Shown one piece after another: positions 1 to 64,000 of a stretch of DNA of 64,000 nt. Numbering within the stretch: the first letter of the stretch is position 1; every line of letters starts with the position of its first letter. Origin of the DNA: an uncultured Actinomycetes bacterium. Lineage in GTDB: Bacteria > Actinomycetota > Thermoleophilia > RBG-16-64-13. The position numbers were made by a program, and so were the translations under genes. The notes beneath the pieces are model-generated. The model saw only the letters and a list, made by a program, of their open reading frames with translations, made no database searches and was not told the DNA's origin. The stretch spans positions 736,001 to 800,000 of the forward strand of contig CAVPLM010000005.1 of the NCBI GenBank assembly GCA_963706025.1. The letters are read 5' to 3'.

Positions 1-12
1 AACGACCCCCGC

Positions 13-705
13 TCAAGGCGACGCTTCCGGATCGACTCTATATCCCAGGCCCCACACGGTCTGGATGATCCGGCCCCAGGGGCCCAGTTTCTTGCGCAGT
101 TGGCCGATGTGGACGTCCACCGTACGTGCATCCCCATAGAAGCTGTAACCCCACACTTCCTCCAACAGCCGTTCCCGGGTCAAGGCCAGACCCCGATTCA
201 GCAGCAGGTAGTGGAGCAGCTCGAATTCCTTCGGAGTCAGGTCCACGAGCTCGCCGTCGATGCGCACGGTCCGCTCCAGCGGTGATACTTCGACGCCTCC
301 CAGGACCTGGTCGTGAGCGGAAAGGTCCGCCTGCGCCCCCACCCTACGCAGAACCGCTCTCGTCCGCGCGACCAGCTCTCCCGGGCTGAACGGTTTGACC
401 ATGTAGTCATCCGCGCCCAGTTCGAGACCGAAGATCTTGTCCTGTTCCGCATCTCTCGCGGTGAGTATGATCACGGGCACCTGCGAAGACCGCCTTATGG
501 CCTTCAATACCTCGAAACCAGATCGGTCCGGCAGCATGAGGTCGAGCACGACCAGAGCCGGGTCCCTCGCCCGTACTAGGTCGATGCCGGCATTGCCCAG
601 GGCGGTGACGTGCACCACATAGCCCTCTCGGCTCAGATAGAGCTCGAGCAGCTCGGAGATCGAGGGGTCGTCCTCGACGACCACGACAACCGGCCCATTT
701 GTCAC
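13..705 (-). CDS. OmpR/PhoB-family response regulator
   Basis: Receiver domain (VVEDD, VLDLMLP, ILTA, GADDY.KPF) plus winged helix (LTPKEFELL, RTVDVHIGQLRKKL, IQTVWGLGYR). GTG start at 705 follows a GAGGGA RBS. Confidence 0.93.
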   Translation of the reverse strand: MTNGPVVVVVEDDPSISELLELYLSREGYVVHVTALGNAGIDLVRARDPALVVLDLMLPDRSGFEVLKAIRRSSQVPVIILTARDAEQDKIFGLELGADDYMVKPFSPGELVARTRAVLRRVGAQADLSAHDQVLGGVEVSPLERTVRIDGELVDLTPKEFELLHYLLLNRGLALTRERLLEEVWGYSFYGDARTVDVHIGQLRKKLGPWGRIIQTVWGLGYRVDPEASP

Positions 706-843
706 TCCCTCGACCGAAACCACTCTGGGTCTTGCCCTCCTCAAACCCTCCTCGGGCCGGCACCTGCCTGCGGTTCTTGACGACCTAATACTTTGCCTCC
801 CGCCGCCGGTTCCCTCCGTCTGATACGCGGCCGAATGCAGGCC

Positions 844-880
844 GCCCTGGCAGCGGAGACCCAGTCTCCGCTGCCAGGGC
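844..880 (-). terminator. Perfect 17-bp hairpin (putative terminator or mRNA-stabilising stem)
   Basis: gccctggcagcggagac-cca-gtctccgctgccagggc, 10 nt after the stop of the 891..1317 gene. No U-tract. Confidence 0.6.
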
Positions 881-890
881 CGGGCCGGTC

Positions 891-1317
891 TTAGTTGATG
901 CCCGACACGGCTCCCGCCGCTCCGGCCGCCTCGTCACCCGCGCCAAGATACTTGTTGGTCAGGTCGCGCAATTCCTTGAGAGTCGCCTTGAGTGCCTCTC
1001 GGGCCTCATTGAGGGCCTCGCGCTTGTCCTTGGCCGTCTCTACCAGCCGGTCGTACGCCGCCTGATCCTCAGGCGTCATCTTCTCCCGGACCAGTTGCAT
1101 CAGCGCCTTCTGGCGCTGGATCCATTGCTCCTTCTTCTCTTTCAGCGCTTCACGATCGAGCGGTCCCGGCTTGCCGGCAGCCGTCAAGACCGTTCGGTCG
1201 GCCGCAACGGCCTGACCGTCACCAGTCGCGGCCGCCAAAGCCACCGCTCCCACGCGACAGAAAGATGGCCAGCGCAAGAGCCAAAAGTAGCCACTGGCGT
1301 TTCCACAGGCGCTTCAT
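891..1317 (-). CDS. Exported helical protein, Spy/CpxP-like (frameshift near 1255)
   Basis: GGAGGTG RBS, then ATG at 1317 giving signal peptide MKRLWKRQWLLLALALAIF. Joins ORF 891..1277, which is Lys/Glu-rich and helical with an LTxxQ-like MTPEDQ. Confidence 0.6.
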
Positions 1318-1374
1318 GACTCACACCTCCTTGCTCATCGAGACGGGGTTCTTGGACTCAGTGTCGCGCGATAA

Positions 1375-1391
1375 TGTGAGGGAACTGTGAA
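1375..1391 (-). promoter_or_regulatory. Putative OmpR-family direct-repeat operator
   Basis: Minus strand reads TTCACA-gttcc-CTCACA (11-bp period), upstream of the exported protein and response regulator genes. Confidence 0.45.
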
Positions 1392-1445
1392 AGAATCCCG
1401 AAATATCCAACAAGACCACGAGGTTCGGGGCTGAATCAGACTACG

Positions 1446-2934
1446 ATGCGCTACGAGAGTCACAGTGATGACGAACGCCGTTTCATGCTCGGCGTACTAG
1501 GTCTCGAGTCCGTCGACGACCTCTTCGCTCTCATACCCCCACCGCTGCGGCGGACAGAGCTACGACTGGCGCCCGGGCTCAGCGAGCCGGAAGTGCGCGA
1601 GACCATGGAAGCCCTGGCCTCTGCCGACCGTCCGCCGGGTCCGACGTCGTTCCTGGGAGCAGGTTGCTACAGCCACTTCGTGCCTGCCGCCGTTCGTGCT
1701 CTGACGGGCCGCGGCGAGTTCGCCACGGCCTACACCCCCTATCAGGCGGAGGTCAGCCAGGGCACGCTCCAATACATCTTCGAGTTTCAGAGCTGCGTCT
1801 GCGAGCTCACGGGCATGGAGGTAGCCAACGCGTCCCTCTATGACGGACCCTCGGCGCTGGCCGAGGCCGCCTTCATGGCGTTGCGCCTCACTCGGAGGGA
1901 GGGGATACTGATCTCGTCCGGCGTCCACCCGGAGGCCGCTCAGGTGGTGGCCAGCTACGCCGCCGGCCCCGATCTCCCTATCTACGGATGGCCCCTGGAC
2001 CCACGCTCGGGAGCCACCGGCACCATCGATGGTCATCTACCGGCGGGCGGTCCAGGGGTCGAAGGTCTCGCAGGACTCCGTCGGGGCGGTGCTGGTGCAA
2101 CAGCCCAACGTGCTCGGAGTGGTCGAGGACCTGAAGCTGCTCGCGGAGGCCGCACACAGCCTCGGCGCCTTGCTGGTGGTCGCGGTCAACCCGGTGACGC
2201 TCGGGATCCTGGAACCGCCGGGCACGGCCGGGGCGGATATCGCGGTCGGCGACGTGCAGGTGTTCGGCAACGCCCCCACCTTCGGAGGTCCGTCCGCGGG
2301 CTTCCTGGCCTGCCGCGAGGCTTACACCCGGCAGATCCCAGGACGTCTGGTGGGTCAGACCCTCGATGAGGACGGGCAGACCTGCTACACCCTGACGCTG
2401 CAGGCCCGCGAGCAGCACATCCGCCGGGCCAAGGCCACCTCCAACATCTGCTCCAACCAGTCCCTGAACGCGCTCGCCGCCACCATACACCTGAGCCTGC
2501 TCGGGCCCCAGGGATTGCGCCGCCTGGGAGAGATCTGCCTGCAGCGCGCCCACCACCTCCAGGTCGAGCTTTGCTCCCTGCCTGGAGTGGAGCCTCTGAT
2601 GGACGGCCCGTTCTTCCACGAGTTCGCCTTGAAGCTCCCTTGCTCCGCCGATTGTTTCAGAACCGCCATGCGCGACCGAGGCGTCGATCCAGGCGTTCCT
2701 CTGAGTCGTCTGCTCGCCGCCCGTGCGCCCCTGGCCGGCGCCGCCGAGACCGGCGCCGCCGCGACCGGCGCCGCCCCAACCGACGGGGGTCCAGTGAGTC
2801 TGGGCCTGATCGACAACGCGCTTCTGGTCGCGGTGACCGAGTCCAACCCGCCTGAGGCCCTCGAACTGTATGTGGCCGCCGCTCGCGAGGTGCTCGCCCG
2901 ACTCGCCCCTTCCTCGAAGGACCGCCCTCAATGA
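1446..2934 (+). CDS. gcvPA: Glycine dehydrogenase (decarboxylating) subunit 1 (frameshift ~2030-2075)
   Basis: FLGAGCY, TAYTPYQAEVSQG and NASLYDG in ORF 1446..2369; TLQAREQHIRRAKATSNICSNQ in ORF 2029..2934. Confidence 0.93.
2737..2781 (+). repeat. 15-bp in-frame tandem repeat x3 inside gcvPA
   Basis: ggcgccgccgagacc / ggcgccgccgcgacc / ggcgccgccccaacc, encoding GAAET GAAAT GAAPT. Confidence 0.8.
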
Positions 2935-4481
2935 CGACCGGGCATCCGGAACCCCTCATCTTCGACAAGAGCGTTCCCGGTCACGGGGGGCTCGATCTTC
3001 CTTCCCCGGGGGTGCCGGCAGCCGACCTTTCTTCTCTCCTCCCGGGGGTACGTCTTCGCCACGACCCTCCCCGCTTGCCGGAAGTGGCCGAGCCTCAGGT
3101 GGTGCGGCACTACACGCGCCTTTCTCAGCTCAACCACTCGGTGGACACCGGCTTCTACCCTCTGGGGTCATGCACCATGAAGCACAACCCCAAACTGAAC
3201 GACGAGCTGGCGGCTCTGCCCGGCTTCGCCCGGCTGCACCCCTATCAGGCCGAAAGCGAGGTCCAGGGGATCCTTCGGTTGATGCACGAGCTGGAAAGAG
3301 CTCTGGTGGAAATCACGGGCATGCATCGGGCGACCCTGCAGCCCGCGGCCGGGGCTCAAGGGGAGCTCGCCGGGATCCTTATGATCAAAGCCTACCACCG
3401 CGACCACGGCGGCTCTCACCGAGATACCGTCATCGTCCCCGATTCCGCCCACGGCACCAATCTGGCCAGCGCTGCGATGGCCGGCTACCGAGTGGTGGAG
3501 ATCCCCAGCTCTCCCCAGGGCCTTATCGATCCCGCCGTGCTGCGCAGGAGCCTGTCTGACCGCACCGCCGCTTTGATGCTGACCAATCCCAACACTCTGG
3601 GACTGTTCGAGGAGGACATCCTCGAGATCTCAGGCCTGGCCCACGAGGCCGGCGCCCTCTGCTACTACGATGGGGCCAACCTCAACGCGATCATGGGCAA
3701 GGCCCGCCCGGGCGACATGGGCATGGACGTGGTCCATGTGAATCTGCACAAGACCTTCTCCACTCCCCACGGGGGCGGCGGCCCCGGCTCCGGTCCGGTT
3801 GCAGTCACCGCCCGGCTCGAACCCTACCTGCCGGTCCCGCTGGTGCGCATCTCCCCAGCCGACGAGGCCTATACCCTCGACTACCAACGTCCTCACAGCA
3901 TCGGCCGCATCAAGGGTTTCTACGGCAACGTCGGCGTCCTCATCCGGGCCTATGCCTACCTACTCCGGATGGGCGGGGACGGTCTCGCCCGAGCCAGTGA
4001 GGACGCGGTGCTCAGCGCGAACTACCTTCGTGTCCGACTGCGAGCCAGTTACCAGGTCCCTTACGACCGCATCTGCATGCACGAGTTCGTGCTCTCGGCC
4101 GCGGCCCAGGCAAGACGCGGCGGCACGGCCCGCGACATCGCCAAGCGCATCCTCGACTTCGGCATGCACGCACCCACCATCTATTTCCCCCTGATAGTGC
4201 CGGAAGCCCTCATGGTGGAACCGACCGAGACCGAAGACCTGAGGACTCTGGACACGTTCGTCGAGGTCATGGAACGCATCGACCGCGAGATAGACGAGGA
4301 TCCGGAGATAATCCGCCGGGCCCCGATCTCTACCCCGGTGCGCAGACCGGACGAGACGAGGGCCGCCCGGGAACCCATCCTGCGCTGGGTCCGTCGCGAA
4401 GATCAAGATCCAACTCCACCCCCACCGGCAACGCCTGGATTTGGCGCCGGTCGAGGTTTCGGGGATAATCAAGCGCCATGA
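2931..4481 (+). CDS. gcvPB: Glycine dehydrogenase (decarboxylating) subunit 2
   Basis: FYPLGSCTMK, SAHGTN, YYDGANLNA and PLP-lysine motif NLHKTFSTPHGGGGPG. ATGA overlap with gcvPA. Confidence 0.96.
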   Translation: MTTGHPEPLIFDKSVPGHGGLDLPSPGVPAADLSSLLPGVRLRHDPPRLPEVAEPQVVRHYTRLSQLNHSVDTGFYPLGSCTMKHNPKLNDELAALPGFARLHPYQAESEVQGILRLMHELERALVEITGMHRATLQPAAGAQGELAGILMIKAYHRDHGGSHRDTVIVPDSAHGTNLASAAMAGYRVVEIPSSPQGLIDPAVLRRSLSDRTAALMLTNPNTLGLFEEDILEISGLAHEAGALCYYDGANLNAIMGKARPGDMGMDVVHVNLHKTFSTPHGGGGPGSGPVAVTARLEPYLPVPLVRISPADEAYTLDYQRPHSIGRIKGFYGNVGVLIRAYAYLLRMGGDGLARASEDAVLSANYLRVRLRASYQVPYDRICMHEFVLSAAAQARRGGTARDIAKRILDFGMHAPTIYFPLIVPEALMVEPTETEDLRTLDTFVEVMERIDREIDEDPEIIRRAPISTPVRRPDETRAAREPILRWVRREDQDPTPPPPATPGFGAGRGFGDNQAP

Positions 4482-5609
4482 CGACGGCCATCGCGAGGAC
4501 TCAGCCACATAGTCGCCGCAGGTCCCGCCGACATCTATCGATGTCGATAGGCGTCGTGATCGCCCTGGCAGCGCTGGCGTATCTGCTCCTGCCTACTGCA
4601 CACGTCAACACCCGCAATCTGGTCCAGGTCAACGGCGTCACCTATGCGGTCCCTCCCACCGCCACGGCGTCCGGCCTCAGCGAGATCTCCGCCCTTCTCG
4701 CCCGACCCGGGTCGAGCTTGGACATCACCGGCGACGTGTTCGCACTGGCGCAGGGCGCTCCGGCCAAACGAAAGATCGACGATCTCCCTCTGGCCGGGGA
4801 CTCCGTTCTCACCGACGGGGCGCTCGTGGAAGTCCGCCACGGCGAGCACCGGCTCGAGACCATACGACAGAAGACTCAAGCCATGCCCTTCGAGACCGTT
4901 TACGAGGGCAGTGGGCCCATCGTCAGCCTAGTGCAGTCCGGCGCCTCCGGCAAGCGAGAGCTGTTCGTGGGGTCGTCCAGCGGCAAACAGGCGGCCGTGT
5001 TCCTGCTCTACCTCTCCCCAGAATGCCGTGGTCCAGCGCAGCAAGACCGCGAAACCCGGACAGAAGATGGCCGCACTGACCTTCGATGACGGCCCCGGCA
5101 CCTATACTCAGGCGGTGCTCGATGCGCTCGCGGCCAAGCACGTGCCGGCCACTTTCTTTGTTCTTGGGGGCGCCGCCGCGGGCAACAAGGCCATGATCAA
5201 GGCCATCAAGGCCGCCGGCCACGAGGTGGAGAACCACACCTGGAGCCACCCCGTTCTCACCGAAGTCAGCGCGGAAAGAGTGCGCAGCGAGATCTCCCGC
5301 ACCAATGCCGTGATCGGGGGCGGCCGCTTCCTGCGGCCGCCCTACGGGACCTACAACGCCGCCGTCGCGGCGCAGGCCCACGCGCTGGGGCTCCGAATCG
5401 CGCTGTGGACCGTCGACACCCTGGACTGGAAGCATCCAAGCGTCGAGTCGATCATGTCCTACGTGAAAGCCAAGACCAAGCCGGGGGCCATCATCTTGAT
5501 GCATGACGGCGGGAAGAATCGCTCACAGACTGTGGCGGCCATCCCGGTCATCGTCGACTGGCTCTTCGCCCGCGGTTACTCCCTGACCACGGTGGAGCAA
5601 CTGCTCTGA
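4478..5609 (+). CDS. Membrane-anchored polysaccharide (peptidoglycan) deacetylase, CE4/NodB, with G5-like stalk (frameshift ~5015)
   Basis: N-terminal TM segment and PFETVY..GASG G5-like region; catalytic ALTFDDGP, NHTWSH, RPPYG, DTLDW and LMHDG in ORF 5028..5609. Confidence 0.85.
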
Positions 5610-5649
5610 CGGGGTGGGGAGTCGCGCTGCTCGTCCGGTCCTCGTTCGT

Positions 5650-5674
5650 GTTTAGTATGTCGCCACGAGGGTAA
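5650..5674 (+). promoter_or_regulatory. SigB/SigF-type promoter
   Basis: GTTT-N15-GGGTAA upstream of an anti-anti-sigma/anti-sigma pair. Confidence 0.65.
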
Positions 5675-5707
5675 TAGCGACACATCGACCGAAACCCGAT
5701 AGACCCG

Positions 5708-6067
5708 GTGACAATGGATGTAAGGGTGACCAGTCTCGAAGAGACGCCACTCGTCGAGGCTTGGGGAGACATAGACCACAATAGCTGCGGCTCCATCGAA
5801 GCAGTTCTCGACGGGGCTCTCGCGTCCGGTAGCGCCAATGTCCTTTTCGACCTGAGCCAGGTCACTTATATCGACAGCGGTGGGCTTTCTGTGCTGCTCT
5901 CCGCGGTGCGCTTGCTGCGCGATCGAGGCTGGCTGGGGGTCATCGGTCCCAACGCGAACGTGCGACGCCTTTTGGAGATCGTAGGGTTGCTGGTCGACCC
6001 CAACTTCCGGGTTTTTGAAGACAGAGAGACGGCTGCTGCAGCCCTTGCAGGACAGGTGACCGTCTGA
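5708..6067 (+). CDS. STAS-domain anti-sigma factor antagonist (RsbV/SpoIIAA-like)
   Basis: GDID...DLSQVTYIDSGGL...VRRLLEIVGL. Confidence 0.9.
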   Translation: MTMDVRVTSLEETPLVEAWGDIDHNSCGSIEAVLDGALASGSANVLFDLSQVTYIDSGGLSVLLSAVRLLRDRGWLGVIGPNANVRRLLEIVGLLVDPNFRVFEDRETAAAALAGQVTV

Positions 6068-6528
6068 TGCCCCCTGACGACTCGAGGTCGATCGACGATC
6101 TGAGACCGCCAGGCGATCCCACGTTCCACCGGGTCATCCAAGTCGAGGCTCAGACCTCCCGCCTGGCGGACGTGAGACGGTTCGTGGAGGAGGTGGCGAG
6201 CGATGCCGCTCTCGATCTGGAGCGGATCTTCGACCTCAAAGTAGCCGTCTCCGAAGCCTGCGCCAATGTCGTGGAGCATGCCGGCTGCCACCCTCTGCCC
6301 TTGGAGGTCAGCGCCCGGCTGCACGCCAGGCGCCTCACTTTCATCGTCACCGACAACGGCCCATTCCGGGCGCTTTCGTCGGCCCGTGAGGAATGTCGCA
6401 GCAGGGGGCTGGGGATGCCGCTCATGGTGGCGCTCATGGACGAGGTCAGCTTTGCTCGCGCCCCCGGCGGTGGCACCACGGTAAGCCTGTCGGTGCTTCT
6501 CGACCGGGCTACGGCTCAACCCGCCTAA
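6067..6528 (+). CDS. Anti-sigma factor Ser kinase (RsbW-like)
   Basis: DLKVAVSEACANVVEH, VTDNG, RGLGMPLM...DEV, GGGTTV. Confidence 0.88.
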   Translation: MPPDDSRSIDDLRPPGDPTFHRVIQVEAQTSRLADVRRFVEEVASDAALDLERIFDLKVAVSEACANVVEHAGCHPLPLEVSARLHARRLTFIVTDNGPFRALSSAREECRSRGLGMPLMVALMDEVSFARAPGGGTTVSLSVLLDRATAQPA

Positions 6529-6549
6529 GTCGGCGGCAGCCGCGAGGGC

Positions 6550-7617
6550 TTACCCGCTGCCGGCGAAGCGCACGTTCAACAAGTATCCCCCGGCTTGATC
6601 GCGGTCGACGAGACGTCCGATGACCGCGGCGGCCGAGGTGTCTCTGGCCGTCAGCGCCTGGACCGCTTCCGCCGTCCTCTCGGACGGCACCGCCAGGACG
6701 AGACCGCCGGACGTCTGGGCATCGGCGCACAGGAGCCTCTGCCAGGATTCCAGCCCCGGCTCGAAGCTGGTCCAGGGCTGCACGTACTCCAGGTTGCGCT
6801 TGGTCCCCCCGGGGATCACGCCTTGTCGCGCCAGTGTCTCCGCTTCAAAGAGCAAGGGTAACCGGTCGTACCAGACTTCCGCCGCCACCCCACTTGCCCG
6901 GCACAACTCACTGAGGTGGCCCAGGAGGCCGAAACCGGTGATATCCGTAAGCGCACGCGCACCACAGGCTCGGGCCACCTCGGCTGCATCGCGATTGAGC
7001 GCCGCCATGGTGGCGGTGGCGGCGGCGATGGCCTCTGCCGAAGCGTTTCCCTGCTTGATGGCGGTCGCGACTACTCCGGTGCCGAGCGGCTTGGTGAGCA
7101 CGAGGACGTCGCCGGGCCTGCCGGCTGCATTGGTCAATTCCTGTCCCGGCTTGATCAAGCCGGTGACGGCCAGCCCATATTTGGGCTCGGGGTCGTCGAT
7201 GGTGTGGCCACCGACGATGGTGGCCTCGGCGAGCCGGGCCGTCTCTGCCCCACCCTGCAGGATCCTCGCCAGGTACTCGAGCGGCAGGACGCCCGATGGG
7301 AAGCAGACGATATTGAGGGCAGTCAGAGGCCGACCACCCATCGCGTAGACGTCGGAGAAGGCGTTGGCGGCGGCGATGCGGCCGAAATCGTAGGGGTCGT
7401 CGACCACCGGTGTGAAGAAATCGACCGTCTGCACCAGGGCGATCTCATCAGTAAGGCGGTAGATGGCCGCATCATCCAGCGTGTCCGCCCCCACCAGAAG
7501 GGCGGGATCTTCCACCCGCGGCAGCATATCCATGACCTGCCCCAAGTCCTTGGGGCCCAGTTTGCAGGCTCAGCCTGAGCCGTGCGAGAGGGTGGTCAGC
7601 CTCGGGACCGCCTCCAT
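6550..7617 (-). CDS. selD: Selenide, water dikinase; selenoprotein (UGA16 = Sec)
   Basis: AAAGGAGGTG RBS, ATG at 7617, MEAVPRLTTLSHGSG-TGA(7572-7570)-ACKLGPKDL, continuing in frame into DDAA, QTVDFFTP, ANAFSDVYAMGG, TDITGFGLLGH and DAQTSGGL. Confidence 0.96.
7539..7556 (-). promoter_or_regulatory. SECIS-like hairpin of selD
   Basis: mRNA GCCCCAA-GGAC-UUGGGGC, starting 14 nt after the UGA, with a G-starting apical loop. Confidence 0.8.
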
Positions 7618-7640
7618 CGACCATCACCTCCTTTCGTCCA

Positions 7641-7679
7641 CGCCGGTTTCAGCGTCGCGCCGGTCTCAGCGTCGCGCCG
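7641..7679. repeat. 17-bp tandem repeat (x2.3) upstream of selD
   Basis: cgccggtttcagcgtcg / cgccggtctcagcgtcg / cgccg. Confidence 0.7.
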
Positions 7680-7818
7680 CTGTGCGGGTCGTCGCCCTGC
7701 GCATGTCACACCCATCTGTGCCTCACCTGTGCCGGCACGGGGAAACACTAGCAGACGACCGGTTCGCGGGCCAACCGCTCTGCCGGTGGACGGGCCCGCC
7801 GGCCGACAGGTCCGCAGC

Positions 7819-7856
7819 CGATCACCCCGCCGGGCGATCACCCCACCGGGCGATCA
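7819..7856. repeat. 16-bp tandem repeat (x2.4) between selD and the Fur-family gene
   Basis: cgatcaccccgccggg / cgatcaccccaccggg / cgatca. Confidence 0.7.
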
Positions 7857-7892
7857 ATCCGCCCGCGCCCCTTCGCTGCACAACGTGTGCGA

Positions 7893-7926
7893 TTGACACC
7901 TGCATGCTCTTGCAATAGAGTTGCAA
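7893..7926 (+). promoter_or_regulatory. Sigma70 promoter overlapped by a Nur-type operator
   Basis: TTGACA(7893)-N17-TAGAGT(7916). TTGCAA-N5-TTGCAA at 7910-7926 covers the -10. Confidence 0.75.
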
Positions 7927-7931
7927 TAACC

Positions 7932-8384
7932 ATGACTCATCATGCCACCCGCACCTTGCAGGAATTGGGCTACCGACTGACCCCCCAGCGCACGCTCGTG
8001 TGGGACGTGCTTCGCGAGCACGGAGCCCACATGAGCGCCGAAGATGTCTGCGTCAGAGTTCAGGAGCAGTTCCCCCACATCAACATGTCCACCGTATATC
8101 GCACCCTGGAGCTATTGGTGGACCTCGATCTGGTGAGAGAGACGCATCTCGGTCCCACCCGGCGCTTCTTCGAAGTGGAAGAAGAGATCCCTCACCATCA
8201 CCTGGTCTGCGAGGTATGCGGTCGGGTGACTCACGTGCACGACGAAGACCTGGGAGATCTGAGCGCCCTTCTGCTTCGCGAGCAGGACCACTCGGTCCGA
8301 GAAGTGACGGTGTTCGGCCTTTGCAGCACCTGCCGAATCGACGCGGAAGGAGGAAGCCGGTGCACATCCCCGACGGATTCGTAG
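7932..8384 (+). CDS. Fur-family metalloregulator, Nur-like
   Basis: GYRLTPQR, INMSTVYRTLELL, HHHLVCEVCG, FGLCSTC. First gene of the Ni/Co ECF operon. Confidence 0.9.
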   Translation: MTHHATRTLQELGYRLTPQRTLVWDVLREHGAHMSAEDVCVRVQEQFPHINMSTVYRTLELLVDLDLVRETHLGPTRRFFEVEEEIPHHHLVCEVCGRVTHVHDEDLGDLSALLLREQDHSVREVTVFGLCSTCRIDAEGGSRCTSPTDS

Positions 8385-9424
8385 ACATCCCCACGGCTGT
8401 GGCCACAGGGGTGGTTTCGCTGGGTACGGTGGCCTATGCAGTGCGCAAGACCAGCAAGGACCTCGGCGAGCGGACCATCCCCCTCATGGGCGTGACCGCA
8501 GCCTTCATCTTCGCCGCCCAGATGCTCAACTTCCCGGTGGCCGGGGGCACGAGCGGGCACTTCCTGGGGGCGATGCTTGCGGTCGCGCTCTTGGGGGTGT
8601 GGCCGGCCCCCATAGTGATGACCGTGGTCCTCGTGGTCCAAGCCCTGGGCATGGCAGACGGGGGTATCACGGCGCTGGGAGCCAACGTGTTCAACATGGG
8701 TGTGGTCGCGGTGTTCGTCGGCTACGGGGTCTTTGTTGGACTCAAGAAGATCCTCCCCCGCACCCTCCCCGGCTATCTGGTCTCGGTGGCCGTGGCCTCT
8801 TGGATCTCGGTGGTCGCGGCGTCGGCCGCCGCCTCTGCCGAGCTGGCCATCTCGGGAACCGTGCCGCTGGGCGTGGCTCTCCCCGCGATGGTCTCCGTGC
8901 ACATGGTCATCGCAATCGGTGAGGCCCTGATCACCACCGTGGTGGCAGCCGCGGTCCTTGCCACCCGCCCCGATCTGGTCAAGACCTTCGACCTGCCTCT
9001 CGAGACCGTCCGCCGCACCGCCGGACGGCCGGTCGCCCGTATGAGCGGAAGAGCCCGCTTCTGGTCGTTCGTCGCCGGTGCGGTGGTCGTTGCCGTCGCC
9101 TTAGCGGTGTTCGTCTCTCCGTTCGCTTCCGGCTCTCCAGACGGCCTGGAGAAGGTGGCGGCGGACAGGGGCTTCGAAACCGCGGCGGCCGAGGAACCGA
9201 CGTGGGGCCTCTCTCCGCTCGGCGACTACCAGCTCCCCGGAGTCGGCAACGAGAAGGTGGCCACGGCGATCGCCGGGTTGTTGGGCACGGTCGTCCTTTT
9301 CGCCCTTGTCGTCCTCGCGGGGCGCGCATTGAGCGGCCGTCGACTCACCCCGGCCGTGCAGCCTGCGGGAACGAACAGAGGTTCCGGCAACGCGCCGCCC
9401 CCTGATCCCTCCGGCAAGCCCTAG
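8360..9424 (+). CDS. Ni/Co ECF transporter substrate component, NikM/CbiM fused to a PDGLE (NikN) domain
   Basis: GTG at 8360 gives N-terminal MHIPDG; also AFIFAAQMLNFP, GTSGH and C-terminal SPDGLEKVA. Confidence 0.92.
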   Translation: MHIPDGFVDIPTAVATGVVSLGTVAYAVRKTSKDLGERTIPLMGVTAAFIFAAQMLNFPVAGGTSGHFLGAMLAVALLGVWPAPIVMTVVLVVQALGMADGGITALGANVFNMGVVAVFVGYGVFVGLKKILPRTLPGYLVSVAVASWISVVAASAAASAELAISGTVPLGVALPAMVSVHMVIAIGEALITTVVAAAVLATRPDLVKTFDLPLETVRRTAGRPVARMSGRARFWSFVAGAVVVAVALAVFVSPFASGSPDGLEKVAADRGFETAAAEEPTWGLSPLGDYQLPGVGNEKVATAIAGLLGTVVLFALVVLAGRALSGRRLTPAVQPAGTNRGSGNAPPPDPSGKP

Positions 9425-9464
9425 GGCGTGCCCTCGCCGGATAGCCGGATAGGATGACCACAAG

Positions 9465-10243
9465 ATGGCGCTGACCGGGGTCGACTCCCTACTCACCGAG
9501 ACCCGCGCAGTGGCAAAGCCGGCTGCACCGGCTCGATGCACGGGCCAAGATCCTGGGATTCATCGGGTTCACGGTGGTGGTGGTCACGACGCCGGCTCTG
9601 CCCGTATGGCCCTTCGTGCTCTACGCCGGGATCCTGTTCTTCCTCATCGGCGTCTCGCGTCTCCCGCTCAAGCATGTGCTCGGGCGCGCCCTCGTGGTGC
9701 TCCCCTTCATCCTGGTCGTTGCCATCTTCTTGCCTTTCTTCCATCAGACCGGAGGCGGCGGCTACAGCCTGGGCGGCATGCGGGTGACCGGCGAAGGCCT
9801 GCTCGTTCTGTGGAACGTGGGAGCGAAAGCCGTCCTGGGCGCACTCAGCATGATCGTGCTCGGTTCGACCACCACTTTCGCCGAGATGGTCTCGGGTTTC
9901 GAGCGCTTGAAGACGCCCAAGATCTTCGTCCTCATCGTGAGTTTCATGTACCGGTACAGCTTCGTGTTCATCGAGGAACTGGGGCGCATGCGGCGCGCTA
10001 TGACTGCCCGCAACTACCGAGCACGTTGGCTATGGAACGTGCCCACCCTGGGCTACATGCTGAGCGCCCTTTTTCTGCGCAGCTACAGCCGCGGGGAGCG
10101 GGTGTACGTAGCCATGCTCAGCCGTGGCTACGAGGGTACGGTGAGACTGCTCGAGGGGAGCCGGTTCGGAGCGGTCGACGCCGTCTTCCTCGGCGGCCTC
10201 TCTGCTGGCCGTGGTCTCGATCCGCGCGCTCTCAGCGCTGTGA
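9465..10243 (+). CDS. cbiQ: Ni/Co ECF transporter T component (CbiQ/NikQ); frameshifts ~9505 and ~10200
   Basis: LHRLDARAKI, FMYRY..., FLRSYSRGERVYVAMLSRGY. Natural end LLAVVSIRALSAL-TGA overlaps the GTG of cbiO. Confidence 0.85.
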
Positions 10244-11061
10244 AGAGCGCCCTGAGTCCGAAGCTGCAAAGCCTGACCGGCAGGCCGTTCCCCGAAGGAC
10301 AGCCGCCGGCCGTGGAGGCCGAAGACCTCCATTTCGCCTATCCAGACGGCACTGAGGTCTTGCGGGGGGTGGGATTCACCATCCGGCAGGGCGAGTCGGT
10401 GGCCATCATCGGCCCCAACGGGGCGGGCAAGACCACTCTCCTCCTCCACCTGAACGGTATCCTCCGCGGCACGGGAAGCCTCCGCATATTCGGCCTAGCC
10501 GTCGAGGACAAGAACCTGCGCGAGATACGCCGCAAGGTAGGCGTAGTCTTCCAGGATCCTGAGGACCAGCTGTTCCTCACCAGCGTGGCCCAGGATGTGG
10601 CGTTCGGACCGGCCAACATGGGCCTAGAGAAAGACGAGATCGCCCTCCGGGTCAAAGAGGCGCTCGCTGCGGTGGGCATGCAGGGGTATGCAGACCGTCC
10701 CGCCCACCATCTTTCGTTCGGCCAGAAGAAGCGTGTCGCCACCGCGACCGTCCTGGCCATGCGTCCGGAGATCCTTGTGCTGGACGAACCTTCGTCCAAC
10801 CTGGACCCCAAGTCCCGGCGTCAGCTCATTCGCATCCTGCAAGACCTGCCGGTCACCAAGATCATAGTCACCCACGACCTTCCGGTGGCCTACGAGCTGT
10901 GCGACCGGGCGCTGATCTTGGCGGAGGGGCGGATCATGGCCGATGGACCCACAGAAGACATACTGCTCGACAAGGCCCTCCTCGCGGCTCACGATCTGGA
11001 GCTGCCCTACGGTTTCGTCCCACCCCGGTTGTCAGCTCATGGGCTCCGTGGGCGGCTGTAG
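10240..11061 (+). CDS. cbiO: Ni/Co ECF transporter ATPase (CbiO/NikO)
   Basis: GPNGAGKTT, VFQDPEDQLF, LSFGQKKR, LDEP. Confidence 0.92.
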   Translation: MKSALSPKLQSLTGRPFPEGQPPAVEAEDLHFAYPDGTEVLRGVGFTIRQGESVAIIGPNGAGKTTLLLHLNGILRGTGSLRIFGLAVEDKNLREIRRKVGVVFQDPEDQLFLTSVAQDVAFGPANMGLEKDEIALRVKEALAAVGMQGYADRPAHHLSFGQKKRVATATVLAMRPEILVLDEPSSNLDPKSRRQLIRILQDLPVTKIIVTHDLPVAYELCDRALILAEGRIMADGPTEDILLDKALLAAHDLELPYGFVPPRLSAHGLRGRL

Positions 11062-11235
11062 GGGCATGACCAACCAGAGGATGATGTAGAGAAGGATCCC
11101 CACCCCAACCAGCAGGGTCAGGGCTATCCAGATGACCCGCACCAGGGTGGGGTCGACGTTGAAATACTCCGCCAGGCCTCCACAGACCCCGCCGAGTATC
11201 TTCTCGGTCCGGGACCGCTGCAAACGCTTCTCCAT
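11032..11235 (-). CDS. PspC-domain protein
   Basis: RLQRSRTEKILGGVCGGLAEYFNVDPTLVR...LYIILWLVMP. Confidence 0.92.
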   Translation of the reverse strand: MEKRLQRSRTEKILGGVCGGLAEYFNVDPTLVRVIWIALTLLVGVGILLYIILWLVMPLQPPTEPMS

Positions 11236-11284
11236 GTGAGTCTCCTTTTCTAGCCCGTCCCACGCGCCTCCGCGTGCAGAACGG

Positions 11285-11488
11285 TCAGCGGTCGCCGCGG
11301 TCGGCGATCTGTTCGCGATACAGGTCGGTGTTGTACATCACGCATTCACTGTTCACGCAGTACCACACCCGGTAGGTGCTGCACTCGCCCGTCGAGCGAC
11401 TGACGCCTGTGCCGGTGCGCTCCGCTTCCTCGACCCGATCGGCGAGGGGCTTGCTGCAATTGATGCAGGTCTTGACCTCGTCTACCAC
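11285..11488 (-). CDS. Small Cys-rich, Zn-ribbon-like hypothetical protein (67 aa)
   Basis: AAGGGGAG RBS, GTG start; CINC...WYCVNSEC; fills the gap in a co-directional cluster. Confidence 0.65.
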   Translation of the reverse strand: MVDEVKTCINCSKPLADRVEEAERTGTGVSRSTGECSTYRVWYCVNSECVMYNTDLYREQIADRGDR

Positions 11489-11514
11489 CTGACTCCCCTT
11501 CCCAGATAGCGTGT

Positions 11515-12114
11515 TTACCCTGTGCGCGTGCCCCGTGGCCGCCCCAACCGGCGACCGATGTCCTCGGCTACCGCTCGAGCCTCGGGGTGTTCCAGTATCT
11601 CGCCCTTGGCGTCCACGCCCGGGCACAGCAGATCGCCCGCCGGTGACACCTCCAGCATATGCCAGAAGGTGCGCATCACCAGGCGGCATCCGTCGAAGAC
11701 GTAGTCGAACGAAGTGCCGGAGCAACTCAGGAACGCCCCCAATCTCTCCGGGCGGCCCGGTTCGGTGATGGCTTGCTTCAGCACGTACTTGAGCGCCCAG
11801 AAAGGCTGGCAGCGGTCGATCACCATCTTGGGGACCGCCGGAATGCCCATGGAGTACACCGGGGCGGCCAGTACGATCGAATCGGCGTTCCGCAGTTGCG
11901 GATAGAGCAGATGCATGTCGTCCTTCTGTATGCATACGCCATCGCGCGAGCAGGCGTCGCAGGCCCGGCAGCCGTGAAGATCGAGGTCGCAGAGCCGGAA
12001 CTTGACCACTTCGGCGCCCTCGTCCGCGGCTGCGGCCAGGCACCAGTCGAGAAGGGTCTCAGTGTTCCCGTCACGACGGGCGCTACCCGCCAGACCGAGC
12101 ACGGTCATGGTCAC
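11515..12114 (-). CDS. Iron-sulfur flavoprotein / NADPH-dependent FMN reductase family
   Basis: GSARRDGNT, CRACDAC...CIQKDDM, AAPVY, KMVIDR. Confidence 0.9.
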   Translation of the reverse strand: MTMTVLGLAGSARRDGNTETLLDWCLAAAADEGAEVVKFRLCDLDLHGCRACDACSRDGVCIQKDDMHLLYPQLRNADSIVLAAPVYSMGIPAVPKMVIDRCQPFWALKYVLKQAITEPGRPERLGAFLSCSGTSFDYVFDGCRLVMRTFWHMLEVSPAGDLLCPGVDAKGEILEHPEARAVAEDIGRRLGRPRGTRTG

Positions 12115-12119
12115 CTACT

Positions 12120-13328
12120 CTACTCCCCCGCCGTCTTGACTTTGCGGGCCACCTGCCGGCCCAATTCCACGCATGCTGCCAGCTCGTCCTCGCTGGGCCT
12201 GTACTTGACCTCGATCGGCTCCACCATGTCGAGGCCCATGGCCCTGAGTTCCGCATCGATCTGCTTCACGGCCCCTCCGGCCCACCCACAGGAGCCGTAG
12301 GCTCCGGAGATGCGCTTGCGCGGCCGAAGACCCCGGATGTAGGTGAGGAACTCCCCTACTGTCGGGAACATGTTGTTGTTGAGGGTAGGCGACCCCACCA
12401 GGAAAGCGCGGGACTCGAGGACCATCCGCGCCACCTCCGACCGGGGGTTGCTGCTGAGCCTCGCGACCACGCAGTCCACGCCCTCTTGAGCGACGCCGTC
12501 CGCGATGGCCATGGTCATCTGCTCGGTGGAGTGCCACATGGTGTCGTAGATCAGCGACACCCGCTCCGGCGCCTGGAAGTCGCTCCACCCCGCATAGGCC
12601 TCCACAATGCGAGCCACGTCCTCGGGCCGGCGCCATATGACCCCGTGGCTGGGGCCGATCGCCTCGATCTCCAGACCCAGCTCGCCGATCTTGGCCAGCA
12701 TCTTCTGGATCTGAGTGCCGAATGGCATGAGGATGTTGGCGTAGTACTTACTGGCCTCTTCCATGACCACGCTCAAGTCGACTTCGTCGGCGAAGCGCTT
12801 GGAGGTGGCCAAGTGCTGACCGAAGGCATCGTTCGGCAGAAGGGTCTTGGCCTGCTTCACGTAGGTGAACATGCTGTCCGGCCAGTGCAGCATGGGCGCC
12901 TCGATGAACTGCAGAGTATTGCGACCGAGGGAGACCTCGTCTCCGGTGCCGACCACCTGGATATTCCAACCATCCACGGTCGCGCCCCCGTAGTAGACGG
13001 CAAGCACGTCCTTGGCCCTTTTCGAACAGAAGATCCGCTCGGGGCTCAGCTGCTCCACCAGCCAGGGGATGGCCCCGGAGTGATCGGGCTCCACGTGGTT
13101 GATGATCAGGTAGTCGACTGGGCGGAGGCCGCAGCAGCCGCGCACGCGAGCCAGCACCTCCGGGCCGAAGCCCTCCCGGCATCCGTCGACCAGAGCCACC
13201 TTCTCGTCCAGGATCAGATACGCGTTATAGGTGGTCCCCCGGGGGGTCTCGTAGCCGTGGAAATCACGGACGTTCCAGTCGATGGCACCCGTCCACCATA
13301 TGTCGTCCTTCAGCAGATACCGCTCCAT
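12120..13328 (-). CDS. fprA: Flavodiiron protein (O2/NO reductase)
   Basis: GTTYNAYLI, NHVEPDHSG, LHWPDSM, DAFGQH; flavodoxin part YDTMWHST, GSPTLNN, GWAGGA. Confidence 0.95.
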   Translation of the reverse strand: MERYLLKDDIWWTGAIDWNVRDFHGYETPRGTTYNAYLILDEKVALVDGCREGFGPEVLARVRGCCGLRPVDYLIINHVEPDHSGAIPWLVEQLSPERIFCSKRAKDVLAVYYGGATVDGWNIQVVGTGDEVSLGRNTLQFIEAPMLHWPDSMFTYVKQAKTLLPNDAFGQHLATSKRFADEVDLSVVMEEASKYYANILMPFGTQIQKMLAKIGELGLEIEAIGPSHGVIWRRPEDVARIVEAYAGWSDFQAPERVSLIYDTMWHSTEQMTMAIADGVAQEGVDCVVARLSSNPRSEVARMVLESRAFLVGSPTLNNNMFPTVGEFLTYIRGLRPRKRISGAYGSCGWAGGAVKQIDAELRAMGLDMVEPIEVKYRPSEDELAACVELGRQVARKVKTAGE

Positions 13329-13336
13329 TCACGCTC

Positions 13337-13549
13337 CTACTCGGTCACGCCTTCGTCGCAATAGTAGCCTTTGGTCAGCCCATACTCGGGCCAGAGCGGA
13401 CAGTCGCCGCACGCGCAGCCCCGCCGGCGCACAGATCCGAGGCTCTTGCCCCTGGCGCAGTAGAAGTCCAGGTCGTCCTGGGGTTTTGAAGGGCACTCCC
13501 CGCAGATGCATTTCGCCATGTTCTCTTCTGTGTCCGGCACCTTGCCCAC
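13337..13549 (-). CDS. DUF2769-like Cys-rich small protein
   Basis: GAGGAGG RBS; CICGECPS...FYCARGKS...GCACGDCP...YYC. Confidence 0.8.
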   Translation of the reverse strand: MGKVPDTEENMAKCICGECPSKPQDDLDFYCARGKSLGSVRRRGCACGDCPLWPEYGLTKGYYCDEGVTE

Positions 13550-13587
13550 TATCGCCTCCTCTTCTCGAAGCCGCGGTCTAGTCTGGC

Positions 13588-13613
13588 CTGCCCGCTACGG
13601 CTCTTTCGTAAAC
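13588..13613 (-). promoter_or_regulatory. Putative SigB/SigF-type promoter
   Basis: Minus strand GTTT-N16-GGGCAG upstream of DUF2769-fprA. Confidence 0.45.
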
Positions 13614-13664
13614 CTTCCTGCACGTTTCGACCGGCGCCTTCGGCCGGCCGCAAACCTGGGACAT

Positions 13665-14651
13665 TCAAACTCGAAGTCGCCTGCCCAGGACAAGCTGGGC
13701 TCCGGTCGTCTCCAGGTCCAGGACCTCGATCTCGACAAAACCGGCCGCCGTAAGCCAATCACGGTACTGTTCCTCAGTCCAGACCCCACCCTCCTCGGTC
13801 GCCTGAAGCATGTTCACCGCGAACCGGGCCGCCCGAGGGCTCCGTCCCCACACGTGATCCTGGATGGCGATCGTCCCCCCAGGGAGAAGGATCGAAAAGA
13901 CCTCCTGGGTCACGCGCCCGTTCGTCACCGGGCCGTAGATGTGTAGGACGTTGCCCAGATACACCAGGTCGAACGGGCCGACGGGAAGGGATTGCGTGAA
14001 GTCCCCCCCCACCAGGGCGATATCACTCCCCTCGTCGCCCAGGAACTCGCGGGCAAGGGGGAGCACGTTCTCCCGGTCGAACAACGTGGCCCGCACCCCA
14101 CATCGGGAGAAGTGCCGGGCCACGTGGCCAACGGCGCCCCCCACATCCAGCATGGTGCGGGCCGGACCAGAGTAGGCCAGACACCTCTCGACTATCTCGT
14201 CGAGCACGGCCGGGTCGCGCTCCCCCATCGCCCCCACCAGGGTGCGGACGTCGCGTTGGGCAGGATCGCGAGGAAGAGGCCGCCCCGTGCGGATGACCTC
14301 GGGCAGCTCGAGCCAGCCCCGCAGCTTGTTCACCTGGTGCATCAGGCCGAACCGCTCCGATTCCGGACCCTCGTCCACAAGATGCGCTCTCCCCAGCGCC
14401 GATAACCGATAGAGGGCGCCCCCGTCGCCAGGGTCCTCCGGAGCGCCTCCGAGCCGCTCGACGACGCCCTCCCCCGCCAGAGCCTCGAGCACGATTCGAG
14501 TCGCCCGAGGATGTGCTTCCGCTCTCTGGGCCGCGGCCTCGGCCGTCAAAGCTTCGCCCGTCGCCAAGGCGTCGATCAGACCGGAGCGCAGGGCCCCAGC
14601 GAGCAACAGCAGCCGCTCCACCGCTGCTCCATCTACCAGCGAGTTCTTCAT
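13665..14651 (-). CDS. SAM-dependent methyltransferase (O-MT family 2, N-terminal dimerisation domain)
   Basis: MLDVGGAVG, LFDR, VGGDF, DLVYLGNVLHIYG, LLPGG. ATG at 14651 overlaps the upstream stop (ATGA). Confidence 0.88.
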   Translation of the reverse strand: MKNSLVDGAAVERLLLLAGALRSGLIDALATGEALTAEAAAQRAEAHPRATRIVLEALAGEGVVERLGGAPEDPGDGGALYRLSALGRAHLVDEGPESERFGLMHQVNKLRGWLELPEVIRTGRPLPRDPAQRDVRTLVGAMGERDPAVLDEIVERCLAYSGPARTMLDVGGAVGHVARHFSRCGVRATLFDRENVLPLAREFLGDEGSDIALVGGDFTQSLPVGPFDLVYLGNVLHIYGPVTNGRVTQEVFSILLPGGTIAIQDHVWGRSPRAARFAVNMLQATEEGGVWTEEQYRDWLTAAGFVEIEVLDLETTGAQLVLGRRLRV

Positions 14652-15868
14652 GACTTCTCCAAGGGGAAGCCGGCCGCCTTCCATTCGCCCACACCACCGG
14701 CAAAATCCCGCACGTTCGTGAAACCCAACTGTCGCAGCTTATCAGCTGCGATAGCGCTGGCTTCTCAGGTGAAGGCGTCGCAGTAGAGGACGATGGGCTC
14801 GTCCACCTTGAACCGCTGCCGGGCCTCGCGGGCCAGACCCCTGAAGTCCATCCACTCGGACCCGGGTAGATGCCCTGCCCGCCAGTGCTTCTCACCCAGC
14901 ACGTCGACAAGGCGGAAATGCTCCTGTCCATCCATCAATCCCCGAAGATCCTGGACCGTGATCGTACCGACGCTCGGTCGGCCGGCCTCGGGATCGTAGA
15001 AGACCATGTAGGCGGCGGCGCTGTAGTATCCGGCCTTTCGGAAGATGCGCCGCCGGCCGGGCTCAGCCGCATCGATAACCGCGGCCGGCCGGCTACCTTC
15101 TCTCCAAACAGCTTCGGTGCACCGGCCAAGCGCCCAGGCCAGGTCGTCCTCGCCTGTGTGCGCGACGGCCAGATCGAGTAGCTCGTGCGTCCCGTCTCCT
15201 CCGTCAAGCCGAGCGATCACGGCAACAGGATGCCCGTCCTGCAGCAGCGCCCAGCTGCGCCCCTGGCGGGCCAAGGTATCGAGTTCGGCGACGATCGAGG
15301 CCTGGTCGGCCTTCGAGTGGCTATGCGATCCGGGCTCGTGCTCGTGCTCACCGCCGGCACGTTCCAGCAACTCCCTAAGACCAGGCAGGTGCTCGGGGCC
15401 AAGCTCGACGACCACAACCCCCGCGGGAGCCTGTGCCGCGGCTTCGCCCGCGATCTCACCCGGCTCCTCGGGTAGCATGACCAAAGCAGCCGCCTCCACC
15501 TCGTTTCCCCTAGCCAGCAACGTGGCGTTTAGCCGGCAGTCGTCGGTGCGGACCAGGTAGGCGGTGGGACGCAGGCGCTCCCTGACCAGATCGAGCACGT
15601 CCTCGTAGCGGGTTTGGTGAGCGGCCGTCAGGTACAACTCGACCACAGTAATGTGCGTGTGCCCGCTATGCGGCCTCTCGACGGCCAAGACGTAGCCCAA
15701 GTCCTGCTGTGGCCCTTCGGCTCCGCCGGCCTCTTGGACCAAGTGAGCCGCCGCCTCCCGGCTCAAGCGAGAGTAGAACTCGGGTACGACCGCCAACGAA
15801 GATCCGCGCTGTCTCTCTTCGCGCAGGCTCGCGATCCGTTCTGGATCGACCTGAGTCAGCTCCATCAT
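14648..15868 (-). CDS. Tandem GNAT-like + rhodanese fusion; predicted selenoprotein (C-x4-U)
   Basis: The ORF track stops at TGA 14767-14765 after VLYCDAFT. Read-through gives U-EASAIAADKLRQLGFTNVRDFAGGVGEWKAAGFPLEKS*, which completes the rhodanese fold. A SECIS-like hairpin follows the UGA. Confidence 0.88.
14732..14751 (-). promoter_or_regulatory. SECIS-like hairpin of the rhodanese selenoprotein
   Basis: mRNA UCGCAGCU-GAUA-AGCUGCGA: a perfect 8-bp stem starting 14 nt after the UGA, with a G-starting loop. Confidence 0.8.
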
Positions 15869-16007
15869 CTACTTCCCTGGCGGACGACGAACGAGAGCAT
15901 GGCCATCTCCTCGTTACCGATCGCCGCGGCGATCGGCGGGTGTTGCTGGACCACCCCGTGGACGAACGCGCTGGTCTTCCCTTTCCCGTAGCACTAGAAT
16001 CCCACGC

Positions 16008-16436
16008 ATGTGGGTGAGTGTACACGCCTTGTCCGGTCTGACGCTGGGGGCCTTGGCGCCGCTGGGAATGGTCCTGACGGTCGTTTGCGCTCTCGTGCTG
16101 CACCTGCTCCTGGACCTGGTGCCGCACTGGGACTATACGGGACACCGCCTCCGCACCTTGTGGGCGTTTCTGGATGTAGCCGTTTCGATCGCCGCGGTCG
16201 TGACGCTCGCCCTCGTTCTGGATCTGCCCGGCCGGGCCGTCGTGGCCGCTATCGTCTCCGCTCTCCCCGACCTCGACGTGTTCGATGCGGTCCTACCCGG
16301 TTCGAAGCATCGGCGTTGGTTTCCCAGTCACTGGCGAGGATTTCCTCATGGCAGGGCAAGTCCCCTGGTAGGCATCCTCCTGCAGGCGGTCGTCGCCCTG
16401 GGTGCTATCGTCATATTGGTCGTGTCGGCCGAGTGA
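16008..16436 (+). CDS. Hypothetical membrane protein, possibly metal-binding hydrolase-like
   Basis: Hydrophobic helices with His/Asp motifs (VHALSG, LHLLLDLVPHWD, LPDLD, FPH). TAGAAT -10 lies just upstream, suggesting a leaderless mRNA. Confidence 0.7.
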   Translation: MWVSVHALSGLTLGALAPLGMVLTVVCALVLHLLLDLVPHWDYTGHRLRTLWAFLDVAVSIAAVVTLALVLDLPGRAVVAAIVSALPDLDVFDAVLPGSKHRRWFPSHWRGFPHGRASPLVGILLQAVVALGAIVILVVSAE

Positions 16437-17903
<1,467 letters not shown>

Positions 17904-17968
17904 CCACCGAGTCCGAGGTGCCTTGGGAGGAGGTCGCCGGCCGGCCGTCGCGGCCGGCTGGGAGGAAC

Positions 17969-20944
17969 ATGTCCGAAGTGCCACAACCTATGAAACTCGA
18001 TTGGAGTCACGCCTACGACTTCCAGCACTTGATGGCCCGCCGGGTGGAGAACATCATCCTGGCGTCGAGCACGTACGACACTTTCATCCTCCAGGAAGAC
18101 GGGCAACTGGGTGAATTGATACTGGGCGAGTTCCTGGACCTGAATCTGCACCACACCACAGGGCTCACGCATGTGTCCAGCGGCACCGAGGCCATCGCCC
18201 TGGCCAAGGCGGAGACCCGGTTCAATCTGATCGTCAGCGCAGTGAACCTCGGCGACATGAACGCCGCCCAGTTGGCTCACGAGGCGCGGGAGGCAGGCCT
18301 CGATATCCCTGTGGTCATCCTGGCCTACGACGGCGGTGAGTTGGCGGAGTTCATGTCTCGATACGACACCTCGGAGATCGAGCGCATCTTCCTGTGGGAG
18401 GGCGACTCCCGCATCCTCCTCGCCATCACCAAGTACATCGAAGACAAGCTCAACGTGGCCTACGACACGGGAGTAGCCGGCGTCCAGGTCATCCTCCTCA
18501 TCGAGGACAACATCCGCTACTACTCCGCCTTCCTGCCCATGATCTACACAGAGATCATCCACCACTCGCAGAGCGTTATCGCCGAAGGTGTCAACACGGC
18601 CCACAAGATCCTGCGCATGCGGGCACGCTCCAAGATCCTCCTGTGTTCTACCTTCGAGGAGGCTTGGGAGCACTTCTCCGCCTATCAGGAGGACGTGCTG
18701 GGGGTGATATCGGACATCGAATTCCCCCAGGAAGGCAGGCTGAACCCCGAAGCAGGTATGGAGTTCGCCCGCCGTGTGAAGGGTGCCTGGAAGGACATCC
18801 CCGTCCTCCTCCAATCGAGCCGTCCCGAGAGCGAGACCCTGGCCCGAGAAGTGGGAGCCGATTTCCTACTCAAGGGCTCACCCACGCTTCTGGACGACCT
18901 CCGCCGGTTCATGGTCGACAACTTCTTCTTCGGTGACTTCATCTTCCAACTCCCCGACGGCACGCCGGTGGGACGGGCGAAGGACATGAAGAGCCTGCTG
19001 GAGATGCTGCGCAGCGTACCGACCGAGTCGATCACATACCATGCGGAGCGCAACGACTTCTCCCGGTGGCTGAAAGCACGCACGGAGTTCCACCTCGCGC
19101 ACCATCTCCGCCCACGCACCGCCGCCGACTACGACACGCTGGAGGGCCGCCGCCGCTATCTCATCGAGGAGATAGACGCCTACCGGCGCGAGCTCACCCG
19201 GGAATCGGTGACCGATTTCGATCCGACCACGTTCGACCCCGAGAACAGCTTCGCCCGCATCGGTGAGGGCTCCCTGGGCGGAAAGGCCCGAGCCCTAGCG
19301 TTCGTGCGCCACCTGCTACGCGATTTCGGCGTGATCGACCAGTTCCCGGGTATGCAGATCACCGTCCCCCCCTGCGTGGTGCTCGGCACGGACGTCTTCG
19401 ATCTCTTCCTCCAAGAGAACGACCTGCGCCCGTTTGCGATGGAGACCGATGACGACCTCGCGATCGAGGAGCGCTTCCTGGGGGCCTCGTTTCCCGCGGA
19501 GGTGGAGAAGAAGCTGGCAGCGTTCCTCGATCTGGTCCACTACCCTCTGGCGGTGCGCTCGTCCAGCCTGCTCGAGGACTCTCAGTATCAGCCCTTGGCC
19601 GGCGTTTACGACACGTATATGCTCCCCAATAACCACCCGCACCGCGCGGTCCGTCTCTACCAGCTGATAAGAGCGGTCAAACGCGTCTTCGCTTCGACCT
19701 TCCTCACCTACGCCAAGAACTACTTCAAGGTCACCCCGTACCGTTTGGAAGAAGAGAAGATGGCGGTGATCATCCAGAAGGTCGTGGGCGCGCACCACGG
19801 GGGCCGTTTCTACCCCTCGTTCGCCGGAGTAGCACGATCCTACAACTTCTACCCCTCCCCTCCCCTCGCGGCAGCGGACGGTGTGGTCACAATGGCACTG
19901 GGCCTCGGCCGCACCGTCGTCGACGGCGGCCGCGCCCTGTCTTTCTGCCCGAGTTACCCCCAAAACCTGATGCACTTCTCCACGGTCGAAGACATGCTTG
20001 CCAACTCACAGCGGGATTTCATCGCCCTTGAGCTTGACGGCCAAAGTGACGAGACCACGGAACGCCACCACCCTCTGGCCACCGCTGAGACCGACGGCAC
20101 CCTGGGGCCGGTGGCGTCCACCTACTCACCCGAGAACGATACCGTGTACGATGGCATCTCCCGGCCAGGCATCCGCTTGGTGAGCTTCGCCCCCATCCTC
20201 AAGCAGCGCAGCCTCCCCCTTCCCGCGGCACTCGACCGGCTGATGGAGCTGGGACGTTGGGGGATGAACACCGAAGTAGAGATGGAGTTCGCTGTAGAAC
20301 TGTCTCGATCGGCGGAAACGCCCATCGATTTCGGTTTCTTGCAGATGCGCCCCATGGCTCTATCCCGGGAGCTGGAGGAACTGGATACCGAGAACGTCGA
20401 CCCGGTTCAGGTGCTCGTACGTTCGAGTAGCGTGCTCGGCAACGGCAAGCTTACGCACGTCAGGGACTTGCTGGTGGTCGATCACGCCCGCTTCGACAGA
20501 GCCAGGAGTCTAGAGATCGCTACGGAGGTCGCCCGTTTCAACGCGGAGTTGGTCGCCGGGGGCATCCCCTACATCTTGATAGGACTGGGCCGCTGGGGAT
20601 CGGCCGATCCCTGGTTGGGCATCCCTGTTACCTGGGAGCAGATCTCCGGCGCCCGCGTGATCGTGGAATCCGGCCTGAAGGACATCAAGGTCACGCCTTC
20701 ACAGGGCAGTCACTTCTTCCAGAACCTGACTTCGTTCAGGGTCGGCTACTTCACCGTCAACCCCGAGACTGGGGAAGGATCGCTCGACTGGGACTGGCTG
20801 GAGGCCCAACCCTCCCACCAAGAGGCAGCGTTCGTGCGGCATCTCCGCTTCTCCCACCCCCTGGTGGTCAAGATCGACGGGAAGCATCAGCGCGGGGTGA
20901 TCCTGAAGCCGGGCGCCGGCCTGGGCGAGGCCGGTCAGGCCTAG
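17969..20944 (+). CDS. Receiver-like domains + PEP/pyruvate-binding (PPDK-N) protein, gdhA-associated
   Basis: ILLIEDN and VISDIEFP receiver-like motifs; [55 protein letters not shown]. Confidence 0.88.
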
Positions 20945-22115
20945 TCGGCCGCGCGCAACGTGGCATACGGGTTGACGGCTCCTCCTCCTCCGGGGTGGAT
21001 CTCGAAGTGCAGATGGTAGCAACCGTGGGCGTTCCCGGTGCAGCCCACCCACCCGATGGTCTGTCCCGCGCCCACCGAGACCCCGGAGTGGATGCCGGAA
21101 GCGATGCCGTCCAGGTGGGCGTAGTAGTAGCTGGAGCCGTTCTTGCCCCGCAGCCAGATGGTGATCCCTCCCAGACCGCTATTGCTCGGATTGGTACGGA
21201 GGATGGTCCCGCTGACGCAAGCTACCACCGGCGTGCCATGCGGCGCCATGATGTCGGTGCCCCTGTGCGAGCGCCCGCCCGAGCGAGCGGCGCCCCAGGT
21301 GTTCGTGAAGCTGTGCGGCCCATCCACGGGGAACACGAAGGAACCTGACTGGACGACCCCACCGCCCGGGTTCTTCTTGGCCGCCTTGGCCGCCGCCGCG
21401 GCTGCCGCCTTGGCTCTGGCCGCGGCCTCGGCCGCTTTGCGCGCCGCCTCTTTCAGTGCTGCCACCTGGTTCTTCAGGCGTCTGTACTCCACCGCCGAGG
21501 CCTTCATCTTCTCGTTCATCTCGGCCTGGAGCGTCTGAAGCTCTTCCACCTGGGCGGTCTGAGCCTGCTTCTTCTCAGCGAGCTCGGCCCGGCGCGCCTC
21601 AGACTCCTTCAAGTGGCTCCTGATCTCGTCGAAGAGCTCCTGGTCGTCGTCCGCCACTTTCCCGAGCATGGAGAAGCGCTGCAGTATGGAGCCGAGATCC
21701 GAATCCGAGAACAGGACTTCCAGGTAGTCCGGGGTCGCCGAGTTGCCGTTCTTGTAAAGATCGACCAGACGGTGGCCAGCTGCGCTTGAGCGATCCCTAG
21801 ATCCTTCTCCGAACGAGCGATGTCGTTCTCGATCTCCGCGATGGCATCGTCGATAGCGGCCAGGCGGACTTCTGCCTTGTTGTATTTCACGGCCAGTTCG
21901 TCAAGGGAGGCCTGCAGCTTGTTCAGCTTCGCGCTGGCCTCTCTCAACTCGGCCTGTTTCTGCGAGAGCGTCGAGCCAAGGGCAGGAGAGAGCAAAGGCG
22001 ATACGAGGAGGAAGACGAGCGTCGTGAAGGCGAGCATCATAAAGGCAAGGAGGCACGGGGAGACCCATCTCGTGGCCTGCCGTGTGTGCGCTTCCGGTGT
22101 CCGGAAAGTGCTCAT
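20941..22115 (-). CDS. Coiled-coil M23 peptidase (murein endopeptidase/activator); frameshift ~21770
   Basis: TM/signal segment, long coiled coil, then [22 protein letters not shown]. Confidence 0.88.
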
Positions 22116-22188
22116 ACGGCCACGTATTGTATCAAAAGATGATTGATCGGCCCGCAAACGCCCCCAACTCCGACCGGCGGCGCCCCGG

Positions 22189-22983
22189 TCACAGCCGGAC
22201 CGGGATGCCCTGGCGCGCCATGTGTTCCTTGGCCTCGTGGATGGTGAACTCCCCGTAGTGGAATATGGAGGCCGCCAGGACGGCATCGGCCTTTCCATCC
22301 CGGATAACCTCCACCAGATGATCGAGAGTCCCAGCTCCCCCGCTGGCGATGACCGGCACGTTGACGGCCTCGGCCACCGCCCGGGTAAGTTCCAGATCGT
22401 AGCCGTCCTTGGTCCCGTCTCGGTCCATGGACGTAAGTAGGATCTCCCCGGCGCCCAGTGCCACGGCCCGGCCGGCCCATTCCACCACGTCCAACCCGGT
22501 GGGCACGCGCCCGCCGTTGACATACGCCTCCCAGCGGAGTGGCGCCGCCGGGTGGGACGCCGGGCGCCCCCCGGGGCCTCCGATCCGCTTCGCGTCTATG
22601 GCAATCACCACGCATTGCGATCCGAACCGGCGCGCGCACGCCGTGATGAGCGCCGGATCACGGATCGCTGCGGAATTCAGCGACACCTTGTCGGCACCGG
22701 CCCCCAGCAGTTGCCGTACATCGTCTTCTCCGCTGATGCCGCCCCCGATGGTGAAGGGTATGAAGAGCTCTTCAGCGCAATGACGAGCCAGTTCCACGAT
22801 CGTGTCGCGCTTCTCGTGTGACGCCGTGATATCCAGGAAGACCACTTCGTCCGCGCCCTCGCGGTCGTAACGCGAGGCCAGCTCTACCGGATCACCGGCA
22901 TCGCGGATGTCGACGAAATTGGTGCCCTTGACCACCCGGCCTTTGTCGACGTCCAGACAAGGGATGATGCGCTTGAGCAGCAT
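22189..22983 (-). CDS. hisF: Imidazole glycerol phosphate synthase cyclase subunit
   Basis: [44 protein letters not shown]. Confidence 0.97.
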
Positions 22984-23810
22984 CAGTGGCTGCTCACGGA
23001 ATCGCCGCCCGGGTACGGGCTTCCGTTCGCCGGGCCGCCGGCCCCGGCACCGTCCCGGGGGCGCGCCGCGCCCACCTCGCGCCCCGCGTCCAACACCGCC
23101 AGAGCCTCCGCAACGGTGAACCGCCCCTCATAGAGCGCCCGGCCGGCGATCACGCCCGTCACGCCCAGCGGCTCCAGCGCCACGAGAGCCTGCAGATCGT
23201 GGAGGCTGGTGACTCCGCCCGAGGCGATGATCTCCAGCCCGCTGTTCAGAGCCAACTCCCGGATGCCCTCCAGGTTCACGCTCTGCATCATGCCGTCCCG
23301 GCTGATGTCGGTGTACAAGATCTCGAGCACACCCGTCGCCTCCAAGCGGCGCGCCAGATCCAGGGCGAGGATCTGACTCCTTTCTTGCCAGCCCCTGGTC
23401 TTGACGAAGCCGTCTTCGGCATCCACGGCCACCACCACCCGTGCCGGCCCCAGCAGGGTCAGCGCCCGTTCAAGGAAAGCTTCGTCCTCCACGGCACTCG
23501 TGCCGATGACCGCCTTGGCCACCCGGCTCCCGGCGATCAAGTCCAAAGCCGCCTCGGTGCGGATGCCTCCCCCGGTCTCCACAGGAATCGGCACCGCCTC
23601 GGCGATCGCTCGTACCAGATCGAAGTTGCGCGGCGTCCCTTCTCGGGCTCCGTCGAGATCGACCACATGCAGATAGCGGGCTCCTTCACTCATCCAATGC
23701 TCGGCCATGGCAACAGGATCGTCCCCAAACACCGTCTCGTCGGCGAAGTCGCCCCGCCGGAGACGGACGCACCGTCCGCCCTGAATGTCGATAGCCGGGA
23801 TGAGTCGCAT
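22983..23810 (-). CDS. hisA: ProFAR isomerase
   Basis: [45 protein letters not shown]. Confidence 0.95.
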
Positions 23811-24464
23811 CAGTCGTGCACCAGTCCCGCCCGCCGGGCAAAGTTGCGGTAGAAGCGCAAACCTAGAGTGCTCGATTTCTCCGGATGGAATTGCACGGCC
23901 GCCACGTTGTCCACCTCGATGGCCGAAGCGAAGGTAACACCGCCGTAGTCGGTCATAGCCTAGCACGTCCGAAGGCGAGCGCGGCACCACGGCGTAGCCG
24001 TGAACGAAGTAGAAGGCCGATCCATCGGGGATCCCGTCCAGGAGATCGGAGCAGGTGCAGGCTTCCACCTGGTTCCAGCCGATGTGAGGCACCTTGACCG
24101 TCGGCGGTAGCGCGCGTACGTCGCCGCGCACCAGCCCCAGCCCCGAAACCCCCGGGTCCTCCTCGCTGCTCTCGAAGAGCAGTTGCAGGCCCAGACAAAC
24201 CCCCAAAAACGGCACCCCGGCCTCGATCCGCTCCAACAATGGCTCGACCAGCCCCTTCTCTTCCAACTGCTCCATGGCGGCGCCGAAGGCGCCCACACCA
24301 GGCAGTACCAGACCGGCGGCGTCCGCCATCCCGCGGGGATCGTGCCCCACGATGGCGGTCACGCCCACGTGTTCGAACGCCTTCTGTACCGAGCGGAGGT
24401 TTCCCGAGCCGTAGTCGACGATGTAGAGGGACCGAGCTCCACCACCGAGTCCGAAGCCGCTCAC
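23810..24464 (-). CDS. hisH: IGP synthase glutamine amidotransferase (frameshift ~23958)
   Basis: [31 protein letters not shown]; after the shift, QFHPEKS...FYRNF ends at TGA overlapping the hisA ATG. Confidence 0.92.
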
Positions 24465-25084
24465 AAGACCCCTTTGGTGGAGGGGACGCCGGTGGCCCGC
24501 GGGTCGAGGGAGACCGCCTGCCGCAGCGCTTTGGCGAAGGCTTTGAACACCGCCTCGATGGTGTGGTGCGCGTCGCCCCCGGACAATACACGCACGTGCA
24601 TGGTCATGCGCGAGTTGTTGGCGACCGCCCGGAAGAACTCCGCGACCAGGCTGCTGTCGAACCCGGCGATGCTCTCCGCGACCGGACCGCCGTCATACGC
24701 GAAGTAGGGGCGTCCGCTCAGATCCAGTGCGACCAGAACCAGGGCCTCGTCCATGGGCACGACCATGTTCCCGTACCGGTAGATCCCTTTCTTGTCACCG
24801 ACCGCTTCGGCCAGAGCCAGGCCGAGACAGATGCCCACATCCTCCACGGTGTGGTGACCGCCGGTCTGCAGATCGCCGCTGGCCTCCACGGTGAGGTCGA
24901 ACAGACCGTGACCGGCGACGAGCTCCAGCATGTGATCGAAGAATCCCAGACCCGTGCTGATAGTCGCCTTGCCCGAACCGTCGAGGCCGAGCTTGACTTG
25001 AACATTGGTCTCCCGGGTCCTCCGTTCGATAGTAGCCACCCGTTGAGCCGTATCGAGGGGTAGTGTGGAGCTATCGGGCTGCAC
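24461..25084 (-). CDS. hisB: Imidazoleglycerol-phosphate dehydratase
   Basis: RRTRET, FFDHML, HHTVED, PMDEAL, HHTIEAVFKAF, PSTKG. Start chosen at the GTG after GGAGG. Confidence 0.94.
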   Translation of the reverse strand: MQPDSSTLPLDTAQRVATIERRTRETNVQVKLGLDGSGKATISTGLGFFDHMLELVAGHGLFDLTVEASGDLQTGGHHTVEDVGICLGLALAEAVGDKKGIYRYGNMVVPMDEALVLVALDLSGRPYFAYDGGPVAESIAGFDSSLVAEFFRAVANNSRMTMHVRVLSGGDAHHTIEAVFKAFAKALRQAVSLDPRATGVPSTKGVL

Positions 25085-25270
25085 TGTCGCCTCCGTGGTC
25101 AGATCGGGGTAGACTCCGGTCAAATCCTGGTGGCCGCTGTCTTCGCCGAGCACGTTTCTCGGCTGCGAAGCGACTCCAGGAGGATAGCATAGGGGTGGTG
25201 CCGGCTGCCCCCACGAGGCGGTGTACGCCGCCACGCAGTGCGGGCGCGGCGCCGCTGGTGGCCGCTCTCG

Positions 25271-26627
25271 CTAGTCTGTGTGGGCCGCCCGGAGCTCAGC
25301 CGATAGACGGTGGAACGGGAAGCCTTCGCTGTTGGCCAGCTTGGCCAGAAGCGGGGGCAGGGTCGTGACGGCCTTCGGCAGACATCTCCACCACGGAGGA
25401 CTTGCGCAGGAAGGTGGCCACCGATAGCGGAGAGGAGAAACGGGCCGTCCCACCGGTGGGGAGCACGTGGTTGCTGCCCGCGATGTAGTCGCCAAAGGCG
25501 GTGGGAGTGAGGTGACCGACGAAGATCCCCCCTGCCGACCTCACCCGGGGCAAGAAAGCCCCGCGCGTCGGCAAGTTGTATCTCTAGGTGTTCGGGGGCG
25601 AAGGCGTTGACCATCGCGGTCGCGAGATCCAAGAAGTCCTCCCCGATAGCCGGGTAGAACGCCGCAGAGCCGCCTTTCATCGCGCCCGGCCGGCCCAACA
25701 GCGTATCCGTTGCCCCAGTCCGCGTCGCCGGTGCGGTCGTCGCTGCCGCCGGATACCGGCAGGCGTAGGCGCTCGAGGGCTTCGGCCACCTCCAGACAGA
25801 GACACTCCGAATCTGCCATCAACACCGCCTGCGCCCCGCTCCGTGCTCCTCCTGGGCGAGCATGTCCGCCGCGATCCAGACCGCGCGAGCGGTCTGGTCG
25901 GCCACCACCAGTACCTCGCTCGGGCCGGCCAGGTTGTCGATACCCACGGCCCCATAGACCTGGCGTTTGGCCTCCATGACGTAGGCGTTGCCGGGCCCGC
26001 AGATCGACGTCCACCCGGGGTATCGTCTGGGTGCCGTAGGCCATGGCCGCAATGGCCTGAGCGCCTCCTGCCCGGAACACCCGCTCCACGCCCATGAGCC
26101 GAGCCGCGGCCAGGACCGATGAGGTTGACGCTCCCGTCCCGGCCCGGCGGAGTGCAGATGACGAGCTCATTCACCCCGGCCACGAGCGCCGGAACAGCGT
26201 TCATGATCACCGTAGACGCATACGAACCGAGGCCGCCCGGCACGTACAGGCCCGCGCGCTCGACCGGCAGGTGGCGGATGCCGAGCTTCTGCCCTTGGGC
26301 CCCTTCCTCCTCCCAATCCGGCGTCAACTCGTGCTTGTGGAAGAAGGTGCAGTTGTCGCGGGCGGTCTCCAGTGCGGCAATCACCTGCGGGTCCATCGCC
26401 TGATAGGCGGCCTCGAGATCGCCCGCCGTCACGGCCAGTGCCGAGGCGCTCGCCCCTTCCCAGTCGAACCGAGTCGTGGCCTCGACCACGGCGGCATCGC
26501 CACGCGCTCGAACATCGGCGACCAGGCCGGCCACGCCTGCTGCGACCTCCCGGCCGGCCGACTCCGGCGGTCGCAGAACCGCCACCTCGTCGGGTAGGGA
26601 GACACTCGTGAGCGCTGTGATTCTCAT
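25271..26627 (-). CDS. hisD: Histidinol dehydrogenase (several frameshifts)
   Basis: [42 protein letters not shown] and [12 protein letters not shown], spread over several frames. Confidence 0.9.
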
Positions 26628-26716
26628 GGTGGGACTCCGGGTCCTCAGAATGCCGGGTCAAACACCCGGTCCAGGATACCGCACCAGGGGCGAGCAAAGG
26701 CGCGATCTGGCCGGCC

Positions 26717-27819
26717 CTAGGACTCCTCTTCGTGGAGAATTCGCAGGCCCTCGAAACGGAGGGTGATACGAACTGGAGCGCCCTCACTCAGGTCGAGTTC
26801 CTGGTAGAAGTAGCTGGCGCCCCTTGCCTCCAGCTCGTGACCGTTGTCGAGGCGCAGCCGGATGACCCGCATGTCGGCGACGTCTTTCACACTCACGATC
26901 CTCGCGTCCAGTTGGTTGACTGCCAGACCACCCAGCACGGGCCGGTCAGGGTAGAGCAGCTTGACGTCCTCCGGAGCGACATAGATCGGGACGAGCTCGC
27001 CCGGGGAGCATAGCTGAGCGGGCGCGTACAGCTCCAGACCCTCCCAGTCGAGAACGACGCGGTCGGCGGTCGCGCTTGCTACACGTGCGTGGAAGATGTT
27101 ACGGATCCCGAGAACCTCGGCCGCACTCATGCTGGAGGGCCGGCGGAAGACTTCCCCCACCGCCCCACTTGCTCGAGCTCTCCATCTCGCAGCACCGCGA
27201 GCCGGTCCCCAAGAGCGAAGGCGTCTTCCAAGTTATGGGTGACGCAGATGACGATAAGGTGCCGTTCGAGCTGGAGCGCCCGCAGCTCCGTTCGCAGCCT
27301 TTCCCGAAGCCCGGGGTCGAGCGCGGAGAAAGGCTCGTCGAGTAGCAGGACTTCAGGGTCTCTGGCCAGAGCCCGCGCTATGGCCACCCTCTGCTGCTGA
27401 CCCCCGGATAGCTGATGCGGGAAACGGTCGGCCAACTGAGCGAGGCCCATCTGGTCGACAAGGTCACGGCGCGCTCCCGAGCCCGCTCGGATCGCGGCCA
27501 AGGGATAGCGGACATTGCCCAGGACCGTCAAATGGGGGAAGAGAGCGTAGTTCTGAAAGACATAGCCGACCCCGCGCCTGCGGGCGGGCATGTTCACGTG
27601 TTCTCCCCCGGTTCTCCGTCGGAACAAGACCTCGTCATCCAGGATGATCTCGCCTTGGTCCGGCGTCACGAGACCGGCTATCGACTCCAGGGTCATGGAC
27701 TTGCCGGCCCCGGACGGGCCGAAAAGGACGAGTACCTCTTCGCGCACCTCCAGACTCAGGTCGAGAGTGAAGGAGGGAAGCCGCCGATGGATGTCGACGG
27801 TAAGCCGGCGTTCGTTCAT
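26717..27819 (-). CDS. modC: Molybdate ABC transporter ATPase (frameshift ~27155)
   Basis: GPSGAGKS, VFQNYALFPH, LSGGQQQR, LLDEPFSALD; C-terminal TOBE-like region. Confidence 0.85.
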
Positions 27820-28463
27820 TTGTTTCTGGCGGAATCGAGACGCCCGATGATGATGAAGCTGACCAGGCCCATCCCGGTGAGAAGAGCCACGACCAGGTTC
27901 GCGACGCCGTACTGCTGGTTCTGAACGGCGTCGTAGACGAACAGGGGCAGGGTCTGGGTGCTGCCGGGGATGTTGCCCGCCACCATGAGGGTCGCCCCGA
28001 ACTCCCCCAGTGCGCGAGCCGCCGAAAGGACCGTCCCGGCGATCAGCCCACGCCGGGCGAGCGGGAGAGTGACCCGTAAGAAGACCGCCGCCTCCGAGGA
28101 GCCCAGGGTGCGGGCCGCGTTCTCGAGCACCGGATCGACCCCCCGGATAGCGGTGCGCGCAGCCTGGACCATCAGAGGAAGAGCCACGACTGCCGAGGCG
28201 AAGACAGCGGCGACCCAGGTGAAGACGATGTTCACTCCAAACAGTCCTTCGACCGGTCCGCCGTCTCCGAAGAAGCGGAGCAGGTAGTAGCCCACGACAC
28301 TCGGCGGAAGTACCAGAGGGAGCATCAGGACGGCTTCGAACACGTGTATCCCGGGGAAACGGACCCGCGCCAGCAACAGTCCCGCCGCTGTCCCGACGAT
28401 CACGACCATCAGGGTGGCGACGACCGTCACTTGAATCGAGATGAGGAACGCCTGCCAGCCCAC
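27816..28463 (-). CDS. modB: Molybdate ABC transporter permease
   Basis: LPLVLPPSVVGY, ARTLG, ARALGEFGATLMVAGNIPG; GTG after GGAGGAGG. Confidence 0.92.
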   Translation of the reverse strand: MGWQAFLISIQVTVVATLMVVIVGTAAGLLLARVRFPGIHVFEAVLMLPLVLPPSVVGYYLLRFFGDGGPVEGLFGVNIVFTWVAAVFASAVVALPLMVQAARTAIRGVDPVLENAARTLGSSEAAVFLRVTLPLARRGLIAGTVLSAARALGEFGATLMVAGNIPGSTQTLPLFVYDAVQNQQYGVANLVVALLTGMGLVSFIIIGRLDSARNK

Positions 28464-28464
28464 A

Positions 28465-29293
28465 CTAGCCTCCTCCGGGAGCACGAACCCGTATTTCTGC
28501 AGGATCTCGCGTCCCACCTCGCCGGTGAGAAACGCGACGAACTGCTCCGCCTCGCTCTGATGGGTGCTGCTGGCGATGATGGCGAGAGCCTGGTTGATGG
28601 GCTGGTGGAGGTCCTCGGGAACCAGCGCGTAGGTTCCGCCGGCTCTGACTACCAGCGACAGGGCCACGAGTCCTACATCCACGTTGCCGGTCTCGGCGAA
28701 CTGGAAGGCCTGACGCACGTTCTCCGCCGGCACGAGCTTCGACTGAAGCTGATCCCACAGTCCAGCCGACTCGAGGGCCTCGCGGGCCGCTTTGCCGTAG
28801 GGAGCGTGGTCGGGGTTCGCTATGGAGATACGCGCCACGTCGGGACCGGCAAGGTCCTCCAGAGTCCTCACGCGTCAGCTGGCTTCCCTCTCGCGTCCAC
28901 ATGACCAGTCGCCCGCGCCCATAGATCCGGGACGACCCGGGACGAGGAGAGCCTTTCTCTGTCGAGTTGGTCGATCGCCGCCGTGCTTGCGGCCAAGAAG
29001 ACGTCGACCTCGGGCTCCGGCAGCGATCTGCTCCATCAACTGGCCGGTCGATCCGAGGTTGGTCTTCAGAGCAGCCCGCTGTCTTCCTCGAACAGGGGCG
29101 TGAGTTCCGCCAAGACCGGGGACAGGTCGGCGGCGGCGGAAACCACGAGCTCGACAGGTTCGGCGCCGGCGCTCGATTGTCCGCCGTCAGCCGTCGCCGC
29201 GCCGCCACACGAGGCCACGAGGACGGCGGCTACCGCGACGACTCCGGCCAGCAAGAGAAGCGACCTCAGCCCAACCCGGTCCAGAGCAGTCAT
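28465..29293 (-). CDS. modA: Molybdate-binding lipoprotein (several frameshifts)
   Basis: Lipobox LVASC, VSAAADL, IANPDHAPYGKAA, ENVRQ, GNVDVG. Confidence 0.85.
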
Positions 29294-29476
29294 TCTCGTG
29301 ATGTCCTCCTTCCCGTTCGCATGTGGTTATCCGATGACAAGTATAACGGGTGGGGAATCGTGAGAACAGGCGAACAATTGGAGGCTGCGCCCAAGGCGAA
29401 CTGTCGGACTTCGCCGAATGACCGGCCCCGTTCGGAGCTAACGGCCGGCCCGCGCGGCGCCGGGCCGCCCGAGCAG

Positions 29477-32250
29477 CTAGCGTGCCTCCGGACCTCCCGG
29501 CGGATCCTGAGGCTCGATGAGAGTGAGGAGGGAGGACTGCTGTGGGTCTTTGGCCAGGAAACGGCGGATCCATTCCTGGCCGCCGGGGGAGGTGACGATC
29601 TCACCGAAGGCTTCGGCGTCGTGAGCGAGTCCCTGCCGAAACCCATGCTCGAAGCCGTAGGCCATAGCTTCGAGGGCGGCGCGGCCGGCAGCCCTGCGCG
29701 CGGCCGCCAGCTCGGTGGCCTCGGTCGAGTCCGGAACGGGCGCGGACAGCAGGGTCTGTACGTCGGACCGAGCCAGCAGTGAGGCCAATTCGCCCGCCCG
29801 GCGCCGCCCTTCGGCATCCCAGTCGCGGCGCGCGATCGCGCGCGCGCCGCCGGTCAGATCGAGGGCGACACTGTAGGCACGCCGGATAGCCGTGGCCGCC
29901 GGGTACACCTCATCCACCAGACCTGCCTGCCTCGCCGTCTCGGCGTCGATGGGCTCACCGTTCACGCAGAGGTCTGCCGCGAGGGCGGGTCCCACCAGCC
30001 GGGGGAGCCGCTGCATTCCGCCGTAGCCCGGGAATATGCCGAGCTTCACCTCCGGCTGTCCAAAGCGCGCGCTCTCGGTGGCTATACGGTAGTGAGCAGA
30101 CATGGCGAGCTCGTTCCCTCCGCCCAGCGCAAACCCGTCGACGACGGCCACCACCGGCACCGGCAGCTCTTCCAGCTCACGAAACACTCGGTTGACCTTG
30201 GCCGCCAACCCGGCCACCACCTTCGCGGAAGCATCGACGAACCCCGTCACGTCCGCGCCGGCCACGAAGGAGCGGCCATGACCGGTCAGAACGATCGCGG
30301 CGATGCGCGTACCCTCCAGACCTCCGTGCTCACGAAGCTCCCGCACCAGACCGTCGAGCTCCTCGACGAGCCCCTCGTTGAGCGCGTTGAGAGCCTCCGG
30401 GCGCGTCAGCGTGACCAGAGCGACCTCCCCGATGAGGCTCACGTCGAGATAGCGGCCGGCGGCGGGGTTTGCCTCGCGGAGCAGGTACCCGAAATAGGCC
30501 CTTACGTAGTCAGCCAGAGGGCGGTCGACCCGGTCGGCCTGCACAAGGGCGACGCCCTTGGACCTCCTCATGGTGCCGTCGAGCATCCGCTGCTGGATAA
30601 GAGGCAGCTCGGGAAGACCTACCACCTCCAGGTCCTCCTCCTCCATCATCATGCGGCCGTTGGCCAACAGTCGCACCACCTCCGCGGCCTGTGCCGCCCC
30701 GATACATGTGCGATCCGCTGATGGTGAGGTCGTAGCCGCCCCGGACCACCACGTGACCGCAGGGAAACACATCTTTCTCGTCGAAGTCGCGGGCAAGGAA
30801 CGTACTGTACTGGAGCGTGCTCCGGCCTGATTGGTCGAACACCACGTCAGGACTCCTCCGTGTCCCCCACACCTGCCAGAGCGCCTTGCCCAGCGCCTGC
30901 GCGTGGACGGAGGTAGCCGGATGTGTATTCCGGGTTGGGTCGCCCTTCGGGCAGGAGGGGGTCGGGCATGTCCGCGGGGAGGGTGAAGACATCGCTGTCA
31001 AGGACATTCGTCTCCGCCACGCCCAAAGCCCGGATGGCAGCCACACCCTCACCCTCGCGACTCTCTGAGGCCAGCACCACGACGTCCGCGCTTCGGCGAA
31101 GCAGAGCTTCCACCGCCGCTCGAGCGCCTTCGCCCGCGCCCCACACCAGGGCGCGGCGACCCGGCGGAAAGCCTATCTCCGCGAGGACGGTGGCAGGCGC
31201 CGACCTTCGGAACATCACCTGTTTCTGGCGCATCCACACCCAGCGGGCATCCATGACGTACCGGCAGCCGTCGTAGAAGAAGGTCTGCTTGTACTCCCCT
31301 TTCACACCCTGGCCCGTAGCCCCGAAGAAGGCGAGTGTTCCTCCCGGTCGCAGGCAGGAGACGAGAAGTGGGAAGTTGGTGCCGCCGGTGTGCTCGAAAA
31401 CCTTGTCCACGGGGCCGCCGGCCGCCGCGAAGACCGCTTGGCGGAACGGCTCGGTGCGCGCCTGCCACGCCTCTGGGTCTTCGCCGGCGGGAAGCACGCC
31501 GAACACCTCGCGCGGCATGGTACGCCGGTCCACATACGCGTCCACCAGCCCCCGATCGACAAGCGACTGCATGAGCTCCGGATTGGAGCCCACGAGGACG
31601 ACCCGGGCGCCGAGCGCCTTACCCAGTTGGGCACCCGCATAGCTCGTGCCTTTGCCTCCCCCCATGACAAGAAGAGACTCCCCGGGCTGGACGTTCAAGC
31701 GTTCCACCACGGCCCGGTACGCCGTCCCGTAGGTGAGGATCAGCGGAGCCAGACGGATGGGCGTCTGGCCCTCGAGCTCCGGCGGCACGGGGATCGCCCG
31801 CTCCTCCTCGATGACGGCGAACTGCGCGTTGAAGCCATCGTGCGTCTCGTAGCCGCGGATGTTGAAGCCCGTCCAACTGTCCAAGATCACGGCCTGGCCC
31901 AGTTTCAGCCCGCGCACGGCCGGTCCGGCGTCGACCACGAGGCCGACGGCGTCACTTCCCGGGATGTGCAGCCTGGCCGGGTCGCCTCTCCCGAACGGCG
32001 GTACGGGCAGACCGAGGGCTGCGAAGTTCGTGTTGAAGTTGGGGCCGCACGCAAGGATCGCGACGAGCACCTTGCCGGCGTCACCCGCCTCGAGCCGCGG
32101 ACGTGAGACGTGTCTCACCGATACCACGTCCGCCGGCCGGCCGTAGCGGCCTCGGTCGATAACCAGAGCGAGCATCTGCTCCGGCAAATCCGTGCTCAAT
32201 GACGGCGGCATCCCCAAAGGCCAGTCTTTTGACAACCTGGTCCTCCTCAC
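29477..32250 (-). CDS. Ccr/Pcs-like enoyl-CoA reductase (MDR) fused to enoyl-CoA hydratase (frameshifts ~30905 and ~30700)
   Basis: MDR part: NFN, HIPGSDA, IRGYETHDG, LTYGTAYRA, VFEHTG, DARWVWMRQ, GSHM. Crotonase part: RPEALNAL, FVAGADV, ALGGGNELAM, GQPEVKLGIFPGYGGMQRLPR. Confidence 0.8.
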
Positions 32251-34919
32251 GCCCCCGGCTCCAGCCAGGCCTCCAGACTCGGCCCGGCATCGCGGTGGAA
32301 CGGCCTGGCGAAGGCTTCCGGGTACTTGGACCGGAGCGCCCCCAGGTCGGCCTTCTCCACTTCGGCCAGGAAGCCACTCACCACCATGCCCACTGCGTTC
32401 TTGGAGGTGGTGTGTCCGGGCACGATGGCGTTGATGTTGCCTCCCCTATCGAGCGCATCGGGAACGATGGGGTCGTACTTGGCCCCGTGGTCCATGCTCA
32501 CCGCCCCCGGGATGACCCGCTCCGTCACGTAGGCGCCGGCCAGCACGGCTCCCCGCTCGTTGTAGATGGTGACCACGTCGCCGTGCTCGATGCCCCGCGC
32601 GACCGCATCTCTGGGATGGATCCACAGCGGCTGGTATTGATATCCGTCGGGGCCGGTCATCTTGCAGGTCTCGATCTCCCGGAGCCAGGTTATGTCGTCG
32701 TGTTGGGCGTGCACGCTCCAGCGGGGGTGGTTCGAGACCACCAGCAGCGGGTACTTCTTGGCGCGTTCGGTCCCCAGGGTCTCCTGATGGGTCTCACCGG
32801 AGGCGATCCACCCCGGGACCGGCGGTCGCTCGGGGTCGTCGGGAAAGTGCTCCGCCAACCCGGTGGCGTAGAACTCGATCTTGCCCGTCGGGGTGCTGAG
32901 CGGGTGGCCTTCAGGGTCTCGGTAGAAATCGATCAGACCGGCAGGCACCTTCTCCCAGTCCGGGTCGGTGGGCACTACCACGTAGCCCCGCTCCGTGAAC
33001 TGCTCCCAGGTGAGCTGCTCACCGCCGGCCCGGCCGCCCTCAACCCGATCGCCGTCGACCTGCTCACCCGCGACCAGATCCCGGATCCCCGAGGTCTCGA
33101 AGCCCAAGCGCCTGAGGTCCTCGACGGACCTTCCGCCCGTGTATTCCTGGAGCAGCCCCAGCCGCTCGGCGATCTTGCACACGATCTCGTAGTCGCTGAA
33201 GGATTCACCCAGAGGCTCCACACAGCGTTCTTCGGGAAAGACCAGGATCGACTGGCCGCTGTAGAGGTCGGAGTTGATGTCGTCTTCCTCCAGCTTGGTG
33301 CTGACCGGCAGGATCACGTCGGCCAATAGGCAGTCGTTCTCCAGCCAGGGGTGCTGGGCGAAGACGAACTCGATGTCGGGGTGGCGCATGGCCCGCACGA
33401 AGCTGTTGCCGTCGTTCCAGCAGGTCATGAAGCAGGGTGAGTCGGTCCAGACCATGTGGATCCTGGAGCAGCCCTCTGCCGGATACCGGTAATGGACGAA
33501 CTGGTTCTCCCGAGGGGCCATCTCGTGCTCGTTGCCCCACCATTCGCAGGTCCCCTCCATGATGGCCTTGGGTAGTAGGGTCTTCGGCACGAAGGCGTGG
33601 TTGGTGTCGCCTCCGGTACCGCCGGTGTAGGCGGCGAACAAGCTGGGGATCATCTTCGGCTGGGGACAGCCGACCTGGGCCAGGTCGTCCATGAACCCCC
33701 AATCCTCCATCTTGGCCTGGTTGGCCCCCGGTCTGCCCAACCCCTGCATCGCCAAGCAGAGCACCTGCAGGCGGGCGGGCTCGCTCGCGTAAGGACCGCG
33801 GATGCCCGGTCCACCGTTGCCGATGGCTACGGTCGTCCGCTTGGTAGCCCACTCCCGCGCCAGCGCCTTGATGATGCGCGAGGGAACGCCGGTGATGGGA
33901 GCCGCCCAGTGCGGGCTCTTGGGGACGCCGTCCTCTACTCCCATCACATAGGCCTCGAACTTCTCGACGCCGTAGGCGTGGGTCGCCAGATACTCTTTGT
34001 CGTAGGTGCCCTCCTTGAACCACTGATAGGCGATGGCCAGGTAGAGAGCAGCGTCGGTGTTGGGAAGGATGGGGATCCAGCGGTCGGCGTGGATCGCCGC
34101 CGCGTAGTTGAGATCGGGAGCGATGTAAAGCTGCTTGATCCCCAGCTCGGTGAACCAGAAGCTGAGACGGCTGGGGAGTTGGCCCATCCAGCCCCAGGTA
34201 GTCGTCTCCTGGTCACAGCCCCAGAAGAGCAGCAGCTCCGCGTTCTTGGCGATGTCGTAGACCAGGTTGGCCTGGGGAACCTGCTGGCCGACCGGTTCCA
34301 TGCCCCACACGTGCTTCGCCCCCCACGACCAGCCTTCCCAGCTGTCCGGCTGCCGTGACTGAAGCGTGAAGCCCCCGAACAGCCGGAGGAGCTTCCGCCC
34401 GCAGCCGTGGGGACCGTGGACCACCTTGTTCTCTCCGTGCTGGTCGGATTGATAGAGGATGGCAGTGGGCCCATACTGCTCGCGCACTCGCAGCATCTCG
34501 CCGGTGATGAGGTCGAGGGCCTCATCCCAGGAGATGCGCACGTATTTGCTGACGCCCCGGTTGTGGATGTTGCGCTCTCCTTTGGGGTCGAAGTCCACCC
34601 GTTTCATCGGGAACCGGATCCGGGCCGGGGACTGGACACGTTTCTTGTACGCCAGGCTGAACGGAGGGACAAGCGTCTTCATGCTCGGCTTGAAGCTCTT
34701 GCCTCGCACCTGCATCTCCCACCGGCCGAGTTCGTCGGGGCGGTACTTCCAGTCGTAGTGCAGCGGTCGAATCCGGACGATCCTGCCATCGTCCACATCC
34801 ACCATGCAGGCATTGGCGCCGTTGGCCACACCGCAGAAGCTTATGTCTCGGATGAGCGTCTTAGCGCCGGGAGTCTTCGCACCGGGAGTCCTGGCGCCGG
34901 CCCGTTCGCTCCCGTCCAT
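32247..34919 (-). CDS. Mo/W-bisPGD oxidoreductase large subunit, pyrogallol transhydroxylase-like
   Basis: GRIVRIRPLH, RIRFPMKRVDFDP, RISWDEALD, PDSWEGWSWGAKHVWG, NHPRWSVHAQHDD, ERGAVL. No Tat signal and no N-terminal Fe-S motif. Confidence 0.88.
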   Translation of the reverse strand: MDGSERAGARTPGAKTPGAKTLIRDISFCGVANGANACMVDVDDGRIVRIRPLHYDWKYRPDELGRWEMQVRGKSFKPSMKTLVPPFSLAYKKRVQSPARIRFPMKRVDFDPKGERNIHNRGVSKYVRISWDEALDLITGEMLRVREQYGPTAILYQSDQHGENKVVHGPHGCGRKLLRLFGGFTLQSRQPDSWEGWSWGAKHVWGMEPVGQQVPQANLVYDIAKNAELLLFWGCDQETTTWGWMGQLPSRLSFWFTELGIKQLYIAPDLNYAAAIHADRWIPILPNTDAALYLAIAYQWFKEGTYDKEYLATHAYGVEKFEAYVMGVEDGVPKSPHWAAPITGVPSRIIKALAREWATKRTTVAIGNGGPGIRGPYASEPARLQVLCLAMQGLGRPGANQAKMEDWGFMDDLAQVGCPQPKMIPSLFAAYTGGTGGDTNHAFVPKTLLPKAIMEGTCEWWGNEHEMAPRENQFVHYRYPAEGCSRIHMVWTDSPCFMTCWNDGNSFVRAMRHPDIEFVFAQHPWLENDCLLADVILPVSTKLEEDDINSDLYSGQSILVFPEERCVEPLGESFSDYEIVCKIAERLGLLQEYTGGRSVEDLRRLGFETSGIRDLVAGEQVDGDRVEGGRAGGEQLTWEQFTERGYVVVPTDPDWEKVPAGLIDFYRDPEGHPLSTPTGKIEFYATGLAEHFPDDPERPPVPGWIASGETHQETLGTERAKKYPLLVVSNHPRWSVHAQHDDITWLREIETCKMTGPDGYQYQPLWIHPRDAVARGIEHGDVVTIYNERGAVLAGAYVTERVIPGAVSMDHGAKYDPIVPDALDRGGNINAIVPGHTTSKNAVGMVVSGFLAEVEKADLGALRSKYPEAFARPFHRDAGPSLEAWLEPGA

Positions 34920-34962
34920 GCCCCGCTCCTTCCGCTCGTTCGCTCCCGCGCTTCCGCTCTCT

Positions 34963-37900
34963 CTATTTCCCTGACCCATTGCCGTTGACCCGCGATCCCG
35001 AGCCATGCACCACGCAGCCCTCTCCCAGCAATTCCTTCAGCTCCGCGAAGAGGCTGGCCTGGGGATCGACCCGGTAACCGTCGCCAAAGCGCAGGCGGCG
35101 CGCATCCGCCCCCACCCTCACGTACATATCGACCAAGCACTGCCCGGGGAAGCGGGCCAAGATGCGCTTGAGGTCCTCGATGACCGTGCTCGGGAAGCGG
35201 TCGCCGTCGACCGAGAGGGCGAGGGGCTCGAGTCCCGTCTTGGGCGCGAACGCTTCGATGACCATAGGGATGAATTTGGTCTCGGCCTCATCTTTGTGAT
35301 CGACCCGGCCCTTGATCTTGACCACCTTGTCCTCCACCAGGATCTCCTTGCTCTCCTGGTAGACAGCCGGGAAGCATACGATCTCCACCGAGCCTTCCAT
35401 ACCCTCGATGGTGACAAACGCCATGAGTTCGCCCGATTTCTTGGTGGTGATCCTCTTGACCACGCTCACCATGCCCACGATCGTGGTCACTGTGCCGTCC
35501 GGCACCTCCCCCAGTTGGGAGATGAGATGTCCAGCCTCTCTCTTCACATGGTGCCGCAAGTCCTTCAGGGGGTGCGAGCTCACGTACAGGCCCAGCGTCT
35601 CCTTTTCCAGCGCCAGAAGCTCCTCCCGGCTGAAGTCATCGGTAGGTATCTCCACAGGCGGGCTACCGTTCCCGCCGGCCCTGACCGGGTCCGGCTCCGT
35701 GTCCCCCATGAGATCGAAGATGGAACCCTGGCCCTTGTCTGCGTCGGCCCGGGTCTTCTTACCGTAGGCCATGGCCTGCTGCATCACCAGGAGCATCCCC
35801 CGCCGGGACGGACCGATGGAATCCATGGCTCCCGACTTGATCAGGCTCTCGATGGCCCGCCCGTTCACCATGCCCATGTCGACCCGCTCGCAGAAATCGA
35901 ACAGATCGCGGAAGGCCCCCCCTTGCTCCCGAGCCTCGAGGATGTTGCGGATGGCCGTCTCCCCCACGTTCTTCACGGCGTTGAGACCGAAACGGATACG
36001 GCCTTCTACGCCGCGGAAGTCGAGCACCGACTCGTTGATGTCGGGCGGAAGCACCTCGATACCCATCTCGTTGGCCACCGTCACGTAGAAGGGCACCTTG
36101 TCCTTGGTGTCCATGACGCTGGATATGAGCGCAGCCATGTACTGCACTGGGAAGTTGGCCTTGAGGTAGGCGGTGCGATAGGAGATGAGCGCATAGCAGG
36201 CGGCGTGTGACTTGTTGAACGAATAGTCGCCCGCCTTCTCCATGAGCGACCACAGGTGGTCGATCACCCGCGGCGAGGTACCCGAGGCGGCTGCTCCCGC
36301 GCGGAACTTGGGCTCGAGCTGGTCCATCTTGGCCCGGATCTTCTTGCCGATGGCCTTACGCAGATCGTCCGCCTCCGCGGGACTGAACCCGCCGATCCGC
36401 TTGGAGATCTCCATCAGCTGTTCCTGGTAGATGGCCACCCCATAGGTGGGACTGAGGATGGCCTCCAGGCGGTCGTCCTCGTACCTTATGCTGTTCGGAT
36501 CCCGCTTGTTACGGGCGTATTGGGGGATGAACTCCATGGGACCGGGCCGATAAAGGGCCACCAGTGCGATCAGATCGTCCAGCCGCGTAGGCTGGATCTC
36601 CCGAAGAGCTTCGCGCATCCCGCTGGATTCAAACTGGAACACCCCCTCGGAATCACCCTTGGCCAGCATCCGGTAGGTGGGAGCGTCGTCCAGGGGGATG
36701 GATTCGATGTCGAATCCCGGGTTGCCCGCGTCGCGGATGATGCCGACGGCGCTGTCGATGACGTCCAAGTTGCGGAGGCCCAGGAAGTCCATCTTGAGCA
36801 GGCCCAGCTTCTCCACATCCCCCATGGAGACCTGGGTGACCACCTCGGCGTCGCCCTTCTGCATGAGAGGCAGGTGCTCTGTGAGCGGCCCCTTGGAGAT
36901 GACCACACCAGCCGCATGGATGGAATCCTGGCGGATGAGGCCTTCCAGAGGCCGGGCCATGTCGACGACCTCGCGGACCACCTCGTCGCTGTCGTACGCG
37001 GCGCGCAACTCGCCTTTGGTGTCTTTCAGGCACGCGTCCAGCGTGATGTTGAGCACCTCGGGCACCAGCTTGGCGATGCGGTCGGCCTGGCCGTAGGGCA
37101 CGTCCATCACCCGGGCGGCGTCGCGGATGGCCTGCCTGGCCTTGATGGTGCCGAAGGTGGCGATCTGGGCCACCCGGTCGCGCCCGTACTTGTCTGCCAC
37201 GTAGTCGATCACTTTTTCGCGGCCGTTCACGGAGAAGTCGATGTCGATATCGGGCATGCTGATGCGGTCGGGGTTGAGGAAGCGCTCGAACAGCAGGTCG
37301 TAGGCGATGGGATCCAGGTCGGTGATGCCCAACAGGTACGAAACCAGCGAGCCCGCGGCCGAGCCGCGACCGGGCCCCACCGGTATGCCGGCTTCCTTGG
37401 CGAACGTCACGAAATCCCACACGATGAGAAAGTAGGGCTGGAAACCCATCTTCTCCACCACTGCGAGCTCGGTCTCGAGCCGCTCTCTGACCTCAGGAGT
37501 CACCGCGTCGTCATAGCGGCGGACCAACCCCTTTTCGCACTGCTCCCGCAGATAGGAAGTCTCGTCGTACCCCTCAGGCACCGGGAAGTGAGGTATGAGC
37601 ATCTCGTCGAGCGCGATCCGTACGTTGCAGCGCCCCGCCACCTCCAGCGTGTTCGCCACCGCCTCGGGGTGCTCGGGAAAGGCGGCCCGCATCTCTTCCT
37701 CGCTCTTGAAGAAGAACTCCTGCGAATTGAAGCGCAGGCGGTTCTCCTCCGACAGGCGGGACCCGGTCTGGATGCAGAGCAGCACGTCGTGCGCGGTGGC
37801 ATCGCCCTCGCGCAGGTAGTGCACGTCGTTGGTCGCTACCAACTTGAGCCCGGTGCGCCCGGCCAGTTCCACCAGGCGCGGGTTCACTTCGGCCAACTCG

Positions 37901-38577
37901 CCGATGCCGGTCTCCTGCATCTCCAGGTAGACGTTGTCCTCGCCGAAGATGTCGACCAGCCGCTCAACCTCCGCGTCCGCGGCGCTGGTTTGTCCGTTCT
38001 GCAGGGCGCGCGACAAGCGGCCGCTGGCGCAGCCCGTCAGGCAGATGAGGCCCTCGGCGTGCTCTTTAAGGGCTTTGTAGTCGAGGCGGGGCTTGTAGTA
38101 GTAGCCCTCGAGGAAGGCCAGACTGCCCAGTTTGAGCAGATTGTGGTAGCCGCTGTCGTCCCCAGCGAGAAGGGTGAGGTGCCAGCGCTCCTCGTTCTGT
38201 CCCTCCTTGCGAAAACGGTCTTCCACCACGTAGGTCTCGAGCCCGATGATGGGCTTGATCCCAGCCTTGAGGCACTGTTGGTAGAACTGGATGGCGCCCG
38301 AAAGCATTCCGTGATCGGTGATGGCCAGCGCGGGCATGCCGAGCTCCGCGGCCCGCGCCACCAGGTCCTCCACTTTGCAGGCCCCGTCCAAAGCCGAGTA
38401 GTGGGTGTGGACGTGGAGGTGACAGAAGCCGGCCGCGGGCCGGGCGGGCGTGGCCGCGCCCGCCGCCTCGGCGAGGGCCTCGGGGGCCGGTGGCGCGGTG
38501 TCGTCCTGGGCGGCCTCGGCAACGGCCACTGTGGCAGTCTCTTCTGCGAAGGGCAGCAAAACGGACGGCAAGGTCAC
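34963..38577 (-). CDS. dnaE: DNA polymerase III alpha subunit
   Basis: PHP HLHVHTHYS, GPGRGSAAGS, FERFLNPDRISMPDIDID, KMDFLGL, FNKSH, OB fold. GTG after AAGGAG. Confidence 0.97.
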   Translation of the reverse strand: MTLPSVLLPFAEETATVAVAEAAQDDTAPPAPEALAEAAGAATPARPAAGFCHLHVHTHYSALDGACKVEDLVARAAELGMPALAITDHGMLSGAIQFYQQCLKAGIKPIIGLETYVVEDRFRKEGQNEERWHLTLLAGDDSGYHNLLKLGSLAFLEGYYYKPRLDYKALKEHAEGLICLTGCASGRLSRALQNGQTSAADAEVERLVDIFGEDNVYLEMQETGIGELAEVNPRLVELAGRTGLKLVATNDVHYLREGDATAHDVLLCIQTGSRLSEENRLRFNSQEFFFKSEEEMRAAFPEHPEAVANTLEVAGRCNVRIALDEMLIPHFPVPEGYDETSYLREQCEKGLVRRYDDAVTPEVRERLETELAVVEKMGFQPYFLIVWDFVTFAKEAGIPVGPGRGSAAGSLVSYLLGITDLDPIAYDLLFERFLNPDRISMPDIDIDFSVNGREKVIDYVADKYGRDRVAQIATFGTIKARQAIRDAARVMDVPYGQADRIAKLVPEVLNITLDACLKDTKGELRAAYDSDEVVREVVDMARPLEGLIRQDSIHAAGVVISKGPLTEHLPLMQKGDAEVVTQVSMGDVEKLGLLKMDFLGLRNLDVIDSAVGIIRDAGNPGFDIESIPLDDAPTYRMLAKGDSEGVFQFESSGMREALREIQPTRLDDLIALVALYRPGPMEFIPQYARNKRDPNSIRYEDDRLEAILSPTYGVAIYQEQLMEISKRIGGFSPAEADDLRKAIGKKIRAKMDQLEPKFRAGAAASGTSPRVIDHLWSLMEKAGDYSFNKSHAACYALISYRTAYLKANFPVQYMAALISSVMDTKDKVPFYVTVANEMGIEVLPPDINESVLDFRGVEGRIRFGLNAVKNVGETAIRNILEAREQGGAFRDLFDFCERVDMGMVNGRAIESLIKSGAMDSIGPSRRGMLLVMQQAMAYGKKTRADADKGQGSIFDLMGDTEPDPVRAGGNGSPPVEIPTDDFSREELLALEKETLGLYVSSHPLKDLRHHVKREAGHLISQLGEVPDGTVTTIVGMVSVVKRITTKKSGELMAFVTIEGMEGSVEIVCFPAVYQESKEILVEDKVVKIKGRVDHKDEAETKFIPMVIEAFAPKTGLEPLALSVDGDRFPSTVIEDLKRILARFPGQCLVDMYVRVGADARRLRFGDGYRVDPQASLFAELKELLGEGCVVHGSGSRVNGNGSGK

Positions 38578-38623
38578 GTATCTCCTTGGAAAGACCTCGG
38601 GGCGGACGCCCCTGTATCGCTCG

Positions 38624-38652
38624 ATTCTACCCGAAGGGAATCGCGCCCTCAA
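38624..38652 (-). promoter_or_regulatory. Putative sigma70 promoter of dnaE
   Basis: Minus strand TTGAGG-N17-TAGAAT, about 45 nt upstream of the start. Confidence 0.5.
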
Positions 38653-38907
38653 GCTGTGACGGCAGCTGGTGGTGAACAAAATCCGCTGAGAGCGGGTTTC
38701 CCTTGGGACCGAACGGGCTCGCGGCGCGCGCGGCGGAGCCGCCGACCGACGCCCCCGCCCCTGCCACCCGGGTCGATAAGAACACGCTCAAGCCGGGCCA
38801 TGTGCGCCGCACCGCGGCGCGAGCCACGAGCATGCCGGCGTGCGTACCCCCGGGACCAGCGCCATGCCACGGATACGTCTGGGTCGGGAGCTCGCGCACG
38901 GCCAGCA

Positions 38908-39647
38908 TCAGGTGAGCGCCAGGATGATCTCCGCATCCTGGGGGAACTCCCGCAGGAGCGCCTCGCGGTCGGCCGGTTCGAAATCCTCGTACTCGAAGCC
39001 GGGCGTGACCACGCAACCCACCAGCGTCCAGTCGCCACCGCTGCCGACGGGATCGTCCTGCGCCGCGCCGTCCGCCTCCGTGTCTACCTTCACCGCTTCC
39101 CCAGCCATATCACCGGCCGCTCCGTCGGCGCCACCCGGGCGCCCAACCACCGGCCGGCGGGAACAAGCACCTGCGGCCGATCCGCGCCTAGAAGATGGAG
39201 CTGCAACCGGCGGTCCTCCCCGGCGAGCGGCCGCGCCCCCAGCGGCTCCGCAGGCGCCCCCGACACCGTCGCCACCGGCCCGGTTGCGGCCGGCGGTCGC
39301 CCACCCTCTTCCGACTCGAGCATCACCAACTCCGCCCGGCAACCCGCGTGGAAGAACCATATCTCCTCGAAACGCAGGCGATGGAAGCGACTGGGGCTTC
39401 CCGCCGTGAGGAGGTAGATGATCGCGGTCGCCAGGGGCCGCGTGCCGGAGCCGGTGCGGACCACGGTCTGCGAGCGGTACGTCTCGCGAAAGAACCCGCC
39501 CTCACGATGGGGCTCGAGTCCGAGCGCCTCGGCGACTTCGATCGCCGAGGCCGCCGCTGGTAGCCGATGGATGGCCTCCCCCTCGGCCCTTGAGAGCCCC
39601 GCCCGCGACGAGTAAGACGCCTCGTCCCAGGAGGGCGTGCGGGTCAC
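38908..39647 (-). CDS. Cupin DUF985 (Cupin_5) protein (frameshift ~39135)
   Basis: LGLEPHREGGFFRETY, TAIIYLL, FHRLRFEEIWFFHAG, QVLVPAGRW, TLVGCVVTPGFEYEDFE. Confidence 0.85.
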
Positions 39648-40447
39648 CCCTGCTCCAGCTCGACCGGATTGCGCAGGTAGCCCACGCCGTCGATCTCGAC
39701 CTCCACCTCGTCCCCGGGGTGAAGCTCGCCCACCCCAGACGGGGTCCCCAGCATGATCATGTCGCCCCGCTGGAGGGTCATGGCCTGGCTGACGATCGAG
39801 ATGATCTCGAAGGGGTCGCGGATCATGTCCTGGATCTGAGCTTCCTGGCGCAGCTCCCCGTTCACCCGGGTGCGGAGCCATGCATCGGGTCGGGGCATCT
39901 CGGTCTCCAGATAGGGTCCGGCCACGGCGAAGGTGTCAAAGCCTTTGGCCCGCCACCATTGCTTGTCCTCCCCCTGCAACGTGCGCTCGGTGACGTCGTT
40001 TGCGCAGGTCCAGCCGAACACGGCCTTGCGCGCCTCCTCAGGCGTCACCCTGCGGGTGTCGCGCGCTATCACCACCGCCAGTTCGCCCTCGTACTCCACG
40101 CGCGTCGCGTCCATAGGGTAGATGATGGCTTCCCCATGTCCGATGAGGCTCGAAGCCGGCTTGAAGAACAGCAGAGGACGCGGCACGTGGTCGTCTTTGC
40201 GCTCGGGAACGACGTTCCCTTTCGATCGAGCGATCATCTCCTTGATGTGATCACGGAAATTCCAGCCCACCCCCAGGATCTTGCCGGGAGCGGCCGGAGG
40301 CAACAGGGTAGCCTCGGACTCACCGATGACCGTGCCCGCGGGAACCGCATCGCCGAGCCCCTCGGGTGGCGCTTGGACCATATACCCGTTGCAAGTCACC
40401 GCGACCTCGTGGACCCCACCCCGATACTCGATGCGGGCCAGCTTCAT
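39644..40447 (-). CDS. Fumarylacetoacetate hydrolase family protein
   Basis: FFKPASS, EYEGELAVVI, NDVTER, RAKGFDTF, GTPSGVG. Confidence 0.93.
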   Translation of the reverse strand: MKLARIEYRGGVHEVAVTCNGYMVQAPPEGLGDAVPAGTVIGESEATLLPPAAPGKILGVGWNFRDHIKEMIARSKGNVVPERKDDHVPRPLLFFKPASSLIGHGEAIIYPMDATRVEYEGELAVVIARDTRRVTPEEARKAVFGWTCANDVTERTLQGEDKQWWRAKGFDTFAVAGPYLETEMPRPDAWLRTRVNGELRQEAQIQDMIRDPFEIISIVSQAMTLQRGDMIMLGTPSGVGELHPGDEVEVEIDGVGYLRNPVELEQG

Positions 40448-42063
40448 GACTTCTCCTCACTCTCCGCTTCCCGCGAAGGTCCTTCGCCGGCTGAACGCAG
40501 CAACCCGTAGGATATGGAATCCACCAGGGCCTGCCACGAAGCCTCTACCACGTTCACTCCCACCCCCACGCTGCCCCAAGTCTCTCTTCCGTCCGAAGTG
40601 TCGATAAGCACGCGGGTGTTGGCGGCGGTGCCCTTGTCCTCGTCGAGGATACGCACCTTGTAGTTGACCAGCCGGATATCGTCCACTTCCGGGAACTTGC
40701 GTTCGATGGCCATGCGCAGGGCTTTGTCCAAAGCGTTGACCGGGCCGTTCCCCTCGGCGGTCTCGATGAAGCGGTCCCCGCCCACGTGCACCTTGACGGT
40801 GGCTTCGCTTATGGTTTCGCCGTCTTCCCGCTTCTCGACGATGATGCGGAAAGTCTCTAAATGGAACAGTTCGACCTGGAGCCCCATCTCGGTGCGCAGG
40901 AGCAGCTCGAAGGAGGCGTCGGCGGCCTCGTAGTGATATCCGGTGTGCTCCTTCTGCTTGACGCGGGCGAGCACCCTATCCAGAAGTTCTTCATTCTCCT
41001 GCAAGGGGTAGCCCAGTTCCTGGGCCCGCTGGGCGATGGTGGCCCGTCCGGAAAGCTCCGATACCAGCACGTGGGGAGCGTTCCCCACCCGCGCCGGGTC
41101 CACGTGCTCGAACGTGCTGGGATCGCGCTCTACCGCCGCCACGTGCAGTCCACCCTTGTGAGCAAAGGCGTTCCGACCTACGTAAGGCTGGTGCGGATCG
41201 GGCGACACGTTGCAGAGCTCGGCCACGAAGTGAGCGGCATCGGTGAGCTGAGCCAGGTCGCGATCGGAGACGCAGTCGATGCCCATCTTGAGCTTGAGCG
41301 CAGGGATGATGGCACAGAGATCGGCGTTGCCGCAACGCTCCCCGTAGCCGTTGATGGTGCCCTGCACCACATCGGCGCCTCGCTCCACGGCGACGAGGGA
41401 GTTGGCCACCGCGCAGCCGGCGTCGTTGTGGGTATGGATGCCCACCCTGCAGATGCTTCCCACCTCCGAGACCACCCGGTCCACCACCTCCGCCACTTGC
41501 GCCGGCAAGGCCGCCCCGTTCGTATCGCACAAACAGACGGCCTCGGCCCCCGCCTCGGCGGCCGCCCGAAGGCAGGCCAGGGCGTAATCAGGGTGGGCGG
41601 CATAGGCATCGAAGAAGTGCTCGGCGTCGTAGAAGACCCGCTTCCCCTGTCCCCGCAAGAAGGCCACCGACTCGGCGATCATCCGCAGGTTTTCCTCGCG
41701 ATCCACTCGGAGGACCTTCTGCAGGTGGAGATCCCAGGTCTTGCCCACTATGGCCGCGACCGGAGCCCAGCAGTCGGCCAGTGCGCGCATTTGGAGGTCT
41801 TTCTCCGCGGTCACCCCCCGCCCCCTGGTCACGCCGAAGGCCGCCACCACGGCGCCGCCAAGCCGTTGCCTCTCCAACTTGCGGAAGAACTCCTGGTCTT
41901 TGGGGTTAGAGCCCAGAAACCCGCCCTCGATCACGTGGACGCCGATGTCGGCGACCCGAGCGGCGATGCGGACCTTCTCGTCCACCGAGACGCTCATCCC
42001 TTCGCGCTGCATCCCGTCGCGCAAGGTGGTGTCGTAGAGGAGCAGGGGGCGCGTGGCCTTCAT
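40444..42063 (-). CDS. cimA: Citramalate synthase (LeuA/CimA family)
   Basis: YDTTLRDG, GKTWDLH, YDAEHFFD, LCDTNG, HTHND, GTINGYGERCGN, AFAHKGG, EAADASFEL. Confidence 0.9.
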   Translation of the reverse strand: MKATRPLLLYDTTLRDGMQREGMSVSVDEKVRIAARVADIGVHVIEGGFLGSNPKDQEFFRKLERQRLGGAVVAAFGVTRGRGVTAEKDLQMRALADCWAPVAAIVGKTWDLHLQKVLRVDREENLRMIAESVAFLRGQGKRVFYDAEHFFDAYAAHPDYALACLRAAAEAGAEAVCLCDTNGAALPAQVAEVVDRVVSEVGSICRVGIHTHNDAGCAVANSLVAVERGADVVQGTINGYGERCGNADLCAIIPALKLKMGIDCVSDRDLAQLTDAAHFVAELCNVSPDPHQPYVGRNAFAHKGGLHVAAVERDPSTFEHVDPARVGNAPHVLVSELSGRATIAQRAQELGYPLQENEELLDRVLARVKQKEHTGYHYEAADASFELLLRTEMGLQVELFHLETFRIIVEKREDGETISEATVKVHVGGDRFIETAEGNGPVNALDKALRMAIERKFPEVDDIRLVNYKVRILDEDKGTAANTRVLIDTSDGRETWGSVGVGVNVVEASWQALVDSISYGLLRSAGEGPSREAESEEKS

Positions 42064-42082
42064 CGCGCTCCCTCGGTCGACC

Positions 42083-42111
42083 GCCCGGCAGTCAGCCCGG
42101 CAGTCAGCCCG
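42083..42111. repeat. 12-bp tandem repeat between ilvE and cimA
   Basis: gcccggcagtca x2 plus gcccg. Confidence 0.7.
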
Positions 42112-42158
42112 CCACGGGTCGTGCAGCCGCTCAATGCCGGCCCAAGTCCCATCCGAGG

Positions 42159-43037
42159 CTACCCGTACCCGTTGACCGGGGTGCCGGTGCTGAGCGCGTA
42201 CTCGTGGAACCGGGTGACGATCTCGCGGGTGATAGGTCCGGGAATGCCGGCGCCTATGGTCCGCTTGTCGACCTCCACCACCGGCCCCACCTCTGCGGCC
42301 GTGCCGGTGAGGAAGGCCTCGTCGGCGCTGTACACGTCGTAAAGCGTGTAGAAGCCTTCTTCCGTCTCCAACTCCATGCCTGCCGCCAGTCTCAGGACCA
42401 CCGCCCGGGTGACGCCCCGGAGAGCACCCAGAGATGGGTGAGGAGTCATCAACCTGCGTCCCTTGACGAGAAAGAAGTTGTCGGCGGTGCATTCGCACAC
42501 GTAGCCGGAGATAGTAAGGAAAAGCCCTTCGTTGACGGGTCTGCCCCTCAGTTCCAGGGCGCCATAGACGTTGTTCAGGTAGTTGAGGCTCTTGACCGCA
42601 GGGTTGACGGTCTGCGGATCGTTACGGCGGGTGGCGAGCGTAGCCACTTTGAAGCCCTTCTCGTAGACCTCGGCCGGGTACAGCGTGATCCCGTCGGCGA
42701 TGCAGAAGACCGTGGCCTTGGGGCACTTCACCGGGTTGAGCCCCAGGTCGCCCATGCCTCTGGTGACCACCAGGCGCACGTATCCGTTATGGATGCCGTT
42801 GCGGCGGATCGTCTCCATCATGGCCTCCACCAGATCCACGCGGGGTAGCGGGATCTCGAGCGCGAGAGCCTGAGCCGAGGCGTACAGCCGGTCGATATGG
42901 GGATCGAGCTCGAATACGCGGCCCTCATAGACCCGGATGCCTTCGAACACCCCGTCCCCGTAAAGGAGACCGTGGTCGAAGACGCTGATCTTCGCGTCTT
43001 CCTTGCCGTAGAACTCGCCGTCGATGTAGATCTGCAT
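42159..43037 (-). CDS. ilvE: Branched-chain amino acid aminotransferase
   Basis: DHGLLYGDGVFEGIR, KSLNYLNN, LRGVTR, EAFLTGTAAE. Confidence 0.95.
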   Translation of the reverse strand: MQIYIDGEFYGKEDAKISVFDHGLLYGDGVFEGIRVYEGRVFELDPHIDRLYASAQALALEIPLPRVDLVEAMMETIRRNGIHNGYVRLVVTRGMGDLGLNPVKCPKATVFCIADGITLYPAEVYEKGFKVATLATRRNDPQTVNPAVKSLNYLNNVYGALELRGRPVNEGLFLTISGYVCECTADNFFLVKGRRLMTPHPSLGALRGVTRAVVLRLAAGMELETEEGFYTLYDVYSADEAFLTGTAAEVGPVVEVDKRTIGAGIPGPITREIVTRFHEYALSTGTPVNGYG

Positions 43038-43131
43038 GTGAGCCTCCCTGAGCCCGTCCGGGCCGGTCCATAGAGAATCAGAGTATACAAAATCTGGCCC
43101 CTTCCCGGCCGAGAGGCCACCGACACCCGCC

Positions 43132-45148
43132 CTAGAAGAGCGATCCCACCTGGTAGACCACCACCCCCAGCATGAAAGCTACTGCCAACATGAGACCCAC
43201 GTTGATCCCCGCCCAACGAGAGTCGGACTCTTGGCGGATGGCCGCAACCGTAGCCACACAGGGTATGAAGGTCATCTGCACCACCAAGAAGGCGGCCGCG
43301 GCCGCCGGGGTCAACACGGCCGCGACCTGGGCGGCCAGAGTGGTGCCTGTCGCTCCCGCCGCTCCGGCCGCTTCCGCTCCGCCGAACAGGACTCCCAGCG
43401 TAGCCACGCTGTTCTCCTTGGCCACGAAGCTGGAAAGGAGCGCCACGATCAGGCGCCAGTCGCCCAGACCCATGAGCGCGAACACCGGTTCCAGGGCCGT
43501 GCCGATGACTCCCAGCACGCTCTCGGAGGGATCCGACCCCGGAAAGTTGGCAAGGACCCACACGATCGCCGAAACGATCACTATCAACGTCCCCGCCTTC
43601 TTGATGAAGGCCAACGTGTTACGCCACACGTACAGCCCGATAGTGCGGGCATTGGGCACGTGATAGAGGGGCATCTCCATGATGAACGCGCTGCGCTCCC
43701 CTTTGAACACCAGCTTGTTGACGCTCACCCCCACCACCCCGAGCAGCACCAGATTGCCCCCCACCAGCAGCAATACCGCCCAGAGGGCGTCTTCGCCGAA
43801 GAAGGCCGGGGCCAGGAAGGCCAGCACGGCCAGGCGGCCCGTGCAGGGAACGAACGGGGTGAGCATCATGGTGAGCAGGCGGGCTCGGCGCTCCTCGATG
43901 ATGCGCGTCCCCAAGATGGCGGGCACGTTGCAGCCGAAACCCAGCAGTAGGGGCATGCAGGATTTCCCGTGTAGACCCATCCAGTGCATGTAGCGGTCCA
44001 TCACGTACGCCGTGCGGGCCATGTAGCCCACATCCTCGAGCAGGCCCAGCGCGGCGAAGAAGACCACCAAGATGGGCAGGAACGAGAGCACCGTCCCGGC
44101 GCCTGCCACCACGCCGTCGACTATCAAGCCGGTCAGCCACTCCGGCGCCCACTCCAAGAGGCTTCTGAGCAGGTCCGAGAACGATCCGGTGATCGCCCCG
44201 TTCAGGGCCCTGGCCGCCGGGCCGGCCACCAAGTAGGTGACCCCGAACACCACCGCCAATGCGGCCAGAAGCACGAGCAGACCCCAGACCGGATGCGTGA
44301 CTACCCGGTCGACGCGGTCGGTGACGACCGTCACCCCCCGCCGAGGCTGGACTACCGCCGCCCGTACCATGCGGGCCACCCAGTCGTACCGGCCGCCGGC
44401 GATATCGAGATACGCGTCCTCGTGACGTCCCAGTATCTCGTAGATGGACCCCCAGACCTCGGGGGCGGAGGTCTTGACCAACTGAGCCACGTCGCCGTCA
44501 CCCTCCAGCAGCTTGAGCGCCACCCAGGAGACCGGATAGCCGTCCAGGGAGCGACCGGCGAGCAGAGCTTCGATCTCGGCAAGCACCGGCTGGTGCTTCG
44601 CCCGGATGGTCGGCCGGTTGGGGGCGAAAGATCCGGGGTGTTCGGCAAGTGCCGCCGCAGCATCAACCAGCATCGCTGATGCCTTTCCGCTTGCTGGCCA
44701 CCAGCTCTACAACCGGCAGGCCCAGGGCCGCTTCCAGTACCCGAGCCTCGACATGCACCCCGTGGGACGCGGCCACGTCCACCATGTTGAGACCCACCGC
44801 CACCGGCACAGGCAACATCAGCAACTCGGCCACCAGATAGAGATTGCGCTCCAAGGAGGCCGCGTTGATGATGGCGACGACGACGTCCGGCGGTTCCTTG
44901 ATCAGGTAGTCCCGGGCCACCCGTTCCTCCTCGGACCCCGAGGTGAGACTGTAGGTCCCAGGAAGGTCGACGATCTCGACTCGGCGGCCCCGGTGGGTGA
45001 AACGGCCCGTCTTCTGCTCGACCGTCTTGCCCGGCCAGTTACCTACGTGCTGGTTGAGGCCGGTAAGGGCATTGAAGACCGTGCTCTTGCCTACGTTGGG
45101 CTGGCCGGCCAGGGCCAGCGTCAGACCGGCGGGGCGCTCGATCGGCAA
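43132..45148 (-). CDS. feoB: Ferrous iron transporter B (frameshift ~44670)
   Basis: GQPNVGKS, VGNWPGKTVE, DLPGTY, NMVD; LEDVGYMAR, GFGCNVPA, FIMEMPLY, FVAKE. Confidence 0.93.
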
Positions 45149-45153
45149 GTCCG

Positions 45154-45417
45154 CTAGTCCTCAGTCGGGCAGGGCGCAGCGGGGATAGATTCGCCCGAAG
45201 GACCCACGGCCACGCGCTCGGCCTGCCCGCGGCCCAGGGCCAACCTGGCCCCGTGTACCTCGACGATCAGAGCTCCACGCCCCCGATTCTGCAGCACGCA
45301 CACCTCCGCTCCCGGAGTGAGCCCCAGAGCGATGAGGCGTTTCGCCAGCCCGTGGGAATGGGGTAGGGCCGCAACCACGGCCCGGGCACCGGACGGAAGC
45401 TGCGCCAGGGAATTCAT
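45154..45417 (-). CDS. feoA: FeoA
   Basis: RLIALGLTPGAEV...GARLALGRGQA. ATGA overlap with the upstream regulator. Confidence 0.9.
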   Translation of the reverse strand: MNSLAQLPSGARAVVAALPHSHGLAKRLIALGLTPGAEVCVLQNRGRGALIVEVHGARLALGRGQAERVAVGPSGESIPAAPCPTED

Positions 45418-45906
45418 GCCTCGGGCCCCCCTTGGTCGGCCTCCCCGGCGGCACTTCGTTCGGTGCAGCGGTCGGCGGCGACGGACGACATCCTTTGGGC
45501 CCGGGCCAACCCCTCGGCGTACGACACGAAATGGGCGAGGACGTCCGGCTCGAGCACGTGCTCGAGCCGACAGGCGGTGACTTCTGCCTGCTGATCCTCG
45601 ATGCCGAGCACATCGATAAGGAAGCCGCGGATGGCCACGTGGCGCCGCTCCACCTCCCGCGCGATCTTCGCGCCTTCTTCGGTGAGGGTCGCGTGACCAT
45701 AGCGAGCGTGCGATACCAAGCCCCCTACCGACCAGGCTCTTGAGGGCTCCCGTCACCGAGGGTCGAGACACGTTCAGTTGCACCGCGATCTCGCTCACCC
45801 TAGCCACCCGTGAGGACCTTTCCAGCTGAAGGATGGCCTCCAGGTAATCCTCTTGGCTGGCGCTCAGTACCTCGCTCTCTGCGGATAACGCCGTTCTATC
45901 GCTCAA
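45414..45906 (-). CDS. DtxR/MntR-family metal-dependent repressor (frameshift ~45722)
   Basis: SQEDYLEAI, RVSEIA...VSRPSVT, LTEEG...RRH, ACRLEHVL. Confidence 0.88.
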
Positions 45907-45949
45907 CTCAGACGTCTCCTCCACCGCTGTAAGCCAAGATCTTGCAGTT

Positions 45950-45988
45950 AAGTTAGCCACCCCTATTTTAGTACATACGGGCTAACTT
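45950..45988. promoter_or_regulatory. Putative DtxR/MntR-type operator
   Basis: AT-rich AAGTTAGCC-N21-GGCTAACTT inverted repeat with internal TTAG/CTA half-sites, upstream of the regulator-feoAB operon. Confidence 0.5.
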
Positions 45989-46064
45989 TACCAGCCACGT
46001 GGCCTGCAAAGAAGGCATCATGGCAGCGCTACCATGGTCACGGTTCAGGAGCATCTAGAGAGCG

Positions 46065-46098
46065 AAAAGCCGCGGCCGCGCTGTTGCGCGGCCGCGGC
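46065..46098 (-). terminator. Intrinsic terminator
   Basis: 13-bp GC stem (46069-46098) followed by TTTT on the minus strand, after the RRM gene. Confidence 0.75.
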
Positions 46099-46122
46099 CT
46101 CGGCTTGCAGCCTGAAGCGTGG

Positions 46123-46452
46123 CTACCAGGCCCGGCTACTACCCTTGTAACCGCCCCCATAACCGCCGCCGCCATACCCACCCGAGCGGGGTGCCCGCGG
46201 CTGCTGTTCCTTGGCCGTATCGACCTTGATTGTGCGACCGTCGACCTCGGTGCCGTCCAAGGCGCCTTTTGCGGTGTCGGCCATCTCAGGCGTCGCCATC
46301 TCGACGAACGCGAAGCCTTTTGGCCGGCCCGTGTCCCGATCCGCGATGAGATTCACCGAGACCACCTCGCCGTGCTCGGCGAACAGCGTCTTGAGAGTGG
46401 ATTCGGACGTGCTATAGCTGAGGTTGCCCACATACAGTTTTGCGGAACTCAT
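46123..46452 (-). CDS. RRM RNA-binding protein with Gly-rich tail
   Basis: RNP2 LYVGNL, RNP1 KGFAFVEM, tail GGYGGGGY. Confidence 0.95.
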   Translation of the reverse strand: MSSAKLYVGNLSYSTSESTLKTLFAEHGEVVSVNLIADRDTGRPKGFAFVEMATPEMADTAKGALDGTEVDGRTIKVDTAKEQQPRAPRSGGYGGGGYGGGYKGSSRAW

Positions 46453-46623
46453 TCTTCCCTCCATGTGGAGTAACACTGCGGCAAACGAGAGGACGAGACT
46501 GCATGCGGGCGGATGAGAGAGGAGTAGCTCGGCTCTGCACAACGCCTGAAGAGGGTTCCTATCGAATGTCGGCGGCAGTATAGCACTCGCGGCCGGACGT
46601 GGGTGCAGTACGGACGCGTAGTG

Positions 46624-46649
46624 GAGTAAGGAGGGGCTCCAACGGGTAC
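46624..46649 (+). promoter_or_regulatory. Putative SigB/SigF-type promoter
   Basis: GAGT-N16-GGGTAC upstream of the STAS-PP2C pair. Confidence 0.45.
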
Positions 46650-46684
46650 TATCGTTGCACTTGCAAGCCCTAGGAGGTGGGTCG

Positions 46685-47086
46685 ATGGTCAGCCAGGAAA
46701 GATCGCCGCGCTCGAAGATCGCGGGCCCTCCCATCGACTTGCAGGTCTCCTACCGATTGGGACCGCCCCTCATCTACGTCAAGGGAGAACTCGACCACGA
46801 CACCACCGGCTATCTGCGGGAAATGATCGACCAGGAGTTCAAGGAGGACACGCGGGTTCTCATCTTGGACTTCAGCGAGCTCGCCTATATGGACAGCGGC
46901 GGTCTTTCCCTCATGTTTGACACGGTCCAACGTCTCAAGGACTCGGGTCGGCTGGCAGTGGTGGGAGCCAACCCGGGAGTCAGCCGCCTTCTAGAGATCA
47001 CGGGCCTGGCCGACCACCCGCGCTTCTCCCTTTTCCCCGACCAACGGGCCGCGGCCGCGGCCGTGGGTACCGCCGGCTTGACTTGA
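46685..47086 (+). CDS. STAS-domain anti-sigma factor antagonist
   Basis: GELDH, LDFSELAYMDSGGL, RLLEITGL; AGGAGGTG RBS. Confidence 0.9.
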   Translation: MVSQERSPRSKIAGPPIDLQVSYRLGPPLIYVKGELDHDTTGYLREMIDQEFKEDTRVLILDFSELAYMDSGGLSLMFDTVQRLKDSGRLAVVGANPGVSRLLEITGLADHPRFSLFPDQRAAAAAVGTAGLT

Positions 47087-48771
47087 GCCAGGCCGTCTGG
47101 AAAACGCCCCCCGCGGCGGAGGACGGCCGACCGACGGCCGGCCGGGCGGCCGCGCTCGGGCTCGTGTGGGGCAAGTGGTGGGCCGTGCTTCTAGCCGGCT
47201 CCGTGGTCCAGCTGGCGTTGTTCTACGGCATCGGCCTGCTCGGAGAGACCTCCCACTACCTGGGCATACCCGGAGCAGCGGCGGCTCTCTTCGGAGTCTT
47301 GGCCGCGGTGGCGTGCGGCCCCATTATCGGTGGGGTGGTGGCCCTGGTGGGCGGCGCCGCCTTCATAGTCTTCGTTACCGACTTCGGCGGTCTAGTAGAA
47401 CTGCCCGCGATCGTCATCGCCATCATCCTGTGGACTCTGGCCGCGATCGTGGCCGGGCTGGCGGCCCGTGCCGTCCGCCGCCGAGCCGCTGCCCGGGAGG
47501 CCCTGCTCTCCCAGGCCCTGGCCGATACCGAAACCTCCAAAGCGGGTGTGGAGAGCATCCTTGCTCTGGCGCCTGCTTTCCACGGTTTCGAGCGGTATGA
47601 CGACATGGTCAAGGCGATCTGCGCCGCGGCCCGAGAGACCTTTGCCTCGCGCTCGGCCTCTCTATACCGGTACACCGACAGACGCTTGGTCCTTCTGGGC
47701 CGGGAGCCGGCCACCCCTTTGCTGCCAAACGGTTGGCAGATCGAGGCAGAGGAGCTACCTGGGTTGTTTCAGGAGCTCGATTCGGGCCTCCCCGGCTTCG
47801 TCGCCGACACCGCGACCGACACTTGGCCAGTCCGCGACTCCGAAGTGACACGGGCCTTGGGGCTGCGTTCTGTTCTTCGCATCCCGATTCTGCTGACCCC
47901 TTCGTCCGCCTACCTGCTCGTGGTCGGCTGGGGCGATGTGCAGGAGACCCTGGAGCCGACCCGCCTCGCTCTCGCCCGGCGCTTCGCCGATCAAGCAGCG
48001 GTGGCGCTGGAACATGCCGAAGCTGAGGCGCTGCACAAACGCCTGGAGCAAAGCCTCCTCTCCCGCTCTCGAGATCCCCATCCTTGGCTGGATATCCACA
48101 TACGCTACCGCAGCGGCGAGCGCCGGCTGGGATTGGGCGGCGATTTCGTGGACTACGTGGTCCACGACGACCAGACCCTCGATTTCGTGATCGGCGACGT
48201 CAGCGGCCACGGGCCGGACGCCGCCGCGCTCGGCGCCACTCTGCGTTCGGGCTGGAGGGCTCTGGCCGACGCCGAGACGCCTCCCCGTCAGACTCTCGAT
48301 GCGCTGAACAAGGTGCTCTTCAGCGAGCGAAGCAGTGCCAACCTCTATTGCACCCTCCTCGCCGGGCGTATCGACGCCTCCACCGGATCACTGACCCTCG
48401 CGAACGCCGGCCACCCTCCCCCCCTGGTCATCGCGAAGGAGGCGAGATTGCTCTTGGTCAAGCCGGTCCTTCCTCTGGGCTGCGAGCACGAAGATGGTTG
48501 GCGGCTGGAGGCTTTCCAGCTGCCGCCTGCATGGAGCCTGCTCTTCTATACCGACGGCCTCTTCGAAGGTGTGATCGAGCCCGGCTCCCTAGAGCGCTAC
48601 GGCATCGACCGGTTAGCGCAGCGTTTCGCCCGGGCAGCGCCTGGCCCCATCCCGGTCACCCTGCTCGATGAGGTTATGCTCGAGTTGGAGGAGGCGAACG
48701 GCAAGCCGCCACCCGACGATATCGCCGTGCTGCTCATATCAAAGGGCAACGGTGCAGCGGCGCCGTTCTGA
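47083..48771 (+). CDS. Membrane GAF + SpoIIE/PP2C phosphatase (RsbU/RsbP-like)
   Basis: TM helices, GAF region ending FADQAAVALE, then GGDF, IGDVSGHG, NAGHPPP, YTDGL, DDIA. Confidence 0.9.
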   Translation: MSQAVWKTPPAAEDGRPTAGRAAALGLVWGKWWAVLLAGSVVQLALFYGIGLLGETSHYLGIPGAAAALFGVLAAVACGPIIGGVVALVGGAAFIVFVTDFGGLVELPAIVIAIILWTLAAIVAGLAARAVRRRAAAREALLSQALADTETSKAGVESILALAPAFHGFERYDDMVKAICAAARETFASRSASLYRYTDRRLVLLGREPATPLLPNGWQIEAEELPGLFQELDSGLPGFVADTATDTWPVRDSEVTRALGLRSVLRIPILLTPSSAYLLVVGWGDVQETLEPTRLALARRFADQAAVALEHAEAEALHKRLEQSLLSRSRDPHPWLDIHIRYRSGERRLGLGGDFVDYVVHDDQTLDFVIGDVSGHGPDAAALGATLRSGWRALADAETPPRQTLDALNKVLFSERSSANLYCTLLAGRIDASTGSLTLANAGHPPPLVIAKEARLLLVKPVLPLGCEHEDGWRLEAFQLPPAWSLLFYTDGLFEGVIEPGSLERYGIDRLAQRFARAAPGPIPVTLLDEVMLELEEANGKPPPDDIAVLLISKGNGAAAPF

Positions 48772-48796
48772 GTCCGCAGAGGCCCCGGGTCCGATG

Positions 48797-49252
48797 CTAC
48801 TTGCGCTCTGGATGCGTGAGGACGGGGACCACCGTGACAGGGCAGCGCGCGTGATTGACCACCTGTTGGCTGATCGAACCCAGCAGCAGCCCCGAGAAAC
48901 CTCCGTGTCCCCGGCTTCCGACCACCACCAGGATCGCGTCGCGGGCCTCTTCGAGGAGGACCTTGGCTTCGTGCCCTTCCAAGACGCGCGCCTCACACGC
49001 CACCGACGGCTGCAGCAGGGCTGCACGGGCCACCGCCTCGGCAGCGATCGCCTGCGCGTGCTGTCTGCCTTCCTCCCTGGACTGTTCGAAGTAGCCGGAT
49101 TCAGCCGCAACGCCCGCCACCACCAAAGGAGGGATCTCCCAGACAGTCACCACCTTGAGCAGGGCACCCCTTAGCGCCGCTTCCTCGACGGCAAAATCCA
49201 AAGCGACCCTGCCCCCATCGGAACCGTCCACTCCGACAACGATGGTCTTCAC
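48797..49252 (-). CDS. Universal stress protein
   Basis: IVVGVDGS, VVGSRGHGGFSGLLLGSIS...HARCPVTVV. Confidence 0.95.
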   Translation of the reverse strand: MKTIVVGVDGSDGGRVALDFAVEEAALRGALLKVVTVWEIPPLVVAGVAAESGYFEQSREEGRQHAQAIAAEAVARAALLQPSVACEARVLEGHEAKVLLEEARDAILVVVGSRGHGGFSGLLLGSISQQVVNHARCPVTVVPVLTHPERK

Positions 49253-49349
49253 TTGGTCTCCTTTCGGCTGATCCTCGAGCTTATCGACGTACCCTGATCC
49301 CGCACCCTCTCTCGCGGCAAACTCACCGGCGCGCGGGACAGACGCGCCC

Positions 49350-49649
49350 TCAGTGGCCCGCCTCGAGCCCGGTGATCGACCCTTCAGAGAAGAGATAGTC
49401 TCTGAGTTCCTTGGCCTGAGCGGGGTCGTTCCTGCGGATCCACTCGATCAGCATGGCGGCGTGCTCTTTCTCCTCGTCTCGATTGTGAGCCAGAATGGCT
49501 TTGAGCTCCGGGTCGGCGCAGGTATCCACGCGCTGCTGGTACCACTGGGCCGCTTCCAGCTCTTCGATCAACGATGCGACGGCGCGGCGCAGCTCTCGCG
49601 TATGCCTGCTCAGATCGCTCAACGGCTCCTGAGGGAGCTCCAGGGCCAC
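49350..49649 (-). CDS. Encapsulin-type ferritin-like protein (EncFtn/Flp)
   Basis: RAVASLIEELEAAQWYQQR...ILAHNRDEEKEHAAMLIEWIRRND; GTG after GAGGAGG. Confidence 0.9.
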   Translation of the reverse strand: MALELPQEPLSDLSRHTRELRRAVASLIEELEAAQWYQQRVDTCADPELKAILAHNRDEEKEHAAMLIEWIRRNDPAQAKELRDYLFSEGSITGLEAGH

Positions 49650-49695
49650 GGTATCCTCCTCTCGTCCGAGATCCGAACTTACGTCTCTCCGACAG

Positions 49696-49721
49696 ATACC
49701 CGTTTCGCCGGAGCCCCTAAC
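49696..49721 (-). promoter_or_regulatory. SigB/SigF-type promoter
   Basis: Minus strand GTTA-N16-GGGTAT upstream of the ferritin-like gene. Confidence 0.55.
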
Positions 49722-49800
49722 AGCATCGTACCGAACTGCCGCAGGCCTAGGCGACCAAGCGACCCTCCGCCTGGGAGCGGTCCGGCCTTGCGACCCGAGA

Positions 49801-50861
49801 TCAGCTCTTGGCCACGAACTCCGCCACCAGGTCGCCCACGGCATCGGTGCCCATGCCCATCTCCCCGGCGACAGGGACTTCATCTTGCCGACCGCGTTGA
49901 CGATGCCGTTCTCCACCCAGCGCGCGGCTTCGGTCTGCCCCAGGTAATCGAGCATCATCTGCACCGCGCCGATGGCGGCCAACGGGTTGATCACGTTCTG
50001 GCCCGTGTATTTGGGAGCCGAGCCGCCGATGGGTTCGAACATGCCGATCTTGCCGGGATGGATGTTCCCACCCGCCGCCACTCCCATGCCGCCCTGGATC
50101 ATGGCCCCTAGGTCGGTGATGATGTCGCCGAACATGTTGTCCGTCACGATCACGTCGAACCATTCAGGGTTCTTGACGAACCACATGCAGGTAGCGTCCA
50201 CGTGGGCGTACTCCCGCTTGATCTTGGGATAGTCCGCGTCGCCGATCTCGTTGAAGGCGCGCCACCACAGGTCCCACGCGAAGGTCAGCACGTTCGTCTT
50301 GCCCACCAGGGTGAGCTGCCCCCGCCGGTCGGCCCGGCCGGCATAGTCAAAAGCGTAGCGGATGCAGCGCTCCACCCCTTTGCGGGTGTTGACGCTCTCT
50401 TGGACCGCTATCTCGTCGGGAGTGCCCTTCTTGAGAAAGCCACCGGTCGAGGCATAGAGGCCCTCCGTGTTCTCCCGCACCACGACGAAATCGATCTCCT
50501 TCGGCCCCTTGTCTTTGATGGGGGTCTCCACCCCCGGAAAAAGCTTGACCGGGCGCAGGTTGATGTAGAGGTCGAGGGCGAAACGGGCCTTCAGCAGGAT
50601 GCCCAGTTCCAGGATACCGGGCTTCACTTCGGGGTGACCGATGGCCCCCAAGAAGATGGCGTTGTGGCTACTCAATTCGCCGATGGCGGAGTCGGGCAGG
50701 GTCTCTCCCGTGCGCAGATAGCGATCGCCCCCGAAGTCGTAATGGGTGAGGTCATAGGAGAAGCCCGCACGGGCCGCGGCGGCCTTGAGGACCTTGAGGC
50801 CCTCGTTCACTACCTCGGGACCGGTACCGTCGCCGGGCATGACGGCGATGCTGTAGTTCAT
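49801..50861 (-). CDS. leuB: 3-isopropylmalate dehydrogenase (frameshift ~49872)
   Basis: [37 protein letters not shown]. True end [16 protein letters not shown] is in another frame. Confidence 0.9.
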
Positions 50862-50952
50862 GACGTTCCTTTCGTATCCGGGACTTGGTTCTCGGGCGCC
50901 GCTTTGGCTGCTGCTTGACCTGAGTCGCTCGGGGTCCGGCGCCGCGCGCCGC

Positions 50953-51476
50953 TCAGCCGGCCGCGGCCCGGTGGGCGCGGTTTTCAGGTACGGCAGCAGG
51001 CCGCCGGCCTCCACCAGTTCGCGCATGAACGGCGGCAGCGGCTGGGCCTTGAACTTCGCCCCGGTGGTGAGATCGGCGATCTCGCCGGAGGCGAGATCGA
51101 CCGTCAGCTCGTCGCCCTCCTTGATGCCGTCCACCGCCTCCGGAGCCACCAAGATGGGCAGCCCCGTGTTGAAGGCGTTCCGGTAGAAGATGCGGGCGAA
51201 GCTCTTGGCGATGACCACCGACACCCCCGCGCCCTTCAAGGCGATGGGGGCGTGCTCGCGACTGGAGCCGCAGCCGAAGTTCTCCTGGGCTACCACGATG
51301 TCGCCGAGCTTGACCTTGCTCGGGAAGGCGGGGTCGGCGTCTTCCATCACGTGCTGGGCCAGCTCCTCGGCCGTCTTCATATTGAGGTAGCGGGCCGGGA
51401 TGATGAGGTCGGTGTCGATGTCGCGCCCGAAGGTCCAGGCCCGCCCACGCAGGACGGTCGTGGCTGCCCCCGTCAT
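50953..51476 (-). CDS. leuD: 3-isopropylmalate dehydratase small subunit (frameshift near the end)
   Basis: [34 protein letters not shown]. Confidence 0.92.
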
Positions 51477-52752
51477 GGCTGCCTCCTTCCGCCGATCTGG
51501 TCCGGCGTGGCGATGTAGCCGGCCACCGCGCTCGCCGCGGCCACGTACGGGCCGGCCAGGTAGACTTCGGAGCCGGGATGGCCCATCCGGCCCACGAAGT
51601 TGCGGTTGGTGGTGGACACCGCCCTCTCGCCTTCGGCCAGCACGCCCATGTGCCCGCCCAGGCAGGGTCCGCAGGTGGGCGCCGAAACAGCTGCCTCGGC
51701 ATCGATGAACACGTCGAACAGGCCCTCGTCGTTGGCCTGTTTCCAGATGGCCTGCGTCGCCGGGATGACGATGCAGCGGATGTCCTTGTTCACCTTGCGA
51801 CCCCGCAGGATCTCCGCCGCTTGGCGCAGGTCCTCGATGCGGCCGTTGGTGCAACTGCCGATGACCACCTGGTCGATCTTGATGTCGTTCAACTCGTCGG
51901 CCGGCTGCGTGTTGGAGGGCAGGTGCGGCTTCGCCACCATGAGGGGGACGTCCTCCGCCTTCCAGCGTGTAGACCTTCTCGTACCACGCGTCGGGGTCGG
52001 AGGCGTAGTAGCGCGGCGTGCGGCGGAACCGTCCTTCCACATACGCCTTCGTGATGTCGTCGGGGGCGATGATGCCGCTCTTGCCCCCCGCCTCGATAGC
52101 CATGTTGCAGATGGTGAAGCGGGAGTCCATAGAGAGGGCGCTGATCGCCGATCCCGCGAACTCCATGGCCTTGTAGAGGGCTCCGTCCACCCCGATCTGG
52201 CCGATGGTAAAAAGGACGATATCCTTGCCCGTCACGTAGCGGCCCAGGGTCCCGTCGAAGTCGAACCGGTGGGTCTCAGGCACCCGGAACCAGGCTTCGC
52301 CGGTGGCCATGGCGCCGGCCAGGTCGGTGGAGCCGACTCCGGTGGCGAACGCGCCCAGGGCGCCATACGTGCAGGTGTGGGAGTCGGCACCCAGGACGAC
52401 GTCACCCGGTCCCACCAGGCCCTGCTCGGGCAGGAAGGCATGCTCGACGCCCACACGGCCCACGTCGTACCAGTGCACGAGACCGTGCTTCTTGGAGAAC
52501 TCGCGCATCTGCTTGACCAGCCCGGCGGACTTGATGTCCTTGTTCGGGCGTGAAATGGTCGGGGATGAGCACGATCTTCTCCGGGTCGAACACGTGCTCG
52601 AAACCGGCCTTTTCGAACTCGTCGATGGCCACCCCGGAGGTGACGTCGTTGCCGAGACAGAGGTCGAGCTTCGCCATGATGAGATCGCCCGGAGCGACCG
52701 ACTCCTTGCCGGCTGCCCGGGCCAGGATCTTCTCGGTCATGGTCATAGCCAT
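51473..52752 (-). CDS. leuC: 3-isopropylmalate dehydratase large subunit (frameshifts ~52548, ~51965)
   Basis: [48 protein letters not shown]. Confidence 0.92.
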
Positions 52753-53060
52753 GCCATGTACCCCCAGTCCTCGAGGCTTCGTGCGATGTGGGTGCTTGCG
52801 CCGCCGCCAGCGTAGGCGCCGGCGGACCAGTCATTCTAGTCTACATGCGCGGGATTGCGCAACCGCGGCACCGGTTCGGGGCGGCGCGGGCGGGCGGCGC
52901 GGGCGGGTGCGCGGGCGGCGCGGGCTCGCGGGCGGCGAGTTGCGGCCGGGATGTCGGACGGTCGCGCCGGGAACCCCGAGGCGACGGTCTCTGTGGCCAT
53001 GCGCCCCCCACCCCTGTCCCTGTCCGGCTCCGCTCCGCCCCGCGTGCTACCCTTCCCGCC

Positions 53061-53747
53061 ATGAGGAAACGCACTCGCAGGGCGCGGATCGTCATCTGGT
53101 CGTGCATCGCGCTCGCCGCGCTCGTTCTGTTGGCGGGGCTGGCGGTGCTGCTGCCGAACCTCATCATCACTCAGTCGGCCGACGACCACATCGTCCAGGA
53201 TCCTGAAGACGCGCCCTATGCTCAAGTGGCGATCGTCCTGGGGGCCAAGGTCTACGCGAGCGGCACCCCCGCCCCCATGCTGGCCGACCGGATCGATACC
53301 GCGATAGCGCTCTACAAACTGGACAAAGTGGACAAGATCCTACTGTCCGGCGATCACGGCCAGAAGACCTACGATGAAGTCAACGCCATGCTCGACTACG
53401 TGCGCGCACGCGGCGTTCCCGACGAAGACATCTTCACCGATCACGCCGGCTTCAGCACGTACGACACCATGTACCGGGCCCGAGATGTGTTCGAGGTGAC
53501 GGATGCGCTGGTCGTCACCCAGGAGTTCCATCTGGCGCGGGCGGTCTACACGGCCCGCGCCCTCGGACTGGAGGCCACCGGCGTCGTGGCCGACATCCAG
53601 CCCTATGCCAACGAGCGCCGTTTCGCCATGCGCGACTGGTTGGCCCGGGTGAAGGCCTTCGTCCAGTTGCACGTCACCAAGCCATTGCCTCGCTACCTCG
53701 GTCCTGTCATTCCCATAGACGGCGACGGCCGGGCCACGCGAGGCTAG
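53061..53747 (+). CDS. SanA/YdcF (DUF218) family protein
   Basis: AIVLGA, LADR, ILLSGD, YDE, DHAGFSTYDT, VTQEFHLARA. Confidence 0.9.
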   Translation: MRKRTRRARIVIWSCIALAALVLLAGLAVLLPNLIITQSADDHIVQDPEDAPYAQVAIVLGAKVYASGTPAPMLADRIDTAIALYKLDKVDKILLSGDHGQKTYDEVNAMLDYVRARGVPDEDIFTDHAGFSTYDTMYRARDVFEVTDALVVTQEFHLARAVYTARALGLEATGVVADIQPYANERRFAMRDWLARVKAFVQLHVTKPLPRYLGPVIPIDGDGRATRG

Positions 53748-53801
53748 GCCGGTCCGAACGCCGGCGGCGGAGCTTCCAGCGTTGCTTCCGCTCTTCTTGC
53801 G

Positions 53802-56800
53802 CTATTTGATCCTGACGATGAGCACAGCGGCCTGAGCCCGAGTGAGGTTCGACAGAGGCATCAGGTGAATGCCGTCGCCGAGAACCACCCCGTGATAGAC
53901 CAGGTATGCGGAGTAGGGAGCGTGCACGGGCCCAACCTCCGAAGCGTCCGCGAACGGGGCCAGGACGGAGGCGCCCTCCTCCATGTACCAAGCGGCCACC
54001 GAGGGGTAGCTGCCGCTCTCGCCGGTGATATGACCGGTTGCGGCCAACTCCAGGTCAGAGAGATAGCGACCGAGAATGCTGTTCGCCTGCTGCCTGGTGA
54101 TCGTTTGGGACGGCCGGAATGTGCCGTCCGGGTAGCCGATCACAATGCGGGCTCCGGCTGCTCCTTCAATCCAAGCGTAGTAGAAATGGGTAGCCGGAAC
54201 ATCGCTGAAACTGGGCGTCGCAGGAGAGAGCGCGGGTAGTCCGAATCCATCCACGACCATCTTGGAGAACTGGGCTCGGCTAACGTCCAGAGCCGGCCGG
54301 AAGGTGCCATCGGGGTATCCATCCGCCACTGCGTCCACTTGCTCAGCGGTCACCCCATACATGTCCACCCACTGCTGATTGCTGATGTCGGTCCATCGAT
54401 CAGGAGCGACTGCGAACTCAGCCACAACGGTGAGATCCGCTCTCACATCGGTATCGGTACGCGAGGCGGTAGTAACCCCGTCACTCCAAACAACGAACCG
54501 GTAGCCTGGATCAGGCACAGCCGTGACCTCGGTTCCGTCCCGGCTCTGTCTGACAATCTGCACGCTTTCGCCTGCGATCGAACCGCCTTCACCGGCAACG
54601 TAGGTAAGAGTGTAGGTGGGCACAACCACGTCCGGCAGGAATAGTGCTCTCACACTCTTGTCGGCCAAAACGTCGGTGTCTATGCGCGAAGCGGTCGTCA
54701 ACCCATCAGTCCACTTGTAGAAGCGGTAGCCGGGCTCTGGAACGGCGGTGACCCTGGTGCCGTCCTCGCCGGGCTCAACGGTCTGCCGACTCGGCCCCGC
54801 GATGGAACCGCCTTTGCCGGCCTCGTAGATCAGAGTGTAGATGGCGGCCACGTCCGTCACGGTGATGGTGAGGGCCTGAGTGTCGCTCAAGGCCGGGGTG
54901 CCGTTGTCGGTCACCTGTATGGTCACCTCATAGACGTTGTCGGCACCCACGTCGGTGGGAGTCTCGAAGTCGGGAGGGCTGAGGAAGGTCAGGACCCCGC
55001 TGGAGCCGTCGAGGTGGAACTTGGCCTGATCGGCCCCGCCGATGATGCTGTAGGTGAGAGTCTGGCCGGCGTCGGGGTCGGTGGCGGTCGACCGTGGTCA
55101 CCGCCGTAGAGTTCTCGGCCACGGAGATGGCGGCGGCGGCCCCGCCCCCGTTGCTGGTGATGACGGGGGGCTGGTTTTCAACGGCGTCCGTCACGGTGAT
55201 GGTGAGGGCCTGAGTGTCGCTCAAGGCCGGGTGAGTCGTCCGTCACCTCATAGACGTTGTGGCACCCGTCGGTGGGAGTCTCGAAGTCGGAGGGCTGAGG
55301 AAGGTCAGGACCCCGCTGGAGCCGTCGAGGAACTGCGATGCTGCTGTCGTAGTGAGAGTCTGGCCGGCGTCGGGGTCGGTGGCCGATGGTCACCGCCGTA
55401 GAGTTCTCGGCCACGAGATGGCGGCGGTCGATGACGGAGGTGCCGTTGGCGGTGATGGTATCGTAGGTGAGGCCGACCGCGTCGGTGGCTCGCACCGTCA
55501 CGGTGGGAAGCGTATCGAGGGACGTGGCCCGAGCGGTGCCTGAGAGAGCTCGGTAAGGTCGCGGCCGTGCCGGGTCGGTGCCGCTCAGGGTCCCCACGAC
55601 GGCGTCGGCCCCGGCATTCTCGGGCACGCTGGTGTTGGAGAGAGCGATGTCGGTGGGGGCCTCGTTGACGTCGGTGACGGTGACGCTAATGATCTGCGCA
55701 TCGCTGTTGGAGCCGTCGCTCGCCTCTACTGTCAGCTCATAGACGTTGTCGGCACCCACGTCGGTGGGGTTCTCGAAGTCGGGAGGGCTGAGGAAGGTCA
55801 GGACCCCGCTGGAGCCGTCGAGGTGGAACCTGGCCTGATCGGCCCCGCCGATGATGCTGTAGGTGAGCTGGCCGGCGTCTGGGTCGGTGGCCGCGACCGT
55901 GGTCACCACGGTAGAGTTCTCGGCCACGGAGATGGCGGCGGCGGCCCCGCCCCCGTTGCTGGTGATGCTGGGAGGCTCGTCAACGTCGGTGACGGTGATG
56001 GTGAAGGTCTCGTCGTAGGTGAGGCCGACCGCGTCGGTGGCTCGCACCGTCACGGTATAGGAGGAAGCACCTCGTAATCGAAGGAGGCGGTGGCCCGAAG
56101 CGTGGCGCCAGAGATGTTGAAGAGGGCGTTGTCGGTAAGACCGGCCGGCAGGCTGAAGGTAAGGGTGGCGCTCTGGCCCACGTCCGGGTCGGTGCCGCTC
56201 AGGGTCCCCACGACGGCGTCGGCCCCGGCATTCTCGGGCACGCTGGTGTTGGAGAGAGCGATGTCGGTGGGGGACGCGTACGGCGTGAGCGAGAAGTCAT
56301 CCACGGCCAGGCCGTCATCGGCCCGGGGACAAGGTCGCTGTCTGCCCAGCGGATCCAGAAGGTGCCCCCGTTCGGGATGTTCAGGCCGGTGATGGTGAAG
56401 CTCAGAGCCGTCCGGTTTGAAGCTGCGTTGCCGTCCAGGGCCCCTACCGTGCCGGTGATCACCGGGCTGGAGAAATCGAGGCCGTTGTGGTCCGTCCAGG
56501 TTCCGGTGGAGAGACTGGTCGCATCCGTGCTTAGTTGGAAGTCGAGCCGGTCCGCCGCTCGGCCGGCCGTGTTCTGGCCCAGGCGCCACTGCTCGCCCGT
56601 ATACGAGATCACCAGCGCCTGGATCGTCGACCCCGTGTTGTTGGTGAACTGGGCCCCGATGACGGGGGTGAGAGCGTTGCTGAGCAGGCAGCCAAACGCC
56701 CGCTCGGAACCGCTGGACACTCCGTAGCTGTAGGTGTCGCCGATGCTGCTTAGAGCCGGTGTCTGCACGATAGGCGGTGTTCACATAGGTGGAGGTGCCC

Positions 56801-57950
56801 GTCTCGAGGAAATACCACCCCAGAGGCACCGTGCCGCTGGATCCGCTTTGGGCGAGAGTGTCGAAATCCTGCGCGTAGGGACTGCCGGCAACACTCAGGG
56901 TTACGCTGCCGGCGGGAGGGTCGTCGACGTCGGTGACGGTGATGGTGAAGGTCTCGTCGTAGGTGAGGCCGACCGCGTCGGTGGCTCTCACCGTAACGGC
57001 TGTAGGAGGAAGCGACCTCGTAATCGAAGGAGGCGTTGGCCCGTAGCGTGGCGCCTGAGATGTTGAAGAGGGCGTTGTCGGAAAGACCGGCCGGCAGGCT
57101 GAAGGTAAGGGTGGCGCTCTGGCCCACGTCCGGGTCGGTGCCGCTCAGGGTCCCCACGACGGCGTCGGCCCCGGCGTTCTCGGCCACGCTGGTGTTGGAG
57201 AGGGCGATGTCGGTGGGGGACGTGTACGGCGTGAGCGAGAAGTCATCCACGGCCAGACCATCATCGGCACCGGGAACGAGGTCGCTGTCCGCCCAGCGGA
57301 TCCAGAAGGTGCCCCCGTTCGGGATACTCAAGCCGGTGATGGTGAAGCTCAGGGCCGTCCGGTTCGAAGCGGCGTTGCCGTTCAGGGCCCCCACCGTGCC
57401 GGTGATCACCGGGCTGGAGAAATCGAGGCCGTTGTAGTCCGATCCAGGTTCCGGTGGGCAGGGAGACTGGTCGCGTCCGTGCTTAGCTGGAAGTCGAGCC
57501 GGTCCGCCGCCCGTCCGGCCGTGTTCTGCCCCAGGCGCCATTGCTCGCCCGTGTAAGAGATCGCGAGCGACTGATGACGCCGCCGCGTGTTGTTGGTGAA
57601 CTGGGCCCCGATGCGAGGGACGAGGGTGCCACTGAGCAGGCCGCCAAACGCGCGTTCCGTAGTACCGGCGGCTCCGTAGCTGTAGGTGTCGCCGGTGTTG
57701 CTCGAGCCCGTTCCCGCCGTGTAGGTGGTGTTCGCATTGGTGCCCGTCTCGAAGAAATCCCAACCAGAGGCACCGCCGTGTTCGACGTCCCGGTTGAGGC
57801 GAGGGTGTCGAAATCCTGCGGGTAGGTGCCGCCGGCAACATTCAGGGCTTACGCTGCCGGCAGCCTGGGCCTCGCCGTGCATCCCCCCAAGGACATCAAC
57901 AGTGCGAGGGTGACCATGACCAAAGCCACCCGATAAGGTTGGGACTTCAT
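53802..57950 (-). CDS. Large SLH-anchored surface protein with duplicated N-terminal domain, cadherin-like and InlB-B-type repeats (many frameshifts)
   Basis: Signal peptide MKSQPYRVALVMVTLALL; two YTGEQWR...DDGLAVDDF domains; cadherin motifs (SVAEN, DPD, DFE/DYE, DVNE); two PEPGYRF..WSDG repeats; SLH motifs GYPDGTFRP and TRAQ. Confidence 0.8.
55985..57862. repeat. About 0.94-kb near-identical tandem duplication within the surface protein gene
   Basis: 56930-57862 matches 55985-56913; for example gctgaaggtaagggtggcgctctggcccacgtccgggtcggtgccgctcaggg occurs at ~56152 and ~57098. Confidence 0.85.
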
Positions 57951-58216
57951 CACTGATGCCTCCTGCCCTCCGGTCGCCCAGACGTCTTGTTCGGGTCTGG
58001 CGCGTCCACATCCAACAGTCTCGGGGCGAAACGAACTCGAGTGAAGCAGGAGAGGGCCATTGGAGCGTCTTTCCGCGACCACGCCGCGTCCGCCGTGGTC
58101 TCTACGGCGCTTTCCCCCATCGCGCCCCTCTGCTTGAGATCTTACCGGAGGGTAGCCCCTTCCGGCAGACCCTCCAGTGGGATTCATAGGTCATTCAGCG
58201 GACGAGGAATCCTCTC

Positions 58217-59536
58217 CTACCAGAGTCCGACAGTGAGAGTGATCGAGGCCGCTATCCTCTGCAAAGCCGCCCCGTATTCGGAGCCCACGGCCCATTTGCC
58301 GCTCAACTCGTTCACCGTGCGCACGTTCCCCTTGTGAGGACTGCCGTTGTCCTGCACGAAGTGGCGCGGGTCTCCGGGAGTGGTTATGGGCCCACCTGCC
58401 GGCTGCTCCACTTTCACGCAGTAAGGATCGGAGATGTGCCCTGGATAGACGTACCACGCCAGATGCGCATACTGGGCGATCACGCCCAGCTCAGCGGTGG
58501 CGAACGAGTTGCCCTGCACTCCGGGGCCGGTGGCTCCGATACCGGCCATGTTGTTCTGCTCGGGCAGCACCACCCCGCCATACTGGCCGTATCCGGTCTC
58601 GTGGATCATTTGCGCCCAGGCCATGTCGGCCCTGATGCCGAAACGCTTGCCGTAGACGACGTAAAGCTTGGCCAGAGCATCGAGCGAGATCGAGAACTTA
58701 CCGTCATTCCCCCCGGTTTGCTGCCTGAAGTAGCGCACCAGATCGCTGGAGTCGCCCAGGAAGCGTCCGTTGAGCCCGGCCTGATCGGTACCCATGATAT
58801 TGAACAGGAGCGCCGCCGCCTCCGCCCGGGTGGCTGCGCGCAGGGGCGAGATCGACTTGAGCGCCGTTCCCGGAGGTGCCAGCTCCCGCAGCAGGCCGTT
58901 GTACTGCGCTACTCGGGCGATCACGGCGTGCACCGGGCTGAAATTGCCCCAGGCCGACTTGTAGGAAGCCGGGGGTACGATCAAGGGGCGCATCGTCGCC
59001 CGGGTACCCATGGTCACCAGCTGGGCCATGGTGACGGAAGCGTCGGGCTTGAACACCGGACCTTTGCTTCCCGGATAGCCGGTGACGATGCCCTCCCGGG
59101 CGGCGGCCGCCACGTAGTTATCGGGGTAGAGTTCGAGGTCCGTGCTCTTCTTCACGTCCCCGAAAGGACACTTGTCGTCCTCGCTCACAGGGAGGCGCAT
59201 GGCCAGGATGACCATCTTGGCGAGCTGGGCCCGGGTAACTTTTGCGTTCGGACGGAAAGTCCCGTCCGAGTAACCGTTTATGATCCCTAGTTGGGCAAGG
59301 GTCTCGATCTGCACCCGGTAGGGGTTCGACGCTGAGACGTCCTTGAAGCCGGCCGCCTGGGCGCCGGCGATCCGCGGCTGGAAGAGCATAACGGCGAGGA
59401 CAACCACCAGCACCAGGGCGCACAGGCCCAGTACTCTCAGGGACATGAACTCCGGGAACCTGGACTTCGAGGAGGTCGACTCTGCGGAGTCAGACGAGAA
59501 GGAGATAGCTTTCATGGTCGGGAAGGATACCAGCAT
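58217..59536 (-). CDS. SLH-domain glucosaminidase (GH73-like cell-wall hydrolase)
   Basis: TM/signal segment, SLH GYSDGTFRPNAKVTRAQ, catalytic AWAQMIHETG, QNNMAGIGA, LSGKWA. Start could be 59446. Confidence 0.85.
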   Translation of the reverse strand: MLVSFPTMKAISFSSDSAESTSSKSRFPEFMSLRVLGLCALVLVVVLAVMLFQPRIAGAQAAGFKDVSASNPYRVQIETLAQLGIINGYSDGTFRPNAKVTRAQLAKMVILAMRLPVSEDDKCPFGDVKKSTDLELYPDNYVAAAAREGIVTGYPGSKGPVFKPDASVTMAQLVTMGTRATMRPLIVPPASYKSAWGNFSPVHAVIARVAQYNGLLRELAPPGTALKSISPLRAATRAEAAALLFNIMGTDQAGLNGRFLGDSSDLVRYFRQQTGGNDGKFSISLDALAKLYVVYGKRFGIRADMAWAQMIHETGYGQYGGVVLPEQNNMAGIGATGPGVQGNSFATAELGVIAQYAHLAWYVYPGHISDPYCVKVEQPAGGPITTPGDPRHFVQDNGSPHKGNVRTVNELSGKWAVGSEYGAALQRIAASITLTVGLW

Positions 59537-59678
59537 ATGTCACCCCGGGCCTGTTCTGGGTCCGCCCCCGCTGCACCAAGACATCCGGCCGGCAAGGGAC
59601 CACGACCCTCTTCATCAACCTCTATACTTTCCCGCCGAAGGCCTCGAGCCCTCCAAATCCATCGACAGGAGCCACCTG

Positions 59679-60422
59679 GTGACCCGACGGATCACTACCC
59701 TGACGTTCGACTTCTGGAACACGCTCTACTCCGCCGACGGCGGAGCCATGGACGTGGTCCGCCCGCGGAGACTGGATACACTGCGAAGGATGCTGCGCGG
59801 TTTCGGTCTCGATCCGTCGGACGACCAGATGCTGGAAGCCTACCGTTCAGGTTTCGACGCCTACATGGCGGCGTGGACACAGGGGCTGCACTTTGGAGCT
59901 CACGATCAGGTCGCGCACATCTTGAACCGGTTCGATCTGGTGCCCGGCCCCGAGGATGAAGGACTTCTCGTCGAGACCGCGCTGGAGATCGAAGAAGCTT
60001 CGCTACTGGCCCCCCTTGAGCCGCTTCCCGGTGTGCTCGAGACGGTCCCGGCGCTGGCGAGTGCGGGCTACCGGCTTGGGCTCATCTCCGATACCAGTCT
60101 GACCCCGGGGCGGATACTGAAAAGGCTGTTGGCCGGTGACGGACTGCTCGCGCACTTCGAAGCCCTCACCTTCTCCGACGAGACCGGCTACACGAAGCCC
60201 GACCCGCGCATGTTTGAGCAGACACTGGCGCCGCTCGGGGCGGGGCCGGCCGAGGCGGCCCACGTGGGTGACACCCCCCGTACCGATATCGCCGGGGCGA
60301 AAGACCTGGGCATGGTGGCCATCCGCTGTGCGGGGGCCGTCGACCACCCGGAGCCTCCCGAAGCCGATTTCGTCATCAGAGATCACAGGGAGCTCTCGGC
60401 TATCCTCGAGCGCCTGGGCTAG
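59679..60422 (+). CDS. HAD-superfamily hydrolase
   Basis: TFDFWNTL, LISDT, FSDE...KPDP, HVGDTPRTDIAGA. Confidence 0.9.
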   Translation: MTRRITTLTFDFWNTLYSADGGAMDVVRPRRLDTLRRMLRGFGLDPSDDQMLEAYRSGFDAYMAAWTQGLHFGAHDQVAHILNRFDLVPGPEDEGLLVETALEIEEASLLAPLEPLPGVLETVPALASAGYRLGLISDTSLTPGRILKRLLAGDGLLAHFEALTFSDETGYTKPDPRMFEQTLAPLGAGPAEAAHVGDTPRTDIAGAKDLGMVAIRCAGAVDHPEPPEADFVIRDHRELSAILERLG

Positions 60423-60522
60423 GCAGATCGCTCGGGGCCTAAACGAACCGTATTCGAGCCGCGACGTCTCTGAAGAAGCTCCTCGACCAGAGTTCGAGAG
60501 AGGCGGGATCCTGATTCTTGCA

Positions 60523-60551
60523 TAGTATGTCGAGTATTAGTCGACATACTA
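60523..60551. repeat. AT-rich perfect 11-7-11 inverted repeat
   Basis: TAGTATGTCGA-gtattag-TCGACATACTA between convergent genes. Confidence 0.85.
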
Positions 60552-60634
60552 CGTCTAATTATTAATCATTGCTGTTGCGACGGCGCCGCCGCGGCGACTT
60601 ATACTGCCCAACGGCCCGACGGCCTCCCCCCTGA

Positions 60635-61915
60635 TCACGCCGCCAGTCGGTCCCCGCCGCGCGGCTCCGGCACAAAGGTGAGCATGAGCACACCCGCCAA
60701 GACCGCGGCAGCCGCTCCCACCCAGAACGGCGCGGACGGGGACACCCGGTCGTACAGCACACCGGCGATGACGCTGGCCGGCAGAGCCGCCAGCCCCAAC
60801 ACCATGTGGTAGGCGCCGAAGGCGCTGCCGCGGCGCTGCTTCGTCGAGAACTCGGCCAGCAGGGCCCGGCCGTTCCCGTCTGCGATGGCCATGTAGACCC
60901 CGTAGACCACGAACACCCCCCACACCGCCGCCTGTGACTGCGCTGTCGCCATCCAGGCGTAGGCGACAGCAAAGACGGCGAACCCGAGGAGGGCTACCTT
61001 GCGCCGTCCGATCCGATCGGACAAGAGGCCGGCCGGGACCGACAACGAGGAGTAGACCAGGTTGAAGACCAGATAGAGCACGGGGATCATGACCGTCGCG
61101 ACCTGCAGATCCTGGGCCCGCAGTATCAGGAAGGCGTCCGACGAGTTCCCAAGAGAGAAGACGGCGGTGACGAAGAGGTACGCCGCCAGCGGCCCGCGTA
61201 TGCCCCCCGGGCGCGCGGCCTTTCCGCGCGACGTGGGCGGGACGTCGTCCGACCCTCCCGCCTCTCCCGCCCGACGCCTGCGATCGTGGATGAAGAACGC
61301 GATGACGGCCACGCATATGACTCCGGGTATGATCGAGATCCAGAAGACGGTCCGGTAGTCTTCCGGCCTCATCCACAGCACGACAAAGGCGATGGCCGGT
61401 CCTATGACTGCCCCGAATTGGTCCATCGCCCGGTGATAGCCGAACGAGCGTCCCAGCTCCCGCTTGTCGGTCGAGTCCGCCACGATCGCGTCCCGGGGGG
61501 CGGTCCGCACCCCTTTTCCGAAGCGGTCGATGAAACGCGCGGCGAGAACCATCCCCCACCCCCCGGACAGAGCCAGCAAGGGACGGCTGAGAGTGGAGAG
61601 GCTGTAGCCGAAGAGCATCAAGGGCTTTCGCCGGCCCAGCCTGTCGCTAAGCCAACCGGCGAACAGCTTGACCAGGCTGGCTGTGGTCTCGGCGATGCCT
61701 TCGATCACCCCTATCAGGGTCTTGTTGACCCCCAGGACCGAGGAAAGGAAGATCGGGACGAGCGAATAGACCATCTCGGAGCTCACGTCCATGAAGAACG
61801 ACGCGACCCCGGCGAAGAAGACGTTGCGATCGAGCCCCCAGATCTTGCCCCGGGGAGCAGGCTCGAGCGCGGGGCCTGCAGACCCGCTGGACGGGCCGAG
61901 CGGCTCTTGGCTCAA
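60635..61915 (-). CDS. MFS transporter
   Basis: About 12 TM segments; GWLSDRLGRRK, DRFGKGVRTAPRDA, LSDRIGRR. Confidence 0.92.
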   Translation of the reverse strand: MSQEPLGPSSGSAGPALEPAPRGKIWGLDRNVFFAGVASFFMDVSSEMVYSLVPIFLSSVLGVNKTLIGVIEGIAETTASLVKLFAGWLSDRLGRRKPLMLFGYSLSTLSRPLLALSGGWGMVLAARFIDRFGKGVRTAPRDAIVADSTDKRELGRSFGYHRAMDQFGAVIGPAIAFVVLWMRPEDYRTVFWISIIPGVICVAVIAFFIHDRRRRAGEAGGSDDVPPTSRGKAARPGGIRGPLAAYLFVTAVFSLGNSSDAFLILRAQDLQVATVMIPVLYLVFNLVYSSLSVPAGLLSDRIGRRKVALLGFAVFAVAYAWMATAQSQAAVWGVFVVYGVYMAIADGNGRALLAEFSTKQRRGSAFGAYHMVLGLAALPASVIAGVLYDRVSPSAPFWVGAAAAVLAGVLMLTFVPEPRGGDRLAA

Positions 61916-62751
61916 CTAGGATTGCTCCCCGGCGACCCGCGGTCGAACATCAAGCCTGAGTTGACGTCAGACTCGTCCAGCTTGCTCACGACTGCCTCCC
62001 GAATAGCGGCCGCCATGGTCACCGCTTCTCCCTGAGTAGAGGCCCAGGCCATCAGACGCACCGACACCCCGTTGCCGTCCGCATCTACCACCTGCACTAC
62101 GGGCTCCGGCTCGGGAAGGGACGAAGGATGGTTCCTGGCAGCGTCCAGGAGAAGCGACCGTACCGCCTCGAGGTCCGCGCTGTAGCTCAACCGCAGTATC
62201 ACTATCGCGGCGGAATTGGGGTCGACGAGTGTGAAGTTTTGAATGAACCGGTCGGATAGCAGCTTGTTGGGTATCAGCAAGTGCCTGTTGTCCACCATCC
62301 TGATGGTCGTGTAGAACAATCCGATGGAGACCACCGTGCCGGCTTGGCCGTCTATGCTGACGCTGTCAAGGAGCCGCACAGGTTGAACGAAGGCGATGAT
62401 GATCCCCGAGATTAGGTTCGAAAAGACCGTCTGAGCGGCGAAGCCTATGGCGATCCCGGTCACCCCCGCGGTGGCGAACATCCATGTGGACACCTTCTTC
62501 AGCGTCTCCACATCCAGGATCCAAAACGCTATCCCGAAGGCGATGAAGTAAACCGCGACCATGCTGAGGCGCGCGATCATCCTGAATCTGGTCTCGGCCC
62601 CGGGGTCCTTGGTGGCGAGGTCGTATCGCTGGGAGAAAAGGCGGATGGAGCGCCGGATGAGCCGGTTGATAAGCCAGGCGGCTACCAGCACCGCGATCGC
62701 GATGCCGACCCTGACCCAAAGCTCGGTATCCTGTATCTGCAAATCGTCCAT
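61912..62751 (-). CDS. Small-conductance mechanosensitive channel (MscS family)
   Basis: AIGFAAQTVFSNLISG, GTVVSIGLFYT, IPN. Confidence 0.9.
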   Translation of the reverse strand: MDDLQIQDTELWVRVGIAIAVLVAAWLINRLIRRSIRLFSQRYDLATKDPGAETRFRMIARLSMVAVYFIAFGIAFWILDVETLKKVSTWMFATAGVTGIAIGFAAQTVFSNLISGIIIAFVQPVRLLDSVSIDGQAGTVVSIGLFYTTIRMVDNRHLLIPNKLLSDRFIQNFTLVDPNSAAIVILRLSYSADLEAVRSLLLDAARNHPSSLPEPEPVVQVVDADGNGVSVRLMAWASTQGEAVTMAAAIREAVVSKLDESDVNSGLMFDRGSPGSNPS

Positions 62752-62906
62752 GGTTCGAGCTCAACTATAGCGCGCGGATGGCGAGATGCGGGACTGCCGG
62801 GGCCCACGACACTGGCCACCACGAGCCGGCCCCCGTTGGCCCCGCGCATAGCCCAGGGCCCAACGGGGGAAGATAGGGACGCGGGCCCAATGCTGGAGTC
62901 GGAGGT

Positions 62907-63539
62907 ATGACAGTGCCTGAAGATCCCGAAGCGGCGCTGCGCGAATACCGCAGCCGTCGCGACTTCTTGCGCACCGGGGAGCCGGCCGGTGGTGAGGCGG
63001 GCGAGGCGGCGCAGGCAACCGAACGGCCTGTGTTCGTGGTGCAGAAACACGCCGCGTCCAGTCTGCATTACGATCTGAGGTTGGAGTCGGGAGGCGTTCT
63101 CAAATCCTGGGCCGTTCCCAAGGGACCCTCCCTAGACCCGGCCGACAAGCGTTTGGCGGTCATGACCGAGGACCACCCCTTGGAATACGCGGCCTTTGAG
63201 GGGACCATCCCCGAGGGGGAGTACGGGGCCGGCACGGTCATGCTATGGGACTTCGGCTGGTGGGAGCCGGACACAGCCTGGATGAAAGAGGCGAAAGGCG
63301 GCGCCGGGGAGCCGGTCGAGCCCGAGGCGGCGCTGGCCCACGGCGAGCTCAAGTTCATCATCCACGGGCAGAAGCTCACCGGCAGCTGGGCGCTGGTGCA
63401 GATGAAGGGCCGGGGCGAGAAGAACTGGCTGCTCATCAAACACCGCGACGCCGCGGCCAGGTCGGGGTCGAGCGTCACCGAGGACGCTCCGGACTCGGTG
63501 GCCTCCGGCCGGTCCCTGGGCGAGATCGCGGCGGGCTAG
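62907..63539 (+). CDS. LigD 3'-phosphoesterase domain protein
   Basis: EYRSRRDF..T.EP, FVVQKHAAS.LHYDLRLE, SWAVPKGPS, EDHPLEY, YGAG, WLLIK. Confidence 0.93.
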   Translation: MTVPEDPEAALREYRSRRDFLRTGEPAGGEAGEAAQATERPVFVVQKHAASSLHYDLRLESGGVLKSWAVPKGPSLDPADKRLAVMTEDHPLEYAAFEGTIPEGEYGAGTVMLWDFGWWEPDTAWMKEAKGGAGEPVEPEAALAHGELKFIIHGQKLTGSWALVQMKGRGEKNWLLIKHRDAAARSGSSVTEDAPDSVASGRSLGEIAAG

Positions 63540-63543
63540 GCCG

Positions 63544-64000
63544 ATGGTGCCACAGGGCCCCCAGGCCGGCCAGCCCGGCCAAAAAGGCAGGGCGCACCCC
63601 AGCCGGGCGCAGACCAGCCCGGAGACGCCCACCTTCCGCTTCGGCGAGAAAGAGGTCACCTTCACCCATCTCGACCGCGTCTACTACCCGCAGACCGGCT
63701 ACACGAAGGCGGAGGTGCTCGACTACTACCTCAGGGTGGCCCCTTTTCTGCTGCCCCATCTCAAGGACCGGGCTCTCACTCTCGAGCGGTGGCCCGAAGG
63801 GGTAGAGGACGGATCATTTTTCCAGAAGAATGCTTCTTCCTATTTCCCCTCCTGGCTCCGTACCTTCCCCGTGGAGCGCAAGGACCACCAGAAAGTCGTG
63901 CACTATCCGGTGGTCGAGGACGAAGCCGATCTGCTGTATCTGGTCAATCAGGGGACCATCACCTTCCACACGCAGATGGCGCGGGTGGACGACCCCGAGC
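63544..64000 (+). CDS. LigD polymerase/primase domain protein (truncated by window end)
   Basis: THLDRVYYP...TKAEVLDYY...PHLKDR.LTLERWPEG...FFQKN. Confidence 0.9.
   Translation, partial: MVPQGPQAGQPGQKGRAHPSRAQTSPETPTFRFGEKEVTFTHLDRVYYPQTGYTKAEVLDYYLRVAPFLLPHLKDRALTLERWPEGVEDGSFFQKNASSYFPSWLRTFPVERKDHQKVVHYPVVEDEADLLYLVNQGTITFHTQMARVDDPE

Follow-up and report, generated by a model that had tools for sequence, protein, structure and literature searches.

On the minus strand of the window, by which we mean the whole stretch of 64,000 nucleotides that was analysed, an open reading frame of 367 codons (14765..15868) has the 3' end ...IVLYCDAFT-TGA, with the TGA at 14767-14765. When this TGA is read as selenocysteine (Sec), the frame runs on with EASAIAADKLRQLGFTNVRDFAGGVGEWKAAGFPLEKS up to a second TGA at 14650-14648. 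The first-pass annotation, made from the letters of the DNA, had described a frame that ends mid-rhodanese just after YCDAFT, a Sec reading that adds the C-terminus of the rhodanese, and a new stop that shares an ATGA with the next ATG. All of this was borne out: re-reading of the sequence agrees with it, the Pfam rhodanese match becomes whole, and the overlap is located at 14651-14648. The features of the locus, all on the minus strand, are as follows.

14651..15868 (-): full coding sequence of the proposed selenoprotein, 406 codons with Sec at codon 368 and the stop TGA at 14650-14648; orthologues align over residues 1-406
15464..15868 (-): first GNAT-fold domain, residues ~1-135 (AF2 model, 3iwg_A, Foldseek matches to tandem GNATs)
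15653..15670 (-): family-specific His cluster H67-x2-H70-x-H72 (alignments A1 and A3)
15536..15544 (-): D109-D110-C111, in the first GNAT domain following strand 5 (alignment A1)
14984..15421 (-): second domain with a GNAT fold, residues ~150-295, in which the R/QxxGxG acetyl-CoA loop is missing (model and structure match)
15302..15352 (-): His-rich linker of variable length, residues ~173-189 (pLDDT and alignment)
14654..14977 (-): rhodanese domain, residues ~298-405 (Pfam PF00581 and structure match to 3tp9_A)
14780..14782 (-): Cys363, the canonical catalytic residue of rhodaneses, placed five residues ahead of Sec368 (C-x4-U) and invariant in alignment A1
14765..14767 (-): in-frame UGA read as selenocysteine, U368 (TGA/Cys comparison and DNA contigs of three runs)
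14732..14751 (-): SECIS-like hairpin with 5' arm 14751-14744, GAUA loop 14743-14740 and 3' arm 14739-14732 (fold z-score and frozen synonymous sites)
14648..14651 (-): ATGA, in which the selenoprotein stop overlaps the start of the downstream methyltransferase frame (sequence)
13665..14651 (-): directly downstream, a family-2 O-methyltransferase-like gene with Methyltransf_2 and Dimerisation domains (Pfam)

With the read-through, residues 305-399 match PF00581 over positions 2-102 of the 102 in the profile (47.1 bits, cut-off 22.2). The truncated protein matches poorly, and full coverage of the profile is reached only with the read-through. Past the UGA, the protein sequence of 38 codons is conserved in 31 loci, down to about 37% overall identity, while synonymous sites vary freely: Leu+13 is written with five codons, Gly+14 with four and Val+18 with four. 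The tblastn matches of the orthologous loci extend to residues 404-406. If the UGA were a genuine stop, the rhodanese of the 367-residue product would be incomplete, and the 38 codons beyond the UGA would be left over and untranslated. This is the annotation in 82 of 90 database entries, and UGA serves as an ordinary stop elsewhere in this genome too, for example at the end of this very gene. However, the downstream codons behave as protein-coding and complete the rhodanese fold, the Cys forms read straight through, and both a hairpin and the Sec machinery are present, all of which makes a genuine stop very improbable.

Codon 368 is TGA in 29 of 30 loci in the genome search alone. Adding the contig scan gave 32 distinct orthologous loci, all from Gaiellales/Thermoleophilia MAGs, with TGA in 31 and TGT in one (L020/L066), the sole Cys form among them. 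Some relatives carry damaged copies: in G183 the frame shifts after the hairpin, and in G228 the gene is in pieces. The 90 database relatives comprise 82 that end exactly before codon 368, five full-length proteins with Cys at this position and three fragments. The Cys/TGA alternation on which the Sec reading had been made to depend is therefore found in both sets. The expectation that standard pipelines would truncate the protein also proved right, NCBI-sourced entries being among the 82. Cys is the classic partner of Sec at homologous positions, and its codon TGT is the only sense codon seen at position 368.

Bacterial SECIS elements are stem-loops shortly 3' of the UGA with a G in the apical loop. 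Both properties are found in the hairpin UCGCAGCU-GAUA-AGCUGCGA, which begins at the 14th nucleotide after the UGA, inside the coding region. The 51 nucleotides from the UGA fold with -24.9 kcal/mol (z = -5.07), and none of 200 shuffles was equally stable. The recurrence of this TGA together with its hairpin in 31 of the 32 distinct orthologous loci far exceeds what chance would give. The codons of the loop and the 3' arm are frozen (GAT in 31/31, AAG in 31/31, CTG in 30/31, CGA in 31/31). In contrast, Asp+20 is GAC in 17 and GAT in 11 cases, and Arg+19 is written with five different codons. The Cys form codes the same peptide, IAADKLRQL, with GAC AAG CTG AGG and has no hairpin, a loss seen in one DNA sequence (L020). 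The evidence at the RNA level rests on the frozen synonymous sites and this single Cys-form sequence. Compensatory changes were found by RNAalifold in none of the seven stem pairs; since the stem is simply invariant, no argument is made from covariation. A search of 14600-14900 against Rfam returned no SECIS family match, and a sub-threshold match to Scr2736 on the plus strand (23.8 versus 43 bits) was taken as chance.

Two details of the hairpin as first described hold in part. The perfect 8-bp stem with a GAUA loop is present in this genome, whereas the family consensus is a 7-bp stem (29/29 Sec forms) with a 6-nucleotide loop, (N)GAUA(A). The hairpin had also been given the same offset as that of selD in the same window (UGA at 7572-7570). 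Read by eye, the selD stem does start at the 14th nucleotide; yet the selD stretch does not exceed shuffled sequences in stability (z -0.49, with 61 of 200 equally stable), its stem appearing in shorter form in the centroid and being absent from the minimum-energy structure.

A different kind of read-through, in which near-cognate or suppressor decoding or an alternative code would place Trp, Cys or Gly at the UGA, has nothing specific in its favour. Cys alone occurs as a sense codon at this position, the frozen hairpin lies at the distance used by selD of the same genome, and TGA is the ordinary stop of this gene and of its neighbours, so that it is not generally a sense codon here. We regard such decoding as no less improbable than the genuine stop.

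The first-pass annotation had named the absence of selA, selB and selC, or a different codon at 14765-14767 in the raw reads, as grounds for giving up the Sec reading. The source genome (G000), a MAG with an estimated contamination of 7.3%, has selA (449.7 bits), selB (wing domain, 65.8 bits), a tRNA-Sec with anticodon tca (79.1 bits) and a Sec-type selD (388.1 bits, with one in-frame TGA). SelA was found in 28 of the 34 genomes that carry the gene, and the remaining six are 51-84% complete. As to the codon itself, three DNA runs, each from a different study, have contigs across the TGA, and no difference is listed there; for one of these runs (X1) the listing gives all four differences of its contig, each of them away from the TGA. 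A sequencing or assembly error or a pseudogene confined to the source genome, for which the contamination estimate and the damaged copies in relatives could be cited, is practically excluded by the TGA in 31 independent assemblies and in the contigs of the three runs. A metatranscriptome run (X18) has two contigs in this gene region, at 14853-15102 and 15704-15939, with a depth of about 2 and 95-99% alike. They were not counted as evidence of expression, as they stop short of the UGA and DNA carry-over is possible.

These results show the following: 14651..15868 (-) very probably encodes a 406-residue selenoprotein in which a rhodanese is fused to a degenerate tandem GNAT. UGA codon 368 would be decoded as Sec by SelA, SelB, tRNA-Sec and SelD of the genome, and the SECIS-like hairpin 14 nucleotides downstream, within the coding region, would direct the recoding.

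In the rhodanese domain, the best structure match is 3tp9_A (Z 17.3, rmsd 1.6, 104 residues aligned, model residues 298-405). Cys363 falls on the Cys of the catalytic loop in 3tp9 and 6mxv and on the first Cys of YCRGPYC in the ArsR-rhodanese P0096; one database relative (P0018) has Ser at this position. Sequence and predicted fold agree that the rhodanese keeps Cys363 and carries Sec368 at the position where the Cys-type relatives and ArsR-rhodanese fusions have a second Cys. Active sulfurtransferases have the classical six-residue loop C-R-x-G-x-[RT]. The loop here, C-D-A-F-T-U-E-A-S, departs from this pattern; it is two residues longer than the loops of 3tp9 and 6mxv and has no Arg. Looking for shorter proteins related to the rhodanese part yielded, from a pool of only 16 candidates, fragments of this family. 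No longer fused form was found among 8000 candidates, which is weak evidence.

For the N-terminal part, two degenerate GNAT folds without the R/QxxGxG motif had been suggested, together with a His-rich insert, EHEHEPGSHSH. Structure prediction (AF2, pLDDT 87.4) and Foldseek support this view. Residues 2-293 match 3iwg_A with Z 22.9 and rmsd 3.4 over 257 aligned residues, and MshD (1ozp) with Z 16.6. Tandem GNAT structures head the fold searches. No Pfam GNAT model matched at E<=1, PF00581 being the sole match to this protein, whereas the stand-alone relatives P0122, P0125 and P0130 match Pfam Acetyltransf_1. The segment of motif A reads AHTGEDDLAWAL / PHVPDGQQVWAL here versus YRGRGYG, LRGRGVG and YRSKGYG in the stand-alone relatives; the R/QxxGxG motif is thus absent here and retained in distant stand-alone proteins. 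In the His cluster, H70 and H72 are invariant and H67 is at least 90% conserved (A1, A3), but the cluster is not conserved in the stand-alone tandem-GNAT relatives. D109 and C111 are invariant in A1; the stand-alone relatives keep D109/D110 but mostly not C111. Judging from sequence and predicted fold, the acetyl-CoA pyrophosphate loop has gone from the module, and a conserved H-x2-H-x-H / D-D-C cluster has appeared at the usual GNAT active-site cleft. The His-rich insert is present at residues ~174-184, in a low-confidence loop (pLDDT <50 at 175-186); according to A1 the linker is long and His-rich in some orthologues and absent from a short subgroup. A profile of the N-terminal module had only 30 matches among 1.84 billion representatives.

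A possible interpretation, which we put forward tentatively, is that Cys363 and Sec368 form a redox-active persulfide/polysulfide centre rather than the site of a plain thiosulfate sulfurtransferase. Cys363 would take up sulfane sulfur or selenium to form a persulfide or perselenide, as rhodaneses do, and Sec368 could be the resolving or attacking nucleophile, giving a Cys-S-Se-Sec selenenylsulfide. The GNAT-derived module would then offer a platform to which a small molecule or a metal binds, and would not be an acyltransferase.

Alternatively, the protein could handle selenium instead of being a sulfur/persulfide enzyme. Reduced selenium, bound to its Cys/Sec loop as perselenide, would be passed on to SelD, which is encoded nearby, or to the methyltransferase, to be methylated or detoxified there. 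The literature contains the idea that a perselenide on a rhodanese can donate selenium. The neighbourhood fits at first sight: the methyltransferase gene directly adjoins the selenoprotein gene in 30 of 30 loci, and a Sec-type selD lies 2.3-18 kb downstream on the same contig and strand in 25 of the 34 carrier genomes. In one of them (G318) the order gene, methyltransferase, DUF2769, FMN reductase, selD falls within about 3.5 kb. However, the carriers are close kin, so that these counts are not independent. The methyltransferase occurs in 58 of the 61 family genomes and the selenoprotein gene in 34; it is missing from the other 27 although the flanking block is kept. In G112, G076 and G163 the block GDH, membrane protein, [gene], methyltransferase, DUF2769, FDP, FMN reductase, (CbiMNQO), selD is intact without the gene. 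The selenoprotein gene is dispensable, and the linkage reflects synteny across the whole family instead of a specific co-occurrence. As the methyltransferase and the selD block persist without the gene, the context says little on its function or specific chemistry, and the neighbours were rejected as specific evidence for a role in selenium metabolism. We therefore consider dedicated selenium handling rather unlikely.

Still more doubtful is a third reading, that of a clade-specific selenoenzyme with a new type of reaction, in which the His3/Asp/Cys site of the GNAT module, the Cys-x4-Sec loop and the coupled O-methyltransferase would together serve a thio- or seleno-metabolite route. In place of its acetyl-CoA site, the GNAT module would have a His3/Asp/Cys site for a metal or ligand, and it would hold a small-molecule substrate against the rhodanese loop, which would insert sulfur or selenium or take it out. 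The product could then be methylated by the O-methyltransferase-like enzyme, whose translation would be coupled. If this were true, uncultured sediment Gaiellales would have an unseen route to or from a thio- or seleno-metabolite.

Returning to the preferred reading, a selenoprotein with a Cys363/Sec368 loop, several consequences follow. The family is mis-annotated: the 82 truncated entries miss the last 38 residues and a key catalytic residue, and no NCBIfam model rescues them. The catalogue of Sec-rhodaneses gains a form that keeps the canonical Cys and has Sec where a C-x4-C-type loop carries its second Cys, and the natural Cys counterparts make the role of a two-chalcogen rhodanese loop testable. 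With respect to evolution, a GNAT tandem without its cofactor loop would have been reused as the partner of a redox domain. The selenoproteome of Thermoleophilia/Gaiellales, an uncultured lineage abundant in soil and sediment, is extended, while nothing known about Sec decoding is overturned.

Sec-rhodaneses as a class are already known, whereas the fusion architecture with a C-x4-U loop appears to be new. The first-pass annotation did not recognise this architecture; the novelty lies in the fusion and probably in the sub-type, while Sec in a rhodanese loop as such has been catalogued before. The 2026 review PMC13188914 tabulates five forms: UxxS (form 1), UxxG (forms 2 and 4), CxU (form 3, NF041203) and UxxxxU (form 5, TsoB, NF045694). 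Like our protein, these have Sec in the active-site region of a PF00581 domain (PMC13188914), and a role in redox chemistry or sulfur transfer, based on a thiol or selenol, is predicted for all of them. At the level of motifs, U-E-A-S here equals the UxxS of form 1, and the spacing of C-x4-U equals that of UxxxxU in TsoB. Scores against the NCBIfam models are far below the cut-offs, with 40.4 versus 115 bits for NF041203 (rhodanese_LYCAU) and 29.9 versus 805 for NF045694 (TsoB). None of the listed forms is described with a GNAT module, the words GNAT and acetyltransferase do not occur in the main texts of two reviews, PMC13188914 among them, and the fusion was not found in main texts of the literature; supplementary selenoprotein tables may list the family.

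The two-domain fold of residues 2-293 is common to the tandem GNATs 3iwg from Colwellia, MshD (1ozp/2c27), 2wpw of the clavulanate pathway and the glucosamine N-acetyltransferase 5kf1. Unlike these, the module described here has no Pfam GNAT match, has R/QxxGxG replaced, has gained the His3 and Asp/Cys residues and carries a C-terminal rhodanese. The closest solved rhodanese domains are 3tp9 (32% identity, Z 17.3) and 5ve4 (29%, Z 15.3). Persulfide-handling rhodanese fusions, i. e. persulfide dioxygenase-rhodanese (5ve3/3tp9), CoA-disulfide reductase-rhodanese (3ict) and NADH persulfide reductase (3nta), illustrate how a rhodanese Cys can cooperate with another redox centre of one and the same polypeptide. 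In those proteins the second centre is a separate iron or flavin domain, whereas here it would be the Sec of the same loop, which is also longer by two residues and without Arg. The loop itself has a parallel in the ArsR/SmtB-rhodanese proteins P0096 and P0099 (YCRGP[YH]C). These have a DNA-binding ArsR partner, Cys instead of Sec and about 30% identity over the rhodanese part; yet length and register of the loop are equal, and YCRGPY-C-ALS aligns gaplessly to YCDAFT-U-EAS, so that Sec368 corresponds to the second Cys of C-x4-C.

The open reading frame at 14765..15868(-) comprises 367 codons and ends with ...IVLYCDAFT before a TGA at 14767-14765. Reading this TGA as Sec adds 38 codons (EASAIAADKLRQLGFTNVRDFAGGVGEWKAAGFPLEKS), and the extended gene (14651..15868(-), 406 codons, with Cys363 and candidate Sec368) is closed by a second TGA at 14650-14648 that shares bases with the start codon of the following gene (ATGA). 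The read-through protein matched positions 2-102 of the 102 positions of the Pfam rhodanese profile (residues 305-399; 47.1 bits, cut-off 22.2). Since the match is nearly whole, the first TGA lies in the middle of a domain. The first-pass annotation had described the halt after YCDAFT inside a rhodanese domain, the ATGA overlap and an 8-bp hairpin with a GAUA loop 14 nt past the UGA; all its statements about the sequence held, the hairpin being found at 14751-14732.

In a word-indexed search of 5.8 billion proteins 98 relatives were matched, of which the first 90 (P0002-P0091) were looked at. As had been expected of standard annotation, 82 of these 90 end four residues past YC, directly before the TGA position. 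Five are full-length with Cys at this position (YCKGFTCEA, YCNGFACEA, YCNGFSCEA, YCNGFRCEA, YCNGLACEA), and three are fragments. At the DNA level, 401 genomes of the class were searched. The gene was found in 33 of the 60 genomes of the window's own family, in addition to the source genome, and in none of 340 genomes from eleven other families sampled. Across 30 loci the aligned codon was TGA in 29 and TGT in one (G118, locus L020). A scan of species-representative genomes yielded 32 loci, all in MAGs labelled Gaiellales, Thermoleophilia, Actinomycetes, Actinomycetota or 'bacterium'. Combined without duplicates, the set holds 32 distinct loci, 31 with TGA and one with TGT, so that the Cys/TGA alternation looked for is present; the carrier genomes are close relatives, and counts across them are not independent. 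Past the UGA the amino acids are kept and synonymous sites are free (five codons for Leu+13, four each for Gly+14 and Val+18; GAC 17 and GAT 11 for Asp+20). Judged from these sequences, this is the signature of translation.

Some relatives deviate. The database protein P0018 ends ...LYSSGFT; Ser here replaces Cys363, which is invariant elsewhere and stands just ahead of the Sec position. In one genome (G183:C9, loci L044 and L070) a one-base deletion shortly past the hairpin gives a frameshifted C-terminus, GSQTCVTTLEDW..., in place of the rhodanese one; the locus is either a pseudogene or wrongly assembled. In G228, a genome of the same genus, the match to the gene is split into three on a single contig (G228:C12:53253-54539), and a second partial copy at the end of another contig (G228:C9:36-579) consists of two pieces, one with a single TGA and one with two. 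Such a pattern could come from frameshifts, duplication or strain mixture.

The hairpin, UCGCAGCU-GAUA-AGCUGCGA, lies at 14751-14732(-) and its first base is the 14th nt after the UGA. Folding of the 51 nt from the UGA on gave -24.9 kcal/mol (z = -5.07; 0 of 200 shuffles equally stable). In the 31 Sec forms the codons of the loop and the 3' arm are frozen (GAT 31/31, AAG 31/31, CTG 30/31, CGA 31/31), of which GAT and CGA would be unexpected choices for a GC-rich genome. In the 5' arm two GCN codons vary in their third position, which the stem tolerates, and one position is G.U in 21, A-U in 7 and mismatched in 3 sequences. Because of this third-position variation, and because the closing pair is found in 22 of the 31 Sec forms, the family consensus is a 7-bp stem with a 6-nt loop, N-G-A-U-A-A. 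The peptide IAADKLRQL is also found in the lone DNA sequence of a Cys form, which spells it with GCC GCC GAC AAG CTG AGG and folds differently (z -1.27). None of seven pairs showed a compensatory change. The case for an RNA constraint therefore consists in local synonymous freezing and its release in one Cys form. Nothing in Rfam matched the hairpin.

Further features of the window are as follows.
6550..7617 (-): selD, itself a selenoprotein gene (HGSG-U-ACKLGP), UGA at 7572-7570
8000-11061 (+): ECF-type cobalt/nickel uptake system, between FMN reductase and selD
13337-13549 (-): DUF2769 protein, 70 aa, Cys-rich (CICGECP...CACGDCP), between methyltransferase and flavodiiron protein
13665..14651 (-): O-methyltransferase-like gene, family-2, with dimerisation domain; next gene downstream of the selenoprotein gene
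17918-20944 (+): 1008-aa protein, PPDK_N (PEP-utilising, ATP-grasp) domain at residues 452-819
~5866-17903: synteny block, seen also in loci L077-L086, family-wide, with or without the selenoprotein gene

The selD gene had been said to carry a stem-loop at the same offset. By eye, GCCCCAA-GGAC-UUGGGGC indeed begins at the 14th nt after its UGA. However, the fold does not carry this: a shorter version of the stem appears in the centroid only, the minimum-energy structure does not contain it, and 61 of 200 shuffles reach the stability of the stretch (z -0.49).

The source genome (3.66 Mb, 30 contigs, 92% complete, 7.3% contamination) contains SelA, SelB and tRNA-Sec (79.1 bits; ARAGORN call SeC(tca)), the machinery for which a check had been proposed, and a SelD with one in-frame TGA on the contig of the selenoprotein gene. 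The genes for selA, selB and tRNA-Sec lie within ~14 kb on a different contig (G000:C3:273762-288072). Among the 34 carrier genomes of the family SelD was matched in all and SelA in 28, the six others being 51-84% complete. Sec-type selD is the rule in the family, with one TGA in 47 of 57 among the matches listed. Contigs from three DNA runs, each of a different study, cover 14765-14767, and no difference is listed at these positions. The four differences of the spanning contig of run X1 are all listed, and they lie outside the TGA; those listed for X2 and X4 do so too, each of these runs having two more differences than the list shows. Runs in which half or more of the sampled words occur carry freshwater or sediment metagenome labels. 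With high confidence, we infer that Sec is inserted at codon 368 in a SelB-dependent manner.

An AlphaFold2 model was built from a 39-row alignment (mean pLDDT 87.4, pTM 0.74). Its residues 298-405 resemble rhodanese domains (3tp9_A, Z 17.3, rmsd 1.6, 32% identity). Residues 2-293 resemble tandem-GNAT structures (3iwg_A, Z 22.9, rmsd 3.4, 257 aligned), with further matches to MshD (1ozp, Z 16.6), a clavulanate-pathway tandem GNAT, glucosamine N-acetyltransferase and VipF. This confirms the two degenerate GNAT folds read earlier from the sequence, which no Pfam GNAT model matches. A profile of the module found only 30 proteins among 1.84 billion representatives, seven of them stand-alone (254-294 residues). 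Five of these seven (P0122, P0125, P0130, P0131, P0135) exceed the cut-off of Pfam Acetyltransf_1, and the three best-scoring ones have the R-x-x-G-x-G loop (YRGRGYG, LRGRGVG, YRSKGYG). In contrast, the selenoprotein family reads AHTGEDD / PHVPDGQ there; the acetyl-CoA motif is lost, as had been noticed. The His-rich insert is present too; it is part of a disordered linker of variable length and is missing from a shorter subgroup. Two motifs of the first domain are invariant or near-invariant, H67-x2-H70-x-H72-x-T74 on its strands and D109-D110-C111 behind strand 5; these residues may line the usual GNAT cleft and bind metal.

The synteny block reads GDH, a 142-aa membrane protein, the selenoprotein gene, O-methyltransferase, DUF2769, flavodiiron protein, FMN reductase, in some genomes the ECF Co/Ni-type (CbiM/CbiQ-ABC) transporter, selD and a 217-aa protein without Pfam match. 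The methyltransferase (closest solved relative MfnG, E 1.7e-19) directly follows the selenoprotein gene in 30/30 loci, DUF2769 was found in 7/30 in short flanks and in more in longer ones, and in 25/34 carriers selD lies 2.3-18 kb off on the same contig and strand. Oxygen-defence genes adjoin selD, in G010 also rubrerythrin. The ECF-type system contains unusual fusions (CbiM with a PDGLE domain, 474-aa ORF; CbiQ with an ABC ATPase, 495-aa ORF), and the N-terminus of the 1008-aa protein weakly matches a response-regulator receiver and DUF5752.

As a functional clue this neighbourhood was rejected: the methyltransferase occurs in 58 of 61 genomes of the family, and in G112, G076 and G163 the whole block is present, but the place of the gene, with the membrane protein or GDH on one side and the methyltransferase on the other, is empty. 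In G094 (L083, G094:C8, 8397-8528) just the last ~130 nt of the gene are left, with the hairpin CGCAGCTGATAAGCTGCGA and the ATGA to the methyltransferase intact, directly adjoining the divergent membrane-protein gene. This is a deletion scar. Thus the gene is ancestral in the family and was lost several times. A role in passing selenium on to SelD or the methyltransferase is a rather unlikely rival reading.

A possible, still tentative interpretation is that Cys363 acts as a persulfide or perselenide carrier which Sec368 resolves via a selenenylsulfide. The protein would then be a rhodanese with two chalcogens and redox activity, and the GNAT-derived module would serve as a platform for a ligand or a metal.

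Sec-rhodaneses as such are known, as the first-pass annotation had stated. A 2026 review (PMC13188914) gives five forms (UxxS, UxxG, CxU, UxxG, UxxxxU), a 2022 review has several Sec-containing rhodanese entries, and a 2007 paper reports eight genes for Sec-rhodaneses as well as a UxU form from worm symbionts. The words GNAT and acetyltransferase are absent from both reviews, and our literature search found rhodanese, GNAT and selenocysteine nowhere together; within it, Gaiellales and selenocysteine met only in an ecology study. The selenoprotein also scores far below two curated NCBIfam Sec-rhodanese models. Therefore it is the fusion architecture, unfamiliar already at first reading, that is new. 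The family is real, widely mis-annotated and so far confined to one family of Thermoleophilia. HMMER alignments to classical rhodaneses (3tp9, 6mxv) show that the loop past the catalytic Cys has two extra residues and no Arg. Against the loop of an ArsR-rhodanese fusion (YCRGPYCALS) no gap is needed, and Sec368 therefore takes the position of the second Cys in ArsR-rhodanese and in the Cys forms of the family. Among the reviewed Sec-rhodanese forms, UxxS agrees with the local motif U-E-A-S, and the UxxxxU of TsoB has the spacing seen here in C-x4-U.

Follow-up and report, generated by a model that had tools for sequence, protein, structure and literature searches.

The locus examined here raises the question of whether a rhodanese gene with an in-frame UGA codon and the methyltransferase gene whose start it overlaps form a single, selenium-dependent system. 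A first-pass annotation of the window (the whole 64,000-nt stretch of DNA that was analysed) had read the two as a selenocysteine (Sec) rhodanese coupled in translation to a SAM methyltransferase, with methylation of sulfur, selenium or a metalloid, or tailoring of a small molecule, as the suggested role. Both genes, here called gene A and gene B, are carried on the minus strand:

14648..15868, minus strand: gene A, predicted 406-aa selenoprotein (tandem GNAT-fold module plus rhodanese), stop TGA 14650-14648 included
14765..14767, minus strand: UGA codon of Sec368, assigned from the homologue alignment and the Sec machinery of the genome
14732..14751, minus strand: SECIS-like hairpin UCGCAGCU-GAUA-AGCUGCGA, beginning 13 nt 3' of the UGA
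13665..14651, minus strand: gene B, SAM methyltransferase (class I, O-methyltransferase family 2; 328 aa), dimerisation domain at the N-terminus, stop included

The in-frame UGA of gene A

Under translation table 11, the open reading frame of gene A runs from 15868 to 14765 and yields 367 aa, terminating at TGA 14767-14765. Reading this codon through adds 38 codons, up to TGA 14650-14648. Residues 305-399 match the rhodanese profile PF00581 from position 2 to position 102 of its 102 (47.1 bits against a cut-off of 22.2); the match spans TGA 14767-14765, so that the profile is complete only with read-through. Codon 368 is TGA in 19 of the 20 loci of a rhodanese-centred set and TGT in the remaining one. 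In a larger set of 33 loci, each from a different species-level genome, it is TGA in the window and 32/33 loci and TGT in one, and in five full-length homologues from the database the residue is Cys. A second, independent DNA contig with 34 differences spans the site, and none of the 32 differences listed falls on the TGA.

The hairpin 3' of the UGA (fold z = -2.67) recurs in 33/33 Sec-form sequences. Its codons, +8 to +11, are frozen even at synonymous sites (GAT 32/32, AAG 32/32, CTG 31/32, CGA 32/32). In the sole Cys form among the loci, the same residues are encoded as GAC AAG CTG AGG and the stem is broken. Beyond the hairpin, the codons of gene A vary synonymously while the amino acids stay constant, which argues that the extension is translated. 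At gathering thresholds, no Rfam family matched within the window, hairpin included. In the genome, tRNA-Sec scores 79.1 bits (cut-off 47), selA and selB are both present, and selD is found at 7617..6550, about 6 kb from the gene pair, in agreement with the 6-8 kb given previously. selA was also identified in 5/5 other genomes with the UGA form of gene A. Taken as a whole, these comparisons confirm the predicted decoding of UGA 14767-14765 as selenocysteine (Sec368), a step in which hairpin 14751-14732 would assist.

Public protein sets end the gene A family at the UGA, and most of the 97 matches span 89% of the query. Since the curated models tested lack the family and public annotation cuts it at the UGA, the number of selenoproteins counted in soil and sediment Actinomycetota is an underestimate.

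A degenerate tandem GNAT module fused to a rhodanese

The gene A protein falls into two parts:

14975..15868, minus strand: tandem GNAT-like fold, residues 1-298, assigned from structure matches, with no Pfam match
14672..14956, minus strand: rhodanese domain, residues 305-399 (PF00581), with the loop C363-D-A-F-T-U368

The AF2 model of the protein (pLDDT 90.8) was matched by Foldseek to the tandem GNATs 3iwg (Colwellia; TMt 0.71) and mycothiol synthase MshD (1ozp; TMt 0.60), as well as to clavulanate-pathway 2wpw, VipF 6wqc and MAB_4324 7q3a, with TMt from 0.71 to 0.50 across all. The rhodanese structures matched were 3ilm, 3nhv and 6mxv. An Atlas structure search with the Cys homologue P0032 agrees on the fold assignment. 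The N-terminal module is therefore a GNAT by fold, without a match to any Pfam GNAT model over residues 1-298 and without the acetyl-CoA loop. This loop is defined in GNATs as R/Q-x-x-G-x-G/A; it is deleted or replaced in the second repeat of gene A and retained (R-G-x-G) in the stand-alone relatives P0111, P0115, P0119 and P0123. It appears doubtful that gene A encodes an active acetyltransferase. The invariant residues of the module include H70, H72, E77, E89, D90, D109, C111, E125, D232 and D266, and its profile found only 31 proteins among 1.84 billion.

The rhodanese assignment is supported both by a profile score above the gathering cut-off and by the Cys at the first loop position. C363 is invariant in a 20-sequence alignment and present in at least 90% of 82 sequences, and loop position 368, either Sec or Cys, is invariant alongside it. 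When stand-alone close relatives of the rhodanese domain were sought, only seven fragments of the gene A family itself were recovered. Cys363 and Sec368 would be close enough for a selenenyl-sulfide and, with a glutaredoxin-like partner (see below) or cellular thiols, could operate as a redox or sulfane-sulfur relay. The combination of a degenerate tandem GNAT with a C-x4-U rhodanese is a selenoprotein architecture absent from the curated models tested.

The methyltransferase

Gene B is assigned to O-methyltransferase family 2 by two profiles (PF00891, 47.5 bits against 22.3; PF08100, 26.1 against 25.6), a glycine-rich SAM motif (DVGGAVG) and conserved histidines. H105 and H237 are invariant, and no Cys is; we take the invariant His in GNVxHIY to be the catalytic His of the family. 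The start MKNSLVD at 14651 agrees with the conserved start in 17 relatives, and the upstream ATG at 14684 was for that reason rejected as the start of gene B.

By sequence, MfnG (7ux6; E 1.7e-19) is among the nearest relatives. The model (pLDDT 90.9) matches the folds of human ASMT (4a6d; TM 0.77), MfnG, RedM, PigF and DnrK. The PDB title of 7ux6 describes MfnG as an L- and D-tyrosine O-methyltransferase. More distantly, the family also includes an S-methyltransferase, DsyB (7wdw; E 1.8e-5). An ArsM-like enzyme was also considered. ArsM requires conserved As(III)-binding cysteines; gene B has no invariant Cys and scores far under the cut-offs of the curated models (23.1 bits against 263 and 15.5 against 500), and this candidate was dropped. 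The earlier proposal of sulfur, selenium or metalloid methylation thus fits poorly with the low ArsM scores and with the closest relatives, which by both sequence and fold are O-methyltransferases of aromatic hydroxyls. The family suggests a small nucleophile as substrate, most likely an aromatic or enolic hydroxyl and less likely a thiol or selenol.

Probable operon context

The same-strand run continues beyond gene B, with gaps of 115, 8 and 5 nt:

13337..13549, minus strand: DUF2769 protein (PF10967), Cys-rich, 70 aa, next on the same strand, with a conserved place behind the methyltransferase in many loci
12120..13328, minus strand: flavodiiron protein with metallo-beta-lactamase-like and flavodoxin domains (ODP, Flavodoxin_1), conserved downstream
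11515..12114, minus strand: NAD(P)H-dependent FMN reductase-like protein (PF03358), last of the run

Flavorubredoxin models also match the flavodiiron protein, yet below their cut-off. For DUF2769, nothing relevant appeared among the titles and abstract openings listed. The pair had been described as sitting directly upstream of a redox-stress cluster, and this run bears the description out.

In the deep branches, a glutaredoxin-like gene with a UxxC or CxxC motif (PF00462) is found between the rhodanese and methyltransferase genes, 0-3 nt past the rhodanese stop. It has TGA in seven loci and Cys in three, and a SECIS-like hairpin is present in its Sec forms only. Stop/start spacing in these branches is 0-4 nt all the way from the rhodanese through the glutaredoxin-like gene to the methyltransferase. 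In deeper relatives, rubrerythrin follows the methyltransferase, and the run also has a rubredoxin-reductase-like gene. A single-query search for this glutaredoxin-like gene in the genome of the window, which is 92% complete, came back empty. The genomes of the lineage are closely related, which accounts for much of their synteny, flanking GDH and PPDK genes included. The order rhodanese, (glutaredoxin-like), methyltransferase, (rubrerythrin), DUF2769, flavodiiron also persists under differing flanking genes.

A promoter and terminator scan of 11400-16500 returned none on the minus strand. In metatranscriptome X20, contigs ~250 nt long match 13780-14028, 14853-15102 and 15704-15900, and two libraries guessed to be RNA have contigs of 151-161 nt at 14646-14806, spanning the UGA; coverage is thin (depth 2-4), the libraries may include DNA, and the uncovered parts are uninformative. 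From the gene families, their order and their spacing, we infer an oxygen/NO-stress operon, in a lineage that would be anaerobic or microaerophilic. The recurrence of rhodanese, glutaredoxin-like, methyltransferase, rubrerythrin and flavodiiron genes suggests that the oxygen defence of these anaerobes includes a methylation step yet to be explained.

Distribution and history of the pair

The methyltransferase gene is directly downstream in 20/20 rhodanese-centred loci. The reverse does not hold: 20 of the 54 informative lineage loci and 25/25 outgroup loci have the methyltransferase but no rhodanese. The co-conservation on which the first interpretation hinged is therefore one-way. The rhodanese gene was not present elsewhere in any of five rhodanese-less genomes (0/5; positive control 5/5). 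In three of the five, selA had no match, these genomes being MAGs and possibly incomplete. The outgroup methyltransferases are found in varied contexts; for example, two adjoin U32-family, UbiE and radical SAM genes.

In a quick maximum-likelihood tree, the lineage clade of 47 rows comprises 28 with the rhodanese, three with a partial gene and 16 with none. The starred branches of this quick search alone demand four to five changes in rhodanese presence, and gene A is reduced to a 3' remnant in two loci. These patterns make the pair ancestral in a Thermoleophilia lineage and the rhodanese an accessory, with several losses that left the methyltransferase and the redox genes in place. Since 20 lineage loci and all outgroup loci have only the methyltransferase of the two, the pair could share regulation rather than chemistry.

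The gene A/gene B junction

Two features mark the place where the genes meet:

14648..14651, minus strand: ATGA, a 4-nt overlap of the gene A stop (TGA 14650-14648) and the gene B start (ATG 14651-14649)
14657..14660, minus strand: GGAG, a Shine-Dalgarno-like motif 5 nt 5' of the gene B ATG, within Leu-Glu codons of gene A

It had been pointed out at the outset that this overlap is reached only through Sec read-through, and the coordinates of the two codons agree. The pair has the conserved 4-nt stop/start overlap of coupled genes, seen directly in the window and in 13/21 other junctions between a Sec-rhodanese and the methyltransferase; in six more loci, the methyltransferase start overlaps the glutaredoxin-like gene instead. 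Overlaps of 4 nt were found at 20/29 Sec-form junctions versus 0/4 Cys-form junctions, the latter being only three independent events (naive hypergeometric p ~0.02). TGGAG is invariant in 14/14 overlapping junctions.

Such an overlap would be expected to act by ordinary termination-reinitiation. In the available text of a study of overlapping gene pairs, 13 of the 14 tested were coupled and coupling was usually strict; in E. coli, three of five pairs lost all translation of the second gene when a stop was placed ~99 nt upstream (PMC6728339). For selenium itself there is the Treponema primitia fdhF gene, where, as far as the accessible part of the report goes, selenium controls expression 3' of a Sec codon (PMC3892789). 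Through termination-reinitiation at the overlap, the output of gene B would be partly tied to Sec decoding. The tie would not be total, since gene B keeps its own Shine-Dalgarno site. In rhodanese-less loci, the methyltransferase has the same start codon with a GGAGG of its own at equal spacing, and thus can be translated independently. A hairpin hiding the gene B ribosome-binding site was also sought: the single-sequence fold is no better than shuffled sequences (z = -0.29), and in a 14-sequence consensus fold the Shine-Dalgarno motif and AUG are unpaired, with compensatory changes absent. From published precedent, selenium-dependent translation of gene B is plausible.

A stricter version, which we consider improbable, makes the Sec codon the selenium gauge of the operon, such that only ribosomes decoding UGA368 reach (A/G)TGA and reinitiate on the methyltransferase. 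In the deeper branches, the gating UGA would be that of the glutaredoxin-like gene. If the gauge were real, the overlap would have been selected only beneath Sec-form upstream genes, as in the junction counts above (20/29 vs 0/4), and selenium supply could, via polarity, also set the expression of the downstream oxygen-defence genes.

Explanations of the locus

The reading that we favour, and regard as probable, is that a Sec-rhodanese accessory and a small-molecule methyltransferase head an oxygen/NO-stress operon, in which gene B is partly coupled to Sec decoding. It keeps much of the earlier interpretation, namely a true Sec rhodanese, the ATGA overlap, the redox cluster and the nearby selD, but makes sulfur, selenium or metalloid methylation less likely and has the co-conservation run in one direction only.

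The earlier interpretation in its entirety is unlikely. It has the Sec-rhodanese act as carrier or reductase of an element (sulfur, selenium or a metalloid) on which the methyltransferase then works, with methyltransferase synthesis dependent on selenium supply. An ancestral, tightly packed pair with selD 6 kb off is what it would lead one to expect, and the bias of 4-nt overlaps towards Sec-form junctions (20/29 vs 0/4, with three independent Cys events) fits as well; yet 4-nt overlaps are common among other ORF pairs in the window (2934/2931, 4481/4478 and 27819/27816), and conserved RNA structure over the gene B ribosome-binding site is absent. The strict coupling usual in overlapping pairs (PMC6728339) and the fdhF precedent (PMC3892789), so far as the available portions of both reports go, speak for selenium-dependent synthesis, against which stand the 20 lineage and 25 outgroup loci where the methyltransferase does without the rhodanese and has its own GGAGG, and the three of five rhodanese-less genomes (MAGs, possibly incomplete) with no selA match. 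As for the chemistry, DsyB (7wdw) brings an S-methyltransferase distantly into the family of gene B, but the closest relatives all O-methylate aromatic hydroxyls, and the ArsM scores (23 against 263, 15.5 against 500) and the lack of an invariant Cys argue against a metalloid.

Less probable again is that the two genes are neighbours with no chemistry in common, the methyltransferase tailoring an unrelated small molecule, the Sec-rhodanese being an independent redox insert, and the overlap reflecting ordinary packing. This would account for the one-way co-conservation, the rhodanese losses, which recur and cleanly spare the methyltransferase start region, the varied contexts of the outgroup methyltransferases and the generally high synteny of the lineage. 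However, a rhodanese without an adjoining downstream methyltransferase was never seen (20/20 rhodanese-centred loci), the gene order survives changes in the flanking genes, and the deep branches space three genes only 0-4 nt apart.

Finally, a nonsense mutation or sequencing error at the TGA, which would leave gene A a pseudogene or a truncated 367-aa protein, has a negligible probability and is, as far as sequence allows, ruled out: the family does appear truncated at this codon in public protein sets, but the TGA occupies the identical codon in the window and 32/33 loci from different species-level genomes, the amino acids 3' of it are conserved despite synonymous variation, a hairpin follows, homologues have Cys at the site, the genome encodes Sec machinery, and none of the 32 differences listed (34 in all) in the independent contig touches it.

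Comparison with known systems

The components of the locus can be set beside known systems. The available text of a 2026 catalogue (PMC13188914) gives five forms of rhodanese-like selenoprotein with the motifs UxxS, UxxG, CxU, UxxG and UxxxxU for forms 1-5, of which form 3 is NF041203 'LYCAU' (CxU) and form 5 is TsoB, NF045694 (UxxxxU). Gene A resembles these forms, as there described, in being a rhodanese with Sec in or at the active-site loop. It falls outside both models: NF041203 scores 40.4 bits against 115, gene A having C-x4-U rather than CxU, and the TsoB model NF045694 scores 29.6 bits against 805, over the rhodanese part only. According to the same partial source, TsoB shares the five-residue spacing, one U occupying the canonical place and another +5, whereas gene A has Cys at the canonical position and Sec at +5 only. 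The U-E-A-S of gene A fits the bare 'UxxS' that this text gives for form 1, which lacks a model, so that the comparison is by motif alone. TsoB is fused to a DsbD-like part, and the gene A rhodanese to a 300-residue tandem GNAT-fold module. This module shares with the tandem GNATs 3iwg, 2wpw, 6wqc, 7q3a and 1ozp a chain of ~290 residues with two GNAT folds, and differs from them in the loss of the acetyl-CoA loop, its own invariant His/Glu/Asp/Cys set and the rhodanese fusion.

Gene B resembles ASMT 4a6d, MfnG 7ux6, RedM and PigF over the full-length fold, dimerisation domain included (TM 0.71-0.77; DnrK 0.69). It differs from these family 2 enzymes in sequence (22-28% identity) and in its setting, which is a putative redox-stress operon and not a cluster for natural products.

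Anaerobic ergothioneine synthesis by EanA and EanB offers a case of a methyltransferase and a rhodanese-type sulfurtransferase acting on one small molecule, EanA being an EgtD-type histidine methyltransferase. Only the idea is shared with genes A and B. Gene B matches family 2 and generic methyltransferase models alone, and the rhodanese architecture differs, so an EanAB-like pair was rejected.

With fdhF(Sec) of Treponema primitia, as described in the accessible part of the report (PMC3892789), gene A would share a Sec-UGA that ties downstream expression to selenium; there the effect is on the 3' part of the same gene and through transcription, whereas here it is proposed for a second cistron through ATGA. 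The ATGA termination-reinitiation pairs in the available text of PMC6728339 have the same 4-nt overlap and a Shine-Dalgarno motif inside the upstream gene. Unlike in those pairs, translation of gene A must first pass a Sec-decoded UGA, 117 nt before the overlap. A Sec-dependent frame that overlaps the next start offers a clean natural case in which possible gating of a downstream cistron by Sec decoding can be studied.

Reading frames and selenocysteine decoding

Gene A (the GNAT-fold and rhodanese selenoprotein) and gene B (the SAM methyltransferase) are both encoded on the minus strand, with the following elements:

15868..14765, minus strand: table-11 ORF of gene A, 367 aa, ending at TGA 14767-14765
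14650-14648, minus strand: TGA terminating the read-through frame of gene A
14651-14649, minus strand: ATG of gene B, overlapping this TGA as ATGA
14651..13665, minus strand: gene B, 328 aa

Reading through the TGA at 14767-14765 adds 38 codons (EASAIAADKLRQLGFTNVRDFAGGVGEWKAAGFPLEKS), and the resulting frame confirms the proposal of the first-pass annotation that gene A ends in the ATGA overlap only with selenocysteine (Sec) read-through. A complete Pfam rhodanese match (profile positions 2-102 of 102) at residues 305-399 extends across the internal TGA. A longer ORF for gene B, from ATG 14684, was rejected, since 17 relatives share a start at M-[KR]-x-S-L-[VI]-D.

Searched against 5.8 billion proteins, gene A gave 97 matches, most of which span 89% of the query, i.e. 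end at the UGA codon, while five span 99% and have Cys at the UGA position. Codon 368 is TGA in 19 of the 20 rhodanese-centred loci (species-level genomes, all Thermoleophilia/Gaiellales-type MAGs) and TGT in the other; in the methyltransferase-centred set, of which these 20 are part, the window and 32 of 33 loci have TGA. Every Sec form carries the hairpin UCGCNGCU-GAUA-AGCUGCGA, which in gene A starts 13 nt past the UGA (z = -2.67). Codons +8 to +11 after the UGA are frozen (GAT 32/32, AAG 32/32, CTG 31/32, CGA 32/32), unlike the neighbouring Arg, Leu, Gly and Val codons, which vary over four to six synonyms. In the lone Cys form the codons for these residues are GAC AAG CTG AGG, and the stem is destroyed. 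Past the hairpin, amino acids are kept while synonymous sites vary. Judged from its sequence, the 3' extension of gene A is translated. The window's genome has tRNA-Sec, selB and selA, and selA was found in 5/5 other genomes with a UGA-form gene A, as well as in the Cys-form genome. With Cys homologues, a conserved TGA, the hairpin, the frozen codons and the Sec machinery all against it, there is next to no chance that gene A is a pseudogene.

A DNA contig of run X1 spans 12891-15013, covering gene B, the overlap and the UGA, with 34 differences; among the 32 listed, none falls on the UGA or the ATGA overlap. Contigs from RNA libraries overlap parts of both genes and run across the UGA, at a depth of 2-4, which is not proof of transcription. 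The selD gene (6550-7617, minus strand) is itself a Sec gene, with an in-frame TGA at 7570-7572 (frame MEAVPRLTTLSHGSG-U-ACKLGP); its table-11 ORF begins only past that codon, and the portion behind it matches TIGR00476 at 363 bits.

Fold and family of gene A

In the AF2 model of gene A (mean pLDDT 90.8, pTM 0.77), predicted residues 1-290 resemble tandem GNATs (3iwg, TMt 0.71; a clavulanate-pathway tandem GNAT; VipF; MAB_4324; MshD, TMt 0.60) and the C-terminus resembles small rhodaneses. An Atlas structure search with P0032, a Cys homologue 51% identical, agrees on a tandem GNAT plus rhodanese. Pfam GNAT models gave no match on gene A, and its N-domain profile found only 31 proteins among 1.84 billion representatives; distant stand-alone relatives of this domain are ordinary tandem GNATs by Pfam. 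These relatives keep an R-G-x-G-type loop in the second repeat, which we take to be the acetyl-CoA loop. In the gene A family the same loop is two residues shorter and reads H-T-G-E-D-D or similar, and a set of invariant residues is peculiar to the family (H70, H72, E77, E89, D90, D109, C111, E125, D232, D266). Because of the missing Pfam match, the altered loop and these residues, we call the N-terminal module GNAT-fold and not an acetyltransferase. The linker at residues ~173-186 is His-rich and variable, and is poorly modelled at 177-186.

In the rhodanese loop, C363 stands at the canonical catalytic site, and U368 is the final residue. By textbook rhodanese geometry the U368 side chain presumably adjoins the catalytic sulfur, so that a Cys363-Sec368 selenenyl-sulfide, or a resolving role for U368, is likely.

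Probable chemistry of gene B

Gene B matches O-methyltransferase family 2 and its dimerisation domain (Pfam), with a SAM motif DVGGAVG and acidic residues at the expected strands. H105 and H237 are invariant, outgroup included. Among proteins of solved structure, the closest in sequence are MfnG (E 1.7e-19), 7clf (PigF per Foldseek), ASMT, RedM, MmcR and DnrK, and the S-methyltransferase DsyB is far more distant (E 1.8e-5). The AF2 model (pLDDT 90.9) matches ASMT, MfnG, RedM, PigF and DnrK over its full length (TM 0.69-0.77). The likeliest chemistry would be O-methylation of a small aromatic or enolic hydroxyl; thiol or selenol methylation is possible, with nothing specific pointing to it. The first-pass annotation had proposed methylation of sulfur, selenium or a metalloid, or else tailoring of a small molecule, and for the chalcogen or metalloid part no support was found: ArsM models score far below cut-off on gene B, its alignment has no invariant Cys, and its nearest relatives are of the MfnG/ASMT type. 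The underlying observation stands, as do the Sec-rhodanese, the overlap and the position upstream of a redox-stress cluster.

The putative operon behind the pair

The following genes lie behind gene B on the same strand, as expected from the earlier placement of the pair upstream of a redox-stress cluster:

minus strand, after gene B, gap 115 nt: DUF2769
minus strand, after DUF2769, gap 8 nt: flavodiiron protein
minus strand, after the flavodiiron gene, gap 5 nt: FMN reductase

These three genes follow the methyltransferase in most loci of the lineage. By family names and gene order only, the whole run would be an oxygen/NO-stress operon, with the Sec-rhodanese fusion and the tightly packed methyltransferase at its putative head. 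A deeper clade has the order rhodanese, small gene, methyltransferase, rubrerythrin, DUF2769 (some loci), flavodiiron protein, and its flanks differ (ADP-ribosylglycohydrolase, M23 peptidase, MatE).

Genes in related loci (each locus in its own numbering)
L075:4548-5144, L081:4578-5069, L073:4502-5011, L089:4615-5109: rubrerythrin after the methyltransferase
L084:5664-7187 (one locus): rubredoxin-reductase-like flavoprotein with zinc-ribbon tail, behind the flavodiiron gene
L070:1280-1588, L075:3190-3498, L076:1469-1822, L077, L082:3139-3498, L086:3112-3498, L089:3127-3498: Sec glutaredoxin-like gene
L073, L081, L083: Cys glutaredoxin-like gene

The small gene is glutaredoxin-like (PF00462, motif P-T-[U/C]-x-D-C), with TGA in seven loci and Cys in three; a hairpin, GAAGGUUCUUC, accompanies the Sec forms only. 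In the eight loci with both ends placed unambiguously, it starts 0-3 nt past the rhodanese stop. Such a thiol-disulfide partner between gene A and the methyltransferase speaks for a redox function of the Cys-Sec loop, and for a single transcription unit. In L079 an apparent glutaredoxin-like gene is frameshifted.

Several other features of the surroundings were recorded. CbiM-PDGLE and CbiQ-CbiO genes (8000-11061, plus strand; an ECF-type Co/Ni transporter) run convergent to the operon, and CbiQ-CbiO is kept at the same place in many related loci. A divergent 142-aa hydrophobic ORF (16008-16436, plus strand), matched by no Pfam or NCBIfam model, adjoins gene A in 7/20 loci, and in rhodanese-less loci it adjoins the methyltransferase. 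The gene A 5' leader contains a perfect 20-nt palindrome, CCGATCGCCGCGGCGATCGG (15917-15936); the leaders of L019, L021 and L024, when aligned, lack it. A glycine-cleavage P-protein subunit 1 gene (1446-2934, plus strand) is split over two frames, ORF 1446-2369 covering GDC-P positions 2-179 and ORF 2029-2934 positions 189-378, through either a frameshift near 1975-2030 or an assembly error.

Co-conservation of the pair

Conservation of the gene neighbourhood, the check proposed at first pass, holds in one direction. Gene B is the next gene on the same strand in 20/20 rhodanese-centred loci; the reverse fails, with the rhodanese missing from 20 lineage and 25 outgroup loci among the 80 methyltransferase-centred ones (55 in the lineage, 25 outside).

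Upstream rhodanese in the 55 lineage loci
Present: 32
Only a 3' remnant (L046, L054): 2
Absent, upstream DNA sufficient to judge: 20
Without upstream flank: 1

Both remnants abut the methyltransferase start, that of L046 (about 3390-3500) comprising the rhodanese 3' end from AADKLRQ on and that of L054 (about 3270-3480) the last ~70 codons including the TGA; they resemble scars of deletions that left the initiation region of the methyltransferase intact. The outgroup methyltransferases (Bacillota, Bacteroidota, Sumerlaeota, Chloroflexota, other Actinomycetota) are 35-44% identical, with a rhodanese in the flanks of 0/25 loci and varied neighbours in the 14 annotated with Pfam. For example, in L098:179-7765 and L110:180-7709 the methyltransferase (37-38% identical) lies between a B12-radical SAM gene and two U32-family genes plus UbiE/COQ5, a neighbourhood that appears quinone-biosynthesis-like. 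A sulfate permease adjoins it in both.

A quick maximum-likelihood tree of gene B included the window and those 70 of the 80 loci that gave a single uninterrupted match of 280 residues or more. The lineage rows group in one clade (support 100), in which 28 have the rhodanese, 3 have it in part and 16 lack it. Every deep branch of this clade has the rhodanese; the rhodanese-less rows form one 12-row group and scattered single rows. Presence and absence require 7-8 changes overall, of which the starred branches alone force 4-5. The rhodanese gene was found elsewhere in 0/5 rhodanese-less genomes (positive control 5/5); selA was found in two of these five genomes. From the deep branches, the scattered losses and the absence elsewhere in the genome, it follows that the pair is ancestral in the lineage and that loss of the rhodanese occurred several times over. 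The accessory member is the rhodanese; the methyltransferase does not need it and forms the stable core.

Translational coupling and selenium

Junctions with the methyltransferase
Sec-rhodanese: 4-nt overlap in the window and 13 loci; gap in 8 loci (4 to about 85 nt)
Cys-rhodanese: overlap in 0; gap in 1 locus (48 nt)
Sec-glutaredoxin-like: 4-nt overlap in 6 loci; gap in 1 locus (2 nt); L079 left out
Cys-glutaredoxin-like: overlap in 0; gap in 3 loci

The overlap occurs at 20/29 Sec-form versus 0/4 Cys-form junctions (naive hypergeometric p ~0.02), and since the four Cys junctions count as no more than three independent events, its association with the Sec form of the upstream gene is a hint, no more. 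The cited part of PMC6728339 reports coupling in 13/14 overlapping gene pairs tested; when a stop was placed ~99 nt upstream in E. coli, the downstream gene was no longer translated in 3/5 pairs, less translated in one and unaffected in one. The gene A UGA lies 117 nt upstream of the overlap, compared with ~99 nt there. In Treponema primitia fdhF, as described in the cited part of PMC3892789, selenium controls what follows the Sec codon. By these analogies selenium-gated translation would be a reasonable idea.

Strict dependence of methyltransferase translation on gene A or its Sec decoding is, however, opposed by several observations. TGGAG stands 5-6 nt before the methyltransferase start in 14/14 overlapping junctions, rhodanese-less loci have an identical start behind GGAGG, and the remnants of L046 and L054 keep exactly the 3' piece with the initiation region. 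Moreover, 4-nt overlaps are frequent within the 64-kb window. No conserved RNA structure hiding the ribosome-binding site was seen in the window fold or across the 14 overlapping junctions. We consider it doubtful that selenium has a substantial gating effect on methyltransferase output.

In rhodanese-less L050, L052, L059, L061 and L066, a conserved TGGGATAAT-like / ATGGGATAAT element lies ~25-30 nt upstream of the methyltransferase start (locus position ~3470). The ATGGGATAAT element resembles an extended -10 box, and the window has TGGGATTCT ~125 nt upstream of gene A, near 15995-16003.

Comparison with catalogued Sec-rhodaneses

The cited part of a 2026 review (PMC13188914) names five rhodanese-like selenoprotein forms: UxxS, UxxG, CxU (NF041203), a second UxxG, and TsoB UxxxxU (NF045694). 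Gene A has the same Sec spacing as TsoB, and is a member of neither modelled family, scoring 29.6 bits on NF045694 (cut-off 805) and 40.4 bits on NF041203 (cut-off 115). The first form, UxxS, is without a model, and it is from NF041203 and NF045694 only that these scores set gene A apart. NCBI names its relatives plainly as 'rhodanese-like domain-containing protein', on truncated sequences. Scored against NF041203 and NF045694, gene A is a real, uncatalogued Sec-rhodanese fusion.
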